From the IMG/VR virus record IMGVR_UViG_3300025759_000058: a stretch of DNA of 64,000 bases. The stretch is one strand, 5' to 3'. The translations under genes were made by a program, and so were the position numbers. This document shows positions 1 through 64,000 of the stretch, piece by piece. The notes under the pieces are model-generated. The model did not search any database. It saw nothing but the letters and a program-made list of their open reading frames with translations, and was not told the origin of the DNA. Position 1 is the stretch's first letter; each line of letters starts with the position of its first letter. This DNA comes from a virus.

Positions 1-387
1 GTATCATTTAGTGGTAGAGCTAGTAATTATGGTGGTATAGGGTCAACTTATTTTGATATTATAGGAGCGGCACAAAATAATGATAATGTGTGGCATTTAG
101 TGGGTCTCACATATTCTGTAACAGATCAAGAAATAGTTATGTACGTTGATGGCGCAGTAGACGAAACATTTACCGCAAACGGTAGTTTAACTGCTTTAGG
201 AGGAGGAGGTGCTACTCGTTACGGTATTGTAGCAGATGGATCTGAAGCTACATCAGAAAATGGAAGTAGAAATAATGTCTATTACCAAGGTGATATAGCG
301 TCAATTTTATTCTACGAAAATACAGTACTCACAGCACAACAAGTTACAGATCTGTGGAACGGACAAAAATCAACATTTGGATATTAA
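1..387 (+). CDS. LamG/concanavalin-A-like virion adhesin (5' truncated by window edge)
   Basis: Frame is open from base 1. Contains WHLVGLTY..MYVDG and YQGDIASILFY..LTAQQV LamG motifs; paralogous to the next two genes. Confidence 0.75.
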   Translation, partial: VSFSGRASNYGGIGSTYFDIIGAAQNNDNVWHLVGLTYSVTDQEIVMYVDGAVDETFTANGSLTALGGGGATRYGIVADGSEATSENGSRNNVYYQGDIASILFYENTVLTAQQVTDLWNGQKSTFGY

Positions 388-390
388 AAA

Positions 391-1098
391 ATGGCATTCT
401 TATATTCACCTAAAATAGTAACAGAAGGTTTAGTTTTAGCAATTGATGCTGCTAATAAAAAATCCTACCCTGGCAGTGGAACTGGATTTAATAATTTAGT
501 AGATTCTTCAAATAATTTTACTATTAATGATGCCCCTACCTTTAATACATCACCTGATAGGTTTACTTTTTCTTCCAATCAAATAACCCAATATTTTGAA
601 AAATCATCATATAGTTTTCCGGTAAATGATTATTCTATTTCAATATGGATAAAATTTACATCAACGTCATTTAATGGTGCTACTGTTAGTTATGCTGTTG
701 ATTCAAGCAGTACAGGGAATAATGAATCTTTAATGTATTTTTCATCGGGGGATTTAAGATTTTACGGACCCAATGGTGGTAATGTTTCTACTAGTTGGAC
801 TATACCTAATACTACTTCTTGGTTTAATTTAGTAAGAGTAAGAACCAAAACCAGTGGTAACGAAAAACTTTATGTAAACGGAGTACAAGAATATTCAGGA
901 ACTTTGGATGCTAATATATCTAATGGAACACCAGGTACCCTTATCTTTGGACAAGAACAAGATTCAGTTGGTGGTGGATTCGATCCCAACCAATGTTTTT
1001 ATGGTGATTTTGCAGCAATGAAATTATATAATAGAATATTATCACTTTCTGAAGTCACCCAAAACTACAACGCACTCAAATCACGCTTCGGCCTATAA
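391..1098 (+). CDS. LamG-domain virion protein
   Basis: N-terminal IVTEGLVLAIDAAN..SYPGSG, WFNLV..LYVNG, C-terminal LYNRILS..EVTQNYNALKSRFGL. Confidence 0.8.
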   Translation: MAFLYSPKIVTEGLVLAIDAANKKSYPGSGTGFNNLVDSSNNFTINDAPTFNTSPDRFTFSSNQITQYFEKSSYSFPVNDYSISIWIKFTSTSFNGATVSYAVDSSSTGNNESLMYFSSGDLRFYGPNGGNVSTSWTIPNTTSWFNLVRVRTKTSGNEKLYVNGVQEYSGTLDANISNGTPGTLIFGQEQDSVGGGFDPNQCFYGDFAAMKLYNRILSLSEVTQNYNALKSRFGL

Positions 1099-1786
1099 CA
1101 AGAAAAAAATTAACTATGGGAACATTCGGAGGAGCACAACCAATCGTAACAGACGGACTAGTATTTGCCGTTGACGCGGCAAATTATGAATCGTATACCA
1201 GTGGTAGTACTACATGGAGTGATTTAGCAGGCAGTAATAATGGTACTCTAATAAATGGACCTACATTTGATTCGGGAAATGGTGGTAGTATTGTTTTTGA
1301 TGGGACGAATGCTTATATCCAGAATGGTTACTTAGATAATGGAGGGGGTTCTGGCACGGCACAATCGTATAACATTTGGTTTAAGGCTGATACTTTAAAC
1401 GTTTCAGGCACCTCACAAGGTTTATTATTTTGGGATGTTTATAATGGGATAAGAATTCTCCATAATTCTGGAGAAATTGGTATTCAAACAGATGGGGATA
1501 ATTCTGATGGGGATTTTTCCCCAACCCCTACCGCTACTACAAATACGTGGCATAATGTAGCTTTTAATTTTAACCAAGGAGTTAGTTATGAGTGTTGGTT
1601 TGATGGAGTTTCTTTTGGTTCAGCAGCTACAAGTGATACTAGTGGTGCCCCCTCCACAAATCTTTTAATAGGAGCTAAAAATCATAATGGAATTACTCAA
1701 GACTTTTTTAATGGTAATATAGCTATAGTACAAGCATACAACCGCGCCCTCTCCTCCACAGAAATCACCCAAAACTACAACGCACT
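1055..1786 (+). repeat. 22-nt exact direct repeat TCACCCAAAACTACAACGCACT at 1055-1076 and 1765-1786
   Basis: Read directly; lies at the 3' ends of the two LamG paralogs. Confidence 0.9.
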
Positions 1787-1808
1787 TAAAGGAAGATTCG
1801 GTTTGTAA
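1116..1808 (+). CDS. LamG-domain virion protein
   Basis: Same architecture as 391-1098 (IVTDGLVFAVDAAN; WHNVAF; YNRALS..EITQNYNALKGRFGL). Confidence 0.8.
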   Translation: MGTFGGAQPIVTDGLVFAVDAANYESYTSGSTTWSDLAGSNNGTLINGPTFDSGNGGSIVFDGTNAYIQNGYLDNGGGSGTAQSYNIWFKADTLNVSGTSQGLLFWDVYNGIRILHNSGEIGIQTDGDNSDGDFSPTPTATTNTWHNVAFNFNQGVSYECWFDGVSFGSAATSDTSGAPSTNLLIGAKNHNGITQDFFNGNIAIVQAYNRALSSTEITQNYNALKGRFGL

Positions 1809-1817
1809 TATTTATAT

Positions 1818-1845
1818 ATGAACCTTTGGAAAGTGAAAAAGGCAT
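1818..1845 (+). promoter_or_regulatory. 5' leader hairpin occluding the ribosome-binding region of the fibre gene
   Basis: ATG-(AA bulge)-CCTTT / loop GGAAAGTGAA / AAAGG-CAT, lying between the ATATTTATA motif (1808-1816) and ATG 1849. Confidence 0.5.
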
Positions 1846-1848
1846 TTA

Positions 1849-4800
1849 ATGGCAAACGAATTTATAGCAAGGAAAGGGCTAATAGCCTTACAAGACTCCC
1901 AAATAACTGGAAGTTTAGGAGTTACAGGAAATATAACAGTTACTGGAACTGTAGATGGTGTAGATGTAGCAACTTTAAAAAGCGACTTTGACACATTAGA
2001 AGGTAAAACATTAGTTTCAGGTTCTTCCCAAATCACTATAGGATCCACCACAGGAACAATCACTTCAGCTAAAATATCTGATGTAGATGCTTTCTCACAA
2101 AGTGGAACATACGCAAGCTTAAGAGCCCAAGGTACCACAAAAGGAGATGTTGGTTTAGGAAACGTAGAAAACACAGCATTATCTACTTATACAGGTAATG
2201 GAGGTGCTTTAGACAACCAATATATTACTAATGGTGCTGGTTATACTACAAACACCGGTACAGTAACTTCAGTAGGAGGCACAGGAACAGTAGATGGACT
2301 TACTTTATCAGGTACTGTAACAAGCACAGGTAACCTTACTTTAGGTGGTGCTATTTCTATCACAACATCCTCAATTACAAACTTCCCAACCGAAGTATCC
2401 CGCTCAGCAGCAGCCGCTGGATTTGGATCTGGTGGGGGTGGTGGATCTGATTTTCCTTATACAGGAAGTGCAATTATTTCTGGTAGTTTAGAAATAATAG
2501 GTAAAATAACAGGTTCAGTATTAATTGAAGGTTCTGGTTCAACACTATTTGAAATAGTAGGTTCAGAAGGCCAATTATTCTCAGTTACAGATAATCTTTC
2601 GGGTTCACTTTTTGCAGTTAGCGATGTTTCTGGTTTACCAATTCTAGAAGTTTTCTCAGATGATACTGTCAAAATTGGAACATTTAATAACGAAGCTATA
2701 ATTGTTAATGGTTCAACAGCTATTGTTAGTGGTTCATTTAGTGGAAGTTTTGAAGGTGATGGTAGTGGATTAACAGGTGTAGGTAGCGTAGATACGACAG
2801 GTACCCCTGCTAATGACCAAATAGCAATATTTACAGACTCAAATACAATTGAAGGCGATTCAAATCTTACGTGGGATGGTTCCATATTTACTATTAACGG
2901 AACAGGTTCTATTGATTTACTCCAAGTAGATGATAAATTACAAGGTAATGGTTCAGGTTTCCAATTCTTTGCATTTAATGAAGACACAGTAAAAGTTAAA
3001 TTCGCTAACTGGTACTCATCCAACGATAGACAATATGGGATGGGTCAGCTTTGGTTCGAAACTTGGTTTGCCGCAATTGACAACCAGGTAAGTAGAGATG
3101 CTAGAAGAATAGGATTTTATCTTGAAGAACCAGATGCTGGATCTACTGATTCAGGTACCCCAGGCCAACACCCAACAAATGCTCGTTTTTATGTAGATAT
3201 AACAGGTTCGTATGTTGCTAGTGGGGGTTTACACGTAACTGATGCTGACTTTAATGTTGAGTCAAATGGTAACGTTGAAGTAAACGGTAGTTTAACTGTA
3301 AAAAATTCATCTACTGGGTTTTTATTAAAAGATAGTTCAGGAACCTCTACATATGTTAACTTTTCTCCTCAAGGTGGTTTATACATAAACCCAGGTGGTG
3401 CTGGAAATAGCATAAGCGCTAGTAGTGATATTACAACTCATGGGGATATAATAGGCGAAAGTACTCATATTAAACTTATTGGACCTGATGGAGGTGGTGG
3501 ATCCTTTACATACCTAAGTAGTAGTGGCGACCCTGCCGCCGGCGGTTTTAAATTATCGTTAGGAGATATAGACGGAATAGGTAACACTACAACTATTACA
3601 ATTAATGATAATACCGAACAAATTTTATTAAGTAAAGCATTAAGCGTAACTGGCAACATAACAGTTACTGGAACTGTAGATGGTGTAGATATAGCTTCAT
3701 TGGAAAGCAGTGTACAAGCTAATGATGCTAAAATCGTTAGCTTAACTGCTGCAACAAGTTCTTATTTAACTTCATCACCATTTACGGCAGCAGGAATTTC
3801 AGGATCATTCAACTCAGTAAGCGCTTCATTAGCTGCTAATATTCCTACTAATAACAACCAATTAATTAATGGTGCTGGTTATACTACAAATACAGGCACA
3901 GTTGATACTTCAGGCACCCCAGTAGCTAATGATTTTGCTAAATTCACAGATGCTAATACAATTGAAGGCAGAAGCTACTCAGAGGTAAAAACCGATTTAT
4001 CATTAAACAACGTAGAAAACACAGCCTTATCTACTTACACAGGCAACGGTGGTGCTTTAGACAACCAGTATATTACTAACGGCGCAGGTTATACCACAAA
4101 CACAGGTACTGTAACATCTGTAGGAGGTACAGGTACAGTAAGCGGACTTTCATTATCAGGCACTGTAACAAGTACAGGTAATCTTACTTTAGGGGGTACA
4201 ATATCAATTTCTTCAACCAATATTACAGATGTAGATGCTTTCTCACAAACAGGTACTTATGCCTCGCTAAGAGCTCAAGGCACAACTGCTGCAGATGTAG
4301 GGTTAGGAAACGTAACTAACGAGTCAAAAGCTACTATGTTTACGTCTCCAACATTTACAGGTACAGTAGCAATTCCAGGATTTGCAGATGTTTCAGCTTC
4401 ATTAGCAGCAGCAGTTGCAGGTGGTGACAATTTAGGTAACCATACTGCTACGCAAGACTTGAATATATCTAATAATGCTATCATTAACGTGGCTAGTATA
4501 ACTGGTAGTGATTCTGCGGCTATTGAAATAACATCATATCCAATTGGTTATGAACAGCTCGCATCATTTCCAATAACAGGATCTGGATTAGTTATACGAG
4601 AGACTGGTCTGCCGGCGAACAACTATCCTATGTTAAAAATCGGCGATGTTGAAATGGTCGATATTAATTCAGTAGTTAGCCCGAATGTCTTTTTAATACA
4701 TAATGTTGATTCGTTTTTAGTAGCATCTGGAAGTGAGCCTGTTAATCTATTTGGCGACGGCCCAAATAAATTATTTGAACATACTGGCGATGACTTTAAA

Positions 4801-5424
4801 ATTTATACAAAAGGTATTGATGCGGCAAAAATGACAGTTACATCGGCATCCGTTTTGATTTCTGATGCAGATTTACAAGTAGCAGGAAGATTATTCAATG
4901 TAGCTAGCGAAACTACGATTGAGTATATAGCTGGATATACAGCTGTTCCCAATCCATCTCCGACAAATGAGCTGTATGTACAATCTGTAAGCTCTGTAAT
5001 TGCTAATACTAATCGTATATTCAATACAGGTTCATCAGCATTAGCTAGTGATGGTGGCGCATTAGGCGATGTAGTTAAATTCGGAGGTACTACAACAACC
5101 GCCGGCGGATTATATTATTTAAATAGTAGTGGTGGATGGACTTTAGCTCAAGCCAATGCTGGAGGAACGTCGACAGGTTCATTAGCCGTTGCGTTAGGAA
5201 CTAATTCAACAACGGATGGCATGTTATTGCGCGGCTTTGTTAATCCATTCGGTTTATCTGATGCAGGCATCGGAGCTCCAGTATATGTTGCTAGTGCATC
5301 TGCCGGCAGATTTAGCGGTTTACCGTCACAACAAACGGGAGAAATTGTTCGAGTGGTTGGCCATGCATATGGAACTGACTTAGTTTATTTTCACCCATCT
5401 AATAACTGGATTGAAATTGCATAA
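1849..5424 (+). CDS. Long virion fibre/decoration protein with internal duplicated modules
   Basis: 1191 aa, G/S/T-rich, repeated blocks; C-terminal LYYLNSSGGW..A.A...LAVALG..GMLLRG domain resembles capsid cement/fibre anchor domains. Confidence 0.7.
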   Translation: MANEFIARKGLIALQDSQITGSLGVTGNITVTGTVDGVDVATLKSDFDTLEGKTLVSGSSQITIGSTTGTITSAKISDVDAFSQSGTYASLRAQGTTKGDVGLGNVENTALSTYTGNGGALDNQYITNGAGYTTNTGTVTSVGGTGTVDGLTLSGTVTSTGNLTLGGAISITTSSITNFPTEVSRSAAAAGFGSGGGGGSDFPYTGSAIISGSLEIIGKITGSVLIEGSGSTLFEIVGSEGQLFSVTDNLSGSLFAVSDVSGLPILEVFSDDTVKIGTFNNEAIIVNGSTAIVSGSFSGSFEGDGSGLTGVGSVDTTGTPANDQIAIFTDSNTIEGDSNLTWDGSIFTINGTGSIDLLQVDDKLQGNGSGFQFFAFNEDTVKVKFANWYSSNDRQYGMGQLWFETWFAAIDNQVSRDARRIGFYLEEPDAGSTDSGTPGQHPTNARFYVDITGSYVASGGLHVTDADFNVESNGNVEVNGSLTVKNSSTGFLLKDSSGTSTYVNFSPQGGLYINPGGAGNSISASSDITTHGDIIGESTHIKLIGPDGGGGSFTYLSSSGDPAAGGFKLSLGDIDGIGNTTTITINDNTEQILLSKALSVTGNITVTGTVDGVDIASLESSVQANDAKIVSLTAATSSYLTSSPFTAAGISGSFNSVSASLAANIPTNNNQLINGAGYTTNTGTVDTSGTPVANDFAKFTDANTIEGRSYSEVKTDLSLNNVENTALSTYTGNGGALDNQYITNGAGYTTNTGTVTSVGGTGTVSGLSLSGTVTSTGNLTLGGTISISSTNITDVDAFSQTGTYASLRAQGTTAADVGLGNVTNESKATMFTSPTFTGTVAIPGFADVSASLAAAVAGGDNLGNHTATQDLNISNNAIINVASITGSDSAAIEITSYPIGYEQLASFPITGSGLVIRETGLPANNYPMLKIGDVEMVDINSVVSPNVFLIHNVDSFLVASGSEPVNLFGDGPNKLFEHTGDDFKIYTKGIDAAKMTVTSASVLISDADLQVAGRLFNVASETTIEYIAGYTAVPNPSPTNELYVQSVSSVIANTNRIFNTGSSALASDGGALGDVVKFGGTTTTAGGLYYLNSSGGWTLAQANAGGTSTGSLAVALGTNSTTDGMLLRGFVNPFGLSDAGIGAPVYVASASAGRFSGLPSQQTGEIVRVVGHAYGTDLVYFHPSNNWIEIA

Positions 5425-5447
5425 TATGCTTAAATATATTTATAATC

Positions 5448-5813
5448 ATGACGCATCATAATTTAAATGACTTAATGTTAAGTCAAAGTTTATTACAAGA
5501 ACAAATATCAGAACTTCAACTTCAACAAGCAGAAGAAGAATATTTGAATTCCCCCATATACGTTTATAACCAATTAAAACCTCACCCAGATACTATCCGA
5601 ACCAACCCATATGATGATAGCACAGGTTTTAATTATCCTTTATACGATCATTATGTTAACCCAACATTAGATTTAGGGTATTGTCACGAATATATTTATG
5701 AGCGTAGGTATACTAATGGAGTATTAACTCATTTTCAACAATTTGGGGTAGAAACTACAGGTAGTGCCCTACTTAAAACCCCTAACATAACAACAATTAA
5801 TATAAGAGAATAA
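5448..5813 (+). CDS. Hypothetical protein, possibly fibre/spike-associated
   Basis: ORF directly after an ATATTTATA motif (5436-5444); TAATG coupling to the next gene. Confidence 0.55.
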   Translation: MTHHNLNDLMLSQSLLQEQISELQLQQAEEEYLNSPIYVYNQLKPHPDTIRTNPYDDSTGFNYPLYDHYVNPTLDLGYCHEYIYERRYTNGVLTHFQQFGVETTGSALLKTPNITTINIRE

Positions 5814-7471
5814 TGGCCACTTATTACGTTTCAGATCAAAATGGTAGTGATGCAAACGCAGGTACATCTGCTGGAGCAGCTAAAAAAACAGTAGCAGCAG
5901 GTTTAGCTCTTATGTCTGCTGCTGGAGATATTTTATATATAGGACCTGGGGTTTATTATCACACCACTACTAATAGTATAAATGGTGATGGGACTATAGA
6001 TAACCCTAAAAAAATCATAGGAGACACTCAAGCTGAATACTTAACAAGCGATACCCCGGGGGAAGTTATTTTAACAGCCATGGACTCAGCTACTTTAATA
6101 CCCGTACGGAATTTTAGTGGTCTTAGTTTTATTGGGGATGATTATTGGCATATTAAAAATCTAACATTTGTAGGTTATACAGGAACAACGGGAAGGGGAA
6201 TATTTTGTTCTACTAGTTATGGGGTTTTTATAGAAAATTGTCATTTTTCTAATTGTAGCTTTGCTATCCAAAACAGTTCTTTCACAACACATGATGTTAC
6301 TGCTTACAATTGTAGTTCTATAGGAGGTAGATTTGGTTTTTATGGTTGTAATAGTGTTAATTGTGTTGCTATAGGGGGTTTTAGTGGTTTTGGGTATGCT
6401 TATGTTTATGGGTGTTTAGCTATAGGATCATCTAATGGCTTTTACAATTGTTCTATAGATGAATATGGTACTTTAGGTAGTGATTATGGTGCTGTTTATA
6501 ATAGCAATGCTATAGCTTGTAACATAGGCTTTTCTAATAGTGGGGGGCAAAATAATGTAGCTGTAGGATCAGCAACCGCCGGGCTAGATTCCGGAAACTA
6601 TAACATGATAGGTTTCCTTTCAATAGCTGGTTATTATGCTTATCAAAATGGGGATACTATAGCAGCAGGAATTTACCCCAACATAAACTCAGGTTCAGAA
6701 TTATCCTCAGTTTATTACTCAGGATATGGTTCCTCGATTAACCAGTCTGTTGATGATGTCAACTTTACTCCAACAGAAGCTAAGGGTATGCTTTATACTG
6801 GATATGTAGGGATTTGTAATGATCTACAACATATGCTTAGAAACCGTCCTCTCCCTGGGACTGATTATTTTTACTCAGGAAGCACAGGATTACCTTTTTA
6901 TGTGACCCAAATAACAGGTTCAGCAGGTACTCAAGGTGAAGCTTTAGAAGCATTTGTTTCCGGAGCAGGTATTAGATATGCTTCTAACTGGTTAAAAGAC
7001 ACATATGCCCCTCCCGGATCCTATGATACTATAGGAGTCCCTATGGGTAATATTAAAGCAGGAGGTGAGGGATTTACAGATACTAACAAATTCCAAGGAG
7101 CATTCCCAGGATACCAATTCCCCGATTCACCTGTAATAGACAATACTTATGTAACAGGAAGCAATTTTGGAATTAAAGCTTTAGGTTATGGGGGATTTGC
7201 TTTAGCAGCTAATATTAGTGGTTCACTAACTGCTTCTGTTTCTGTAAAATACAATGTTACTTCTGATCCTCCAAAATTAATTCTAGTAGATAAATTAGTT
7301 AATGGACAAATAGTTTCGGCATCTGCTAGTGGAACCGGGGACCAAACAGGAACTTGGCAGACCCTAACAGTTAATACAACTGCTGCTAATCCTATTGATG
7401 TTGTGTTGGTTAATGTTGATACTGATGATGCTTCATATGTACACTTCTCTAATTTTGATTTAAATGGGTAA
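5813..7471 (+). CDS. Right-handed beta-helix (pectin-lyase-like) tailspike/depolymerase-like protein
   Basis: MATYYVS..GSDANAGTS..KKTV..AGDILYIGPGVY N-cap, followed by Asn/Cys/Gly ladder repeats typical of parallel beta-helices. Confidence 0.7.
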   Translation: MATYYVSDQNGSDANAGTSAGAAKKTVAAGLALMSAAGDILYIGPGVYYHTTTNSINGDGTIDNPKKIIGDTQAEYLTSDTPGEVILTAMDSATLIPVRNFSGLSFIGDDYWHIKNLTFVGYTGTTGRGIFCSTSYGVFIENCHFSNCSFAIQNSSFTTHDVTAYNCSSIGGRFGFYGCNSVNCVAIGGFSGFGYAYVYGCLAIGSSNGFYNCSIDEYGTLGSDYGAVYNSNAIACNIGFSNSGGQNNVAVGSATAGLDSGNYNMIGFLSIAGYYAYQNGDTIAAGIYPNINSGSELSSVYYSGYGSSINQSVDDVNFTPTEAKGMLYTGYVGICNDLQHMLRNRPLPGTDYFYSGSTGLPFYVTQITGSAGTQGEALEAFVSGAGIRYASNWLKDTYAPPGSYDTIGVPMGNIKAGGEGFTDTNKFQGAFPGYQFPDSPVIDNTYVTGSNFGIKALGYGGFALAANISGSLTASVSVKYNVTSDPPKLILVDKLVNGQIVSASASGTGDQTGTWQTLTVNTTAANPIDVVLVNVDTDDASYVHFSNFDLNG

Positions 7472-7715
7472 AGTAAAATTAATATATGGTACCGTACCTT
7501 ACTTATATACTACTACTCCTCAGTTAATATATGGTAGTATACCGTTCGTTACAGCCCCTGTAAAAACGCTATCAGCTGTTGAATCACCCCCACCTCCTCC
7601 TCCATCAGGGGTGTCAATTAGTTCTATTGATGGTATACTTAAAGCTAATATATCATCTTTTTCTGGAGTTTCTGCAGCTCAAATTGCATCTATTGATGGA
7701 ATTAATTGGAGTTAA
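7464..7715 (+). CDS. Small Pro-linker virion protein
   Basis: LIYG.(V/I)P duplicated, poly-Pro linker, three I(S/A)S(I/F)(D/S)G(I/V) repeats. Confidence 0.55.
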   Translation: MGKVKLIYGTVPYLYTTTPQLIYGSIPFVTAPVKTLSAVESPPPPPPSGVSISSIDGILKANISSFSGVSAAQIASIDGINWS

Positions 7716-7810
7716 TTTGGTTCTTTTAACTTTATTACATACGTATATCTAAACATTTAAAATTTTAAAAAGTTATATAACTTTTGTGATATTTATAACA
7801 AAGGATTCGT

Positions 7811-10132
7811 ATGTTAGGAGAATGGTTAGCTAATCAACTACTTAACGAAAGTCAAATTAAGACAGTCGTTGTAATATACCCCGGCCGTTTTCAGCCAATG
7901 GGTAAACATCATGCCGAAGTATATAAAAAATTAGCTTCTAGATTTGGTAAATCGAACACATACATTGCAACATCTGATAAAGTGGCGTTACCAAAGTCCC
8001 CATTGACCTTTAATGAAAAGAAACGTGTTATTAATAAACACGGCATTACAAACGTCATTCAAGTAAAAAACCCATATCAGTCCGCAGAAATAACTAGCAA
8101 GTATGATCCAGAAACGACAGCTGTCTTATTTGCGGTTGGTAAAAAAGATATGATGGAAGATCCTAGATTTAAAGTAGGATTTAAAAAGAACGGTGAGCCA
8201 TCATATTTTCAATATTATGATGATAATAAAGATAATTTATTACCATATACTAAACATGGGTACTTATACGTTGCGCCACATGTATCATTAAATGTTCCTG
8301 GATATGGAGAAATGTCAGGAACAATATTACGTCAGGCATTGGCAAATGCAACGCCTGCAGATTTTAAGTCAATCATGGGATTCTTTGATCCTACAATTTA
8401 TAATCTTCTCAAAAAAAAATTCTCGAAGCTAGCGATAGAAAACATTGAACGGTTTATAGTTGAAAATAGTAGTAATCTACCGTTGGGTAAATCTATGGTA
8501 GACGATGGCCCAAGATATTTTTATGGTAATCAAGCTACTTATCGTGCTAAAAACAAACAAATGGCAGAAAAGTTAGGATTTTCAGTTCTTAATTACATTA
8601 TCAAAGATAGCCCTATAGAAGTGCATTCAACAGAATATCCAGATGGACCACCTATGGGTGTATCATACTTTCCTAGTGGTGTGGCTGGTTCGAATTATGC
8701 AGGTACTAATTATATAAAAGATATGCGCGGAAATCCCGCGTACCAAGAATGGTCTAAACATATAAGTAAAGTAGCACAACAAGTAGGATATAAGTTTTTA
8801 AACTTTCTAGGAGCCGGCGAAGCAATTGCTAGCTCTAAAAACGAACCAACGACGCCAGTGCCAATAAAAGAATCATTATTTACTGCAAACTGGTGGAAGA
8901 CTATTATAAAAGAGTCTCTTATAACAGAAGGCGGCGCATCAGGTCATATGTCACATCCATTTGATGATCGAGATTTGACTTTCGCAGAAATGAAAGAAAT
9001 TATTCGTTTATCGTTGGAAGGACGATTGGATTTAGAAGCCGATGTGACAGAAAAGACAGATGGGCAAAATCTCAATGTAACATTTAAAGATGGTAAAGTA
9101 GGCGCTGCTAGAAATAAAGCTACGATACGTAATCCATTAGATGTGCAAGCCATTGAACGTAAGTTCGCAGATAGAGGTGAATTGACGAAAGCATTTTCGT
9201 ATGCAATGCGCGATTTAGAACAAGCTATATTAGCACTACCGCAAGATAAGCGAGAAGAAGTATTCCAAAATGGAACTAGATTTCTAAACTTAGAAATTAT
9301 ATATCCAGGCACGAAAAATGTCATCAATTACGGTACGTCGGCATATCTGCAGTTTCATGGACTAAACGAATTTGATTTAGAATCTGCAACTAAAACAGAT
9401 ACTTATCCAGAGTATGGACCACTATTGCAGTCATTGATAGCAGATGTGAATGCTGATGTTCAAAAACATTTTAAAATTATTCCGCCAAAAAAATTAATGA
9501 TTCAACGTAGTATTGATTTCGAAAAATTAGAGCCTGAATTTATTGCTCGTGTCAATAAACTTCAAAAAGAGTTTGGATTAAAAGACTCTGACGAAGTTAT
9601 GAAATATCATGAAGAATGGTGGCGACGTAAAATAGATTTAGATTTTCCGTCCGCTACTACGGAAGTAAAGGAAGGCTTGTTACAGCGATGGGCATATAAT
9701 GATAAATCGTTTAGGTTAAATGGAAAATCAGTACCGGATGTTGATATGCTTAATAAGATTAAAGCGTACGATAAACAAGACTTTGCTAAGCAGAACAAAG
9801 CAAATGTAGCTCGATTCGAAGAAATTTTTCTAAAGCTAGGAGCCGAGGTGTTATCAAACGTAAAAGAATTTTTAGCTGCCTCGCCAAATGAAAGTGCACA
9901 AGAACTAAAAAGAGATATCGCCCAAACAATCAAAGAGTTACAGAAGGCAAAGGATATCGGCTCACTTGATAAGGTCAAATATGAACTTAAAAGAATTGAA
10001 TCTATAGGTGGATTTGATAAGATTGTTCCATCCGAAGGTTTAGTGTTTATGTATAAAGGTAATTTGTATAAACTTACCGGTCTTTTTGCACCTGTTAATC
10101 AATTGTTAGGATTATCTAGGTATAGTCGTTAA
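7811..10132 (+). CDS. Multidomain protein: N-terminal cytidylyltransferase/NMNAT-like Rossmann domain plus C-terminal ligase-type nucleotidyltransferase domain
   Basis: YPGRFQPMGKHH (HxGH-class variant); C-terminal EKTDGQNL (KxDG motif I), EGLV and YKLTG (motifs IV/V-like); domains separated by (I/L)xE sites. Confidence 0.65.
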   Translation: MLGEWLANQLLNESQIKTVVVIYPGRFQPMGKHHAEVYKKLASRFGKSNTYIATSDKVALPKSPLTFNEKKRVINKHGITNVIQVKNPYQSAEITSKYDPETTAVLFAVGKKDMMEDPRFKVGFKKNGEPSYFQYYDDNKDNLLPYTKHGYLYVAPHVSLNVPGYGEMSGTILRQALANATPADFKSIMGFFDPTIYNLLKKKFSKLAIENIERFIVENSSNLPLGKSMVDDGPRYFYGNQATYRAKNKQMAEKLGFSVLNYIIKDSPIEVHSTEYPDGPPMGVSYFPSGVAGSNYAGTNYIKDMRGNPAYQEWSKHISKVAQQVGYKFLNFLGAGEAIASSKNEPTTPVPIKESLFTANWWKTIIKESLITEGGASGHMSHPFDDRDLTFAEMKEIIRLSLEGRLDLEADVTEKTDGQNLNVTFKDGKVGAARNKATIRNPLDVQAIERKFADRGELTKAFSYAMRDLEQAILALPQDKREEVFQNGTRFLNLEIIYPGTKNVINYGTSAYLQFHGLNEFDLESATKTDTYPEYGPLLQSLIADVNADVQKHFKIIPPKKLMIQRSIDFEKLEPEFIARVNKLQKEFGLKDSDEVMKYHEEWWRRKIDLDFPSATTEVKEGLLQRWAYNDKSFRLNGKSVPDVDMLNKIKAYDKQDFAKQNKANVARFEEIFLKLGAEVLSNVKEFLAASPNESAQELKRDIAQTIKELQKAKDIGSLDKVKYELKRIESIGGFDKIVPSEGLVFMYKGNLYKLTGLFAPVNQLLGLSRYSR

Positions 10133-10165
10133 CTACATATTTATTTAAAAGAATAGGAATAAACT

Positions 10166-10669
10166 ATGAAAGAATCTGAATTAAGGTCAATGATCCGTAG
10201 ACAGATAAAAGAATCATTAAAAGAAAATGATTCATTTTTAAAACAAGTAGGCGGATCTGTTCGTGCAAAGCTTGGAAGTCGTAGACAAATGTTAGATAGA
10301 ATTTTAGCAACTATTGACACTAACAGATTAACTAGATTGCCTCGAGTCCAAAAAGTTGATTTAGTAGTTGCATTAATTCAAAAGTTTGGCATTTCTCAAC
10401 AAGATTTTGCATCAATCAAATCAAGAGTACAGCGTAATTTAGGAGTCGGTGAGTCAGTGAACGAAGCTGAAGGATCAAACTTAAGTGGCGCATTAGCATC
10501 ACGTGGCGAAAAACTTGAAAAAACTCAAGCATTTAAAATGTTAATGAAGGCAGTTGAAGCAAAGCCAACAGCACAACAAGTAGATTTTGCAATTGACTTC
10601 CTCAGTAAGTTGCCTTTAGATGATGCCGGCAAGCGTCGTTTAAAAATGAAAATTCGTCAATTTCTTTAA
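10166..10669 (+). CDS. Putative head-internal protein with two-fold internal repeat
   Basis: Leader MKESELRSMIRRQIKESLKE, second VNE site; late motif at 10137 and AGGA SD. Confidence 0.5.
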   Translation: MKESELRSMIRRQIKESLKENDSFLKQVGGSVRAKLGSRRQMLDRILATIDTNRLTRLPRVQKVDLVVALIQKFGISQQDFASIKSRVQRNLGVGESVNEAEGSNLSGALASRGEKLEKTQAFKMLMKAVEAKPTAQQVDFAIDFLSKLPLDDAGKRRLKMKIRQFL

Positions 10670-10671
10670 TC

Positions 10672-11286
10672 ATGAGCAATAAGTTACAAAATATTAAAGC
10701 TGTACAGCAGCTGCTAGATGGCACACATAAATCTCAGACTCGTACAACAGTAGGATTCAATAAAGATTCTAAACATGAACGGCGCGAAGTCGGCGACGTT
10801 TGGGAAGAAGTAATGCCAAATGGTACGGTATATATAGTTACACAAAACAAAGGATTTCGTACTAGAAAGCCTAAAAATAGTGTTAAGTCAAAAATTAAAG
10901 ATTTACTTAAAGTACCGGAACAGTGTCCGTCATGTGGGACTAAAATGCGTAACGAAGAAAAGCGATTAAACTTTAAGTTTTGGTTTAAACGAAAAAAATG
11001 TTTTGGTTGTGTTATAAAAGAAGAACAAGAAATTCGTAACCAAGGTTATAATGCATGGCAAGAATATGAACAACGTATAATGTCCGAAAATGCAGAGTCA
11101 TGGTTTAAAGATACTGATGCTGAAGTTGAATTAATAAAAACACAAATAAAAGAGACATATTGGCAAAATGCGGACGGAGAAAATGGTCAAGTTGATATTT
11201 CATCGGTTATAGAAAAAATTGAAAATGATTATAAAGAATTAAAATCAAATGTCCGTAAACAATTTGGAACAATCGATGAACAATAA
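10672..11286 (+). CDS. Zn-finger-containing hypothetical protein upstream of terminase
   Basis: CPSC...CFGC motif. Confidence 0.55.
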   Translation: MSNKLQNIKAVQQLLDGTHKSQTRTTVGFNKDSKHERREVGDVWEEVMPNGTVYIVTQNKGFRTRKPKNSVKSKIKDLLKVPEQCPSCGTKMRNEEKRLNFKFWFKRKKCFGCVIKEEQEIRNQGYNAWQEYEQRIMSENAESWFKDTDAEVELIKTQIKETYWQNADGENGQVDISSVIEKIENDYKELKSNVRKQFGTIDEQ

Positions 11287-11920
11287 AGAACAAATATTAA
11301 GAGCTGAAATAAAACGTCTAGTTAATGAAGTACTTTCAGAAGCAGACGAAGGCCAAGACTTAGAAAAGGAATTGTCTAAAGTAGGAACTGAATTAGCCGC
11401 AGCAATTAAGAAAGCTGATATCGACGTATCTGAATTGGAAGAAAAATACCAACGGGCAATTGATGAAGGAGCTGATAAGAATCAGCTTAATGAAATTGTT
11501 ATAGAGACGATTACAGCAATCTTATTAAAGATTATGACAGTTAATGCTATCATAGGATTAATTACAAAAGGCGTAAAGTTTCTTTCAAAAAAATTAAATT
11601 GGCAAAAAGGTGAAGATTTTGCTGAAAAGATTTTGCATTATGTACATGAGGTCGAAGCTGGATTTAAAAAGCCGTTGGATGTAGTATTAAAATTGTTTGT
11701 TAAAGATGCGCAAACGAGAAAATCGGTTGTCAATATAATGTATGCTATATTAGTCGCATCATTGGCAGTAGGATATGGAACAGAGGCAATTCAGTCTCTT
11801 AAAGATGCGGAATGGTTCAGCGGCGGAGTAAAAGGTCTTAAAGTATTAGCTAAGTCTGATGAAGTAATGGCTAATCTTAAGAATCCAATTATTGTTAAGG
11901 CAATTAAAGCATTTGCATAA
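11276..11920 (+). CDS. Putative head-internal protein with hydrophobic helices (start probably 11276 rather than 11249)
   Basis: Leader MNNKEQILRAEIKRLVNEVLSE, second LNE site, followed by hydrophobic helices. Confidence 0.45.
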   Translation: MNNKEQILRAEIKRLVNEVLSEADEGQDLEKELSKVGTELAAAIKKADIDVSELEEKYQRAIDEGADKNQLNEIVIETITAILLKIMTVNAIIGLITKGVKFLSKKLNWQKGEDFAEKILHYVHEVEAGFKKPLDVVLKLFVKDAQTRKSVVNIMYAILVASLAVGYGTEAIQSLKDAEWFSGGVKGLKVLAKSDEVMANLKNPIIVKAIKAFA

Positions 11921-11952
11921 TTTGCCGTTCTGGCAAAAATTTCTTATATTTA
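11921..11952 (+). promoter_or_regulatory. Bacteroidota-type promoter (TTTG-N20-TATATTTA)
   Basis: TTTG 11921-11924 and TATATTTA 11945-11952; terminase ATG follows 7 nt later. Confidence 0.65.
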
Positions 11953-11959
11953 GGTTATA

Positions 11960-13537
11960 ATGGCGCAACGTAATATCAAAGAAGTAATTCGCGAAGAATA
12001 TAAAAGATGTGCACAAGATCCTGTGCACTTTATGCGCAAATATTGTATTATTCAACATCCTACTAAAGGTAAGATGTATTTTAATTTATATCCTTTTCAG
12101 GCTGCTACGTTAACAACATTACAGCATAATCGTTATAACGTAATCCTTAAATCTAGACAGTTAGGTATTTCAACACTTTCGGCCGGGTTTGTATTATGGA
12201 ACATGTTATTTAAAGATGACTACAATGTTCTTGTCATCGCCACAACACAAGAAGTAGCTAAAAACTTGGTCACCAAAATCAGAGTCATGCATGAAAATTT
12301 ACCATCATGGCTAAAAGGCCGTACTATTGAAGATAACAAACTTTCATTGCGATTTAAGAATGGGTCGCAGGTAAAAGCTGTATCGAGTGCAGGTACCGCC
12401 GGCCGTTCTGAGGCATTGTCATTATTAGTTATTGATGAGGCTGCATTTATTAAAAATATTGAAGAGATATGGGCGTCTGCTCAACAAACATTGGCTACTG
12501 GTGGAGGTTGTGTTGCACTTTCAACGCCTAACGGCACCGGTAACTGGTTTCATAAAACATGGGTTGATGCAGAAGCCGGAGGCCAATTCGTGCCAACTGA
12601 ATTGCACTGGACAGTACATCCCGAACGTGACCAATCATGGCGTGATGAACAAACCGGACTATTAGGCGAAAAGATGGCTGCACAAGAATGTGACTGCGAT
12701 TTTATAACATCCGGTCATACGGTAGTCGACGGTCCTATATTACAATGGTATGAACAAACATACGTTAAAGATCCAATTGAGCGCCGCGGATTTGATTCAA
12801 ACTACTGGATGTGGGAATATCCAGATTACGGAAAAGACTATGTTGTTGTAGCAGACGTTGCACGCGGCGATGGAGGCGACTACTCTGCATTCCATGTTAT
12901 TGAAATTGAAAACATGGTTCAAGTTGCTGAATACAAAGGGAAGATAGGTACTACAGAATATGGTAATATGCTGGTATCTGTTGCAACAGAATGGAACAAT
13001 GCATTATTAGTTATTGAAAATGCAAATATAGGATGGGCGGCTATTCAAGTTGTAATAGATAAAAACTATAATAATTTATATTACTCATATCGGCAAGATG
13101 CATATGTAGATGAAGATATACACTTATCAAAAGGTTACGATCTAAAAAACAAAGCACAAAAAGTTCCGGGATTTTCTACTACATCAAAAACCAGGCCATT
13201 GGTTATTTCAAAACTAGAAACTTATTTTAGAGAAAAGTCGCCAATCGTTCACAGTAAACGACTTATAGATGAATTATTTGTATTTATATGGAATGGTAGT
13301 AAGGCTGAAGCACAATCTGGTTATAATGATGACCTGGTAATGGCATTTGGTATTGCATTATGGATACGAGATACTGCACTTCGGCTACGGCAGCAAGGTT
13401 TAGAATTATCTAAAAAATCTTTAGGATACTTTGGTAAAGTACAACATGATACTGGTGTATATACTAATAAAAATTCTAATGGTGCATGGGAATGGCGTAA
13501 TGGCTATGGAAAAGATGATCTAACCTGGCTAATATGA
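11960..13537 (+). CDS. terL: Terminase large subunit (T4 gp17-like)
   Basis: KSRQLGIST Walker A, LLVIDEAAF Walker B, STPNG coupling motif, nuclease ADVARG..DYS and NDDLVMA. Confidence 0.95.
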   Translation: MAQRNIKEVIREEYKRCAQDPVHFMRKYCIIQHPTKGKMYFNLYPFQAATLTTLQHNRYNVILKSRQLGISTLSAGFVLWNMLFKDDYNVLVIATTQEVAKNLVTKIRVMHENLPSWLKGRTIEDNKLSLRFKNGSQVKAVSSAGTAGRSEALSLLVIDEAAFIKNIEEIWASAQQTLATGGGCVALSTPNGTGNWFHKTWVDAEAGGQFVPTELHWTVHPERDQSWRDEQTGLLGEKMAAQECDCDFITSGHTVVDGPILQWYEQTYVKDPIERRGFDSNYWMWEYPDYGKDYVVVADVARGDGGDYSAFHVIEIENMVQVAEYKGKIGTTEYGNMLVSVATEWNNALLVIENANIGWAAIQVVIDKNYNNLYYSYRQDAYVDEDIHLSKGYDLKNKAQKVPGFSTTSKTRPLVISKLETYFREKSPIVHSKRLIDELFVFIWNGSKAEAQSGYNDDLVMAFGIALWIRDTALRLRQQGLELSKKSLGYFGKVQHDTGVYTNKNSNGAWEWRNGYGKDDLTWLI

Positions 13538-13561
13538 TATTTATAACAAAAGAAACTGATT

Positions 13562-15448
13562 ATGGCAGATACATCATTAAGATCAAGACTATCTAGACTA
13601 TTTTCGACGAATGTAGTTGTACGTCGTATAGCAAAAAATAGGCTTAAGGTAGTTGATACAAATCGATTGCAATCGATGGGGTCGCTTTCGAATAACAGAT
13701 ATATAGATCGTTTTTCTGGAATGCATAAAGCTCAATCTGGATTTGCAACATATAATCAAAATTACACATTCTTTACATCTAAATTAGAACTGTATTCTGA
13801 TTATGAAGCAATGGACATGGATCCGATTATTGCATCGGCATTAGATGTTTATGCAGATGAATGCACAGTTAAAGATGCTGACGGTGACACTCTAACTATC
13901 AATTCGCAGAACGATGAAATTAAAAAAGTATTACATAATTTATTTTATGACGTACTTAATGTTGATTATAATCTCTGGCCATGGATTCGTAATGCATGTA
14001 AATATGGTGACTTTTTTTTACATTTAGATATTGAAGATGAAATTGGTATTGTCAATGTAACACCGTTAAGTGGCTATGAAGTACGCCGAGAAGAAGGATT
14101 TGATCCAGCAAATCCATATGCATACAAATTTGTATGGGAAGGTACTCATACAGCATATGCATCTGCCCGATCTAATCAAGATCAAAGAGAGTTCCAAAAT
14201 TTTGAAATAGCTCATTTTAGATTATTATCAGATACAAACTTTTTACCGTACGGCAAATCTATGATCGAACCAGCACGTAAAGTTTTCAAACAACTTATGT
14301 TGATGGAAGATGCGATGTTAATTCATAGAATAATGCGCGCACCAGAACGCAGAATATTTAAAGTAGATGTAGGAAACATTCCGCCGGCTGAAGTTGATGC
14401 TCATATGAAGAACATCATCGGTAATATGAAAAAAATTCCATATGTAGATGAACGAACGGGAGAGTATAATCTCAAGTTCAATATGGAAAATATGATGGAA
14501 GATTACTTCTTGCCAGTTCGAGGAGGTGAATCTGGAACAGCTGTAGAATCTCTACCGGGCTTATCTAATGATGGACAAATTGAAGATATTGACTACCTAC
14601 GCAATAAAATGCATGCCGCGCTTAAGATACCAAAAGCATTCTTAGGTTATGACGAAGGCGTTGAAGGAAAGGCAACATTAGCCGCAGAAGATGTAAGATT
14701 TGCTAGAACAATTGAACGGCTACAAAAAATATTTGTTTCTGAATTAACAAAAATTGCAATTGTACATTTGTTTTCTCAAGGATTTAAGGATGAAGATTTA
14801 GTCGATTTTACTATATCATTAACAAATCCTTCATTAATCTATGAAAAGCAAAAAATAGAAACATTAAATGAAAAAATAACCCTGGCAACATCGTTAAAAG
14901 AATCTACATTATTTTCTGAACGTTGGATTTATGAAAATATATTTGGATTAAGCCAAGATGAATGGCGCTCGGAACAAGATCAAGTTATAGAAGATTTAAA
15001 ATCAGATTTTAGAAAAGAGCAAATAAAATCAGAAGGTAATGATCCAAAGAAGACTAATATGAGTTTTGGTACGCCGCATGATATAGCATCAATGCACGTT
15101 TCTAATAGAAATGGGGAATTATTGCCCGGCCAGGAACAAAAACATGTCGCAGGCCCCGGTAGACCAAAAGAGCCAGGCACATGGGGTTCACATGATTCTC
15201 CGCATGGCAGAGATCCAATCGGGATTAAGTCATTAGATACGTCATTTAATACGGACAAGTCACCTTTGCAACATAATTATCGCAACTCATCTCCATTAAG
15301 TATAGAAAGTAAAAATGTAGAAGCATTATTAGGCTCATTAAAATTAGCATTTAAGACACCTGATATGCTTCATGAATCATTAAATAATAAAGATAATAAA
15401 TCGGATTCTGGTACTATTTTAGACGAAACGCAGTTGATAGAGGAATGA
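13562..15448 (+). CDS. Portal protein (T4 gp20-like)
   Basis: LMEDAMLIHRIMRAPERRIFKVDVGN, EDYFLPVRG, ALKIPK signatures. Confidence 0.95.
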   Translation: MADTSLRSRLSRLFSTNVVVRRIAKNRLKVVDTNRLQSMGSLSNNRYIDRFSGMHKAQSGFATYNQNYTFFTSKLELYSDYEAMDMDPIIASALDVYADECTVKDADGDTLTINSQNDEIKKVLHNLFYDVLNVDYNLWPWIRNACKYGDFFLHLDIEDEIGIVNVTPLSGYEVRREEGFDPANPYAYKFVWEGTHTAYASARSNQDQREFQNFEIAHFRLLSDTNFLPYGKSMIEPARKVFKQLMLMEDAMLIHRIMRAPERRIFKVDVGNIPPAEVDAHMKNIIGNMKKIPYVDERTGEYNLKFNMENMMEDYFLPVRGGESGTAVESLPGLSNDGQIEDIDYLRNKMHAALKIPKAFLGYDEGVEGKATLAAEDVRFARTIERLQKIFVSELTKIAIVHLFSQGFKDEDLVDFTISLTNPSLIYEKQKIETLNEKITLATSLKESTLFSERWIYENIFGLSQDEWRSEQDQVIEDLKSDFRKEQIKSEGNDPKKTNMSFGTPHDIASMHVSNRNGELLPGQEQKHVAGPGRPKEPGTWGSHDSPHGRDPIGIKSLDTSFNTDKSPLQHNYRNSSPLSIESKNVEALLGSLKLAFKTPDMLHESLNNKDNKSDSGTILDETQLIEE

Positions 15449-15514
15449 CGTGAAGGTATTTAGTATTAACGCCATATTTATAAAAAAGTATGATCATAAC
15501 AGGGCGATTACTTC

Positions 15515-16357
15515 ATGAAACGAATGAAACATTCCAAGTATAAGAATACAGGACTAATCTTTGAACTTCTCGTCCGCCAAGTTGCATCGGATACGATGCA
15601 TAATAGAGACTCAAAAGCGTTACATATATTAAAACGTCATTTTTCTAAAAATGCAGAACTTTCGAAAGAATTAAAACTGTACAGGTCTTTACACGAAGAA
15701 AAATTTATTAATGAGCGGAAGGCGGAGCTTTTTCTTGATGCAGTACTGAAATCCAGACGGCAGTTGAACGAATCTCAACTACGTAGAGAAAAATATAATT
15801 TAGTTAAAGAAATTAATGCCGTATTAGATACAACAGAATTCTTTAATGCTCGTATAACATCTTATAAACAGCATGCTGCGATTTATAAATTGTTTGAATT
15901 TACAGAGTCTGATGACCCTCGTAGCTATGTCGATAACAGATCGTCATTAGTAGAACATATACAGACTCAGACAAAAGCAGAAGAAAAGGTATCATTAGTA
16001 TCTGAAGACAAAGATATACGAATCTTAGCATCTAAAATGGTTGTAGATAAGTTTAATGAAAAATATTCTACATTAAGTGCACCACAAAAAAGAATGTTAA
16101 GAGAGTATATTAATAACGTTACTAATTCTTCAAAACTCAAAGCATATGTAATTACAGAAACAACTAAAATTGAATCTGAAATTCAATCGCTAAAGCGTCA
16201 AGTTGTTAGTAAGGTGACGCGTATTAAATTAAATGAAGTTTCATCATTGTTAAGCCAGCTTCGTCAGAAGCATGTAATTCAAGATAAAGATATTGTTACC
16301 ATGTTACGTTATTACGAATTAGTTGAAGAATTAAAAAAAGCTGAGGAGTCTAACTAA
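15515..16357 (+). CDS. Conserved head-assembly region protein (prohead core-associated, function unknown)
   Basis: KHSKYKNTGLIFELLVRQ N-terminus; lies between portal and protease; late motif at 15474. Confidence 0.55.
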   Translation: MKRMKHSKYKNTGLIFELLVRQVASDTMHNRDSKALHILKRHFSKNAELSKELKLYRSLHEEKFINERKAELFLDAVLKSRRQLNESQLRREKYNLVKEINAVLDTTEFFNARITSYKQHAAIYKLFEFTESDDPRSYVDNRSSLVEHIQTQTKAEEKVSLVSEDKDIRILASKMVVDKFNEKYSTLSAPQKRMLREYINNVTNSSKLKAYVITETTKIESEIQSLKRQVVSKVTRIKLNEVSSLLSQLRQKHVIQDKDIVTMLRYYELVEELKKAEESN

Positions 16358-16662
16358 TGGCACGTGGACAAGTTTATTTAGCACCTAGCGGATCTCAAAT
16401 CAATCAGTTTGAGACTCAAGGATTTCCGGGCGAATATCATTCGCCATTGGCATATACATCTGGACAAGTTGATTTAACTGGTTCTAATTACGGTTACGGC
16501 GCGGTTATGGTAGTAACTCACGGCAGCGCTACGTTGCATTATGCTGGCGGTACAAGTTCATTAGCTTCTGATTTAACTGCTAAAGATATTTACAATTTGT
16601 CTGTAGCAAAAATAACTGGCGGGACTGGCGCTAAAATTTATTTATTTAAGAGACAGCAATAA
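16357..16662 (+). CDS. Small virion protein
   Basis: Translationally coupled; G/S/T-rich beta character. Confidence 0.5.
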   Translation: MARGQVYLAPSGSQINQFETQGFPGEYHSPLAYTSGQVDLTGSNYGYGAVMVVTHGSATLHYAGGTSSLASDLTAKDIYNLSVAKITGGTGAKIYLFKRQQ

Positions 16663-17420
16663 TGAAATTGATAGATCAATTAGACTTATACTTTGAAGCA
16701 TTGGATAAAATTTCTGATAAAGAAGCAGCACAAGATTTTGATTCTTTAGATGATAAAGATATTGATAATGACGGTGATGTAGATGATACCGATTCATATC
16801 TTCATAACAAATTAGGCAATGTAGCCAAAAACGTTAACGAGGCAGATAATATCGACCAGCTTCATAGCGATTTTATGCGTATGGTATCTGATAAGATATC
16901 AGACAACGAAGCTCGAGCGTTAATAAATCAATTAAGACGTCAATATGATGATGAAGAAATTCGTGCAGTTTTAGGACCATTAGGATTATTACGCGATGAA
17001 ATGACAGAAATGTCAACGACAGCGGCCGTGCCTGGCGATATTAAAACGCCATATGCATTTGGTAAGAAAGAGGATGAAAAGGATAATGCTGAAGTTGTTG
17101 GTTATAAAAAAGTACAGGAAAGTGCTTATAAGCGTATGATGCGTGATGTATATGGGATTAAATCAATTGATGAGGCAGTAACATATTCGGACTTTAAAAA
17201 AGATCCTAAATCAACGCCGCAACAAAAAGTAAATAGAGGCATTGCCGAAGTAAACCGTATGTTAGCAGAAATGGAAAAAATTGTTAATAACAACTTACGG
17301 TTGAAGCAAGAAATGGGCGTTGATTCATCTCACTTTTGGAAAACTACCGGTAGCCGATTTGCAAAAATAAATGAACGCATGACGCGTATATCAAATAGAT
17401 TAAGAGAATTGTCAAAATGA
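16662..17420 (+). CDS. Putative prohead core/internal protein with EF-hand-like motif
   Basis: DKDIDNDGDVDDTDSYL Ca-binding-like loop; several xxE sites (VNE, MTE, VQE, IDE). Confidence 0.55.
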   Translation: MKLIDQLDLYFEALDKISDKEAAQDFDSLDDKDIDNDGDVDDTDSYLHNKLGNVAKNVNEADNIDQLHSDFMRMVSDKISDNEARALINQLRRQYDDEEIRAVLGPLGLLRDEMTEMSTTAAVPGDIKTPYAFGKKEDEKDNAEVVGYKKVQESAYKRMMRDVYGIKSIDEAVTYSDFKKDPKSTPQQKVNRGIAEVNRMLAEMEKIVNNNLRLKQEMGVDSSHFWKTTGSRFAKINERMTRISNRLRELSK

Positions 17421-18211
17421 ACAAAGTAATGAGATATTATCAGACGTGGACAGACTATTCGCGTCGCCCCGAAATTCAATCTTTAATTGAATCGAAAGGT
17501 ATAGAATATGTGCGTCAACAGTATATGCGTGAAGTAAATTATATGCAATGGAATTATCCAAATCAAATAAATGAAACAATGGAACCTGGTCAATCCGTTA
17601 ATAACTCAATTAATAGTGATGGCAGTTCTACTCAATTTATTACAGGATATTCTAAAGAAACGTCTACGTTTACGTTAGCAGATGGATTGACAGACGGATT
17701 TGAAGATGCAATCCATGGGACATTCTTTGATGTATATGCATATAATAACACTGTAGATTATTCATTAGATCATGCTGATAGTGTTAAACAAATTAGATGT
17801 TTTATAACGACAGGGTCTGCAGAAACATTTTCAAATACCGGCGGCGCAGCATGCGTCATTACCGCATCTGTTGATGGCGTGAGTGGTATTGTTACGGGTT
17901 CAATATTAGAATCGTTTAGAGATGCAATAAATAATCAAGGTGCATCCGCAGTCGTAGCTGGCTTTACAAATACATTTGCGCCATCAGATATAATATCAGG
18001 TTCGGTAACAGATAATGTATTAACTATTACAAGAGAATATAATGCAGGTGTTCCGGATATATCATTAACAGCCGGCACTAATGCAACTAACTTATCAGAT
18101 ACTGCATCTGTAGCAACGCCCGTTAATGGTTTAGATACATATTATTATGCGCAAGGTATGCAGGTATTTGATGGAGCGGTTGCGCCTTATTCAACATTGC
18201 CCAGAAAATAA
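17417..18211 (+). CDS. Putative virion protein with cleavable leader
   Basis: LIE/INE sites followed by a TGS/SGS-rich beta domain. Confidence 0.45.
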   Translation: MNKVMRYYQTWTDYSRRPEIQSLIESKGIEYVRQQYMREVNYMQWNYPNQINETMEPGQSVNNSINSDGSSTQFITGYSKETSTFTLADGLTDGFEDAIHGTFFDVYAYNNTVDYSLDHADSVKQIRCFITTGSAETFSNTGGAACVITASVDGVSGIVTGSILESFRDAINNQGASAVVAGFTNTFAPSDIISGSVTDNVLTITREYNAGVPDISLTAGTNATNLSDTASVATPVNGLDTYYYAQGMQVFDGAVAPYSTLPRK

Positions 18212-18221
18212 GGAATAAACA

Positions 18222-18827
18222 ATGTCTAAAACATTATTAGTCGATTATACATTATTTGAAGTATCACCTCAGCAAATAAATGAGTCAATGACTCAAAACA
18301 ATGGCCGTTTAATTGTATCTGGCGTATTGCAACGGGCTGAGGCTAAGAATCAGAATGGACGTATTTATCCTAGAGAAACATTAGTACGTGAAGCAAAAAA
18401 ATATTCTGACTCATTTATTGCAGAAAAGCGTGCATTAGGAGAATTAGATCATCCCGATTCATCCGTTGTTAATCTTAATAATGTTTCTCATAATGTTTTA
18501 GAAATGGCGTGGGCAGGAAATGACCTTGTAGGAAAGGTTGAGGTATTATCGACGCCTTCAGGAAATATTCTTAAAGAGTTATTTAAGTCTGGTATTCGTT
18601 TAGGCATTTCATCTCGCGGTATGGGGTCTGTTAAAGAAGTAATGAAAGAGGGCGAAAATACATTAGAAGTGCAACCTGACTTTGAATTAATTGCTTTTGA
18701 TTTTGTATCAAATCCATCTACTCATGGCGCATTTTTGTCGCCGGTTAATGAATCAGTAAATAAAGTTACGAACAATATGTATGGAACAGTTGATCGTATA
18801 ATTACTGATATCATTAGAGAGTTTTGA
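18222..18827 (+). CDS. Prohead protease (T4 gp21-like)
   Basis: NQNGRIYP, ALGELDHP, VSH, GISSRGMGS, DFVSNPST motifs. Confidence 0.95.
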   Translation: MSKTLLVDYTLFEVSPQQINESMTQNNGRLIVSGVLQRAEAKNQNGRIYPRETLVREAKKYSDSFIAEKRALGELDHPDSSVVNLNNVSHNVLEMAWAGNDLVGKVEVLSTPSGNILKELFKSGIRLGISSRGMGSVKEVMKEGENTLEVQPDFELIAFDFVSNPSTHGAFLSPVNESVNKVTNNMYGTVDRIITDIIREF

Positions 18828-19093
18828 TGAAATTACCAATATCGTTTGATCAATTTACAAAAAATCCTGTCTCGGCAATTGCATTTGTTGCTTTAGGCGT
18901 TATAGGGTATTTGTATGTCGATATGATTAAAGTACATGAAGCACAGTTAACTAACTTAGACCGAACATGTACACAGCGCATTAATGACCATAAAGAGCGA
19001 ATTGAGTCATTAGAAGAAACAGTAGTCCGTTATGAGGATAAGTTAGACCAAATAAATGATAAGTTACTCAAATGTTTAGGACAAGACAATTAA
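18824..19093 (+). CDS. Single-TM coiled-coil membrane protein (i-spanin/holin-like)
   Basis: N-terminal TM AIAFVALGVIGYLY followed by coiled coil; overlaps the lipoprotein gene. Confidence 0.5.
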   Translation: MMKLPISFDQFTKNPVSAIAFVALGVIGYLYVDMIKVHEAQLTNLDRTCTQRINDHKERIESLEETVVRYEDKLDQINDKLLKCLGQDN

Positions 19094-19629
19094 TAATAGC
19101 TAGTGCACTTATATTAATAGGATGTAGTGAGCAACTCGAATCGCCTCAATATTTCAGCACGGAGCCAGAGATAGTTGATTCGATCCAAACTAAAAACCAA
19201 TGGGAAGGATTGTCTAGTATAGATGCTACATTAGCTATGGCAGACGAGGTAATGGCTAAACAGATGGAAGAAGAACGCCGTACACAAAATACTATAATTA
19301 GATTACGTACTACTGTGACTAGCGAAGAGGCTATAATAGATTCATTGCGGTCTTCAATAAGTTTTCGTGATAGTTTAATAAATCAATTAGGTTCTATACA
19401 AAAAACGCAACATGCGAGTATAGTAAATTTACGTGAAGAATTGCAACATAGGCAACATATATGTACTACAGAATGTACACCTACAATATTCCAATTAAAA
19501 AATGAAAATAAACAATTATTAAATTATATACAAGAGTTACAGAGTCAAATCGAAATAATGGATTCGTTATTATTAGATAACAGAAAAACGAGAAAAATCT
19601 ATGAACCTACTACCGGAAGATCTTTTTGA
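19072..19629 (+). CDS. Coiled-coil lipoprotein (o-spanin-like)
   Basis: Signal peptide with LILIG-C lipobox; long coiled coil; DSI/DSL sequons. Confidence 0.55.
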   Translation: MFRTRQLIIASALILIGCSEQLESPQYFSTEPEIVDSIQTKNQWEGLSSIDATLAMADEVMAKQMEEERRTQNTIIRLRTTVTSEEAIIDSLRSSISFRDSLINQLGSIQKTQHASIVNLREELQHRQHICTTECTPTIFQLKNENKQLLNYIQELQSQIEIMDSLLLDNRKTRKIYEPTTGRSF

Positions 19630-19717
19630 TTTACCAGAATTTAAAGTACTACCATGGTATAAAAGATTTTGGATTAGATTAAAGGTAGCATTTTTTACTT
19701 TTAACTCTTATATGTGA
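19601..19717 (+). CDS. 38-aa small protein not in the ORF track (MNLLPEDLFDLPEFKVLPWYKRFWIRLKVAFFTFNSYM)
   Basis: Fills the gap exactly and is TGATG-coupled to the next gene; amphipathic PWYKRFW helix. Confidence 0.55.
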   Translation: MNLLPEDLFDLPEFKVLPWYKRFWIRLKVAFFTFNSYM

Positions 19718-20133
19718 TGACTAAATCTACAACTATTATAATAGGCCTTACATCGACATTAAGTTTTTTATGTTCATATTTTTTAAACTTGACATTAGAT
19801 AATGTTGAACAGTTTTTAGGTATAGCATGTGTCGTTTTATTAGATGGCTTTTTTGGAATTATTGCTGGTACAAAAAGAGAAGGATTTAAAACTTTTAAAG
19901 CCCTTAGTGTACTTCGAACATTAGCAGTATGGTGGATTATCTTAGGAGCTATTCTAGCGGTAGAACAAGGATTTGTAGGTGCCGGATGGTTATCAGAAAC
20001 TATTATAATTCCATTTTTACTATTTCAAATTATAAGCGCTCTTAAAAATGCCTCAATGGCTGGTTTTATTAAAATGGATTTGTTAAATCAAATCTTAGAT
20101 AAAATTGACAATCATAAAGGTATTAGAAAATGA
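19717..20133 (+). CDS. Holin-like membrane protein (phage holin 4 family-like)
   Basis: Multiple TMs; LLDGFFGIIAG and QIISALKN motifs; ATG 19717 coupled to the upstream stop. Confidence 0.6.
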   Translation: MTKSTTIIIGLTSTLSFLCSYFLNLTLDNVEQFLGIACVVLLDGFFGIIAGTKREGFKTFKALSVLRTLAVWWIILGAILAVEQGFVGAGWLSETIIIPFLLFQIISALKNASMAGFIKMDLLNQILDKIDNHKGIRK

Positions 20134-20318
20134 AAAATTGGACTTCGGTTAGAGCAGTATATTTGCTCATGTCAATTGTGTTATTAATTGGCTTTAGTTT
20201 AAAAAATTGGTGGATAGTATTATTTGTAATAACAATGCTTCAAGTTGGAGTATGGACTAAGTTTTGCCCTTCTAAATGGTTATTTGAAAAAATAGGCCTG
20301 CAGAAGAGCAAACTTTAA
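20130..20318 (+). CDS. DUF2892/YgaP-TM-like small membrane protein
   Basis: 62 aa, two TMs, G..TKFCP...F.KIG motif. Confidence 0.6.
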   Translation: MKNWTSVRAVYLLMSIVLLIGFSLKNWWIVLFVITMLQVGVWTKFCPSKWLFEKIGLQKSKL

Positions 20319-21583
20319 TGTCATTAAATTTTTTAAACATATCATTACGCTCTAAAATTTGTTTAGTGTGCGCTACGCTAATAATGCTTAGCTTCTTTGT
20401 AGTTAAGACATTATTATTGATGGAAGTGTTTGATTATTCAGAATTTACAAATTGGTATGAATATTTGTCAGTTATTTTATTTATGCCACCTTTTTTTACC
20501 GTCGTTTCTGAATTTCTTTCAAAAGCTAAAAAAGAAGTAGCCGTTAAAGCTGATTTAGAATCATTATTAAATGAATCTTGTTTAGTATCTAAAGCAGATG
20601 CGCGAGGCAAAATTACATATGTAAATGATAAATTTGTTGAAATATCAAAGTATTCACGTGAAGAGTTAATAGGACAAGATCACGTTCTATTAAACTCAGG
20701 TGTACAAGATAAACAGTTTTGGGTAGATATGTACAAAACTGTCTTGCGAGATAAACAAATCTGGAATAAGTTTGTTACTAACGTCGATAAACATGGCAAA
20801 CATTATATCGTTAATTCTTGGATCATAGCTCATTTCGATGAAAAGGATAAGCTTAGAGGGTTTACATCTGTCCGGCAAGATGTAACTGAACTAGTTAATA
20901 CATTAGAAGCTATTAAACAAAAAGATGTTTATTTAGAACATGCCGCAAAGATTATTAGACATGATATGCATTCTGGTATTAATACGTATTTACCCCGGGG
21001 CATTAAATCATTAAAACGTAGATTGAATGATGAACAAATTAAAAAGTTACGTATACAAGCACCATTACAATTAATTCAAGATGGATTACATCATGCTCAA
21101 AAAGTATACGCTGGCGTGTATGAGTTTACTAATCTAGTTAAGCATAACGCCCAAATGTCTAAACAAGCATGTGATATAAAATTTATATTAGAAGACTATT
21201 TACGTTTAACGGCGTATAAGAATCAAGTAATATTAGATGATAATCTGCCTAAAGATTTGCATGTCAATGAAGCTTTGTTTTGTACGGCATTAGATAATCT
21301 AATACGAAATGGGTTAAAGTATAATGATTCTAAAACAAAGTACGTAAAAATATATTCAGAGTTTAAACAAGGTCAACAATATTTATGTATAGAAGATAAT
21401 GGCCGCGGCATGTCTCAAGAAGAGTTTGAGGTACTGTCTAAGCCATATCAGAGAAAAGAAGGCCAGAAAGAAGAAGGTACGGGTTTAGGGTTAAACATAT
21501 GTATTGAAATCTTAAAGGAGCATGGTTTTGAAATTATTTCAAATAAATTAGATGTTGGAACTAAGATAACGGTAAAAATATGA
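20318..21583 (+). CDS. Membrane-bound PAS-domain sensor histidine kinase
   Basis: Two TMs; PAS (ITYVNDKFVEISKYSREELIGQDH...RQDVT); H-box RHDMHS; N-box DNLIRNGLKY; G1 EDNGRGM; G2 GTGLGLNIC. Confidence 0.9.
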   Translation: MSLNFLNISLRSKICLVCATLIMLSFFVVKTLLLMEVFDYSEFTNWYEYLSVILFMPPFFTVVSEFLSKAKKEVAVKADLESLLNESCLVSKADARGKITYVNDKFVEISKYSREELIGQDHVLLNSGVQDKQFWVDMYKTVLRDKQIWNKFVTNVDKHGKHYIVNSWIIAHFDEKDKLRGFTSVRQDVTELVNTLEAIKQKDVYLEHAAKIIRHDMHSGINTYLPRGIKSLKRRLNDEQIKKLRIQAPLQLIQDGLHHAQKVYAGVYEFTNLVKHNAQMSKQACDIKFILEDYLRLTAYKNQVILDDNLPKDLHVNEALFCTALDNLIRNGLKYNDSKTKYVKIYSEFKQGQQYLCIEDNGRGMSQEEFEVLSKPYQRKEGQKEEGTGLGLNICIEILKEHGFEIISNKLDVGTKITVKI

Positions 21584-22017
21584 TTAATACATTAATGTTA
21601 ATAGATGATGAAAATTTATTTCATCTTGTCTTTGAGGATGCATGTTCATTGTTAGATATGGCATTGTCGATAGAAGCATTAGATAGCTCGGATGAAGCAG
21701 ATAAAAAATTCAAAGAATGGTTTCCGGACGATCCGAATCACGAACGACCCGAATGTGTGTTTGTAGACTTAAATATTATTGGTTCTTCTATGGACGGAAT
21801 CGAAACTATTAGAAAAATAAATACTGACTATGGTAATGGTTGTGTAATTGGTATTATTTCATCATCTGAAGACGAAGAAGAAATTGCCAAAGCAAAAGCA
21901 GTAGGAGCTCAATTTTGGATTATTAAGTCCGATGATATAGAACCTAGGTTAGAGTCGTTTATGGAAGATTATAATGGATATGTTAATAAAACAGCTCCAT
22001 TTAAAGTATATAGATAA
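21580..22017 (+). CDS. Single-domain response regulator (CheY-like receiver)
   Basis: LIDDE acidic pocket, VFVDLN phosphoacceptor Asp, MDG, IISSS, GAQFWIIK; no output domain. Confidence 0.9.
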   Translation: MINTLMLIDDENLFHLVFEDACSLLDMALSIEALDSSDEADKKFKEWFPDDPNHERPECVFVDLNIIGSSMDGIETIRKINTDYGNGCVIGIISSSEDEEEIAKAKAVGAQFWIIKSDDIEPRLESFMEDYNGYVNKTAPFKVYR

Positions 22018-22613
22018 TGATTGAAATAACAGAACATACTAGGAATGTTCTACTCGAGGTTGCTAAAAAGAAAAAAATCTACGTAGAAGGAAGTTTCTTA
22101 AAAATTTTAAAAGCACCAAAAGGTGATACAGAGTTCGAAGACTACCTTACATTATGTAAAGAAAAAGATGTTGCAGCTCGTAGAAAACGAATGGAAGTTG
22201 CAAAAGAAGTGCAGCAACAAAATAAAGAGCTTGAAGCAGCTGCAAAGAAGAATTCAAATTTAATGACTGAACTGCAATCGGCATTAGACGAGACAAAACG
22301 ATCTGAAGAAGAAGCGAATGAGTTACGACGTCAAGCAGAACAATTGCGAGACCAAGCAGTAAATGATTTAGATATTTTGCAAAAACGTACACAGTTTGAG
22401 TTAATAGGAACGATTGTACGTAGTGCATTATATGTTATTATTGGCGTTGGGTTATTAACAACGGCATTATATGTTTATGTAATGTCGCAAGGTTTTGATT
22501 CTAAAATCATAGAATCGACATGGTCTAATTTATTTGGTATACTTTTGACAAATTCATTTAGTATTGTAGGTACTATTATGGGAGTCAAGTATGCTACAGA
22601 TAAGGAAAAGTGA
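22017..22613 (+). CDS. Coiled-coil protein with two C-terminal TMs
   Basis: Long coiled coil, then ALYVIIGVGLLTTALYVY and LFGILLTNSFSIVGTIMGV; TAATG-coupled to the receiver gene. Confidence 0.6.
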   Translation: MIEITEHTRNVLLEVAKKKKIYVEGSFLKILKAPKGDTEFEDYLTLCKEKDVAARRKRMEVAKEVQQQNKELEAAAKKNSNLMTELQSALDETKRSEEEANELRRQAEQLRDQAVNDLDILQKRTQFELIGTIVRSALYVIIGVGLLTTALYVYVMSQGFDSKIIESTWSNLFGILLTNSFSIVGTIMGVKYATDKEK

Positions 22614-22993
22614 TGTATGAATATAATGCAATAGTTGATAGAGTCATCGACGGTGATACTATTGATTGTACGATAGATTTAGGCTTTCGTACATGGAAAA
22701 AAATACGCGTAAGGATGGAAGGAATTAATACACCGGAATCTAGAACACGTGATTTAGAAGAAAAGGCTAGAGGAAAAGCTGCCGCGGCTCGTTTAGAAGA
22801 AATACTTAATTTAAACAATAACAAGTGTGTGCTGAAGGTATCTGGTATAGGTAAATTTGGAAGGGCGTTAGCTTCTGTCTTTGTCACCTCATTATCGCCG
22901 ATTGACGGTCCTTCGTCATTGACATTAATTAACGTAAATAAACAATTGATTGAAGAGGGCCATGCTGTAGAATATCACGGTGGTAAACGATAA
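22610..22993 (+). CDS. Thermonuclease (SNase-like) family nuclease
   Basis: RVIDGDT, RVRMEGINTPE, GKFGRAL, NKQLIEEGHA motifs. Confidence 0.85.
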   Translation: MMYEYNAIVDRVIDGDTIDCTIDLGFRTWKKIRVRMEGINTPESRTRDLEEKARGKAAAARLEEILNLNNNKCVLKVSGIGKFGRALASVFVTSLSPIDGPSSLTLINVNKQLIEEGHAVEYHGGKR

Positions 22994-23024
22994 ATGCTTC
23001 ATATTTATTAAAAAGGAATTTATA

Positions 23025-23204
23025 ATGGCATTAGTAGATAAAACATCTAAGTACGGGCCAACGAATCCAATCGGAAAACGTGGAACGGGTGAATTGGTAG
23101 ATTTACTTGCATTCGAAACAGGTGCTGGTAATGTTGGTGTCGCTAGTAAATACGGACCTGTACAGTATGGTAAGCAGCCTAACAGATATGAGGATGCGGT
23201 CTAA
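23025..23204 (+). CDS. Small virion-region protein (start 23025)
   Basis: ATG follows the late motif at 23001 and an AAGGA SD; SKYGP is repeated twice. Confidence 0.55.
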   Translation: MALVDKTSKYGPTNPIGKRGTGELVDLLAFETGAGNVGVASKYGPVQYGKQPNRYEDAV

Positions 23205-23527
23205 TGATTAAGCTAATTGGTTTAGTTAAACAACATCGCCGTCTAACTGAAGTGGATGACATTCCAATGAATCCATCAACTGATCCAGCCGCTGAGCCAA
23301 CTGGTATCATTGATAAAGAAGACATACTTAACCGTATATCCAATATTGTTCAAGAGTTAGAAGCTATCGATGATGAATTAATGAATGCATTGACCGATGC
23401 CGAAGAAACAACCGGTAGTATAGAATACCGTACAGCTAAAGCAGTATTAAGCCGTTATTTATCAGCCGCATTAAAAAATTTAAAACGAATAGAGCGGCCG
23501 ATTAAAGGAATAAAAGGATCGTTATGA
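23204..23527 (+). CDS. Putative head-internal protein
   Basis: Leader MIKLIGLVKQHRRLTE. Confidence 0.5.
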   Translation: MIKLIGLVKQHRRLTEVDDIPMNPSTDPAAEPTGIIDKEDILNRISNIVQELEAIDDELMNALTDAEETTGSIEYRTAKAVLSRYLSAALKNLKRIERPIKGIKGSL

Positions 23528-24069
23528 GCAAGTGGGAATCACAACTTTTAAAACATATTCTTAATGAAAAGTATTTGGGCGAAGAAGAAGACCAAAAAAT
23601 GTCTAAAAACGAACGTAAGTCGTTTCTAGAAACAGTTTCAAACTATCAAGATCTTGGCAAACAAGTGTATAGAGAAAATACATTAGTTGAATTGTCTAAG
23701 ACATTAGGCGGCATCGTTGAGCAAGCTGAAAAATTAACATTAGATGAGTCAGAACATTGGTTTGATAATGTAACGGTGTCACGACATATGAAGCAGATGA
23801 ATGAGGCATATAAAGTCTTTGAAAAGACTGCAAAAGAAATGTCAGGCTTACAGCAGCGATTAGAATCTGCATATGAAGATATGGGTTCAATTTTAAATCG
23901 TTATTATGACATGAATAGTGCAATTAGTGAAGATCAGTATACTGCCGGTGTAGATGATGGCGAGGCTGGCGATGCATTACAAGAAGACCAATATACAGCA
24001 GGTGTAAATGATCAAGGTCCTGGCTTTCATGATCATATGACGGCTACAAAATCAAACCGCATTAAATAA
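23524..24069 (+). CDS. Putative prohead core protein
   Basis: Leader ending ILNE; helical WFD..TV.RHMKQM core; duplicated E-DQYTAGV tail. Confidence 0.5.
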   Translation: MSKWESQLLKHILNEKYLGEEEDQKMSKNERKSFLETVSNYQDLGKQVYRENTLVELSKTLGGIVEQAEKLTLDESEHWFDNVTVSRHMKQMNEAYKVFEKTAKEMSGLQQRLESAYEDMGSILNRYYDMNSAISEDQYTAGVDDGEAGDALQEDQYTAGVNDQGPGFHDHMTATKSNRIK

Positions 24070-24080
24070 TAAACATTTTT

Positions 24081-24113
24081 TTTGTACTTTGAAAAAACGT
24101 TATTATATTTATA
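24081..24113 (+). promoter_or_regulatory. Composite promoter for bS21 (host-type TTTG-N19-TATATTTA overlapping late motif ATATTTATA)
   Basis: TTTG 24081-24084, TATATTTA 24104-24111, ATATTTATA 24105-24113. Confidence 0.6.
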
Positions 24114-24135
24114 GTATAAACTAAACTAGTTATAA

Positions 24136-24387
24136 ATGAATTCAAAACAGTACAAGAAGCATCAAGCTATTTTACCTGGCGCCGGCATCGGCGTCCGGTT
24201 AACTTCCGGAAAAGATCGCAAATCAAATATTGAACGTGCACTGCGAGACTGGAAAAAGCAAGTTAAAGATGCCGGCATAATAACGGCATTAAAAAATAGA
24301 ATGCAATACGAAAAGCCATCAGTGACTAGACGTATTGCTAAAAAGAAAGCTAGATATATAGCAAAAATTCAATCAGAACAAAATTAA
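24136..24387 (+). CDS. rpsU: Phage-encoded ribosomal protein bS21
   Basis: NIERALRDWKKQVKDAGII..LKNRMQYEKPSVTRR..KKKA matches the bS21 signature (E.ALRRFK...G...E.R.R..YEKPS..RR). Confidence 0.88.
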   Translation: MNSKQYKKHQAILPGAGIGVRLTSGKDRKSNIERALRDWKKQVKDAGIITALKNRMQYEKPSVTRRIAKKKARYIAKIQSEQN

Positions 24388-24400
24388 AGGAGAAATAGAT

Positions 24401-24646
24401 ATGAACCAAGCAAAAGTAATGGGCATTCTTAGACACACCTTGACATTCTTAGGTGGTGTGTTAATAACTCAAGGAGTTATCGACGAATCATTGTACACTG
24501 AATTATTCGGTGCAATTATGACATTAGTTGGTGGTGTATGGTCTGTGATCGATAAAAAGACTGTTGAAGCCGTCGAAGATGTTGTAGAAAATGTCAAAGA
24601 AAAAGTTGATGAGGTTAAAGCAAAAGTAAGTCGTAAACGTAAATAA
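24401..24646 (+). CDS. Small two-TM holin-like protein
   Basis: GILRHTLTFLGGVL..G...GAIMTLVGGVWS with a basic C-tail; strong AAGGAG SD. Confidence 0.6.
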   Translation: MNQAKVMGILRHTLTFLGGVLITQGVIDESLYTELFGAIMTLVGGVWSVIDKKTVEAVEDVVENVKEKVDEVKAKVSRKRK

Positions 24647-24667
24647 TCATATTACGATAAAAATAAG

Positions 24668-24692
24668 AAAGGCGCCTTCGGGCGTCTTTTTT
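24668..24692 (+). terminator. Rho-independent terminator with UUCG loop
   Basis: AAAGGCGCC-TTCG-GGCGTCTTTTTT. Confidence 0.9.
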
Positions 24693-24742
24693 ACTATATA
24701 AATGAGTGGTTTTCTTGCATTGTGTATAATTATAATTGACAA

Positions 24743-24826
24743 TTGATACTACGTATGAAAACGTAGTCCCTGAAATATTAATTACTTTAATATTGAGATT
24801 AAAAATAATCTCAGTTCCCCAATCAA
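24743..24826 (+). promoter_or_regulatory. Structured 5' leader (three hairpins in a junction) of the scaffold-capsid operon
   Basis: ACTACGT/ACGTAGT (24748-24767), AATATTAA/TTAATATT (24774-24794), TGAGATTA/TAATCTCA (24794-24813), closed by TTGAT/ATCAA. Confidence 0.55.
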
Positions 24827-24842
24827 ATATTAGGAGACAAAA

Positions 24843-25736
24843 ATGAATGACCTTTTAAAGGAGGCCATTGCCGACGCAAAAGCTGTGCGTGAAACTGCAA
24901 TGGCAAATGCAAAAATTGCATTAGAAGAGGCCTTCACTCCCAGACTCCAAAGCATGTTATCTGCTAAATTAGCCGAAGAAGAAGAGTTAGAAGAAGAGGA
25001 CGACGATGTAGTTGCTGAGCCAGCTGCAGAGCCAGTCGCTGAACCTGCTCCCGAAGCTCCGGTTGAGGAAGAAGAGGATATACCTATGGATGAAGGCGAG
25101 TATGAAGACACTATGGAAGAAGAGGAAGATATGGACCTCGAGGAAGAAGATGATATGGACTTAGAAGAAATCATCAGAGAGCTTGAAGGAGAAATGGAAG
25201 CTGACGAAGAACCTGTTGCCGAAGGCGAGGGTGAAGACGATGAGCCTGTTTCTGAAGGCGAAGGTGAAGAAGAAGAGACTGTATCCGAAGGTGATGATGA
25301 AGAAGTTTCAATCGACGAAATTATCAAAGCATTGCGTGAAGAGGACGGAGAGGAAGAGGAGCCAGTAGCGGAAGCTGAAGATAAGGCCGAAGAATTGGAA
25401 GAAGCTTATCAAGTCATCAAATTCTTAAAGTCTAAAATTAACGAAGTAAATCTTCTTAATGCAAAGTTGTTGTTCTCTAACAAGTTGTTTAGAAATTATT
25501 CATTGAACGAAAACCAAAAGGTTAAAGTTATTGAAAATTTCGATCGCGCACGTACGTTGCGTGAAGTAAAGTTAGTTTACAGCACATTAGCTGAATCGTT
25601 TATTACGACTAAAGCTAAAAGACAAATTAAAGAAAGCTATGCATCTAAGCCAACGCCTTCTACAAGACCATCTAAGCAGGTGATCAATGAAGGTAATGAT
25701 TTAGCTGCTCGCTGGAAAAAATTAGCTAACATTTAA
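24843..25736 (+). CDS. Prohead scaffold/core protein (gp22-like role)
   Basis: Highly acidic, many xxE sites, EVNLLNAKLLFSNKLF coiled coil, ends WKKLANI; directly upstream of the MCP gene. Confidence 0.8.
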   Translation: MNDLLKEAIADAKAVRETAMANAKIALEEAFTPRLQSMLSAKLAEEEELEEEDDDVVAEPAAEPVAEPAPEAPVEEEEDIPMDEGEYEDTMEEEEDMDLEEEDDMDLEEIIRELEGEMEADEEPVAEGEGEDDEPVSEGEGEEEETVSEGDDEEVSIDEIIKALREEDGEEEEPVAEAEDKAEELEEAYQVIKFLKSKINEVNLLNAKLLFSNKLFRNYSLNENQKVKVIENFDRARTLREVKLVYSTLAESFITTKAKRQIKESYASKPTPSTRPSKQVINEGNDLAARWKKLANI

Positions 25737-25753
25737 TCACGGAGATTATTAAA

Positions 25754-27466
25754 ATGAACGTAAGCTCATTATTACCTACCGATGCAATGGCTAACCAAAA
25801 TGCGGCTTCACTTCAATTAGAAAAGAAGTGGGAAAAGACCGGTCTTTTGGAAGGTATTGCTTCTGAGGTAGACAGAAAAGGAATGGCCGTCCTTTTAGAA
25901 AACCAGGCCAAGCAACTCGTATCAGAAGTTAACAATACTGGTACTGGTGCAAGCGATGAACAATGGGCGGGTGTTGCTCTTCCATTAGTACGTAGAATTT
26001 TTGCTGAAATTGCTGCAAAAGATTTCGTATCAGTTCAACCTATGAACCTTCCTTCCGGACTCGTATTCTACTTGGACTTCAAGTATGGTACTGCTCAAGG
26101 AACTAACGGTTTCAATGGCTCAACAGGTAATGACTTCTTAACTAGCCAAGGTAGAACATCTCAAGCCGATTCTGTATTTGGTATTACCGATGCAGGTGAC
26201 TTAGGTACATCTGCTGCTGGAGGAGCTGCTCCTTCTGAAGGTTTATATGGTGCAGGTCGATTTGGATATACAATCAATGATGCTACTGAAATTGTTGCAG
26301 TAAGCACTGGTTCATATGATCCATTTACTGCTACCTTTACTGAAGGCGGTGCTGCATTGACTGGATTGCAATTAGACAAGTTCACTAACTTTAATGCAGA
26401 GTTTTCTGCTAGTGCAGCTGCTAATACTAGAGCATACCAAGTTGTTCGTGTTACCAAGGCAGATTTAACTGCTCCAGATACTAATGGTATTAGAGCATTT
26501 AACTTGTCAGGTTCTGGTATTACTAATATCGTTCCTGAATTTACTCGTCAAGATTCAACGCACATCTACTTCTTAGCTCAAACTGCTTCAACTCCTGTTG
26601 TAACAGGTGCGGATGCAGTTGTCGTTGCTTATCACAAGCAGCCTGCAGACAATTCTAGAGGCGATTTTGAAGATACAACTGGCGGTAACTTAACTGATTC
26701 AACGATCCTCGATATTCCAGAAATCAATTTGGAAATGAGAAGTGAGGCAATTGTTGCTAAGACTCGTAAGTTGAAAGCTGTTTGGTCTCCTGAGTTTGCT
26801 CAAGACTTGAACGCTTACCACAGCATTGACGCTGAGGCTGAGTTGACTAGCATGTTGTCTGAGTACGTTTCTCAAGAAATTGACTTGGAACTTTTAGACA
26901 TGTTGATTCAGAATGCTCAAACAACTGAGCGTTGGTCTGCAAAAGTTGGATATGAGTTTGATACTACTACCAACACCTTTACTCAAGGTAATGCAACTGC
27001 TCAAGCTTACAACCAAGGTACTTGGTTCCAAACTTTAGGAACTAAGATCCAAAAGGTAAGCAATAAGATTCACCAATTGACGTTGAGAGGCGGAGCAAAC
27101 TTCTTAGTATGTTCTCCGGCTGTTGCAACTATCCTCGAATCTATTCCTGGATATGCTGCTGATACCGACGGTAATAAGACGCAATTTGCAATGGGCGTGC
27201 AGAAAGTAGGTGCTATCAACAGCAGATTCCAAGTTTACAAGAACCCATATATGACTGAAAATACAATCTTAATGGGTTACAGAGGATCACAGTTCCTCGA
27301 AACTGGTGCTGTTTATGCTCCATACATTCCGCTTATCATGACGCCATTGGTATACGATCCATCTAACTTCACTCCAAGAAAGGGTGTGATGACTCGTTAT
27401 GCCAAGAAGATGGTACGTCCTGAATTCTATGGTAAGGTCTACGTCGGTCACTTGAACGTAGTCTAA
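25754..27466 (+). CDS. Major capsid protein (T4 gp23-like)
   Basis: LLENQ, PLVRR, VQPMNLPSGLVF, KTRKLKAVWSPEFAQDL, YAPYIPL, FTPRKGVMTRYA. Confidence 0.97.
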   Translation: MNVSSLLPTDAMANQNAASLQLEKKWEKTGLLEGIASEVDRKGMAVLLENQAKQLVSEVNNTGTGASDEQWAGVALPLVRRIFAEIAAKDFVSVQPMNLPSGLVFYLDFKYGTAQGTNGFNGSTGNDFLTSQGRTSQADSVFGITDAGDLGTSAAGGAAPSEGLYGAGRFGYTINDATEIVAVSTGSYDPFTATFTEGGAALTGLQLDKFTNFNAEFSASAAANTRAYQVVRVTKADLTAPDTNGIRAFNLSGSGITNIVPEFTRQDSTHIYFLAQTASTPVVTGADAVVVAYHKQPADNSRGDFEDTTGGNLTDSTILDIPEINLEMRSEAIVAKTRKLKAVWSPEFAQDLNAYHSIDAEAELTSMLSEYVSQEIDLELLDMLIQNAQTTERWSAKVGYEFDTTTNTFTQGNATAQAYNQGTWFQTLGTKIQKVSNKIHQLTLRGGANFLVCSPAVATILESIPGYAADTDGNKTQFAMGVQKVGAINSRFQVYKNPYMTENTILMGYRGSQFLETGAVYAPYIPLIMTPLVYDPSNFTPRKGVMTRYAKKMVRPEFYGKVYVGHLNVV

Positions 27467-27491
27467 TTTATAGAATTAGAATATAACTAGG

Positions 27492-27518
27492 AAAGGGAGG
27501 CTTCGGTCTCCCTTTTTT
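27492..27518 (+). terminator. Rho-independent terminator with UUCG loop
   Basis: AAAGGGAGGC-TTCG-GTCTCCCTTTTTT. Confidence 0.9.
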
Positions 27519-27544
27519 ACATATTTATATAAAATAGGAGTTAC

Positions 27545-28210
27545 ATGGCAAAGCAAAATATCGAGAAAGCCCCGCCAAAAGGTCCAGTTAGGTTTTCTAT
27601 AGTATTATCAGAAGAGCAGAAAGCTGCTAAAGCAGAAATTTTAGAATGTCCATATAATTTTATATTAGGCAAGGCAGGTTCGGGAAAAACATTATTAGCT
27701 GTTCAAGTAGCATTGGACATGTACTTTAAACGTCAGTGTAATAAAATTATAATAACAAGGCCTACAGTATCTACCGAAGATAACGGATTCTTACCCGGAT
27801 CAGAACGAGAAAAAATGGAACCATGGTTAGTACCAATTCGTTCTAATATGAGAAAGGTTTATAATAAGCCAGATATTCTAGAAAAATTAGAGCAATCAGA
27901 AGCGATTGAATTAGTGTCATTAGCTCATTTTAGAGGTAGAACATTTGACAATGCTGTTGTAATAGTCGACGAATTTCAAAATTTAACTAAATCACAATTA
28001 GCCATGGCAATTGGACGAATCGGAAAAGACTCGAAAATGATATTTACGGGCGATTCGCAACAAATAGATTTGCGTGATAAAAATTACTCAGCCGTACATG
28101 ATTTAGCAAAAATTAAAGATTCTGATTATGTATCGAAAATAGTTCTTAAAGATAATCACCGCCATGAAGCAATAGACGAATTGTTAGATTTACTTAATGG
28201 ATATAACTAA
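27545..28210 (+). CDS. phoH: PhoH-family ATPase
   Basis: GKAGSGKT, IITRP, GFLPG, RGRTF, VDEFQN, GDSQQIDL, NHRH. Confidence 0.92.
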   Translation: MAKQNIEKAPPKGPVRFSIVLSEEQKAAKAEILECPYNFILGKAGSGKTLLAVQVALDMYFKRQCNKIIITRPTVSTEDNGFLPGSEREKMEPWLVPIRSNMRKVYNKPDILEKLEQSEAIELVSLAHFRGRTFDNAVVIVDEFQNLTKSQLAMAIGRIGKDSKMIFTGDSQQIDLRDKNYSAVHDLAKIKDSDYVSKIVLKDNHRHEAIDELLDLLNGYN

Positions 28211-28238
28211 ACGTCATATTTATTAAAAAGGAAAAGAG

Positions 28239-28634
28239 ATGGCTGCAGGCTGGTATAATTTTACTATTGAACAAGGCGCTACGGTAGATTTTGAACTAAC
28301 GTATAAAGATTCTAACGGCGATGTTGTCGATTTAACAAAATACACAGCTAGAATGCAGATTAAAAATGCTAAAGGCGGCAACCAAACATATATATCATTA
28401 TCTAGTACATTAGCCAATGACGGTACTGGATTAAATATGAGCGGCTCGTCCGGTACGAATCCGCCCTCAAGTGGTTCCATTGGCGTGTTTATTTCTGCTT
28501 ATTCATCATCTCAATTAACATTTTCCGAGGGTTATTATGATATAGAATTAGTTTCAGGTAGTACATATCCTTATGTAACACGATTATTAGAGGGTAGAGT
28601 AAAACTTTCAAAAGAAGTAACCACAAGTAGCTAA
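28239..28634 (+). CDS. Ig-like fibre-anchoring/adaptor virion protein
   Basis: IEQGAT..F..YKD....DLT.YTARMQI...YYDIEL...TRLLEGRV pattern of phage BppU-N/LtfC-like domains. Confidence 0.6.
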   Translation: MAAGWYNFTIEQGATVDFELTYKDSNGDVVDLTKYTARMQIKNAKGGNQTYISLSSTLANDGTGLNMSGSSGTNPPSSGSIGVFISAYSSSQLTFSEGYYDIELVSGSTYPYVTRLLEGRVKLSKEVTTSS

Positions 28635-29125
28635 TGTCTCAGAATGTATATGTAAACCCAGATGAATCCCAAGTTACAATAAATGAATCGTCCCCGAGTA
28701 TTAACATTGCTACTAGTGATGGCGAGACGATAATTGTTACTCAACAGACTACTAATGTAGTCGAAGTTACTACATTCGGACCTCAAGGACCAGTAGGTCC
28801 AGTCGGACCTCAAGGTGAGACAGGAACGTTTTCTGCATCTGGATCTGTTGAGTTAGCCGATTTATATGCATCCGGCTCTATAACAGCTAGCCAGGCAATA
28901 AGTTCAAGTGACTATGTGTATGCAAAGGGTGTATTTATAAACTCCGGTTCTCGTACAACGAATGATTTCTTTTTAATTAGATCAGAGAGTTTTGCAGCAT
29001 TACGTGTTAATGGCGAGGGTGTACTACAACTTGGAAAATTTAATTCCGTTCCATTACCGGTAGACGGTGGTTTATATTATAACAACACCGATGATGAGTA
29101 TTATGTAAGTAAACAAACGAGTTAA
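28634..29125 (+). CDS. Short collagen-motif fibre protein
   Basis: GPQGPVGPVGPQGETG repeat. Confidence 0.65.
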   Translation: MSQNVYVNPDESQVTINESSPSINIATSDGETIIVTQQTTNVVEVTTFGPQGPVGPVGPQGETGTFSASGSVELADLYASGSITASQAISSSDYVYAKGVFINSGSRTTNDFFLIRSESFAALRVNGEGVLQLGKFNSVPLPVDGGLYYNNTDDEYYVSKQTS

Positions 29126-29164
29126 CATATTTATAAGAAATAAAACTGATAGAGAGGAACCCAT

Positions 29165-31786
29165 ATGGCAACTACATGGCGTAAAATAATTGTTTCAGGA
29201 TCAAATGCCGAATTAGCGGATTTAAGTGTATCGGGCAAATTATCGGTAACCGGTTCATTATATGCTGAGTTAACTGAGGATAGCAGTGGCACTGCAAAAG
29301 TAGTTATTTATGATGAAAATAGTAAACGACTTTTTATAACATCATCAGGCGCCGGCGGCGGCGGAGGAATATTTGTAAGTAAAGACGGCGGCGACTATTA
29401 TGCAGCGGATGAGACATTAGTAGTATCCGGATCGTCTTTAAAGACATCGCCAACGGATAATGCACTAAAACAACTACCGGCATCAAATGCAAATTCTAAG
29501 TATGCATTTATAGTAAGCGAATCTGCATATTTTGCAAATCATAACGTCGGCCACCCAAATTCATTATCATGGCAATCTAATTTAGATAATACTATATTTA
29601 ATTCTTACGATTCTAATACAGATGTATCTCAAATTCTTCGTACGATTGTCGGTGTGATTAGTGCGTCCAATGAGTTGAACGCATTAGTTACATCACCGTC
29701 ACCAAATGCAACGCCATGGAGTACGACAACAGTCTCATATCTAAATGACAGCGCGGCAGATGATACATCGGATTGGACTAATGCATATGTGCCGGCAACA
29801 GCCGCCTCAATTACATTTCCAAGAATTGCACCAGTAAATTATTTACTCGCCAAAGGGTTTTGTTCTGGCGAAGGTAATCCTTTATTTGATGAAGTGACTA
29901 CTGTATATCAAAAAACTACATTTACACGAAGGCCGTTATGGGTATCAAATCCGTCAGATTATTTTGATGCCGGCGGCGCAGGAGAAGGTGTTACATTTAT
30001 AGGCAAGGCAACGCAAAGCTTTAGCGATAACCAGTCTGTAACAGACCCAAATGAGTCGACCGGAACATATACGACTCACTCTTATGTATATGCTACTTCT
30101 ACAGCCGACACTGCCCCGTTATATGTAAGAAATATTGCAACTGGAACACCGACCGTTATACCGGCACAGTATCAAGAAGCTAAATATGGACAAATAACAT
30201 CGTTAGATGCTCGTAAATGGACAGATGGTACTAATTACTCTGGTATTAGCGTTGCATCTAATAACAATGCAATATCATCCAGCGGATATTATCGTTGGTA
30301 CGATTATAAGCTTGGATTTGCATCCAAGTCAAATGCTACAGAATCTGAATTAATTGGTGGGTCGCTCCAAACAGGATTTGCAACAAGCACTAGATTTTAT
30401 ACACCATTAACTAAAGCAGATATTACATCAATTCAATCGCAAAACGCCACCGGCACAGCAACTAATGAGTTACTTATAGCCACTCAAACGGCAGCTGAAT
30501 CTCGTAGTTTATCAGGTGCTCCATATTTAAACGGCGCGAGTTACCTTAACGGTGGTGCTATACGAATACCCCATATATTTGCTCCATTATTTTATTCGAC
30601 TACATCTGATACTACGTTGGCATATGTAGATACAACAAAGAGTGCGCCCTTTGCAATATCATCATCGGATGCCGGGTATAAAGTTATTGTAAACAGCGGG
30701 CAACTACAAGTAGGTAGCCAGGTCGTGACAAGTTTAGGCTCTGCCCTCGGCCAAGGTAGTTTACCACTAGTACCAGATGTTCAGTATACAGCTTCAATTG
30801 GTACTAACGATACGTATGCCATCGGCACGTTAAATAACGATGTTACGTACAACGTTGATCATACAAATGCCGTCGAACGGTACCCGACTGATGCATATAC
30901 ATACTTTACAGTTCGTGGCCGATACCTCCCATGGAATACCGGTAATGCGACTAATGCATATACACTCGATAGATTGTTCCATACCGCCGGAACATTCGGT
31001 CAACCAGCCGCATCGGGCTCATTGTTGTATTGGATATATAATTCAACACCGGGAATTAGCCAAGGTGAATCGGAAACCGCTACTAGATTTAGGGCCGAAA
31101 CAAATCGTTTACAGATTCAAGGAAATACGATTGATCAAGCAGTTGCATCAACATGGGATCCGGAAGATAGATTAACGTTAGGTGCTGACGGTGATTTACA
31201 ATATAAAGCTGGTGATACATATGGATGGCTTGTCAATCCAGAACATGGTGCCGGATCGACAGGTGTTAATACCGATGGTGGTTATGGATATTGGTATCCT
31301 ACCGGTAGTTATAGCAATGGCCATTACAAATGGGCAATGCAAAAGTTTGATTTTGGTTTAGGCTCCGGCGCAAGCTATAGTAGCTTGACTATTACTACAA
31401 ATGGCGATAGTGATTTTGGTGATTTAGTTGCATGGGATAGTACAACTACTAACAAGTATTCGATCGGCGTGATATTTAGTAAACAATTAGATGATGCCGG
31501 CAACCCTAGAATATTCGACGTATCTGGTACTGGAACTTTTGACCCATCATTAGATAACCAAGGTGCCGGCACCGCCGGCATTAATCCGTTTAATGAAACA
31601 GTAGATATTAAAAAGTTATGGTCGAGTAGGTCAACAGGTACAAATACAATTACATTAGCACTTAATGCTCCTGCAGGCCAAGTAATTAGTAATAGTGGAA
31701 CGGATTATTCAGAAATATACATTGTAGTTAGATATAAAGGCGCACCAAATGATACATTGCGACAAATTTCGGTATCTGGATCATAA
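29165..31786 (+). CDS. Large virion structural protein
   Basis: 873 aa, S/T/G-rich; N-terminal WRKIIVSGS shared with 33697. Confidence 0.6.
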   Translation: MATTWRKIIVSGSNAELADLSVSGKLSVTGSLYAELTEDSSGTAKVVIYDENSKRLFITSSGAGGGGGIFVSKDGGDYYAADETLVVSGSSLKTSPTDNALKQLPASNANSKYAFIVSESAYFANHNVGHPNSLSWQSNLDNTIFNSYDSNTDVSQILRTIVGVISASNELNALVTSPSPNATPWSTTTVSYLNDSAADDTSDWTNAYVPATAASITFPRIAPVNYLLAKGFCSGEGNPLFDEVTTVYQKTTFTRRPLWVSNPSDYFDAGGAGEGVTFIGKATQSFSDNQSVTDPNESTGTYTTHSYVYATSTADTAPLYVRNIATGTPTVIPAQYQEAKYGQITSLDARKWTDGTNYSGISVASNNNAISSSGYYRWYDYKLGFASKSNATESELIGGSLQTGFATSTRFYTPLTKADITSIQSQNATGTATNELLIATQTAAESRSLSGAPYLNGASYLNGGAIRIPHIFAPLFYSTTSDTTLAYVDTTKSAPFAISSSDAGYKVIVNSGQLQVGSQVVTSLGSALGQGSLPLVPDVQYTASIGTNDTYAIGTLNNDVTYNVDHTNAVERYPTDAYTYFTVRGRYLPWNTGNATNAYTLDRLFHTAGTFGQPAASGSLLYWIYNSTPGISQGESETATRFRAETNRLQIQGNTIDQAVASTWDPEDRLTLGADGDLQYKAGDTYGWLVNPEHGAGSTGVNTDGGYGYWYPTGSYSNGHYKWAMQKFDFGLGSGASYSSLTITTNGDSDFGDLVAWDSTTTNKYSIGVIFSKQLDDAGNPRIFDVSGTGTFDPSLDNQGAGTAGINPFNETVDIKKLWSSRSTGTNTITLALNAPAGQVISNSGTDYSEIYIVVRYKGAPNDTLRQISVSGS

Positions 31787-31805
31787 TATACAAGAGGATT
31801 AATAA

Positions 31806-33395
31806 ATGGCATTTGTAAGCTCATCATTTTCAAATAGAAAACTTCAAAACAGAAGATATACAACTGATAAAGTAACAGATACTCAAGAAGCATATACTAG
31901 CGTACTTGACGTTAACGCAAATGAAGTCTTTTCAGATGTTAGATATATACCGACCTCATCGGCCGGCATACCATTTTCTGGTTCATCGCAATCCGGACTT
32001 ATTGTTTCTGCTAGTAATTTAGATACGTCAATAACGCCTGGTAGTGCTGATGATCTTCCTATTTTAAAGTATTGGTATCGTCATAAATTAAAACCGGCAA
32101 ATACCGGCACTGGACGAGATACATACTTTTTTACTACATCTGAACCAACCGATACGGATACCGATACAACCGGCGGAACTTCATTAATTGTCAGTGATCA
32201 GTTAACAAATTTTGTTTCTCCTAAATATATTAGTGCAGAAAATGCATCAGATTCAATTAATGATGCGGAAGGTAGTCAGGCCGGCGCCCCGGGATATGTT
32301 GTGCGATTATTTGAGTCGACAAATTCCGACCCAGCATCATTATCAGGCGGCGACGAAATATCATCGGCTGATTACGTATTTGATTATAAGACAGGTGTAG
32401 TTGCATTTAACACAGCCAGAACGGCCGGCCGTTGGGTATATGCATCGGTCTACCAATACATAGGACGTACATTAGGAAGTCAAATCGCCGATGGAACATT
32501 AGGCGGTTCGGTTGATTACGGAAATGGGCAGACTAGTGCTGAGTTTTCATCATCTATTGCAACGAGAGCAACCGATCTAGAAAGCGCTTCAGGCTCATTT
32601 AGTACTAGAGTAACTACTAACGAATCAAATATTAGTACTAATCAAACCGATATTTCAAATCTTCAAACTGATTCAGGTTCGTTTAGTACTAGAGTAACTG
32701 CCAATGAAACTGATATTAGTACTAATCAAACCGATATATCCAATCTTCAATCAGATTCTGCATCATTTAGTACTAGAGTAACTACTAATGAGACGGATAT
32801 TACAAATCTTCAGACAGATTCTGCTTCGTTTAGTACACGTGTTACTACTAACGAATCAAATATTAGTACTAATCAATCTGACATATCAAGCCTCCAAACG
32901 GATTCAGGTTCATTTAGTACTAGAGTAACAACATTAGAAGGTAATGTCGGTCAGGCAGTAAATACCGATTCGGATGTTGAATTTGCAAACATTGATGTTA
33001 CCGGTAATTTAACCGTTGATGGTGATTTAACCGTTAATGGAGATTTGACATCCATTAGTACAACTAATTTAGATGTTAAAGATGCATTTATATATTTAGC
33101 ATCGGGGTCAACAACTGCTAATGTCGATGCTGGTATATTTGTCCAATCTGGTTCTGCAGATAGTTCAGGCTCAGCATTATATCATGATAAAGGTGATCAA
33201 CGTTGGGCGGTTGCAAAACATATGGCACAAGGTGACGCTGATCTATCTGCCAACTCAAATATAACTAGATCATATGTTGTAACGACCGCAGCCGCCGCCG
33301 GAGCACCGGATGATGCAGATGTAAAGTATGGATATGGAGAAATTTATATTAATAGTACTAATGGTGATATTTACATAAGAACAACTCAAGACTAA
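31806..33395 (+). CDS. Virion fibre protein with coiled-coil stalk repeats
   Basis: FDYKTGV, YQYIG; repeated S(G/A)SFSTRVT; VTGNLTVDGDLTVNG beta-repeat. Confidence 0.7.
   Translation: MAFVSSSFSNRKLQNRRYTTDKVTDTQEAYTSVLDVNANEVFSDVRYIPTSSAGIPFSGSSQSGLIVSASNLDTSITPGSADDLPILKYWYRHKLKPANTGTGRDTYFFTTSEPTDTDTDTTGGTSLIVSDQLTNFVSPKYISAENASDSINDAEGSQAGAPGYVVRLFESTNSDPASLSGGDEISSADYVFDYKTGVVAFNTARTAGRWVYASVYQYIGRTLGSQIADGTLGGSVDYGNGQTSAEFSSSIATRATDLESASGSFSTRVTTNESNISTNQTDISNLQTDSGSFSTRVTANETDISTNQTDISNLQSDSASFSTRVTTNETDITNLQTDSASFSTRVTTNESNISTNQSDISSLQTDSGSFSTRVTTLEGNVGQAVNTDSDVEFANIDVTGNLTVDGDLTVNGDLTSISTTNLDVKDAFIYLASGSTTANVDAGIFVQSGSADSSGSALYHDKGDQRWAVAKHMAQGDADLSANSNITRSYVVTTAAAAGAPDDADVKYGYGEIYINSTNGDIYIRTTQD
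32589..32940 (+). repeat. Intragenic tandem repeats (5 copies anchored on TTTAGTACTAGAGTAAC-like; 75- and 54-nt units)
   Basis: Encodes S(G/A)SFSTRVT(T/A)NE..I.TNQ.DIS.LQ.D coiled-coil units. Confidence 0.85.
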
Positions 33396-33409
33396 TTAGG
33401 TTATGAACA

Positions 33410-33616
33410 ATGGGTCTCAAAGTTAACGGCAATTTTCGTATAGGAGGTACGGAACACCACCATCCATTAACATCGGAAGAAATAGAATTTTTATTACGGA
33501 TATTAGCAGATATGGATTTTAAAGGATATATGTTAAATAACGTAATAACAATAACTTATAAATTACAACAGGAGTATGAAGCAGTAAAACAAAAAGAAGA
33601 CATGACGAACAAATAA
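33410..33616 (+). CDS. Small protein, possibly a fibre assembly chaperone
   Basis: LTSEEIEFLL..L....FKG...KLQ pattern; lies between fibre genes. Confidence 0.5.
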   Translation: MGLKVNGNFRIGGTEHHHPLTSEEIEFLLRILADMDFKGYMLNNVITITYKLQQEYEAVKQKEDMTNK

Positions 33617-33626
33617 TTCTGATTGA

Positions 33627-33686
33627 TCTAATTATTGGCCGGCGCGAGTCGGAAGTGGGCTTTTATAGTAACCAACCGTAGTTAGG
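33627..33686 (+). ncRNA. Candidate cis-regulatory structured RNA (three-way junction) sequestering the SD of gene 33697
   Basis: P1 TCTAATTAT/GTAGTTAGG, P2 TGG/CCA, P3 CCGGC-GCGA-GTCGG (GNRA loop), AAGTGG junction, P4 GCT/AGT; a GC-rich island in an AT-rich intergenic gap. Confidence 0.55.
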
Positions 33687-33696
33687 AAAAAGAAAG

Positions 33697-35982
33697 ATGC
33701 CAAATTGGAAAAAGGTCATTGTATCTGGGTCAGATGCAATATTAAATAATGTAACGGCAAGTTCTGGCATATTGTCTTCTGGCGATATATATGCTCCTAA
33801 CTTTGTGGGTACTGCTTCATATGCAACAATATCCAAACGAGTTATAGTTACAAATAATGACAGCACTGATGGATTTTTGTATATACCATTTAGCGACGAC
33901 AATGGTAATTTATATAAAAGTACGACAACATTTAGATTCAACCCTTTTGAAAAACAATTTAATATATCAAATATATCGGCCGGCAGTATTACGGCTTCGG
34001 CTGATATAAGTGTAAGTGGTAATTTTTATGCAAACTTAACAGAAGATTCTAGTAACTATAATACAGTTGTTTATAATACTGCAACAGGTCAGTTTTTCTA
34101 TACCGGATCGTATGGCGGCAATGCTAGCATAACAATTGATAATGATGCTAATGATAGAATCATTACAGCCAAAGGCAATGGAACTTTAAATGCTGAACAA
34201 AATTTATCATTTAATGGCACGACATTATCTCTTAATGGTACATTCCTTCATACAACAGATTTAGGTAGATCATTCATTTCGTTAAAAGAAGGTGACTATT
34301 ATTTACTCCAAGCAGGTGATATGGAAAATGCGCGTAATCAAACATTGTTTGAAATACGCGATGCATCCAGTAGTTTCTACTTCCATACACAAAACGAACA
34401 TCCGCATTATTTAAATTCAGCATCTTTATTTATATCAGGTACGATTAGCGGAAGCGGGTTATATATAGATAATTACAAGACTGGTACTGCAACATTTACG
34501 GGACTCGTTGATGCACTGCAAGTATCTGCATCGATTATTAAGACTAATACATTAAAAGTATCTGATATAACATATCCTACTACTGATGGAGATGATGGTA
34601 ATATATTAATGACAGATGGGGAAGGTAATCTAACACTACAACCAAACACATCTTTTTTTAATGTTAAAAACGTTGGTAGTAATACTTTACTTAAAGGAAC
34701 CCCTGTACATGCAACTGGAACAACAGGAAATACCTCAGAAGTAATAGCTGCTTCTGCTTCTAATGCACTAACTATGCCAGCAACTTATGTGTTAGCCGAA
34801 GATATAGATGCTGATGAAACAGGTAGGGCAATACTAACTGGTTATTTAAATGGTATAGACACATCTAATGGTTTTACACCAGGTGATGTGGTGTATGTGG
34901 GTGAAACGGGAGGATATACTCCTTTTAAACCCTCAGGATCAAATTTAATTCAAAATATTGGTATTATAATAAAGTCCGATGCTAGTAATGGATCAATTCT
35001 TATTTATGGTTCTGGTAGATCAAATGACGTGCCTAACATACCGGCCGGGTATACATGGGTTGGTGATAGCGATGGAGTTGCAACTCCCGTTCCGACATCT
35101 TCTATTATAGCTGCAACATCATCCGCTGCAGATCGAATATTCGTTAATAATGCTAATTTCGACTCATATGCAAACATAGTAACAATAGACCCTAGTACAG
35201 AATCGAATGGATATAAGTTGCTACAACGAGATGATTCGGGACTTGCATATAATGCAGCTCAAAATACTCTTAAAGTAGGTCATTTATCTGCGAGTGCATT
35301 AACGGTTACAGAAAGCTTCAATATTACAGGTAAACAGTATTCAACGGCATCTTATCATTTAATAGAAGTGCCCGCAGGCCAAATGTATACTCAAGGTGTA
35401 TTTTTTGTTACTGGATCAATGCCATCAGACCAAGCTTCTCCTGACTGGACTAAATTTTCGTTATTTAAATTTAGCACTTCTAGTGCATTAGACTTGGACT
35501 TAATTATTAATGTTATACCAGATGAAACAGAACCGGTATCTAGTTCTATATTACGTAGTACGTCGAATATAGCTGCAATAACTCAATATCCAATAGAAGT
35601 TAGTTATGAAGCTTGGCCATTTGAGTCAGGTCAATATACATTTACTATAGGAGCTGGATTTCCATTAGAACAAAGTTTTGAAGGGTGGATATTTGCAAAC
35701 GGTGTTAATTTTTCAGGGGCAATTGAACAATATCAAGCAACTAATCAATTTAATCCGACCGGCTATCCTTATGTAGGTGATGAAGAAGATACTCCACAAA
35801 TCGCCGGCGGCCAAAGTCCGATAATATTATCTATAGTCACCGGGTCCGCCGGTATACCGTCGGGATATGTATCATTACGTCTTTTATTATCGTCAAATAC
35901 TAGTACTAATGCATTTTTATCGTATATAGAAAATGCAAAGCTCAATGTAACATGTGTATATAAATTGGTTAACTATGCCTAA
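33697..35982 (+). CDS. Modular virion fibre/decoration protein
   Basis: MPNWKKVIVSGS N-terminus; internal KGTPV...GDVVYVG...LIQNIG...GRSNDVPN cement-like domain. Confidence 0.6.
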   Translation: MPNWKKVIVSGSDAILNNVTASSGILSSGDIYAPNFVGTASYATISKRVIVTNNDSTDGFLYIPFSDDNGNLYKSTTTFRFNPFEKQFNISNISAGSITASADISVSGNFYANLTEDSSNYNTVVYNTATGQFFYTGSYGGNASITIDNDANDRIITAKGNGTLNAEQNLSFNGTTLSLNGTFLHTTDLGRSFISLKEGDYYLLQAGDMENARNQTLFEIRDASSSFYFHTQNEHPHYLNSASLFISGTISGSGLYIDNYKTGTATFTGLVDALQVSASIIKTNTLKVSDITYPTTDGDDGNILMTDGEGNLTLQPNTSFFNVKNVGSNTLLKGTPVHATGTTGNTSEVIAASASNALTMPATYVLAEDIDADETGRAILTGYLNGIDTSNGFTPGDVVYVGETGGYTPFKPSGSNLIQNIGIIIKSDASNGSILIYGSGRSNDVPNIPAGYTWVGDSDGVATPVPTSSIIAATSSAADRIFVNNANFDSYANIVTIDPSTESNGYKLLQRDDSGLAYNAAQNTLKVGHLSASALTVTESFNITGKQYSTASYHLIEVPAGQMYTQGVFFVTGSMPSDQASPDWTKFSLFKFSTSSALDLDLIINVIPDETEPVSSSILRSTSNIAAITQYPIEVSYEAWPFESGQYTFTIGAGFPLEQSFEGWIFANGVNFSGAIEQYQATNQFNPTGYPYVGDEEDTPQIAGGQSPIILSIVTGSAGIPSGYVSLRLLLSSNTSTNAFLSYIENAKLNVTCVYKLVNYA

Positions 35983-36925
35983 TTTTTATTCTTTAAATAT
36001 AACTAATTCCGGAAGTATACGGTTATTTAACACTCATGATGATTTTGTTAATAACACCGGATTTGTTACATCTGTGACGAATAAAGGGCTAGAATTTTCA
36101 AAATTTGCTGGACAATCCACAACACAGATTTTACAGTTAAGCAGTTCTAACAGAGAACCTAGAGTAGGTATAGGTTTTCAGTCCGGCGAAAAGTTTTCAT
36201 CGACATTTGATTTGTTGTCGACAACCGATTCGGCCGTAGGTACTGAAATTATTTTACGTAGTGCACGGACAGCAATAGGAGCGCAACCAGGCGACATCGC
36301 CGGTAAGATAAACTTCGCAATACAAAGTGCTAGCTATAAATCGACAGAACTTTCTGGTTCTGCTGCTTCTATCCGTTCTCGAGTAGATCAAATTGATGAC
36401 ACAGGCGTCATCGGAAGTTTAATCCTAGCGACGCCTGCTAGTAAGTATGCAGAACAAGATACGTTAACTTTAAGTTTCTTAGGATCGACGTTTAGTAGTT
36501 CATTGACAGTACTGAGTGATATCAATAGTACAGCAACCGTTACTACAAATTATTTAACAGCATCTCGTGGCGCATATATATCAGGAGCTTTATACTTAAA
36601 CGGACCGACATTTATAGCTGACCCGCCGCCAGGTAATCAAAGTTTCGGGATAGAGTTTCACCAAACGTTTAGCCCGGGCGGAGGCGGCATCTTGCAAGAT
36701 GTAACGGACGGCCGATGGACAGCGCGCCGCCTCGATGGAACGGGTCCTGCATATGATGGCGTCGACCCAGAGTTATTTAGTATAGCATTGACAGGCTCAT
36801 TTTATCACTCAGGTTCATATGTAGTTAATGGTAGTACTGTTAATATGCAAAATACAATATTTACGCTTGGCGGATTTGAAGATGTATCATCATCATTGGC
36901 TACTATCGATGCTGGCGTATTCTAA
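35954..36925 (+). CDS. Virion fibre-associated protein (true start may be the ATG near 35975)
   Basis: SGS-rich; RVGIG motif; ends IDAGVF. Confidence 0.5.
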   Translation: MYINWLTMPNFYSLNITNSGSIRLFNTHDDFVNNTGFVTSVTNKGLEFSKFAGQSTTQILQLSSSNREPRVGIGFQSGEKFSSTFDLLSTTDSAVGTEIILRSARTAIGAQPGDIAGKINFAIQSASYKSTELSGSAASIRSRVDQIDDTGVIGSLILATPASKYAEQDTLTLSFLGSTFSSSLTVLSDINSTATVTTNYLTASRGAYISGALYLNGPTFIADPPPGNQSFGIEFHQTFSPGGGGILQDVTDGRWTARRLDGTGPAYDGVDPELFSIALTGSFYHSGSYVVNGSTVNMQNTIFTLGGFEDVSSSLATIDAGVF

Positions 36926-36954
36926 CGACTTGATATTTATTATAAAGGAATAAT

Positions 36955-38130
36955 ATGGCAGTTAATGTACCAATTTGGCCTGGCTCATCATCATTCTTTC
37001 CCGGAGATACGCCATTCGGATTTTATGATCGTGATAGAGATTTTGCATGCGATGTAGAATCTGTAGCCGATTGGTGTGCAAAGCGTTTAGGATATCCTTT
37101 AGTAGACATAGAACTTCAAGATAAAAATTTCTTTGCTTGTTTCGAAGAAGCTGTTTCAGAATATGGCGCTCAATTAAATACATATAATATCCGTGATAAT
37201 ATGTTAAATTTATACGGATCTGCTACAGGCTCAAATTTGACAGGTAAAAAAGTTTCGCCGACATTAGGAGGATTAATTGAGCTAGCAGAAGAGTATGGTG
37301 TTGAAGCAGGCTCCGGAGGAAATGTAACATATTATACCGGCTCGATATCAATAGTTAATGGCCAGCAGGTATATGACTTAACTGATAGTAATACCGTATC
37401 ATTAGAGTCAGGAACGCCTGGTACAGATGCAATCGAAATCAAACGTTTATTTCACGACCCGCCACCGGCTCTTGCAAGATTTTTTGATCCATTTGTTGGT
37501 TCTGGAATCGGTACGCAACAAATGTTGGACTCTTTTGGGTTTGGTAATTATTCGCCTGGCGTGTCATTTTTAATGCAGCCGGTTTATGCAGACATGTTGC
37601 GTTTGCAAGCAATTGAATTAAATGATATTGTACGTAGGTCTGCATATTCATTCCAAATATCAAATGATAGAATCCGTATATTTCCTATACCAGTATCTGG
37701 ATCATCTGGATCAGCACCTACTACGATTTGGTTTGAGTACATTAAAAAAGCAGATAGAAGTAATCCATTAAAAGGAGCTACTGGTACTATATCCGATTTT
37801 TCAAATGTACCGTACAATAATGTTATATATAAAAATATTAATAGTGTCGGTCGTCAATGGGTACGTAGATATACATTGGCATTGGCAATGGAAATGTTAG
37901 GATTTATTAGAGGAAAGTATTCTGCATTACCAATTCCTAACTCAGAAATTACATTAAATGGATCCGACCTTTTATCGGCCGGACAAACCGCCAAAGAGGC
38001 GTTAATAACAGAACTTAAAGATATACTTGATTCAATGTCTAGGCAAGCACAATTGGAAAGAAAACAGGCTGAATCTGATTCGTTACAACAACAAATTAAC
38101 AAGGTACCACTTAAAATTTATATCGCATAA
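36955..38130 (+). CDS. Neck/head-tail adaptor protein (T4 gp13-like)
   Basis: RLGYPLVDIEL, WVRRYTLALA...G.IRGKY, TLNG motifs. Confidence 0.85.
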   Translation: MAVNVPIWPGSSSFFPGDTPFGFYDRDRDFACDVESVADWCAKRLGYPLVDIELQDKNFFACFEEAVSEYGAQLNTYNIRDNMLNLYGSATGSNLTGKKVSPTLGGLIELAEEYGVEAGSGGNVTYYTGSISIVNGQQVYDLTDSNTVSLESGTPGTDAIEIKRLFHDPPPALARFFDPFVGSGIGTQQMLDSFGFGNYSPGVSFLMQPVYADMLRLQAIELNDIVRRSAYSFQISNDRIRIFPIPVSGSSGSAPTTIWFEYIKKADRSNPLKGATGTISDFSNVPYNNVIYKNINSVGRQWVRRYTLALAMEMLGFIRGKYSALPIPNSEITLNGSDLLSAGQTAKEALITELKDILDSMSRQAQLERKQAESDSLQQQINKVPLKIYIA

Positions 38131-38666
38131 TGGCATTATATGGATCGGCGAGAGATGCAAGTTTAATTCGTTCTATTAACAAAGAACTTATTAATAAACA
38201 AGTTGATACTGAAATAGGATATTTCAAATTAAAACTTGATTCGTCTCGTACAAACATATACAATGAAGCTGATACTAAAGTATATTATGCACCGCAACGT
38301 ATAAGTTGTTTAGTTGCATTGGATGATAAAACAAGAATATCGGACGATTTTGGTATAGACCTAAACCGTACAGCACAGTTTGCTTTTCTGCGAGATACGT
38401 TAGTTGAAAGAAATTTAGTAGCGGAAGTGGGTGATATTATTCAATATGATAAAGATTACTTTGAAATTGATAATATACGAGATGGGCAATATTGGTCCGG
38501 CCGCAATCCATCAAAAGATATCGGATATACAGAAGGATTGCGCGGCGAGTTTGGTTATAGTGTATCTGTTATTTGCGAAGCACATATTACTAGACGTAGT
38601 TCATTAAATATAGAACAAGTACATACAGGCGTTAATCCTAACTTAAACATACCACGTAACATATGA
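38130..38666 (+). CDS. Neck protein (T4 gp14-like)
   Basis: IYNEA..K.Y, EVGDII....YFEI; position after gp13-like gene. Confidence 0.7.
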   Translation: MALYGSARDASLIRSINKELINKQVDTEIGYFKLKLDSSRTNIYNEADTKVYYAPQRISCLVALDDKTRISDDFGIDLNRTAQFAFLRDTLVERNLVAEVGDIIQYDKDYFEIDNIRDGQYWSGRNPSKDIGYTEGLRGEFGYSVSVICEAHITRRSSLNIEQVHTGVNPNLNIPRNI

Positions 38667-39472
38667 GTAAGCCAAGATTAAATAAAACAGAATCGTCATT
38701 TTCAAATGATCAAGAGTTTAATAGATCTGACCAAATTCGCCGTGATAATGATACGGTTAAGACACCTGCGGTAACGCTATATGACCACGACAATGCTATT
38801 ATAGATTTTATGCAATCCGTCATTCAACCTAAAGTTGTGCAGAACGGCTCAACTATTGACGTTCCGATTGTATATGCTAATGGCGAAAAGTGGGCACAAA
38901 TCCAATCCAAAGGATTTATGTATGATGTTGATTCAAAATTATTAGCGCCATTAATTTCTATACGCCGTACGGAAGTGTTAGAACGAGATACATTAAAAGG
39001 GTTAGCAGTCAACAGAAATCCATCGCGCCAAAATGGCCATTATGCAGAACGCAATAGTATCACATTAGAAAATAAATATTCTGCGAATAATGCATATGAT
39101 AGATTTTCTGTATTACGTAATTCTAGATTGCGTCGTGAATTATATGTAATACCTGTGCCTGAATTTGTTGATATTACATATGAAATGTTTATATGGACTG
39201 ATTATCAAGAACAAATGAATTCTATTATTGAATCGCTAATACCAGTGAGTGGCTTTGCATGGGGCACTTCATATAAATTTGTTACTATGATTTCTTCAAT
39301 GAGTTCTGAGACGATTAATGCAATTGGAGAAGATAGGTTAATTCGTACAACAGTATCGTTAACAACTAAGGGCGTGTTATTAGCAGAGTCAGAATTGCGC
39401 GCGACCAATTTACAAAAACAATATAGTGTTAAACGTATTTCTTTCGGCGATGAACGTGTTATCGGCGATTAA
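38663..39472 (+). CDS. Tail terminator/sheath stabiliser (T4 gp15-like)
   Basis: VPIVYANGEKW, PLISIRR, P..VDITYE..IWT....MNSIIE. Confidence 0.75.
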   Translation: MSKPRLNKTESSFSNDQEFNRSDQIRRDNDTVKTPAVTLYDHDNAIIDFMQSVIQPKVVQNGSTIDVPIVYANGEKWAQIQSKGFMYDVDSKLLAPLISIRRTEVLERDTLKGLAVNRNPSRQNGHYAERNSITLENKYSANNAYDRFSVLRNSRLRRELYVIPVPEFVDITYEMFIWTDYQEQMNSIIESLIPVSGFAWGTSYKFVTMISSMSSETINAIGEDRLIRTTVSLTTKGVLLAESELRATNLQKQYSVKRISFGDERVIGD

Positions 39473-39498
39473 CATATATTTATAACAAAGGAAAAGTT

Positions 39499-39771
39499 AT
39501 GGCAGACGCAATTAAGTTTACAAAAGAAGAAATGGATCGTATCCAAGACTTGAGATCTCAAGGTTCAAAATTAATGTTGGAATTAGGTCAGGCAGAAGCT
39601 GAGTTATTTTTAACTCATCGCCGCATTGAGCAAATCGAAGCTGCAAAAGAACAATTAACCAACAGATATATTACATTGCAGAATGCAGAGCAAGAGCTAG
39701 TTAAAGATTTAAATTCTAAATACGGCGCTGGTTCTGTAGATGTTGAAAGTGGCGAATTTATTCCTGCTTAA
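39499..39771 (+). CDS. Small coiled-coil protein
   Basis: Ends L..KYG.GSVD.ESGEF; late motif at 39476. Confidence 0.55.
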   Translation: MADAIKFTKEEMDRIQDLRSQGSKLMLELGQAEAELFLTHRRIEQIEAAKEQLTNRYITLQNAEQELVKDLNSKYGAGSVDVESGEFIPA

Positions 39772-39842
39772 TAATATTTAAACCGTTAGTTTGGCTTTGT
39801 GATCCTATATTTATATGAAACCATTAATATAGGAGTAACCAC

Positions 39843-41951
39843 ATGGCAGCTGAAAAAATCGTATCGCCAGGTGTATTTACTAGAGAAATTGACCAATCAC
39901 AGTTACCAGCCGCGGTTGCGGCGATTGGAGCTGCTGTAGTCGGTCCGACAGTAAAAGGCCCTGCCGGTATTCCAGTTACCGTATCATCTTATTCAGAATA
40001 TGTACAACGTTTTGGAAGTACATTTACATCAGGATCTGGTGGAGATGAGCAGCGGTATAAATATTTGACATCATATGTCGCAGAACAATATCTTAAGTAT
40101 GCGGATACATTAACCGTAGTACGTACATTGGACGGTGACTATTCGCATGCAACGACTGAGGTTGGTGCATCTAATGCAACAACTACTAGAGCAACAGGCT
40201 CGTTAACGATTGTAGGAACGTTTGGCCAATCGGTTGATGATGTTACAAAAATTACCGTTGCTGGTAATACATATCAATTCGTTGCACATGAATCAACGCC
40301 GCCTAGTGATGTAGTAGGAAATACATATTACTTTACAACCGGTTCAAGTACAGCGACGTTCTTGGATAACTTAGTAGCCGAAATTAACGCAGCTAACATT
40401 GGTGTTATTGCCAATGATGGGACAACGGCATTGCAATTGACTTCATCGGCATATGGATCGGAAGGCGATAACATTACAGTACAATCTGGTTCTGATGCAA
40501 CGAGCTATAGTACAGTATTGACGTTGGACGGAGGAGCAAATGCCGATACAGTAGTATTTAAATTGCATACATTAGCTGACGGAGCAGATCAAAATAGTGC
40601 TGGCGCAGAAGGTACTAATGGATTGTTAACAAACGGTACTGAAAACAACTTAAGATATGAAATTAGTAATCGTAACACAAACAAAGGTACCTTTACATTA
40701 AGTATTCGTCGTGGTAATGATACTAATCGTCGTAAAGTTGTATTAGAACAATATACTAACTTAACACTTGATCCGAATGAATCTAATTATATTGGACGTG
40801 TTATCGGCGATCAAGTATATACGTTGAGAGACGCTGGCGGCACTGATCCGTACTTACAATTGTCTGGTTCATTTGTTAACAAATCAAATTTGGTACGTGT
40901 TGAAGTATTAAAAAATACATATAACTACTTAGATGAAAATGGAAGCATTAGAGATGGTTCATTAACGAGCTTGATTCCTTCTAATCAATCTGGTTCATTC
41001 TCCGGCGGAAGCGACGGGACAGTAAATCATCCTAAACAGTTTAATGAAAATATTTCAGATACAAATGTACAAGGCTTGACATTTGGAGCATCAGGGAATG
41101 CAGGATATATTGATGCAATTCGTTTATTAAAGAACCAAGATGAATATGATATTAATTTATTAGCACTTCCAGGCCTAGTAGATAACAATGCTAATCATGC
41201 TGTAGTAATTACAGAGGCATTGAACATGTGTGAAGATAGAGGTGATTGTTTCTTGTTAATTGATCCTGCATCATATGGAACTGCTTTGTCGTCAGTAACA
41301 TCTGAAGCTGCTGATAGAGATAGTAACTATGCTGCAATGTATTGGCCATGGGTTAAGATTGCAGATCCAGACTTGAACAAGAATGTTTGGGTTCCTGCTT
41401 CTGTAGTAATCCCTGGTGTATATGCATTCAATGATAGAGTTGCCGCACCATGGTTTGCGCCAGCTGGTTTGAATAGAGGTGGTATTGATGTCGCGGTTCA
41501 AGCTGAGCGTAAATTAACTCAATCTAACAGAGATGATTTATATGATGCTAATGTTAATCCACTTGCTTCGTTCCCAAATACCGGAATTGTTGTATATGGC
41601 CAAAAGACATTGCAAAAGAAGTCATCTGCATTGGATCGTGTAAATGTACGTCGTTTGATGATTGCTGCTAAGAAGTATATTGCTTCTGCATCTAAGTTCT
41701 TGGTATTTGAACAAAATACTGCAGTAACTAGAAATAGATTCTTGAATATCGTGAATCCTTACTTTGAAGATGTCCAGCAACGTCAAGGTTTGTATGCATT
41801 TAAAGTTGTAATGGATGATTCAAATAACACGCCAGACGTTATTGATAGAAATCAAATGGTAGGACAGATCTTTCTGCAACCTACTAAGACGGCTGAATTT
41901 ATTGTTATTGACTTCAACATATTACCAACCGGTGCTGCCTTTCCAGACTAA
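39843..41951 (+). CDS. Tail sheath protein (T4 gp18-like)
   Basis: SPGVFTREID, YWPWV, WFAPAGLNRG, GQKTL, DRVNVRRL, FEQN, PTKTAEFI. Confidence 0.96.
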   Translation: MAAEKIVSPGVFTREIDQSQLPAAVAAIGAAVVGPTVKGPAGIPVTVSSYSEYVQRFGSTFTSGSGGDEQRYKYLTSYVAEQYLKYADTLTVVRTLDGDYSHATTEVGASNATTTRATGSLTIVGTFGQSVDDVTKITVAGNTYQFVAHESTPPSDVVGNTYYFTTGSSTATFLDNLVAEINAANIGVIANDGTTALQLTSSAYGSEGDNITVQSGSDATSYSTVLTLDGGANADTVVFKLHTLADGADQNSAGAEGTNGLLTNGTENNLRYEISNRNTNKGTFTLSIRRGNDTNRRKVVLEQYTNLTLDPNESNYIGRVIGDQVYTLRDAGGTDPYLQLSGSFVNKSNLVRVEVLKNTYNYLDENGSIRDGSLTSLIPSNQSGSFSGGSDGTVNHPKQFNENISDTNVQGLTFGASGNAGYIDAIRLLKNQDEYDINLLALPGLVDNNANHAVVITEALNMCEDRGDCFLLIDPASYGTALSSVTSEAADRDSNYAAMYWPWVKIADPDLNKNVWVPASVVIPGVYAFNDRVAAPWFAPAGLNRGGIDVAVQAERKLTQSNRDDLYDANVNPLASFPNTGIVVYGQKTLQKKSSALDRVNVRRLMIAAKKYIASASKFLVFEQNTAVTRNRFLNIVNPYFEDVQQRQGLYAFKVVMDDSNNTPDVIDRNQMVGQIFLQPTKTAEFIVIDFNILPTGAAFPD

Positions 41952-41994
41952 TAGCGACGGCATATTTATAATAAAGTAAAAAGGAGTAACTAAG

Positions 41995-42483
41995 ATGGCA
42001 GAATTACTTGATCCCACGGAAATCTTTTATACCGCATATGAACCAAAGATGGCAAATCGGTTTATCATGTACATTGAAGGTATTCCGGCATATTTGATTA
42101 AGGCTGCCTCTCGTCCTTCAATTGACCAAGGTGAGGTTATTTTAGACCACATCAACGTCGAAAGAAAGTTGAAAGGCAAGTCTAGATGGCAAGATGTAAC
42201 TGTAACTTTATATGACCCAGTTGTTCCTTCCGGCGCTCAAGCAGTAATGGAATGGATTAGATTACACCACGAGTCTGTAACAGGACGTGATGGATATAGC
42301 GACTTTTATAAAAAAGAAATCACAATGAACTCTTTAGGACCGGTAGGTGATAAAGTTGAAGAGTGGACTCTTAAAGGAGCGTTTATTTCATCTGCAACGT
42401 TTGGTGATATGGATTGGGCAACTGAGGACCCAGTTAATATTGAATTGACACTTAAGTATGATTATGCGATATTGCAATTCTAA
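41995..42483 (+). CDS. Tail tube protein (T4 gp19-like)
   Basis: EPKMANRF, W..VTVTLYD, EEWTLKGAF, LTLKYDYA; follows the sheath gene. Confidence 0.92.
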   Translation: MAELLDPTEIFYTAYEPKMANRFIMYIEGIPAYLIKAASRPSIDQGEVILDHINVERKLKGKSRWQDVTVTLYDPVVPSGAQAVMEWIRLHHESVTGRDGYSDFYKKEITMNSLGPVGDKVEEWTLKGAFISSATFGDMDWATEDPVNIELTLKYDYAILQF

Positions 42484-42512
42484 TTGTTAATTGATAATTG
42501 TCATTGAGAATT

Positions 42513-42544
42513 AAGGAATCCCGCTTCGGCGGGATTCTTTTTTT
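42513..42544 (+). terminator. Rho-independent terminator with UUCG loop
   Basis: AAGGAATCCCGC-TTCG-GCGGGATTCTTTTTTT. Confidence 0.92.
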
Positions 42545-42570
42545 ACATATTTATATAAAAGGTAAATGCA

Positions 42571-43161
42571 ATGGTTAAGATTGATGTACGGTCGATTATA
42601 ATTCTAGTATTAATAGCTATAATCGTTCTCATGCGTAAATGTAATAATGTAGAACCAATTACTGAAACGCGTGTAGAAACTAAAACGGTTATTGAATATG
42701 ATACTGTGCATATTGAACATACGGAGTATGTACCTAAGTATTATGAAACAATTGTTACGGTAACTGATACCGTACCAGCATCTGTAGATACATTATCTAT
42801 CTTAAAAGACTATTATACAAAAATATATTACCAAGATACGATTGCATTAGATACGTTAGGATATATTGTATTGAACGATACAATTACACAAAATAGAATC
42901 TATTCTAGAGCAATTGATCCTAGCATTCAAATACCTATTATAACAAATACTATCAAAGAAACCGTATACATTAATAACAGAGAAATATATGCTGGTCCGG
43001 TAGTAAACTTTAATTCTAATGGTGTTAATTTTGTTGGCGGTAGTTTGTTATTAAAAGATAAGCTAGGACATAATTTCTATTCATCAATAGGGTTTGATCG
43101 AGATTTTAATGTAACATACCAAGTAGGCGTAAATTGGAAGTTACAGAAAAACAAGGACTAA
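42571..43161 (+). CDS. Membrane-anchored exported protein (spanin-like), Bacteroidota-style
   Basis: N-terminal TM, six D-T-[VIL] sequons, C-terminal amphipathic beta-strands. Confidence 0.5.
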   Translation: MVKIDVRSIIILVLIAIIVLMRKCNNVEPITETRVETKTVIEYDTVHIEHTEYVPKYYETIVTVTDTVPASVDTLSILKDYYTKIYYQDTIALDTLGYIVLNDTITQNRIYSRAIDPSIQIPIITNTIKETVYINNREIYAGPVVNFNSNGVNFVGGSLLLKDKLGHNFYSSIGFDRDFNVTYQVGVNWKLQKNKD

Positions 43162-43215
43162 GTTCGTATAACTTAGCTTTTGCCATATTTATAATAAAGT
43201 TATTCAGGAGAAATA

Positions 43216-44076
43216 ATGCCAACAGTTAACGACGATTACCCAAAAAAATCCACTATGACAGACGAAGAAATGAAAGCAGCTGCAATTGCGCAGTTCGAAG
43301 CTAAACAAACGGCTGCTAGCGAAAAGGTACACGACTTTCCTACGGAGATAGTTGATCTACCATCGAAAGGTGTTCCATATCCAGCTGGCCACCCATTAAA
43401 GTCTGGCACAATTGAAATGAAATATATGACTGCTAAAGAAGAGGATATTCTTACAAATCAATCGTACATTAAATCGGGCGTGGTATTGGATAAGTTATTT
43501 AAATCTTTAATTGTTACTAATGTAGCATATGATGATTTATTATTGGGTGATAAAAATGCAATTATGTTAGCAACTCGTATATTAGGTTACGGTAAAATGT
43601 ATGAGACTAAGGTCAATACACCATCTGGTAATGAACAAACTGTAACAATTGATTTAACGGATCTTAAAGAAAAAGATGTTGATTTTGATTTGTTAAAAGA
43701 TGGCCAATTGGCATACGATTATGAATTGCCGGTTACTAAGCGTAAGATCAAAGTACGATTATTAGATCAGCGTATTCAAAACAAGATTGATGCCGAAATC
43801 AAAGGTTTGGCAAAACTTAAAAAAGATGCATCTGCCACCACTATGCTAAAACATATAATTGTAGAGCTAGATGGCAATACGGAGTCCGGAGTTATTCGTA
43901 AATTTGTTGATAATGAATTATTAGCGATTGAGTCCCGTGCAATTCGAAACTATTTAAAAAGTATCACACCGGATATTGAGCTACGTACAGAGGTGATTGA
44001 CGAGGAGACGTCGGAGCCCTTTCGCTGTGCAATTACCATCGGATTGGACTTTTTTTGGCCTGACCTCGAAGTATAA
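43216..44076 (+). CDS. Baseplate hub/tail assembly chaperone (T4 gp26-like)
   Basis: VDLPSKG..Y, KYMTAKEEDIL, GDKNAI..A.RILGYG, ends FFWP. Confidence 0.8.
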   Translation: MPTVNDDYPKKSTMTDEEMKAAAIAQFEAKQTAASEKVHDFPTEIVDLPSKGVPYPAGHPLKSGTIEMKYMTAKEEDILTNQSYIKSGVVLDKLFKSLIVTNVAYDDLLLGDKNAIMLATRILGYGKMYETKVNTPSGNEQTVTIDLTDLKEKDVDFDLLKDGQLAYDYELPVTKRKIKVRLLDQRIQNKIDAEIKGLAKLKKDASATTMLKHIIVELDGNTESGVIRKFVDNELLAIESRAIRNYLKSITPDIELRTEVIDEETSEPFRCAITIGLDFFWPDLEV

Positions 44077-44266
44077 AGTACAACTTCAAGAGCAAATATT
44101 TGACTTAGTTTATTACGGCAAAGGCTTTTCGTATACTGATGTACGTAATATGCCAGTTTATTTACGTATATTTTATATAAGAAAAATATCTAAACTATTT
44201 GATGATCGACGTAAGGCTGATGAAAAGGCGGCGAATGCAATGCGATCTAAAATGCGTAAAAAATAA
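44051..44266 (+). CDS. gp51-like C-terminal extension, probably reached by frameshift from the gp26-like gene
   Basis: FFGL..Y...LQEQIFDLVYYGKGFSYTDVRNMP..LR.FY; no ATG before the conserved part; T7 run at 44050-44056. Confidence 0.65.
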   Translation, partial: FFGLTSKYKVQLQEQIFDLVYYGKGFSYTDVRNMPVYLRIFYIRKISKLFDDRRKADEKAANAMRSKMRKK

Positions 44267-44302
44267 TATTCATTGATATTTATACAAAAGGTATACTATC
44301 AA

Positions 44303-44548
44303 ATGAATAAGCTAGAAAGACGTGCGTTAGAGCAAATTAACATGAATGAAGGCGTGTTAGCATCAATTGCAAAATTGTTCATGCGTCGAAAAATTAAAAG
44401 CCGTTATAAAAAGGCATATAAACTAGCTAAAGACGACCCGGAACTACAGTCTGCATTAATAGATTTAGAAAATCATCATGAACGTCTTAATGGCATAATG
44501 AAGTCGTTGTGTAGTAGAAATCCCGATCACCCTAGATGTCAGAAATAA
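44303..44548 (+). CDS. Small protein with putative cleavable leader (start probably 44303)
   Basis: ATG follows the late motif at 44276 and AAAGG; INMNE-G site. Confidence 0.5.
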   Translation: MNKLERRALEQINMNEGVLASIAKLFMRRKIKSRYKKAYKLAKDDPELQSALIDLENHHERLNGIMKSLCSRNPDHPRCQK

Positions 44549-44559
44549 TGAGGTCGTAA

Positions 44560-46896
44560 ATGGCTGATGATAAGAAAGATGAATTAAAGGTAAAGCTGCA
44601 AAAGCAGTGGAATGAACTACGTCGCATAGGCGTAGATACCGATGAAGAGTATGTAAAGAATCAAGAAGATATATTAACATTAACAGCGCAACAACTGCAA
44701 TATCAAATTAAACGAAATAATGAATTGCTAAAGTATAAGCGTGATGCAAAAGAATTAGTCGGTATTACGAAACAAATACGTGATAACGAATATGAGTTAA
44801 TAGATATAACAGCAAAACTGCAACGTGGTATAAAAGGTAATAGAGAAGAATTAGTAGGAATTGGAGATACTACGGCAGATTTAGTTAAAGCTCAACTTAA
44901 ATTATTAGCTCATCAAAAACGTACTGGAAAAATTACTGCACAACAATATGAAGACCGCGGTAGAGAATTATTAAAGTTACGGCAAATTGCTCAAGCACAG
45001 GAAACGATTGCTCGCCAAGGCGATGCTTTCGCAAATGTATATAGTCAGGCTTTAAACGAAGCCGAAAACATGGCATCCACAATTGAAGCTCAATTCTCTC
45101 AAATTCCAGGCGGCGGATTGTTATTTCAATATTTAGGCGGTGATAAACTTGCATTACAATTAAAAACGGCCGTGTCTGCCGGTTTTGGTAATATGGCTAA
45201 AGCCATGAAGGCTGGATTAGGCCCGTTGCAAGCCTTACGTGCCGGTATGGCAGCTTTTAATGCTACAGTGATGGCAAACCCCGTATTGCTTATCGTTGCT
45301 GCTATAGGTCTTGCATTAATAGCAATAAAAAAATTAGTAGATTTTGCAGCAGATTTTGAAAAAGAATCTCGTGAAACCGCAAAAAATATGGGTGTTACTG
45401 TAGCACAGGCGACACAGCTAAGAAAAGAGGCTATGGCTACATCAACTGAATTTGGTACACAGCTAGCTCGTACAGAAGATATAGTCGCAGTTCAGCAGGA
45501 ATCTGCAAAGGCATTTGGTACGACAGCTATGATGTCGGCTGATACTGCACGTAACATAGCCGATATAGGAAAGTCATTTGGTTATGGTGCTGAACAGGCC
45601 GCAAAGGTAAATACAGCATTTGAGACAATGGGTGCATCGTCAGATCAGGCAGTGACTATGCAACGAGAATTAGCAGCTGAATCTTTAAAGGCCGGCGTTA
45701 ATGTTGGAGCTGTTACTGCTGACATTGCTGAAAATGCAAAAAGTACAGCAAAATATTTTGGCGGCAATGTCAAGGCCATGGCAAAGGCCGCGGTTGAAGC
45801 AGCTAAAATGGGCGTGTCGTTATCGACAATGAGTAAAGTTGCAGATAAGCTTTTAGATATAGAAGGTTCATTAACAGCACAGTTTGAGTTCCAGGCATTG
45901 TCCGGACGACAGATGAATTTGGATAAAGCTCGTCAATTGGCATTAGAAGGTGACATTGCTGGCGCAACAAAAGAAGTTATGAGCAACGTTGGCGGCATTG
46001 CCGAATTTAATAAAATGTCAATGCTTGAACGTAAAAAGTTAGCAGAAGCGACAGGCATGGAAGTCGATGAGCTTCAAAAATCATTGACAATACAAGAAAA
46101 GTTAGGTGATCTTACGGATGAACAAAAAGCAGCCATGGCAGGTTTAAATTTATCCGCAGCAGAATTAAACGACTTATCAGCCGAAGAATTGCAAACAAAA
46201 TTAGCGCAACAGCAGGCTGCAGATAAATCGGCAAAAGCATTTGATGATTTAAAAACAGAATTGGCAAGTGCATTGTTACCGTTAGGCGAAGCGTTAATGC
46301 AAGTATTTTCATTGCTTTCTCCTATTGTTAAAATTTTAGGAAAAACATTAAAAATAGCATTTACTCCACTTAAAGCTATAACTAAAGCGATTTCAGGCAT
46401 TGTTGACGCATTCTACGGCGTATATGATGCTATTAGCATGATCTTTAGTGGAGATATCACCGGAGGCTTTAAAAAATTAGGTAAGACTATAATAACTAGT
46501 ATGTTAGCACCGTTGCAAATTGTATGGGATGTACTCTCCGGTGTTGCAAGTACATTCGGCTTTGATATAGGCGCTGATTTAGGCGGTATGGCTAGTAGTG
46601 CACTAGGACTAACGCCAGTAGGCGATTTATCAATGCCTTCCTCTGGCCCAATCGTTTCTTCACCTAGAGAAGGTGCAATATATCAAGGAACGGCAAATGA
46701 TGATGTTGCAATGGGGCCTGGTGTTGCAAATGGGTCCGGCGGCAATTCAGCTGTGGCATCTGCACTAGCAAAACAAAATGCATTATTGCAGCAAATTGCA
46801 TCTGCATTACAAAATCCTCCTCCGGTACAAATTGGACAAAAAGTTATATCAGAATTATCGTCAGTATTAGATGTAGAAAGATCATACAGGAATTAA
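44560..46896 (+). CDS. Tape measure protein
   Basis: 778 aa, Ala-rich helical, ANPVLLIVAAI segment, NLDKARQLALEGD; lies between chaperone and baseplate genes. Confidence 0.85.
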   Translation: MADDKKDELKVKLQKQWNELRRIGVDTDEEYVKNQEDILTLTAQQLQYQIKRNNELLKYKRDAKELVGITKQIRDNEYELIDITAKLQRGIKGNREELVGIGDTTADLVKAQLKLLAHQKRTGKITAQQYEDRGRELLKLRQIAQAQETIARQGDAFANVYSQALNEAENMASTIEAQFSQIPGGGLLFQYLGGDKLALQLKTAVSAGFGNMAKAMKAGLGPLQALRAGMAAFNATVMANPVLLIVAAIGLALIAIKKLVDFAADFEKESRETAKNMGVTVAQATQLRKEAMATSTEFGTQLARTEDIVAVQQESAKAFGTTAMMSADTARNIADIGKSFGYGAEQAAKVNTAFETMGASSDQAVTMQRELAAESLKAGVNVGAVTADIAENAKSTAKYFGGNVKAMAKAAVEAAKMGVSLSTMSKVADKLLDIEGSLTAQFEFQALSGRQMNLDKARQLALEGDIAGATKEVMSNVGGIAEFNKMSMLERKKLAEATGMEVDELQKSLTIQEKLGDLTDEQKAAMAGLNLSAAELNDLSAEELQTKLAQQQAADKSAKAFDDLKTELASALLPLGEALMQVFSLLSPIVKILGKTLKIAFTPLKAITKAISGIVDAFYGVYDAISMIFSGDITGGFKKLGKTIITSMLAPLQIVWDVLSGVASTFGFDIGADLGGMASSALGLTPVGDLSMPSSGPIVSSPREGAIYQGTANDDVAMGPGVANGSGGNSAVASALAKQNALLQQIASALQNPPPVQIGQKVISELSSVLDVERSYRN

Positions 46897-46899
46897 TAA

Positions 46900-48705
46900 A
46901 TGCCTTTATCAGATTTAAAATCAGCATATTCTTTTTACGAAAAAGTTCCGCCTGGCTTTAAGCCTAACACATCCGTTGAACAGACTGATTTTAAACTTAA
47001 TGCTAACGGTACAATTTCTACTAATGCAAATGGATATTCTAATAAAGGGTCTGCCGTTTCTTATAATCAAATAACAACTAAAGATTCATTTACAATTGCA
47101 GGCCAAGGCAATGCATCTAGAATAAATCAATTAGGCTCAGGTACAAAGTTTCCTATAGGACCGAAAGGTCAGACGCATACATTCGATATTACACGCACTG
47201 GGTTTAATACATCAAATAGATACGAAGATGTATATAATAATTTATCATTGGCAGGATTAGCAGACACATATACAGCTAATTCCCCAATTGATGATATGTA
47301 CAATCGTTTTAATGTACGTGAAGATGCATTTAACTTAATGCCATATGCTAAAGAGCCTTATATATTGAGAGGTATACAAAGAGATGGTTCATCTGATCCA
47401 CAAAGGTATTCTATTTCAGGCATGCCAAGCGCAGAAATTCCACGCGGAGGTGTTATAACGTCTGTACAACGTATTGCATTAGATGCTGTACGTATTGGTA
47501 AATTTTTAATAAAACCGTCTGGCTTATTGTTTTTAGGTAAACAGTCATTATTAGGACTACAAAACCCTGATCAGGAAACGAGGCTCGGCGCTAATAAACC
47601 AATATTAACTAAGTTGGCATATAATCCTGCTTCGTTATTATCTCAAAGCTTTATACGTATTCCTAGACTTTTCAATGTACAAGGAGTACAAATTCGTTAT
47701 AGTGATAATGTCGGCGCGCGTAACGACGAAGAATCAACAAAATTTAATCGTTTAGCAAAAGGTGATTCTAATTTTAAACTTACAACCGAGTTCAATACAG
47801 CACCCGAATCTTACGTAGCGCAACGTACAATAGATGATATAGATGTAAATCTAAAAACTCAGATCAATGATGAATCATTTGAATCAAAGATATTTAAACC
47901 AGCCCCCGGCCTAGGCAAAGACCTTCCAAATGGTTATGGTACCGGCACTTCAAAAATTGACCGGTATCGTTCTATTACATCTTATTCTGTAACGCGTGAT
48001 CGTGCTAAAACACGTAGTAATTCTAAAGTAGATATAGATTTTTTGACGGGCGAACGGTTTACTGATGTGCAACAAGAATATAACAAAAACGTTCACTCCG
48101 GCGAATTAGTTGAACTAAAAATTGGCAGTACAAAATTTAAAGCATATATCAGTTCTTTATCGGACGGTGTTGAAGCCAATTGGTCCGGCGAACAAGATCA
48201 AGGTCGGGCAGATCAACGATATATGTATACTGGGTACCAGCGTGATATATCACTAGGTTTTATGGTTGCTGTGGAAAAATCGACTGAAATAAATTCTTTA
48301 TGGAATAAGTTAAGTGCGTTGGCCCGAAAAGCTTACCCAACGTATAATACGTCGGTAGGTTATTATGCTAATCGCACTTCTTTAACATTGGGCGGCTTAT
48401 ACAAAGGCATGCCAGTTATTTTAACAAGTATATCATATGATTGGGATACAGAGACGCCATGGGCATTGCCGGCATCTACAACGGAATATCCATACAATAT
48501 GCGGTCCATTACGAGTACAGAAACCACTGTCGGTAATAGTAAGCCGTTATATACAAATGTACAGTGCGAGTTTATTTATATCGGATCTGGGTTAACTGAT
48601 TCTAGTACGCCATTTTTTGCTACAAACTCATCTGATATAGTATTTACAGATCAGCCGATATCTGTAGAAGATCAAGATGATTTTGAAGGTCAAGGAGTTG
48701 CATGA
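46900..48705 (+). CDS. Baseplate/tail tube initiator-like protein
   Basis: C-terminal FKAYISSLSD...W....GRAD..Y.Y.GY.R.I.LGF tube-like domain. Confidence 0.65.
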   Translation: MPLSDLKSAYSFYEKVPPGFKPNTSVEQTDFKLNANGTISTNANGYSNKGSAVSYNQITTKDSFTIAGQGNASRINQLGSGTKFPIGPKGQTHTFDITRTGFNTSNRYEDVYNNLSLAGLADTYTANSPIDDMYNRFNVREDAFNLMPYAKEPYILRGIQRDGSSDPQRYSISGMPSAEIPRGGVITSVQRIALDAVRIGKFLIKPSGLLFLGKQSLLGLQNPDQETRLGANKPILTKLAYNPASLLSQSFIRIPRLFNVQGVQIRYSDNVGARNDEESTKFNRLAKGDSNFKLTTEFNTAPESYVAQRTIDDIDVNLKTQINDESFESKIFKPAPGLGKDLPNGYGTGTSKIDRYRSITSYSVTRDRAKTRSNSKVDIDFLTGERFTDVQQEYNKNVHSGELVELKIGSTKFKAYISSLSDGVEANWSGEQDQGRADQRYMYTGYQRDISLGFMVAVEKSTEINSLWNKLSALARKAYPTYNTSVGYYANRTSLTLGGLYKGMPVILTSISYDWDTETPWALPASTTEYPYNMRSITSTETTVGNSKPLYTNVQCEFIYIGSGLTDSSTPFFATNSSDIVFTDQPISVEDQDDFEGQGVA

Positions 48706-48995
48706 TAAATAGATATAAACATACAACGACAGAAAACAAAAGATACAAAACTGCACGATATAAAATTCCTAATCCGTCTAGTGAAGATGTATATATTTTT
48801 TCTAGATCTGGCGATCGATTAGATTTGATAGCTCAAGAATTTTATAAAGATGCTAGGTTATGGTGGATTATAGCAGAAGCTAATAATTTAGGAAAAGGGA
48901 CATTTGCCGTACCAACAGGTTTACAGATTCGTATTCCTAAATATGATCAACGACAATTCGAAGACTTATCTGATGCTGCAAATAAAGAGAGATAA
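48702..48995 (+). CDS. LysM-like baseplate wedge protein (gp53-like)
   Basis: GDRLDLIAQEFYKDARLWWIIAEAN...GLQIRIP. Confidence 0.85.
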   Translation: MINRYKHTTTENKRYKTARYKIPNPSSEDVYIFSRSGDRLDLIAQEFYKDARLWWIIAEANNLGKGTFAVPTGLQIRIPKYDQRQFEDLSDAANKER

Positions 48996-48997
48996 CG

Positions 48998-50854
48998 ATG
49001 GGGTTATTTTATAGAAGTGTCGACCAATCTGTTAAAGACTCGATTGAAAATTTTAAATCTTTGGGTCGTATTAGGCCAACTGCATATGCTAAAGTTACTG
49101 GCAAAGGTTATAATGGAAATGGCCCAAATGTGACGTTGCCATATAAAAATACTGTATATGAAGACTTTCGGCCAAAACCGTCATTACAAGGTATAGAAAT
49201 ATCACTCGAAGGGGATGCCGGTTCTCTCCGTCGGTCATCGGCAAAATTTAAGTGTTATACCTTAGCTCAGTTCGATGAATTGCATGAAGCAATGTTAAAG
49301 CCGGGTTGCCATGTTACATTAGAATGTGGATATGCATCACCAAATCCACCGGTAGATCCTTTAACTGTTGATGCCGTCGTTTATGATTTTAGTTTTAAAA
49401 TTAATCGTGATAATTCAGTTGACTGCGAGTTTAAAGCGGTCGGTCAAGGTACGCCGATGGAAAGTACATCTTTATCCGGCGGCACATCGACTTTTGCAGC
49501 TAGTAAACAAAATTTGCAATTTGTTACTAATTATGCTTTGTTTAACGAATCAAAACCTGTACAGAGTATTATCGATTATGCAGATTATGTATGCCAAAAT
49601 GCATTAGCTCCAGGCGCTAGCGGATTTTCGCCTGCCCATGGATCGGGGTTTCAATCCGAAGGTATGGAAGCAGGATTTTCAATAGTATTGCCTGATGGGT
49701 ATAAGTATCCGAGCTCGGTTATTAATACTGGCACGTTTAATGAGCAACGTACGAATTATTTTACTTTTGGATTTTTAATTGAAGTAATAAACAAGTGGTG
49801 TGAAAATGCTACAAAGAAAACAGTAATAGAGTTTAATACAGAATCACCAATTACTTCGTTATCAAACGATTCTGGGACTATTAAGTTAAAAAGTATAGAC
49901 CCAATGAGTGTAGTATGGTTACATCCTAAAGGTAGTGCAATAGGAAATGCGCAAGTCAGCGATAATAACTACGGCGGCATGGATACGGCGCCAACATCGG
50001 TATTGCGGTTTGATGATGTAACAAACATTGCCGGCTTGCAGATTGCATCTGGTTTTGAAAATATTTTATTTTGTCGAGAATTTTTACGTGAAATTGAATC
50101 AGAATCCTCTAAGACAGTAGAAAAAAATCAACCGCCGCAGCTATTAGTACGAGATTTTATTGAAAAATTATTAGCACGTATAAAATCAGCATCATGTGGC
50201 ATTTACGATTTATCACTAGTAGCTGACCCAGATGCGGAGAATAATCCTGCTATCGGCAAGTTATTGATTGTAAATAAGCGAGAAGTATCTGCAGATACAG
50301 TAACTCCATTAGTGTTTGATGTACTACAAGCCGGCGGCGACGGCATTACTAGAGACTTATCACTTACCGGTAAAGTTCCCAAAGACATTCAGTCAGATGC
50401 ATTTACAAAAGGAACTGGTACTACAATTGAATCTAATGATGCAAATGCTTTAGCGGCAATCGATGAACAAACTGTAGAATCGCCACCAGCACCTAACTTA
50501 TCAGCTGCACTATTAGCTGCAGATAAAAAGGCATATACTGATGATTTTAACCCTGAGGCATTTAGTGGATATAAAGAGTTATATGGTCAATTTATAGCAT
50601 CACAAGATGCTAGCAAACAAGTTAAGACTAATAAGATTGCAGCAATATATCCATTGGAGATGAATATTACATTAAATGGTATAAAAGGCTTTAAATTTGG
50701 CGATTTAGTGACAGCAAAAAATTTACCAGCGATATATCGTAACGCCGCCGGCGGATTGCGATTAGCATTTACTGTAACGCGGATAACACATACAGTTGAT
50801 AATAATGACTGGAAAACATCACTAACAACAACATGTAGATTACAGCCGGAGTAA
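48998..50854 (+). CDS. Baseplate hub protein (gp27/VgrG-hub-like)
   Basis: ITLNGIKGFKFGD...LP..Y....F.VT.ITH.V....W.T.L C-terminal hub motif. Confidence 0.7.
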   Translation: MGLFYRSVDQSVKDSIENFKSLGRIRPTAYAKVTGKGYNGNGPNVTLPYKNTVYEDFRPKPSLQGIEISLEGDAGSLRRSSAKFKCYTLAQFDELHEAMLKPGCHVTLECGYASPNPPVDPLTVDAVVYDFSFKINRDNSVDCEFKAVGQGTPMESTSLSGGTSTFAASKQNLQFVTNYALFNESKPVQSIIDYADYVCQNALAPGASGFSPAHGSGFQSEGMEAGFSIVLPDGYKYPSSVINTGTFNEQRTNYFTFGFLIEVINKWCENATKKTVIEFNTESPITSLSNDSGTIKLKSIDPMSVVWLHPKGSAIGNAQVSDNNYGGMDTAPTSVLRFDDVTNIAGLQIASGFENILFCREFLREIESESSKTVEKNQPPQLLVRDFIEKLLARIKSASCGIYDLSLVADPDAENNPAIGKLLIVNKREVSADTVTPLVFDVLQAGGDGITRDLSLTGKVPKDIQSDAFTKGTGTTIESNDANALAAIDEQTVESPPAPNLSAALLAADKKAYTDDFNPEAFSGYKELYGQFIASQDASKQVKTNKIAAIYPLEMNITLNGIKGFKFGDLVTAKNLPAIYRNAAGGLRLAFTVTRITHTVDNNDWKTSLTTTCRLQPE

Positions 50855-50855
50855 C

Positions 50856-51416
50856 ATGCAACGTCCAATATATTCACCATCAAATAAACTACGTCAAAGT
50901 TATACTCAAGGAAAAGAATATGCTACAGCTGACGATCGTTTAGAATATATAGGGCCATATCATGTGTACCCGAACGGTGCTGTATACACAGGAAGTAAGC
51001 CTTCAAAGTTTGATAAAGAACTAATTAAATATACAACCGTATTTAATGACGAAAACACATCTAGATATGCTCAAATAACAGGCCGTCAATATAATAATCA
51101 TACTGCACCAAAATACTTTTATCCAAAACCGACAGATAAAGATTATCAGGCAGGGTTTATTGAAAGATATTTTATACAGAAAAGAAATGACCGTAGCCTA
51201 ATATATGAGGTTTCGCTTAATGATTTTCGTAATATCAATTCTCAAAATAAACAAGGTATTAATAGCCAGTTATATTCAGAGTTGCGATTGAAATGGCTTC
51301 TAGTTGGTTCACTTGATAATGTATTTGCTACAAATAAACGTGTTGTGACGGCAAATGAACAGCGTATGCCAGGTATAACTAGATACCTTTCTGATTTTAC
51401 AGAATTTTCTAAATAA
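50856..51416 (+). CDS. Conserved baseplate-region protein
   Basis: YT.GKEY......Y.G.YH, P.PT..DY..GFI.RYF pattern. Confidence 0.5.
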   Translation: MQRPIYSPSNKLRQSYTQGKEYATADDRLEYIGPYHVYPNGAVYTGSKPSKFDKELIKYTTVFNDENTSRYAQITGRQYNNHTAPKYFYPKPTDKDYQAGFIERYFIQKRNDRSLIYEVSLNDFRNINSQNKQGINSQLYSELRLKWLLVGSLDNVFATNKRVVTANEQRMPGITRYLSDFTEFSK

Positions 51417-51448
51417 TTTGTCAACATGAAAATTATCTCTTATATTTA
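51417..51448 (+). promoter_or_regulatory. Bacteroidota-type promoter, near-leaderless
   Basis: TTTG-N20-TATATTTA with ATG 4 nt downstream. Confidence 0.7.
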
Positions 51449-51452
51449 AGAG

Positions 51453-52790
51453 ATGATAGTTGAGACTAACGAAGAGTTTCAGATTGTAAAAGATGCAGTA
51501 GCATCCGGCGATTCATTTTGGATACCGATGTACTCGGATGTCTTTCGTCATTATATGCATAATGATATTAGCTTTCTATACATATATTCAATATCGGAAG
51601 ACAGAGATTTTATTATATCTTTCCGTCATATGGACTGCATTAGCCATCAAAGAGAACGTATACACGAACTAGTAAGTGACCATGATATCTTTGTATTAGC
51701 TAAAAAGCGATTCTGTTATTTCTATCCGCATTCGTGTATAGATGCCGATATGATTGCATGGTGGCAGACGCATAAGATGTTACCACTAGATAATACAAAT
51801 ACGGCTGCTCATGAGGCATGGAATCGATGGTGGTATAACGAAACGAATACAAATGATTGGCTACCTATTACTCGTCATATTGAAAGATGCATATCAATGC
51901 GCAGTAAGTTTATGGATTCGTATCAAACGTTTACAAAAACACCGGCCTTTGATCAATATGAACATTTAACTGTGGATAACTTTTATGCAATTGAGACATC
52001 AGGCATAACGGTTAACAGAATGATATTTGAAGAAAAATTAAAATTAGATGCTTTGCAAGGACATAGAGCATTTACGGAATACAATTTATATACAGTCACC
52101 GGACGTCCTTCGAATAAGTTTGGTGGCGTTAACTATGCCGCATTAAACAAAGAAGACGGCAGCCGATCAGCATTCATAAGTAGATTCCGCCGCGGCATTT
52201 TGTTGGAAATGGACTTTGATGCATATCACGTTCGTTTAATTGCGGACATGATCGATTACCAGTTACCAAATGGGTCAGTTCACGAATACTTTGGTAAACA
52301 GTATTTTGGTAAAGAGCAGTTATCCGAGCAGGAATATGAAGAAAGTAAACAAATTACATTTCGTCTATTGTACGGAGGTATTGATGATGATTTTGCAAAG
52401 ATTCCATTTTTTGGTAAGGTACGGACGTTTATAGGAAATACATGGTCTGAATTTAAAAAGTCTGGTGTCATATATACACCGACATTAAAGCGACCCATGT
52501 ACAAAGATAAGTTACCAGATATGAATCCAAATAAGTTGTTTAACTATATTCTACAAGCAACTGAGACGGAACGCAATATTCAAGTGATATCAAATGTAAT
52601 AGAATACTTGCAAGACTTTAAAAGTTTATTAGTTTTATATACGTATGACTCATTGTTATTTGATTTTGACCTTAATGACGGCGGTAATGTCGTTACCGAT
52701 TTAATCGATATAATTTCGGAAGAAGGGAAGTTCCCAGTTAAAATCAAGGCCGGCACTAATTATAATTCGATGAGGACGATGAATCGTTAA
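51453..52790 (+). CDS. Short, atypical family A DNA polymerase-like protein
   Basis: TGRPS, motif A EMDFDAYHVRL, motif B SKQITFRLLYG, NYILQ, motif C YTYDSLLFD. Confidence 0.8.
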   Translation: MIVETNEEFQIVKDAVASGDSFWIPMYSDVFRHYMHNDISFLYIYSISEDRDFIISFRHMDCISHQRERIHELVSDHDIFVLAKKRFCYFYPHSCIDADMIAWWQTHKMLPLDNTNTAAHEAWNRWWYNETNTNDWLPITRHIERCISMRSKFMDSYQTFTKTPAFDQYEHLTVDNFYAIETSGITVNRMIFEEKLKLDALQGHRAFTEYNLYTVTGRPSNKFGGVNYAALNKEDGSRSAFISRFRRGILLEMDFDAYHVRLIADMIDYQLPNGSVHEYFGKQYFGKEQLSEQEYEESKQITFRLLYGGIDDDFAKIPFFGKVRTFIGNTWSEFKKSGVIYTPTLKRPMYKDKLPDMNPNKLFNYILQATETERNIQVISNVIEYLQDFKSLLVLYTYDSLLFDFDLNDGGNVVTDLIDIISEEGKFPVKIKAGTNYNSMRTMNR

Positions 52791-52832
52791 TCGAGCCAAT
52801 ATTTATATAAAACTAAAAAACTATTATTACGC

Positions 52833-54005
52833 ATGGATACGGAAAAAATTATAAAAGAATGGTTTTATCGACTACCAAAAGGTTATGCCGAAGCTCCATA
52901 CAGTACTCATGAGTTAAATGTATTAGACGAGGTGATGTCAGAGTTTGGCGTGCCGGCTACAAATGTGGATATGATTATAGAAGCATCGGGCGATAAAGCA
53001 GATATAAAAGATTTAATTGCTAACACTGAATTTACTGATGAAGAGTTAGATGAGCTAAAGTCATTTATAGTATCAATTGGATACCGTAAAACGCTTGTTC
53101 CTTATTTAACATCGAAAGGAATGGTACCAAGTGCGTATCAATTAGGAAATAGAGCAGTTAAAGTAATATTCAATCGTATAGCGCAATTACCGAATGTGGT
53201 AGATGTACTTAAATATTTTGAATCGCCTCCTAACTTGACAATAAGTTCAACGCCGTTTAAAGGAAATATCGTTGACCAATCTGGATTGTCAGCTGAAACA
53301 ATAAGTGAATTGATGCAGATACAACCAGGCGCCGACTCTGGCGGCAATTCTACCGGTCCTGCAGAGATTGCATTGGCATTGCTGTTTGCTAATGTTACAA
53401 ACAAACAAGGCGGCGGCGATTTAGAAGTCGACGGACGTACATTAGAGGTAAAAGGAAAAGAGGCAAGACTAGGTTCACAGGCACGTGGTAAGAAATCATT
53501 AGAATCGTCATTTATTGGTTATTTGTTATATCTGATTAATCAAAATGGCAAAATTTCTGATGAGGATTATGATCAATTTATGGACGATACTGATCATACA
53601 AATATAGCAATTGCTATACGAGATTTTTATGAATTATTATCGAATGCCGGCAGCGATGAATCTTTTATTGTAGAAAATATACAAAAAGGCATCGCCGGTA
53701 TTTTCTTTGAAAATAAAAGCGTGACTACAAAGTACATTAATTCTAATACAGATTTTACCGATGCAAATAAAATTATGAAGCAAATGGTAAAGATTAACTT
53801 AGAAGCATATATGGAAAAAATTAAAGTAGATAGTATTTTATTCCATTTATATCGTCCTAATAAACAAAACTTTGACTTTGTTATTATCGATAAGGTAGAT
53901 ATTGAGACAGCTGTAGAAGATGGGACTATACGGTTGGGGTCAAAAAAGAAAGAAGGGAGTTTCTTTTGGCATGATACCAATCCAGGCGTGGTATTAAGTT
54001 TATGA
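52833..54005 (+). CDS. Putative PD-(D/E)xK nuclease-fold protein with leader
   Basis: GPAEIALAL...GDLEVDGRTLEVKG (E..D..ExK); late motif at 52799. Confidence 0.5.
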   Translation: MDTEKIIKEWFYRLPKGYAEAPYSTHELNVLDEVMSEFGVPATNVDMIIEASGDKADIKDLIANTEFTDEELDELKSFIVSIGYRKTLVPYLTSKGMVPSAYQLGNRAVKVIFNRIAQLPNVVDVLKYFESPPNLTISSTPFKGNIVDQSGLSAETISELMQIQPGADSGGNSTGPAEIALALLFANVTNKQGGGDLEVDGRTLEVKGKEARLGSQARGKKSLESSFIGYLLYLINQNGKISDEDYDQFMDDTDHTNIAIAIRDFYELLSNAGSDESFIVENIQKGIAGIFFENKSVTTKYINSNTDFTDANKIMKQMVKINLEAYMEKIKVDSILFHLYRPNKQNFDFVIIDKVDIETAVEDGTIRLGSKKKEGSFFWHDTNPGVVLSL

Positions 54006-54403
54006 GGAGAGGTGTAGTGAAGACACAACTATTATGTACATTTGCACATAGAAAAGATTTAGACTTGATAGTCGATTACGTTTCATCTGCTTATACAATT
54101 ACAGAACGGCGTATGTTTGTATTCTGCAATGATGATAGACAAGATGACTTATACGTAACGTATAACGTCGAGCCTGATGATTATCGCAAAACACCGAATA
54201 CAATTATGATTCACCGCAAAAAGGAAACAAATACATTGTATACGGTAAATGCACTAAATACCGTTATTCGGTTTGAAAATGACGGCGTTTTAGATAAACG
54301 TTTTCAAATTAATTGGAATCGTTATCGTAATTCGTTAATTTTAAGTGATGATGGTGAATTACGTCATATTTATTTAAAAATGGTTAAAAAAATATCGCTA
54401 TGA
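54002..54403 (+). CDS. Conserved hypothetical phage protein
   Basis: LLCTF, TYNV, HRKKETNTLYTVNALN motifs; function unknown. Confidence 0.55.
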   Translation: MRRGVVKTQLLCTFAHRKDLDLIVDYVSSAYTITERRMFVFCNDDRQDDLYVTYNVEPDDYRKTPNTIMIHRKKETNTLYTVNALNTVIRFENDGVLDKRFQINWNRYRNSLILSDDGELRHIYLKMVKKISL

Positions 54404-54831
54404 ATTTAAAAGCAGAATACAAAAGATTATTTGAAGGCAGGCAAAGAAGTAATGATATGCAACTTCTTAGAGAAGCGGTTGAGTTAATGCCAGTTCAATT
54501 CAAAAACAAATCAATTGAATCTATATATGGCAAGGATGATTATCGTGTAGGCTTTCAAGGAAATAAATTATTCGTTTCAGATAAACGTTATTCTAAAGGC
54601 AAGCCTATCCATGTTGCAAAGATTGAATGGTCATATATAGAAGGATCTAATCGATTATATGGCATATATTTGTATGAACCCAACAAGACTCAGTGGACAA
54701 TAAAACTTTCCGGTTTCCGGGCTGATGACGTATGGGATGATATAGCAACTACTGTAGGGTTTAAAAATGGCCGAGATGCTTATTCAAAAGCTAATATAAA
54801 AACAACTAGTTCAGATATGGATGTGTCATGA
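54400..54831 (+). CDS. Putative head-internal protein
   Basis: Leader YKRLFE..LLRE; late motif at 54366. Confidence 0.45.
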   Translation: MNLKAEYKRLFEGRQRSNDMQLLREAVELMPVQFKNKSIESIYGKDDYRVGFQGNKLFVSDKRYSKGKPIHVAKIEWSYIEGSNRLYGIYLYEPNKTQWTIKLSGFRADDVWDDIATTVGFKNGRDAYSKANIKTTSSDMDVS

Positions 54832-55244
54832 TACGAATGAAAGATTTACTTAAAGAAGCGGATGCCAAAGCTGCTGATTCATTTGGAACATTTTTTGTAA
54901 AGATGTTAGCAGTACGTGATCAAGCGCATGTATATCATTGGCAAACGGAGTCGTTTGCGCAACATAAAGCCTTTGGTAAATTTTATGAAGAGTATCTAGG
55001 GTTAGTAGATGAAATTGCAGAAAATATTATGGGTGTTAAAGAAAGACCAAAAATTGGTAAGGCGACGATTATGTTGGAAGACTATTCTGATGAAGCCATC
55101 AAATCATATTTGGAAAATGCTAGAAAGCTATTTACAGATGAGTTACGGTCCATTGTCGATGAACAGTATAGCGGTATATTTAATTTGGCGGATGAAATCA
55201 CGTCGCTAATTAATAAAATGCAGTACTTAATAACATTAAAATAA
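54828..55244 (+). CDS. Dps/ferritin-like four-helix protein with leader
   Basis: MIRMKDLLKE leader; HVYHWQT..FAQHKAF..FYE....D..AE ferroxidase-like residues; ends KMQYLITLK. Confidence 0.7.
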   Translation: MIRMKDLLKEADAKAADSFGTFFVKMLAVRDQAHVYHWQTESFAQHKAFGKFYEEYLGLVDEIAENIMGVKERPKIGKATIMLEDYSDEAIKSYLENARKLFTDELRSIVDEQYSGIFNLADEITSLINKMQYLITLK

Positions 55245-55271
55245 CAACTGAAAACTTTTTTTACTTTTCTC

Positions 55272-55302
55272 TTTGACGAAAGAGAGATATTACTTATATT
55301 TA
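55272..55302 (+). promoter_or_regulatory. Bacteroidota-type promoter
   Basis: TTTG-N19-TATATTTA upstream of the SSB gene. Confidence 0.7.
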
Positions 55303-55337
55303 AGAATTATTAATTAACCACTTAAAAGGATAAACAA

Positions 55338-56102
55338 ATGGCAATTGATTTAGATGCAATCAAAGCTAAGCTTAACAAGCTGCAAACGACGACCACTCGT
55401 CAAAACAATTTATGGAAGCCTGAGCCAGGCAAGCAAACCGTTCGAATCGTTCCTTATCAACACGATCGTGCGAATCCATTCCAAGAACTTTATTTTCATT
55501 ACGACTTGGGCAAGAAGAATTACTTGTCGCCGGTGACTTATGGCAATGCAGATCCTGTAGTAGAATTTGCAGATAAACTTAAATCATCAGGTAACTCCGA
55601 CGAATGGAAGTTGGGTAAGAAGCTTGAACCGAAAATGCGTACATATGTACCTGTAATTGTTCGAGGACAAGAATCTGAAGGCGTCAAGTTTTGGGGATTC
55701 GGTAAGACAGTATACACTGAGTTGCTCGGATTTATCGCCGACCCGGACTATGGTGATATCACAGATCCAATGGGAGGTCGTGATATTGTAGTAGAGTTTA
55801 CGCCATCTGAAGCGAAAGGGTCATATCCTAAGACATCAATTCGCGTAAAGCCAAATACATCTCCTATTACAGAAGATAAGAATGTGGCTGAACGAATTGC
55901 TAATCAGCAACCAGATCTCAAGGTTATTTTTAAAGAGCCTTCGTATGACGATCTTAAGCAAGCATTAGAAAATTGGCTTAACCCAGAAGAAGGTGAGTCG
56001 ACAGATAGCGAACCTGCTACAACAACAAATGAAGCAACTCAGCCAGTGGCTAGTAAAGTCGATGATGTGAGTGCTGCATTTGATCAGTTATTCAACGACT
56101 AA
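55338..56102 (+). CDS. Single-stranded DNA-binding protein (T4 gp32-like)
   Basis: WKP..G...VRIVP, FHY, FWGFGK, YGDITDP..GRD, acidic tail ending FDQLFND. Confidence 0.85.
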   Translation: MAIDLDAIKAKLNKLQTTTTRQNNLWKPEPGKQTVRIVPYQHDRANPFQELYFHYDLGKKNYLSPVTYGNADPVVEFADKLKSSGNSDEWKLGKKLEPKMRTYVPVIVRGQESEGVKFWGFGKTVYTELLGFIADPDYGDITDPMGGRDIVVEFTPSEAKGSYPKTSIRVKPNTSPITEDKNVAERIANQQPDLKVIFKEPSYDDLKQALENWLNPEEGESTDSEPATTTNEATQPVASKVDDVSAAFDQLFND

Positions 56103-56114
56103 TAGGAGTTACAT

Positions 56115-57254
56115 ATGTCTAAATCGAAAAGCGCTCTAGCAGACGACTTAGCCTCAACAGTAGGCGATGATCTTAATAAGAAATTTAAAGGTACTGGTTT
56201 TCAAACCGCATTCTTTCTCGATCGGGATACTGCATCTCCATCCGAAGTCCGCGGCTGGGTAGAAACTGGCTCGTCTATGCTAGACTTAGCAATTTCGAAT
56301 AGACCCAAAGGCGGCTTTCCAGTAGGACGTATAACAGAAATCACAGGACTTGAGGCATCAGGTAAATCATTATTGGCAGCACATGCATTGGCAAACACTC
56401 AACAACAAGGAGGTTTGGCAGTATATATCGATACAGAGAATGCTGTTAGTAGAGAATTTCTTGAAGCAATCGGCTTAGATTTATCTAAAATGTTATATGT
56501 TCCTCTGGAAACTGTCGAGGATATATTTGAAGCGGTAGAGAGCATAACAGAATCCGTCCGTAAATCAAACAAAGATAAGCTAGTGACAATTGTTGTCGAC
56601 TCTATTATGGGTGCTTCGACAAAAATTGAAATGGCTAAAGAATTTGATAAAGACGGGTATGCGACGGCAAAAGCAATCATTCTATCAAAAGGTATGCGTA
56701 AGCTTACTAACATGATCGGACGTGAGCGCATTTGTTTGATCTTTACAAATCAGTTACGTACACGCTTAGGCGTTGCGTTTGGTGATCCTTATACTACCTC
56801 TGGTGGTAAAGCAATTCCGTTCCACGCCTCGGTACGGTTACGTTTAAAATCAGTTGGGCAGATTAAAATGAAGAAGGATGGCGTAGATCAGGTCATCGGA
56901 ATCAAAACAAGAGCTCAAGTGATTAAAAATAGAATGGGGCCGCCTCTTAAATCAATTGACTATGATATCTATTTTGAATCTGGTATTGATAATTACGGAG
57001 GTTGGCTTAATGTTATGAAAGATTATAAGCTTGTGTCTCAGGCAGGTGCATGGTATACATATACAGCTAATGATGGTTCTGAAATTAAATTTCAAAGTAA
57101 AGATTTTGAAAAGAAAATGACAGAAGACCCGGAATTGAAGTCTGAAGTGTATTCACGCATTTGCGAAGCGTATATTCTAAGATATAAACCAGGCGAGGAT
57201 ATCGGGATTGATGATATCGAAATTGATGATGAATTTGTTAATGAAGAAGGTTAA
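56115..57254 (+). CDS. recA: RecA/UvsX recombinase
   Basis: GRITEITGLEASGKS, YIDTE, IVVDS, FTNQLR, TSGGKAIPFHASVRLRL, KNR. Confidence 0.93.
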   Translation: MSKSKSALADDLASTVGDDLNKKFKGTGFQTAFFLDRDTASPSEVRGWVETGSSMLDLAISNRPKGGFPVGRITEITGLEASGKSLLAAHALANTQQQGGLAVYIDTENAVSREFLEAIGLDLSKMLYVPLETVEDIFEAVESITESVRKSNKDKLVTIVVDSIMGASTKIEMAKEFDKDGYATAKAIILSKGMRKLTNMIGRERICLIFTNQLRTRLGVAFGDPYTTSGGKAIPFHASVRLRLKSVGQIKMKKDGVDQVIGIKTRAQVIKNRMGPPLKSIDYDIYFESGIDNYGGWLNVMKDYKLVSQAGAWYTYTANDGSEIKFQSKDFEKKMTEDPELKSEVYSRICEAYILRYKPGEDIGIDDIEIDDEFVNEEG

Positions 57255-58303
57255 TGAATAAGCGTTATTTAGATATCTTACGAGAAGTAGAAAAAGAACA
57301 CGAACAAGGCAAGGGGTCGAGTAGAGACAGCCATCTTTTAATTATCGACGGACTGAATACATTTATACGAGTGTTTTCAGCCGTACCTGCCTTGAACGAT
57401 GATGGAGATCATATTGGCGGCGTGACGGGCTTTTTAAGGTCCGTCGCGTCCGTCATCCGTCAACATAAACCTACCAGATGTATTATCACATTTGACGGCA
57501 AGGGTGGTTCTAGACGTAGAAAAGATTTATATCCTGACTACAAGGCAAATAGGGCAAATAAGACCGCTTTTAACCGTCATAGTGAATTCGCATCATTGGC
57601 TGATGAACAAGAATCAATGAAGCAACAATACGGACGTTTAATTCAGTATTTGCAGTGTTTGCCGGTATCATTATTGGCAGTTGATAATATTGAAGCTGAT
57701 GATGCAATTGCATACATAGCAAATGAATTATATACGGCAGATGATGAACGTGTAACTATATGTTCAACGGACAGAGACTTTTTACAGTTGGTAAATAATA
57801 GAATATCAGTTTGGAGTCCTATTAAAAAGAAGATGTACACACCAGAGTTAATGAGAGAGGAGTTTGGATTTGCTCCGGAAAATTATCTCTTGTATAGAGC
57901 GTTTACAGGTGATAAATCAGATAACATACCAGGGGTACAAGGCGTTGGTGCAAAAAGTTTGCTGAAATACTTTCCTATGTTTATTGATAATAGAGAATTG
58001 ACGATTAATGAAATTGTAGATTATGCATCGAATGCGGAAAAGTCATATAAAGTGTATGATAGAGTTAAAGAAGGGCAAACTGATCTAGAACGTAATTATA
58101 AGTTAATGCAGTTAAAAGAAGTTGATATAGATGGTAGGTCAAAGGCTATTATACGAGATACTGCATATGGTGATATTAATCGCATGAATATCTTAGAATT
58201 CAAAAAAATGTTCATGGTTGATAAAATGTATACGGTTATTAAAGACTTAGATAGCTGGTTATCAAAATCATTCAATACATTAAATTCATACTCATCTCTT
58301 TGA
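57254..58303 (+). CDS. 5'-3' exonuclease/RNase H (flap nuclease family)
   Basis: IIDGLN, FDGKGG..RR...YK.NR, EADDAIA, STDRDFLQL, GDKSDNIPGV.GVG.K. Confidence 0.9.
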   Translation: MNKRYLDILREVEKEHEQGKGSSRDSHLLIIDGLNTFIRVFSAVPALNDDGDHIGGVTGFLRSVASVIRQHKPTRCIITFDGKGGSRRRKDLYPDYKANRANKTAFNRHSEFASLADEQESMKQQYGRLIQYLQCLPVSLLAVDNIEADDAIAYIANELYTADDERVTICSTDRDFLQLVNNRISVWSPIKKKMYTPELMREEFGFAPENYLLYRAFTGDKSDNIPGVQGVGAKSLLKYFPMFIDNRELTINEIVDYASNAEKSYKVYDRVKEGQTDLERNYKLMQLKEVDIDGRSKAIIRDTAYGDINRMNILEFKKMFMVDKMYTVIKDLDSWLSKSFNTLNSYSSL

Positions 58304-58329
58304 TTTTAAAAATAGTTTACTTATAATTA
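58299..58329 (+). promoter_or_regulatory. Bacteroidota-type promoter, near-leaderless
   Basis: TTTG-N19-TATAATTA with helicase ATG 4 nt downstream. Confidence 0.6.
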
Positions 58330-58333
58330 GAGT

Positions 58334-59689
58334 ATGACGGATAGATTGAGCTCATACGGTTATAATTTTCAGATTAAGGTTATAACTGCATTATTAACAG
58401 ATAAGACATTTCTTCAACAGATATCAGATATACTATCACCTTCGTACTTTGAAAGTGAAGCTAACAATTGGCTCATTGATCAAATTCTTCAATACAACGA
58501 AGAATATAAAGGGTCGCCGACATTAGAAGTACTTAAGGTAAAGTTAGATGATGTCGACCATGATGTGCTTAAAACGCAAATTGTACAGCATCTTAAGGAT
58601 GCATGGAAATATACTGAGTCGACAGATTTAGAGTTTATTAAACAACAAGCCTTAGATTTTTGTAAAAATCAAGAAATCAAAAAAGCTATATTAAGTTCAG
58701 TAGAATTACTTAAGTCTGGCAAATATGAAGAGATCAAAGCAAGAGTTGATGATGCATTAAAGGCTGGCGCTGATAAAGACATTGGCCATGAATACATGAC
58801 GAATATAGAAGAACGGTATTCAGATGCAGTACGATTTGTACAGGAAACGCCATGGGAAGTAATTAATGAATTAACAGATGGCGGATTGGGTAAGGGTGAG
58901 TTAGGTGTTATGGTTGCACCTGCAGGTATTGGTAAGTCATGGGCATTAATGAATATTGGAGCTCATGCTATAAAGACAGGTAAGACAGTATTACATTATA
59001 CACTAGAGCTTAATCAAGCGTATGTAGGACTTCGTTATGATTCTGTTATAACAGGTATCGCTAATCAGAACCTAAAACATTATCAGGAAGAAGTAAAAGA
59101 ACAGTTGTCAAAGATTGAAGGCGATTTGATTATTAAATACTTTCCTACAAAGACCGTATCCGTAATGGGGCTGCGAGCGCATATTGAAAAATGTATCATG
59201 CAAGGCAAAAAGCCAGATGTTATTATTGTAGATTATGCGGATCTGCTACGAGGCCATGGCCAAGAAAAACGTCACGAACTTGAAGGCATATATGAAGACC
59301 TAAGAGGTTTGGCCGGTGATTATGAAATACCTGTATGGACAGCATCTCAAGCTAATCGATCGGCACTTGAAGAGGATGTCATTGATGCTAGTAAAGTTGC
59401 CGAATCGTACGGTAAGGTGATGGTAGCTGACTTTATTATTTCCTTATCCAGGAAGGTACAAGATAAATTGGCAGGTACTGGTAGATGGCATATTATCAAA
59501 AATCGTTTTGGCCCTGATGGTATTACATTGCCAAGTAAGATGAATACGTCGAATGGTCAATTTAACATTTATACAGATACATCTGTGGATGGTAAAAATA
59601 CAAAAAAGCAAATGGAAAATGGAAATGAACTAGCTCGTAAGATGTTAGCAGCTAAATTCCAAGAAATAAACAATGACGGTTTTGAGTAA
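58334..59689 (+). CDS. Replicative DnaB-like helicase (T4 gp41-like)
   Basis: APAGIGKS, TLEL, IIVDYADL, WTASQANR, KNRFG. Confidence 0.92.
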   Translation: MTDRLSSYGYNFQIKVITALLTDKTFLQQISDILSPSYFESEANNWLIDQILQYNEEYKGSPTLEVLKVKLDDVDHDVLKTQIVQHLKDAWKYTESTDLEFIKQQALDFCKNQEIKKAILSSVELLKSGKYEEIKARVDDALKAGADKDIGHEYMTNIEERYSDAVRFVQETPWEVINELTDGGLGKGELGVMVAPAGIGKSWALMNIGAHAIKTGKTVLHYTLELNQAYVGLRYDSVITGIANQNLKHYQEEVKEQLSKIEGDLIIKYFPTKTVSVMGLRAHIEKCIMQGKKPDVIIVDYADLLRGHGQEKRHELEGIYEDLRGLAGDYEIPVWTASQANRSALEEDVIDASKVAESYGKVMVADFIISLSRKVQDKLAGTGRWHIIKNRFGPDGITLPSKMNTSNGQFNIYTDTSVDGKNTKKQMENGNELARKMLAAKFQEINNDGFE

Positions 59690-59814
59690 AAAATACGTAC
59701 TTTTTGTATCAAAAGTAATGGGTTACTGGCATTCGATGTATATTTAATAATGCAAATACGTTGTTTTGTTGTAACCTACGGGTTACATGTTTACTCTTAA
59801 AAAGGACATAAATT

Positions 59815-61671
59815 ATGGATGTTTCAAACAGAATTTTATCGGACATTACAGTCCATATGAAGTATGCCAAGTATAATGATGACTTGGAGCGTCGCGAGAC
59901 GTGGGAAGAATTAGTTACACGTAACAAAGAAATGCATATTAAAAAGTATCCTGCATTACGTGATGAAATTGAAAATGTATATAAGTACGTATATGATAAG
60001 AAAATTTTACCATCAATGCGTAGTTTGCAGTTCGGAGGTCGTCCGATAGAAATTTCTCCTAATAGGATTTATAACTGCGCGTATTTGCCAATTGATGATT
60101 GGAGAGCATTCGGCGAAACAATGTTTTTATTGTTAGGAGGTACAGGCGTAGGATATTCTGTACAAAGACATCATGTAGAATCTTTGCCAGAAATTCGTAA
60201 ACCAAATGCTGATCGTCGTCGTAGATTTTTAATTGCAGATTCAATTGAAGGATGGGCAGATGCAGTAAAGGCATTAATGAAATCATATTTTTACGGCGGC
60301 TCAAAGTTAAAGTTCGACTTTTCAGATATTAGACCAAAAGGTGCTCGTCTAGTTACATCAGGCGGAAAGGCTCCGGGCGCACAGCCACTTAAAGAATGTT
60401 TAGTAAAAATTGAAGGCATCTTGAATGAAAAAGCAGATGGTGATAAATTATCGCCAATTGAAACGCATGATATAGTATGCCATATTGCAGATGCAGTGCT
60501 CGCCGGCGGTATTCGTAGAGCTGCTCTTATTTCTTTGTTTTCGGCAGACGACGATGAGATGATTGCATGTAAGTCAGGAGATTGGTGGGAACATAATCCA
60601 CAGCGCGGTCGTGCAAATAACTCCGCGGTATTGTTACGTCATCGCATTACAAAAGACTTCTTTATGGATTTATGGAAGCGTGTAGAGTTATCTGGCGCCG
60701 GCGAACCTGGAATTTATTTTTCTAATGATAAAGATTGGGGAACTAATCCATGTTGCGAAATTGCATTGAGACCATTTCAATTCTGTAACTTATGTGAAGT
60801 AAATGTATCAAACATTGATTCACAGGATGACTTTGATGCTAGAGTAAAGGCTGCAGCATTTATAGGTACGTTACAAGCAGGATATACAGATTTCCATTAC
60901 TTACGTCCAGTATGGCAACGTACGACAGAAAAGGATGCATTGATAGGCGTTTCAATGACAGGAATAGGATCTGGTACGGTATTAGGATATGATATGAAGA
61001 CTGCTGCTCGCGTTGTTAAAAAAGAAAATGCTCGGGTTGCTGAACTTATTGGTATCAATCGTTCATCTCGTTGTACAACAGTTAAGCCTGCAGGAACTAC
61101 ATCATTAACATTAGGAACGTCGTCAGGTATCCATGCATGGCATAATGATTACTATATTAGACGTGTTCGTGTTGGTAAGAACGAAGCAATTTATAATTAC
61201 TTAATGGAACATCATCAAGAATTGATTGAGGATGAATACTTCCGGCCACATGATACTGCAGTTATTAGTATTCCACAAAAAGCTCCAGAAGGTGCAATTA
61301 TGAGAACAGAGTCTCCATTCCAATTATTAGAGCGTGTTAAGCGTGTTACTCAAGAATGGATTCGTCCAGGACATAGAACAGGCGCAAATACACATAACGT
61401 ATCTGCAACAATTTCATTAAGAGAACATGAATGGGAAGCAGCAGGCGAATGGATGTGGGATAACAAAGAATTTTATAACGGCTTATCCGTACTTCCATAT
61501 GATGGGGGAACATATACACAAGCACCGTTCGAAGATATAACAAAAGAAAAATTTGATCAACTAATGGTATCATTGAATGATGTAGATTTGACACGTGTTA
61601 TTGAAACGGAAGATATGACAGATCTATCCGGCGAATTAGCATGTGCAGGCGGATCGTGTGAAGTTGTATAA
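59815..61671 (+). CDS. nrdJ: Class II (adenosylcobalamin-dependent) ribonucleotide reductase
   Basis: RRETW, PSMR, NC, GGTGVG, TNPCCEI, CNL, TVKPAGT, C-terminal ELACAGGSCEV; no beta-subunit gene adjacent. Confidence 0.88.
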   Translation: MDVSNRILSDITVHMKYAKYNDDLERRETWEELVTRNKEMHIKKYPALRDEIENVYKYVYDKKILPSMRSLQFGGRPIEISPNRIYNCAYLPIDDWRAFGETMFLLLGGTGVGYSVQRHHVESLPEIRKPNADRRRRFLIADSIEGWADAVKALMKSYFYGGSKLKFDFSDIRPKGARLVTSGGKAPGAQPLKECLVKIEGILNEKADGDKLSPIETHDIVCHIADAVLAGGIRRAALISLFSADDDEMIACKSGDWWEHNPQRGRANNSAVLLRHRITKDFFMDLWKRVELSGAGEPGIYFSNDKDWGTNPCCEIALRPFQFCNLCEVNVSNIDSQDDFDARVKAAAFIGTLQAGYTDFHYLRPVWQRTTEKDALIGVSMTGIGSGTVLGYDMKTAARVVKKENARVAELIGINRSSRCTTVKPAGTTSLTLGTSSGIHAWHNDYYIRRVRVGKNEAIYNYLMEHHQELIEDEYFRPHDTAVISIPQKAPEGAIMRTESPFQLLERVKRVTQEWIRPGHRTGANTHNVSATISLREHEWEAAGEWMWDNKEFYNGLSVLPYDGGTYTQAPFEDITKEKFDQLMVSLNDVDLTRVIETEDMTDLSGELACAGGSCEVV

Positions 61672-61677
61672 TTGAAT

Positions 61678-61845
61678 ATGAATTCTAGATATTTAGGTCC
61701 TTATTACGTAGTCGGTGACAATATCAACGAAGCGTTTACATACAAAAAAAATGTATCTAAACGTTTCGGTGTCACTGGCTCGTATAAGGAAATGCAAAAA
61801 AAGTTAGCAAAACGTGGACTTATACTAAGTAGGGAGAAACAATGA
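61678..61845 (+). CDS. 55-aa basic small protein not in the ORF track
   Basis: Open frame MNSRYLGPYYVVG...REKQ immediately after nrdJ. Confidence 0.45.
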   Translation: MNSRYLGPYYVVGDNINEAFTYKKNVSKRFGVTGSYKEMQKKLAKRGLILSREKQ

Positions 61846-61908
61846 CAGATTGGATATATGATCTATATGTTCAGGAATATTTATTGAAAACGAATAAAGA
61901 GAGTAGCC

Positions 61909-62544
61909 ATGAACTTAATGCATCTAACGCCGAACAATCTAAATCCCGAAGCAAATTATACAAATCCAACGGGATTGGTAGATATTTTAATTGACGAAAA
62001 TAGTGTCAATTTATTCGATCAGAATGGGTATCACCTTACGAAAGCCGAACAAGCATTTCTGTCATTTAACGGTTATCAGATGATTGAACGGCGTCATGAG
62101 GATTGTTTACGGCAAGACTGGTTGGTATGGAATAAGCGATCTGGCGCACATATTAATCATTCAGATATGTTTGAACGTAAAGGTTTTACGGATGAAGCAT
62201 TAGACCAACTGTATCATTATGCTAAAGATAATCCAATGTTATATAAGCTCATTAAAATGAAACCTAAATGGGGTATAGATATTTCAATTGATTATGTTTC
62301 AGAGGATGCGGTGTTTGAAGTGTTTCATTACGAATGGGATGCATTCGAATGGGAGTTAGTGGAAGCAAAAAAATCAGAAATTGAAACATTTGTGTTGAAT
62401 CAAGATTGGGATGATGTTGCAAAAACGTTATGGTCTAAAAAAGATGAATGGTATGATTTAGACTTCTTTGAACAGACTAAATGGCGTACAGATTATTTTG
62501 GATTATCGCCAGAAAAATTTAAAAATGTAATTTGGGAAAACTAA
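61909..62544 (+). CDS. Hypothetical protein
   Basis: Aromatic-rich (FDQNGY, PKWGIDISIDY, HYEWD); late motif at 61877. Confidence 0.55.
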   Translation: MNLMHLTPNNLNPEANYTNPTGLVDILIDENSVNLFDQNGYHLTKAEQAFLSFNGYQMIERRHEDCLRQDWLVWNKRSGAHINHSDMFERKGFTDEALDQLYHYAKDNPMLYKLIKMKPKWGIDISIDYVSEDAVFEVFHYEWDAFEWELVEAKKSEIETFVLNQDWDDVAKTLWSKKDEWYDLDFFEQTKWRTDYFGLSPEKFKNVIWEN

Positions 62545-63020
62545 TGAAGTTGACGAAAATTGTTAAGGATATAGTTTTAGAAGGTAAATTGTCAGATTAC
62601 GGTGATAATAACACGCCGGCCGCATTAAAGAAAGAAAAAGAGGTAGCTGATAAAAATGTTAAGCCAGAAGATGCTATTGCGGATTTAGATTTAAATACAT
62701 TAAATAGAAATCATACGATAAAAGAATATCGTTACGGACCAATGAATCCAGACGATGAAAATGGCGCTCAAAAATTCTGGGAAGATAAAGCAGCGATGTG
62801 GGATACGACAGTAGAACATGCAAAAACGTCTAGATGTTCAAACTGTGCTGCATTTGACAAAACTCCAGCAACTTTAAAGAAAATAGCAGATGCAATTGGC
62901 GAAGATGGAAAAAAAGTTACTGAGCAAGCAGACTTAGGTTTTTGCGAATTGTTTTGGTTTAAATGTGCTGGAGCACGTACATGTGATGCGTGGATTGGCG
63001 GCGGACCTATTACCAAATAA
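62544..63020 (+). CDS. Cys-motif (HiPIP-like) protein with leader (start probably 62544)
   Basis: MKLTKIVKDIVLE leader; CSNCAAF...GFCELF.FKC....TCDAW; TAATG coupling. Confidence 0.55.
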   Translation: MKLTKIVKDIVLEGKLSDYGDNNTPAALKKEKEVADKNVKPEDAIADLDLNTLNRNHTIKEYRYGPMNPDDENGAQKFWEDKAAMWDTTVEHAKTSRCSNCAAFDKTPATLKKIADAIGEDGKKVTEQADLGFCELFWFKCAGARTCDAWIGGGPITK

Positions 63021-63036
63021 AAAAGTTTAAACATTT

Positions 63037-63068
63037 CTTGTTTTTTTAAATCTTTTACCTTATCTTTA
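63037..63068 (+). promoter_or_regulatory. Bacteroidota-type promoter variant, near-leaderless
   Basis: CTTG-N20-TATCTTTA with ATG 3 nt downstream. Confidence 0.55.
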
Positions 63069-63071
63069 AGT

Positions 63072-63215
63072 ATGGGAAAGTTGAAAGAACAATTATTGAT
63101 GCATGACACACGAGGTGAGTATGCAAATGATGAGTATCTAGACGATGAATATTGGTACGAACAGTATTCAAAAAAATACAAAAAAGAGTTGCTCAAATTT
63201 GAGCTTTTGGATTAA
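63072..63215 (+). CDS. 47-aa small protein not in the ORF track (MGKLKEQLLM...ELLD)
   Basis: Open frame directly after a promoter motif. Confidence 0.5.
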   Translation: MGKLKEQLLMHDTRGEYANDEYLDDEYWYEQYSKKYKKELLKFELLD

Positions 63216-63231
63216 GTTTCTTATATTTATA
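63198..63231 (+). promoter_or_regulatory. Composite host-type/late promoter for the 63251-queD unit
   Basis: TTTG 63198-63201, N20, TATATTTA 63222-63229, overlapping ATATTTATA. Confidence 0.6.
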
Positions 63232-63250
63232 TAAACAAAACAAAGTTATT

Positions 63251-63547
63251 ATGTTTAAATTCAAAGATGTTGATGTCACGTTTGACATGCGCAAGTTGCC
63301 TAAGTATGATCAAGAGTATCTGAAGACTATGGCATATGAAATGGTCCAGTCTCCGTCATTTTTGCATTCTGGAAAATCATTCAATCAAAAGTATCCAGGT
63401 GCTACAAATTTTACATATTTTGATAACTTTAATAAAATGGCAACCGCAATGTCAGAGTTTAACGATGGTTGGCATTATTATGTATCTCATCTGCTCCATG
63501 GACGCAAGTATTGGTTAGCATGGACATTTCGTAGTAAGGAAAATTAA
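63251..63547 (+). CDS. Hypothetical protein
   Basis: ORF after a promoter; TAATG-coupled to queD. Confidence 0.55.
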   Translation: MFKFKDVDVTFDMRKLPKYDQEYLKTMAYEMVQSPSFLHSGKSFNQKYPGATNFTYFDNFNKMATAMSEFNDGWHYYVSHLLHGRKYWLAWTFRSKEN

Positions 63548-64000
63548 TGAAATTTCAATCTTCTAAATTATTTGACGGTTACTCAACCGTATTTCGACAA
63601 TGGCGTGCTACAGGGACTCATTGTAAGTTTTTACATGGCTATGCGATATCGTTTCGCGTATGGTTTGAAGGTGAGTTAGATGAACGTAACTGGGTCTGGG
63701 ATTTCGGTGGAATGAAACGCGCCCAAACAAAGATTGAAGGCGTAGAAGATGCGCATGGCCGTAAGGTAATGCCTCTAACACCTAAAGAATATTTTTCTTG
63801 GTTACTTGATCATACCGTAGTCGTAGCCGAAGATGATCCATTTTTAGAAGAATTCAAAAAAATGGATATTCAGGGTATAATTCAATTAAGAGTCTTGCCG
63901 GCAACAGGATGTGAACGATTTGCTGAGTATTTATTTAATCAGATAGATCAATTTTTGCAAATAGAAACCGACGGACGAGTTAGCGTCGCTAAAGTAGAGG
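63547..64000 (+). CDS. queD: 6-carboxytetrahydropterin synthase (QueD/PTPS), 3' truncated
   Basis: MKFQSSKLFDGYSTVFRQWRA..THCKFLHGY.....F...LDERNWVWDFGG...LDH...GCERFAEY; absent from the ORF track because it runs off the window. Confidence 0.88.
   Translation, partial: MKFQSSKLFDGYSTVFRQWRATGTHCKFLHGYAISFRVWFEGELDERNWVWDFGGMKRAQTKIEGVEDAHGRKVMPLTPKEYFSWLLDHTVVVAEDDPFLEEFKKMDIQGIIQLRVLPATGCERFAEYLFNQIDQFLQIETDGRVSVAKVE

Follow-up and report, generated by a model that had tools for sequence, protein, structure and literature searches.

An uncultured freshwater T4-like phage encodes a histidine kinase and a stand-alone receiver amid a holin and several small membrane proteins (Table 1), within the 64 kb window examined here (the whole stretch of DNA analysed). 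Comparison of this cassette with related loci at the sequence level delimits a conserved unit, consisting of a short peptide (C), the holin (D), a small protein with two transmembrane (TM) segments (E), the kinase (F), the receiver (G), and a virus-only membrane protein (H), whereas the spanin-like pair (A and B) and the SNase-family endonuclease (I) are lineage-specific. We favor, with somewhat better than even confidence, a reading in which the conserved genes form a phage-specific phosphorelay with H as its output, most likely setting or gating the membrane step of lysis. New here is a second arrangement, in which the membrane half of H is fused to two PAS domains and encoded beside endolysins.

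Table 1. Features of the cassette and its surroundings, with positions in the 64 kb window.
Feature	Position	Strand	Evidence or remark
Prohead core protease, T4-type	18222..18827	+	Peptidase_S77 E 5.8e-27; phrog_207; upstream context gene
A, 89 aa, N-terminal TM and coiled coil, i-spanin-like candidate	18824..19093	+	TM segment 17-35
B, 185-aa lipoprotein with coiled coil, o-spanin-like candidate	19072..19629	+	LIGC lipobox
C, 38-aa conserved peptide	19601..19717	+	Homologue in 51/80 loci
D, Phage_holin_4_1 family holin (predicted)	19714..20133	+	Family-level profile matches
E, 62-aa two-TM protein, DUF2892/YgaP-TM-like	20130..20318	+	C46-P47-S48 motif invariant
F, histidine kinase: two TM segments, short loop, FAD-type PAS, divergent DHp, HATPase_c	20318..21583	+	
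G, stand-alone receiver	21580..22017	+	Response_reg above cut-off; phospho-acceptor D63
H, effector candidate, virus-only	22017..22613	+	C-terminal half also found joined to two PAS domains
I, SNase-family endonuclease	22610..22993	+	SNase E 7e-9; phrog_452 E 1.3e-34
Late-promoter-like motif copy TATTTATT	23002..23009	+	Marks start of next transcription unit
Second holin-family gene, Phage_holin_10	24401..24646	+	PF23987 E 4.3e-14, above cut-off; 1.8 kb downstream
Gp23 capsid protein	25754-27466		Downstream of the cassette

Cassette organization and conserved core

The nine translationally coupled genes described in the first-pass annotation were all recovered by an ORF check at the same positions, as plus-strand ORFs at 18824-22993, each overlapping or abutting the next one. 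The cassette is inserted between the prohead protease and the scaffold/Gp23 capsid genes. A promoter-like motif, TATTTAT(A/T), is located 10-35 nt upstream of many structural genes and also occurs at 23002. Because a motif scan detected no intergenic copy between 16639 and 23002, the cassette is probably transcribed together with the head genes. TM analysis indicated one N-terminal TM segment in A, four hydrophobic segments in D, and two TM segments each in E, the kinase, and H. No significant match among Pfam or PHROG families was obtained for A, B, C, or H, and none of the nine window proteins matched the T4 holin T, RI, or RIII families. Endolysins of the amidase, GH19, and phrog_33083-like families, which are the three seen beside the module in relatives, were not detected in the window's 64 kb.

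The earlier view of all nine genes as a single lysis-cassette unit held for C, the holin, E, the kinase, the receiver, and H, but not for A, B, and the SNase gene, which are confined to near-identical relatives. The trio of kinase, receiver, and H was found on at least 124 viral contigs (counted as kinase-encoding contigs). Among 80 related loci, the receiver and H were each present in 78, E in 66, the holin in 44, and C in 51, in every case immediately preceding the gene for the holin or E. Conversely, A was found in only 4 of the 80, and B in the three near-identical loci only. The B gene overlaps A by 22 nt, and the architecture of the pair fits a two-component spanin, with no family match and an unusually long B (185 aa). 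The SNase gene, located by tblastn only in L002, L009, and L010, is judged from this distribution to be a lineage-specific passenger outside the conserved module.

Spacing within the core is tight, with a receiver-to-H gap of -4 or -1 nt in 33 of 57 distinct trios, and a gap from E to the kinase start of -1 to +3 nt in 40 of 46 distinct loci. Where receivers are only 31-47% identical, an H-like gene still follows in seven of seven contexts, one of which then leads directly into a Peptidase_M15_3 endolysin; in the distant loci L083, L084, and L087, no lysis family other than DUF5675 was found among the downstream genes. The linkage of kinase, receiver, and H to holin and endolysin genes persists across deep divergence.

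The kinase and its sensory input

A Pfam scan of the kinase identified a PAS domain at residues 93-189 (E 1.2e-8) and an HATPase_c domain (E 1.8e-15; PF02518, 57.8 bits vs a cut-off of 26.4), and the closest solved kinase was HK853 (E 9e-13). The catalytic boxes, noted earlier as intact in this copy, are present (H-box from residue 212, N at 326, G1 at 358, and G2 at 387) and near-invariant in 61 distinct homologues. The DHp region had no HisKA-type Pfam match; at the expected DHp position, the alignment has an invariant block of ~24 residues that includes R-H-D-M-H.

The PAS domain matched MmoS PAS-A (3EWK, E 4e-25), Aer (8DIK, E 3e-14), and NifL (2GJ3, E 5e-4). Aer residues T18, H53, N85, and R115, whose roles in the FAD pocket are taken from PMC9668731, correspond to S87, H122, N155, and R186 in the phage kinase; the pocket H, N, and R are shared, T18 is replaced by S, and Aer W70 differs, being Y139 here. 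Retention of the Aer/MmoS FAD-pocket residues agrees with the flavin-sensor likeness (Aer/NifL-type) proposed for this domain, and points to a putative flavin site. The output here is nonetheless a phage kinase, not a chemoreceptor or a protein controlling methane monooxygenase or nitrogen fixation, and most members of the kinase family are without that PAS domain. Redox sensing, as the first-pass annotation proposed for this phage, consequently failed as a general input: 36 of the 61 distinct kinases have no PAS domain, while others have GAF plus PAS. The commonest form, ~300 aa long, lacks a sensor domain and has two TM helices with a ~14-residue loop. Since most kinases are without PAS, the signal is, going by domain content, not uniform across carriers of the module. 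We infer that the sensor input is interchangeable, and that H is the lysis-linked output.

Linkage to lysis genes and a receiver-less fusion form

Lysis genes are frequent neighbors of the trio. An endolysin-family gene was present in 43 of 78 trio loci and, where present, lay a median of 739 nt away from the trio; some lysis-cassette family was present in 60 of 78. Four endolysin families were represented across lineages, namely Amidase_2 with PG_binding_1, GH19, phrog_33083-like, and M15_3 (the last in a distant locus), and the sole GH19 match of a 98%-complete genome was 1.5 kb from H. Small TM proteins at the endolysin include those of family f5, found in 34 trio-search loci, and family f21.

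On 161 other viral contigs, the membrane half of H is fused to two PAS domains, yielding proteins of ~370 aa in which the joined half corresponds to residues 73 to 194 of H, at 52% identity. Receiver and kinase were absent from all 80 fusion loci examined. An endolysin-family gene was present within 1.5 kb in 56 of these 80 loci (median 305 nt), some lysis-cassette family in 72, and f5 in 57. A receiver profile, for which G001 and G002 served as positive controls, returned nothing in five fusion-bearing records (three of them 91-100% complete), and each of five trio-bearing records had a single H gene. Sampled genomes thus carry one form each, trio or fusion. On fusion contig L095, the gene is among small genes adjoining thymidylate synthase, with only f5 and Phage_holin_10 nearby, and P0256, a longer variant of H with 458 aa, is extended at its N terminus by 230 aa that match no family, has neither receiver nor kinase nearby, and was uninformative. 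Because receiver-less fusion lineages keep the membrane half of H beside endolysins, this half appears to be the functional end point. The earlier proposal that the 22017 protein, H, is the effector gains weight from this fusion, which seemingly takes the place of kinase and receiver.

Inherited synteny, as opposed to functional coupling, could account for part of the association between trio and endolysin. On one alternative reading, the module is a membrane signaling system for a purpose other than lysis timing, such as superinfection exclusion, maintenance of ion or proton motive force while infection proceeds, or an envelope stress response of the LiaFSR/Psp type, with nearness to lysis genes due only to membrane-gene clustering and inherited synteny. 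Such a purpose is compatible with the location of the window cassette inside a head-gene module, and with trio loci having at least 3 kb on both flanks, where an endolysin-family gene was found in 15 of 35, and none nearby in the remaining 20. The short kinases, with their two TM segments, tiny loop, and no sensor domain, also resemble intramembrane-sensing kinases that have a small membrane partner. However, the endolysin association survives a swap of both the enzyme family and the whole input, making inertia hard to invoke, and the fusion gene is closer still to endolysin-family genes, at the short median distance given above. We therefore regard a non-lysis role as unlikely, albeit the alternative that survives best. 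With its two TM helices, short loop, lack of a sensor domain, and coupled small two-TM gene just upstream, the commonest kinase form is akin to LiaFSR- and BceRS-AB-type kinases and their accessory membrane proteins, but the system here is phage-encoded, has no detected homology to LiaF or BceAB, and has a receiver without a DNA-binding domain.

H and the other membrane proteins

The small N-terminal domain of H is followed by a coiled coil of variable length, which runs unbroken into TM1 as a single helix. After a short loop comes TM2, which is polar and near-invariant, giving a hairpin with N-in/C-in topology. A Foldseek comparison of the H model with the PDB returned nothing at E <= 0.001, and Pfam, PHROG, and fold searches revealed no likeness to a known holin or antiholin. 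Two candidate identities were rejected. The motif of CheZ is D-x3-Q, while the conserved coiled coil of H has D117-x4-Q122, which does not fit a CheZ-like phosphatase; for a PspA/LiaH-like protein, profile support was absent, with only weak generic coiled-coil matches. It seems to us evenly balanced whether H represents a new virus-only class, that is, a signal-gated lysis regulator or gated holin with a hairpin driven by either the phosphorelay or the fused PAS domains.

The window copy of D scored 19.1 bits against Phage_holin_4_1, below the cut-off of 22.2, although 20 of 20 members of its family match that profile (best E 2.5e-8). The closest cultured relative of D is the holin annotated in Flavobacterium phage immuto (60% identity over the best tblastn segment), and in related loci D adjoins endolysin-family genes. 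On these profile matches, D is a Phage_holin_4_1 holin with predicted hole formation, in line with the original holin-like call for the 19714 protein. The match of E to YgaP-like_TM/DUF2892 was marginal in the window (E 0.055), and 15 of 25 members of its family match YgaP-like_TM (best E 2.3e-5), most below the cut-off. The sulfur/redox connection that the first-pass annotation made through DUF2892 is speculative, as is its suggestion that the H-box shields the kinase from host regulators.

A further possibility is that H itself forms the hole, as a sensor-gated holin whose polar TM hairpin is opened by the relay or by the fused PAS domains. The N-in/C-in two-TM hairpin and its near-invariant polar TM2 would suit this role, as would five trio- or fusion-bearing genomes (one 84% and four 91-100% complete) without a match to Phage_holin_4_1 or Phage_holin_10, and the loci L012, L019, and L031, where H is beside an endolysin with no recognized holin. 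Nonetheless, most loci have other small TM proteins as possible holins (f5, f21, and D, the latter in 44 of 80), the cytoplasmic coiled coil of ~130 residues is unlike known holins, and H itself matches no holin family. Hole formation by H is accordingly improbable in our assessment, compared with the regulation of a separate holin.

The receiver and its virus-only distribution

The receiver matched Response_reg (PF00072) with 35.4 bits, above the cut-off of 30.2. Its AF2 model (pLDDT 91.6) has a canonical receiver fold, with 474 receiver-fold matches in Foldseek. Residues D9, D10, D63 (the phospho-acceptor), S94/S95, and K116, initially recorded as intact in the window, are invariant in 45 sequences, and the switch residues are S94 and W113. 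Best structural matches include LiaR, Rcp1, RcpA, RPA3017, and CheY, from which the receiver differs in its low identity (12-24%) and in having S, not P, after K116. At ~145 aa, the phage receiver shares its stand-alone form, canonical fold, and switch residues with single-domain response regulators that act through protein contact (CheY to FliM, Spo0F, DivK, and the phytochrome partners Rcp1/RcpA). The phage receiver is distinguished from them by a conserved, family-specific C-terminal extension, and by its proposed target, a phage membrane protein. A complex prediction of the receiver with H residues 1-130, both given as alignments, scored 0.17 (mark 0.32) and carries no weight either way.

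The receiver family comprised 134 representatives among 1.84 billion proteins, while H had 4,749 relatives, and the H clusters in the ESM Atlas were 100% viral. A scan of GTDB recovered only six MAG contigs, labelled as several different phyla, and all six carry kinase and receiver, plus H where the contig continues. No bacterial relatives of the receiver outside phage-like contigs were found, either among the 1.84 billion proteins or in GTDB genomes. A tblastn search of GenBank phages gave no match to the receiver; for the kinase, the sole match was a qseC-like gene of 24% identity in records of Acinetobacter phages. No cultured phage carrying the module was found in this way. The occurrences of kinase, receiver, and H that we found were limited to viral contigs and unassigned metagenome contigs, which supports a phage-specific module, as initially suspected, over recent acquisition from a host. 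The module is abundant in metagenomes from freshwater, estuarine, and marine sites.

The receiver is also the most conserved gene of the locus, with 65-94% identity across 44 aligned relatives, vs 46-75% for the kinase among loci other than the three near-identical ones, and its beta5-alpha5 output face is invariant, as expected for a fit to an unchanging partner. These features could reflect a host protein as its target (host takeover), with H merely a membrane anchor, scaffold, or receiver phosphatase, but this is very improbable given the H membrane half kept beside endolysins in receiver-less fusions and the virus-only distribution of receiver relatives.

Proposed mechanism and implications

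In the favored phosphorelay reading, the kinase of this phage would sense a cytoplasmic redox or energy signal via its Aer/MmoS-type FAD PAS domain, and its two-TM domain may also take an intramembrane signal, possibly with E, a candidate accessory partner of that membrane domain. The kinase would phosphorylate the receiver on D63, and the receiver would then contact the conserved N-terminal domain of H. H would relay the signal along its continuous helix into the polar TM hairpin, which may either restrain or trigger the holin (antiholin- or trigger-like, so that regulation of either sign is conceivable), or itself form a lesion.

The closest functional analogy may be T4 lysis inhibition (holin T with antiholins RI and RIII), where a sensed signal is likewise relayed by small dedicated proteins to the lysis machinery of a T4-like phage, with late expression of the lysis genes. 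However, T4 lysis inhibition operates by direct protein binding, with no kinase or phosphoryl transfer, in response to a periplasmic superinfection signal, and no homology was detected; a search for Phage_holin_T gave no match in five related genomes, and none in control genomes either. Arbitrium and VqmA of phage VP882 also exemplify phage-carried sensors tied to a lysis decision. Both work in temperate phages, through the transcription of lysis-lysogeny switches, whereas the module described here belongs to a T4-like phage, where it is located in a probably late lysis cassette and has no DNA-binding output. We found no description in the literature of a phage kinase-receiver module within a lysis cassette.

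The timing of lysis determines phage fitness and burst size, and is known to be governed by holin clocks, by antiholins, and, in T4, by lysis inhibition upon superinfection. To our knowledge, none of these uses phosphoryl transfer or a cytoplasmic metabolic sensor. The parts of the module are small and separable, enabling heterologous expression without a cultured phage, and a sensor-gated lysis switch is a possible part for synthetic biology. Gene content and conservation suggest that the module probably tunes lysis timing to host state. Should H indeed define a signal-gated class, host redox/energy or membrane state would determine lysis time in thousands of uncultured aquatic phages, and no virus would have an earlier known example of lysis under phosphorelay control. 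If the module works as proposed, environmental phages would read the physiology of the host in timing lysis, with consequences for models of viral turnover of aquatic bacteria.

Gene content and probable transcription of the cassette

The + strand carries essentially all real genes of this phage region, and metagenome runs from freshwater, estuary and marine settings, spanning many studies, contain DNA near-identical to it. All nine open reading frames that the first-pass annotation had placed in the cassette (A to I, 18824-22993) are present, each overlapping or abutting its neighbour. Family scans recognized PAS and HATPase_c domains in the kinase, a receiver exceeding the Pfam cut-off and an SNase-family nuclease (I), and gave weak signals only for D (holin) and E (YgaP-TM). 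Hydropathy bore out the membrane features noted earlier as well as the LIGC lipobox in lipoprotein B. The kinase boxes and receiver catalytic residues, described earlier as intact, are present, and across relatives they are near-invariant (kinase) or invariant (receiver). The window contains a holin and, plausibly, a spanin pair (A and B).

The motif TATTTAT(A/T) lies 10-35 nt 5' of many structural genes. Since no intergenic copy occurs in the window between 16639 and the copy at 23002, the cassette is probably co-transcribed with the head genes. The form TATTTATA, on the + strand and mostly preceded by 'ca', is found 10-35 nt ahead of numerous structural genes, and 20 of 21 matches to TATAAATA have its + orientation. 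It is a candidate late promoter whose sequence is that of the T4 late motif on the opposite strand. One copy, at 24106, precedes a phage-encoded ribosomal protein S21 homologue, just downstream of which, and 1.8 kb downstream of the cassette, is a second holin-family gene.

Features of the window and of related loci
Feature	Position	Strand	Evidence
T4-type prohead protease	18222-18827		family scan
Histidine kinase	20318-21583	+	PAS + HATPase_c
Receiver	21580-22017	+	Pfam
H, coiled-coil/2TM protein	22017-22613	+	
SNase I	22610-22993	+	phrog_452
TATTTAT(A/T) copy	23002		
TATTTATA examples	1809, 5437, 7790, 13538, 15475, 24106, 27522, 29128	+	
S21 homologue	24136-24387	+	PF01165, E 4.9e-12, above cut-off
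Second holin-family gene	24401-24646	+	Phage_holin_10 (Pam3 gp28 family), E 4.3e-14
Gp23 major capsid protein	25754-27466		family scan
PAS-H fusion example (P0280)	L095:8001-9116		
Membrane protein downstream of H (f11)	L062:5097-6290		EF-hand, E ~1e-4, under cut-offs
2,947-aa protein	L082:1-5501		

A conserved, virus-only core

Scanning IMG/VR with the kinase gave 124 contigs; from these, 80 loci were scored for gene presence by tblastn. The kinase was found in all 80, the receiver and H in 78 each, E in 66, C (a 38-aa peptide) in 51 and holin D in 44, whereas A was detected in four, B in three and the SNase in only three (L002, L009 and L010, two of them among the three near-identical loci). 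The SNase, translationally coupled to H in the window, looks like a passenger gene outside the module. Since A, B and the SNase are confined to few loci, the nine-gene unit proposed earlier contracts to C-D-E-kinase-receiver-H, with the receiver-H pair as its invariant heart, as judged from gene conservation. Within the locus, conservation is highest for the receiver (65-94% identity); the kinase is 46-75% identical when three near-identical loci are excepted. Receiver and H are translationally coupled, with a gap of -4 or -1 nt in 33 of 57 distinct trios (kinase-receiver-H).

A lipoprotein of ~46-56 aa, with a Cys behind a hydrophobic leader, shifts position inside the cassette, lying between receiver and H in L046, L054 and L072 and upstream of C in L045, L047, L050, L064 and L067; it could be an o-spanin-like component. 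A ~400-aa membrane protein with weak EF-hand matches directly follows H in L062 and 12 further loci.

Kinase and receiver do not nest among recent host genes; the module was found only on viral or unassigned metagenome contigs. When the receiver was compared exhaustively by phmmer with 1.84 billion representative proteins, only 134 reached E <= 0.001, so ordinary bacterial receivers fall short of this threshold, and no receiver relatives were found among GenBank phages. Seven contexts of divergent receivers (31-47% identity) all have an H-like gene next, and five have a same-family kinase before. In L082, a distant receiver-H-endolysin set without an adjacent kinase is immediately preceded by the gene for the 2,947-aa protein. 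H has 4,749 relatives in a collection of 5.8 billion proteins; the best-scoring 120 carry no Pfam domains and come only from JGI, ENA and Logan, bar one with an uninformative tag, and ESM Atlas clusters of H are 100% viral. A GTDB pattern scan, with one genome per species, gave six matches, all on short MAG contigs under several phylum labels, each with kinase and receiver, and with H wherever the contig continues; we read these as binned phage contigs.

Variable sensors

The commonest kinase form among relatives, ~300 aa long, has two TM helices and lacks a sensor domain; a second, to which the window's kinase belongs, is ~420 aa with a PAS domain, and a third is ~590 aa with GAF and PAS. Searches with the PAS domain in the window hit MmoS PAS-A (E 4e-25), Aer (3e-14) and NifL (5e-4), and the Aer flavin-pocket residues T18, H53, N85 and R115 (PMC9668731) correspond to S87, H122, N155 and R186, whereas Aer W70 is replaced by Y139. 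Because of the MmoS and Aer matches and this pocket correspondence, the earlier prediction of a flavin redox sensor is well-founded for this phage; it is not applicable to the kinase family as a whole, in which a PAS domain occurs in only 25 of 61 distinct kinases. Four loci (L018, L020, L021 and L089) carry two same-family kinases, separated by a gene for a ~200-245-aa protein, ahead of one receiver and H, which suggests two inputs and one output. In the last three the first kinase is ~550-590 aa, the length class with GAF and PAS.

A fused, receiver-free form

A search for longer H relatives revealed ~370-aa proteins, on 161 viral contigs, in which two PAS domains stand in place of the first ~72 residues of H. 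These fusions retain the coiled-coil end, juxtamembrane block, TM1, loop and near-invariant TM2, with 52% identity to H, and their PAS domains match the PAS section of the phage kinase profile. JGI often labels them methyl-accepting chemotaxis proteins. None of 80 fusion loci (L100-L179) contains a receiver or true kinase. Five records with the fusion, three of which are 91-100% complete, gave no match to the receiver profile, which did detect the receiver in two trio-bearing control records; each of five trio-bearing records has exactly one H gene. Thus there is one H-type membrane module per sampled genome, with either kinase and receiver or fused PAS as input, and lysis genes adjoin both forms.

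The H model (AF2, pLDDT 82) has a small N-terminal domain and helices 38-158 and 163-197, the first running unbroken from coiled coil into TM1. Conservation among relatives covers the first 75 residues and TM2; the coiled-coil length varies widely. The receiver model is canonical (pLDDT 91.6), its nearest structures including LiaR, Rcp1 and RcpA (phytochrome partners) and CheY. The fusions provide our strongest computational argument, from which the membrane half of H would be the output and its N-terminal domain the entry point of the receiver's signal.

Linkage to lysis genes and alternative readings

Recurrent neighbours in relatives include a PG_binding_1 and Amidase_2 enzyme (f7), a family matching the endolysin phrog_33083 (f9; E 5.5e-16), a GH19 enzyme (f13) whose family takes in the 'chitinase' adjoining the holin of Flavobacterium phage immuto, and a small TM protein (f5) ahead of the enzyme, the usual order being f5-endolysin-C-holin-E-kinase-receiver-H. 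An endolysin-family gene is present in 43 of 78 trio loci (median 739 nt from trio genes) and within 1.5 kb of the fusion in 56 of 80 (median 305 nt); some lysis-cassette family occurs in 60/78 and 72/80, respectively. Of the 39 fusion loci flanked by 3 kb or more on each side, 30 contain the enzyme. A Peptidase_M15_3 endolysin directly follows one distant receiver-H pair, and the sole GH19 match in a 98%-complete genome of 186.6 kb is 1.5 kb from H; we estimate the chance of co-location within ~1.5 kb in a 150-kb genome at a few percent. No endolysin of families f7, f9 or f13 was found within the 64-kb window. In L095, a Phage_holin_10 relative lies ~3 kb from the fusion.

We consider it probable that the module works as a phosphorelay of the phage, with H as an output that would modulate lysis at the membrane step, delaying or triggering it. 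That it signals at the membrane for a non-lysis purpose, the lysis-gene linkage being inherited synteny, seems unlikely. Slightly less likely still, H could itself be a gated holin: two holin families tested had no match in five genomes with trio or fusion, yet loci usually carry additional small TM proteins. A host protein as the receiver's main target is improbable, as the receiver-free fusion lineages speak against it.

The proposed lysis-modulating phosphorelay finds its closest functional counterpart in T4 lysis inhibition, where, however, no phosphorelay is involved and no homology was detected. The module's parts are most closely related to Aer/MmoS PAS domains, single-domain receivers and intramembrane-sensing kinases, and we found no published description of the kinase-receiver-H module. 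What this analysis adds is the one-component fusion, which in the sampled genomes does not co-occur with the trio and which is tightly linked to endolysins; the module represents a two-component system in a lysis cassette with a new, virus-only membrane output.
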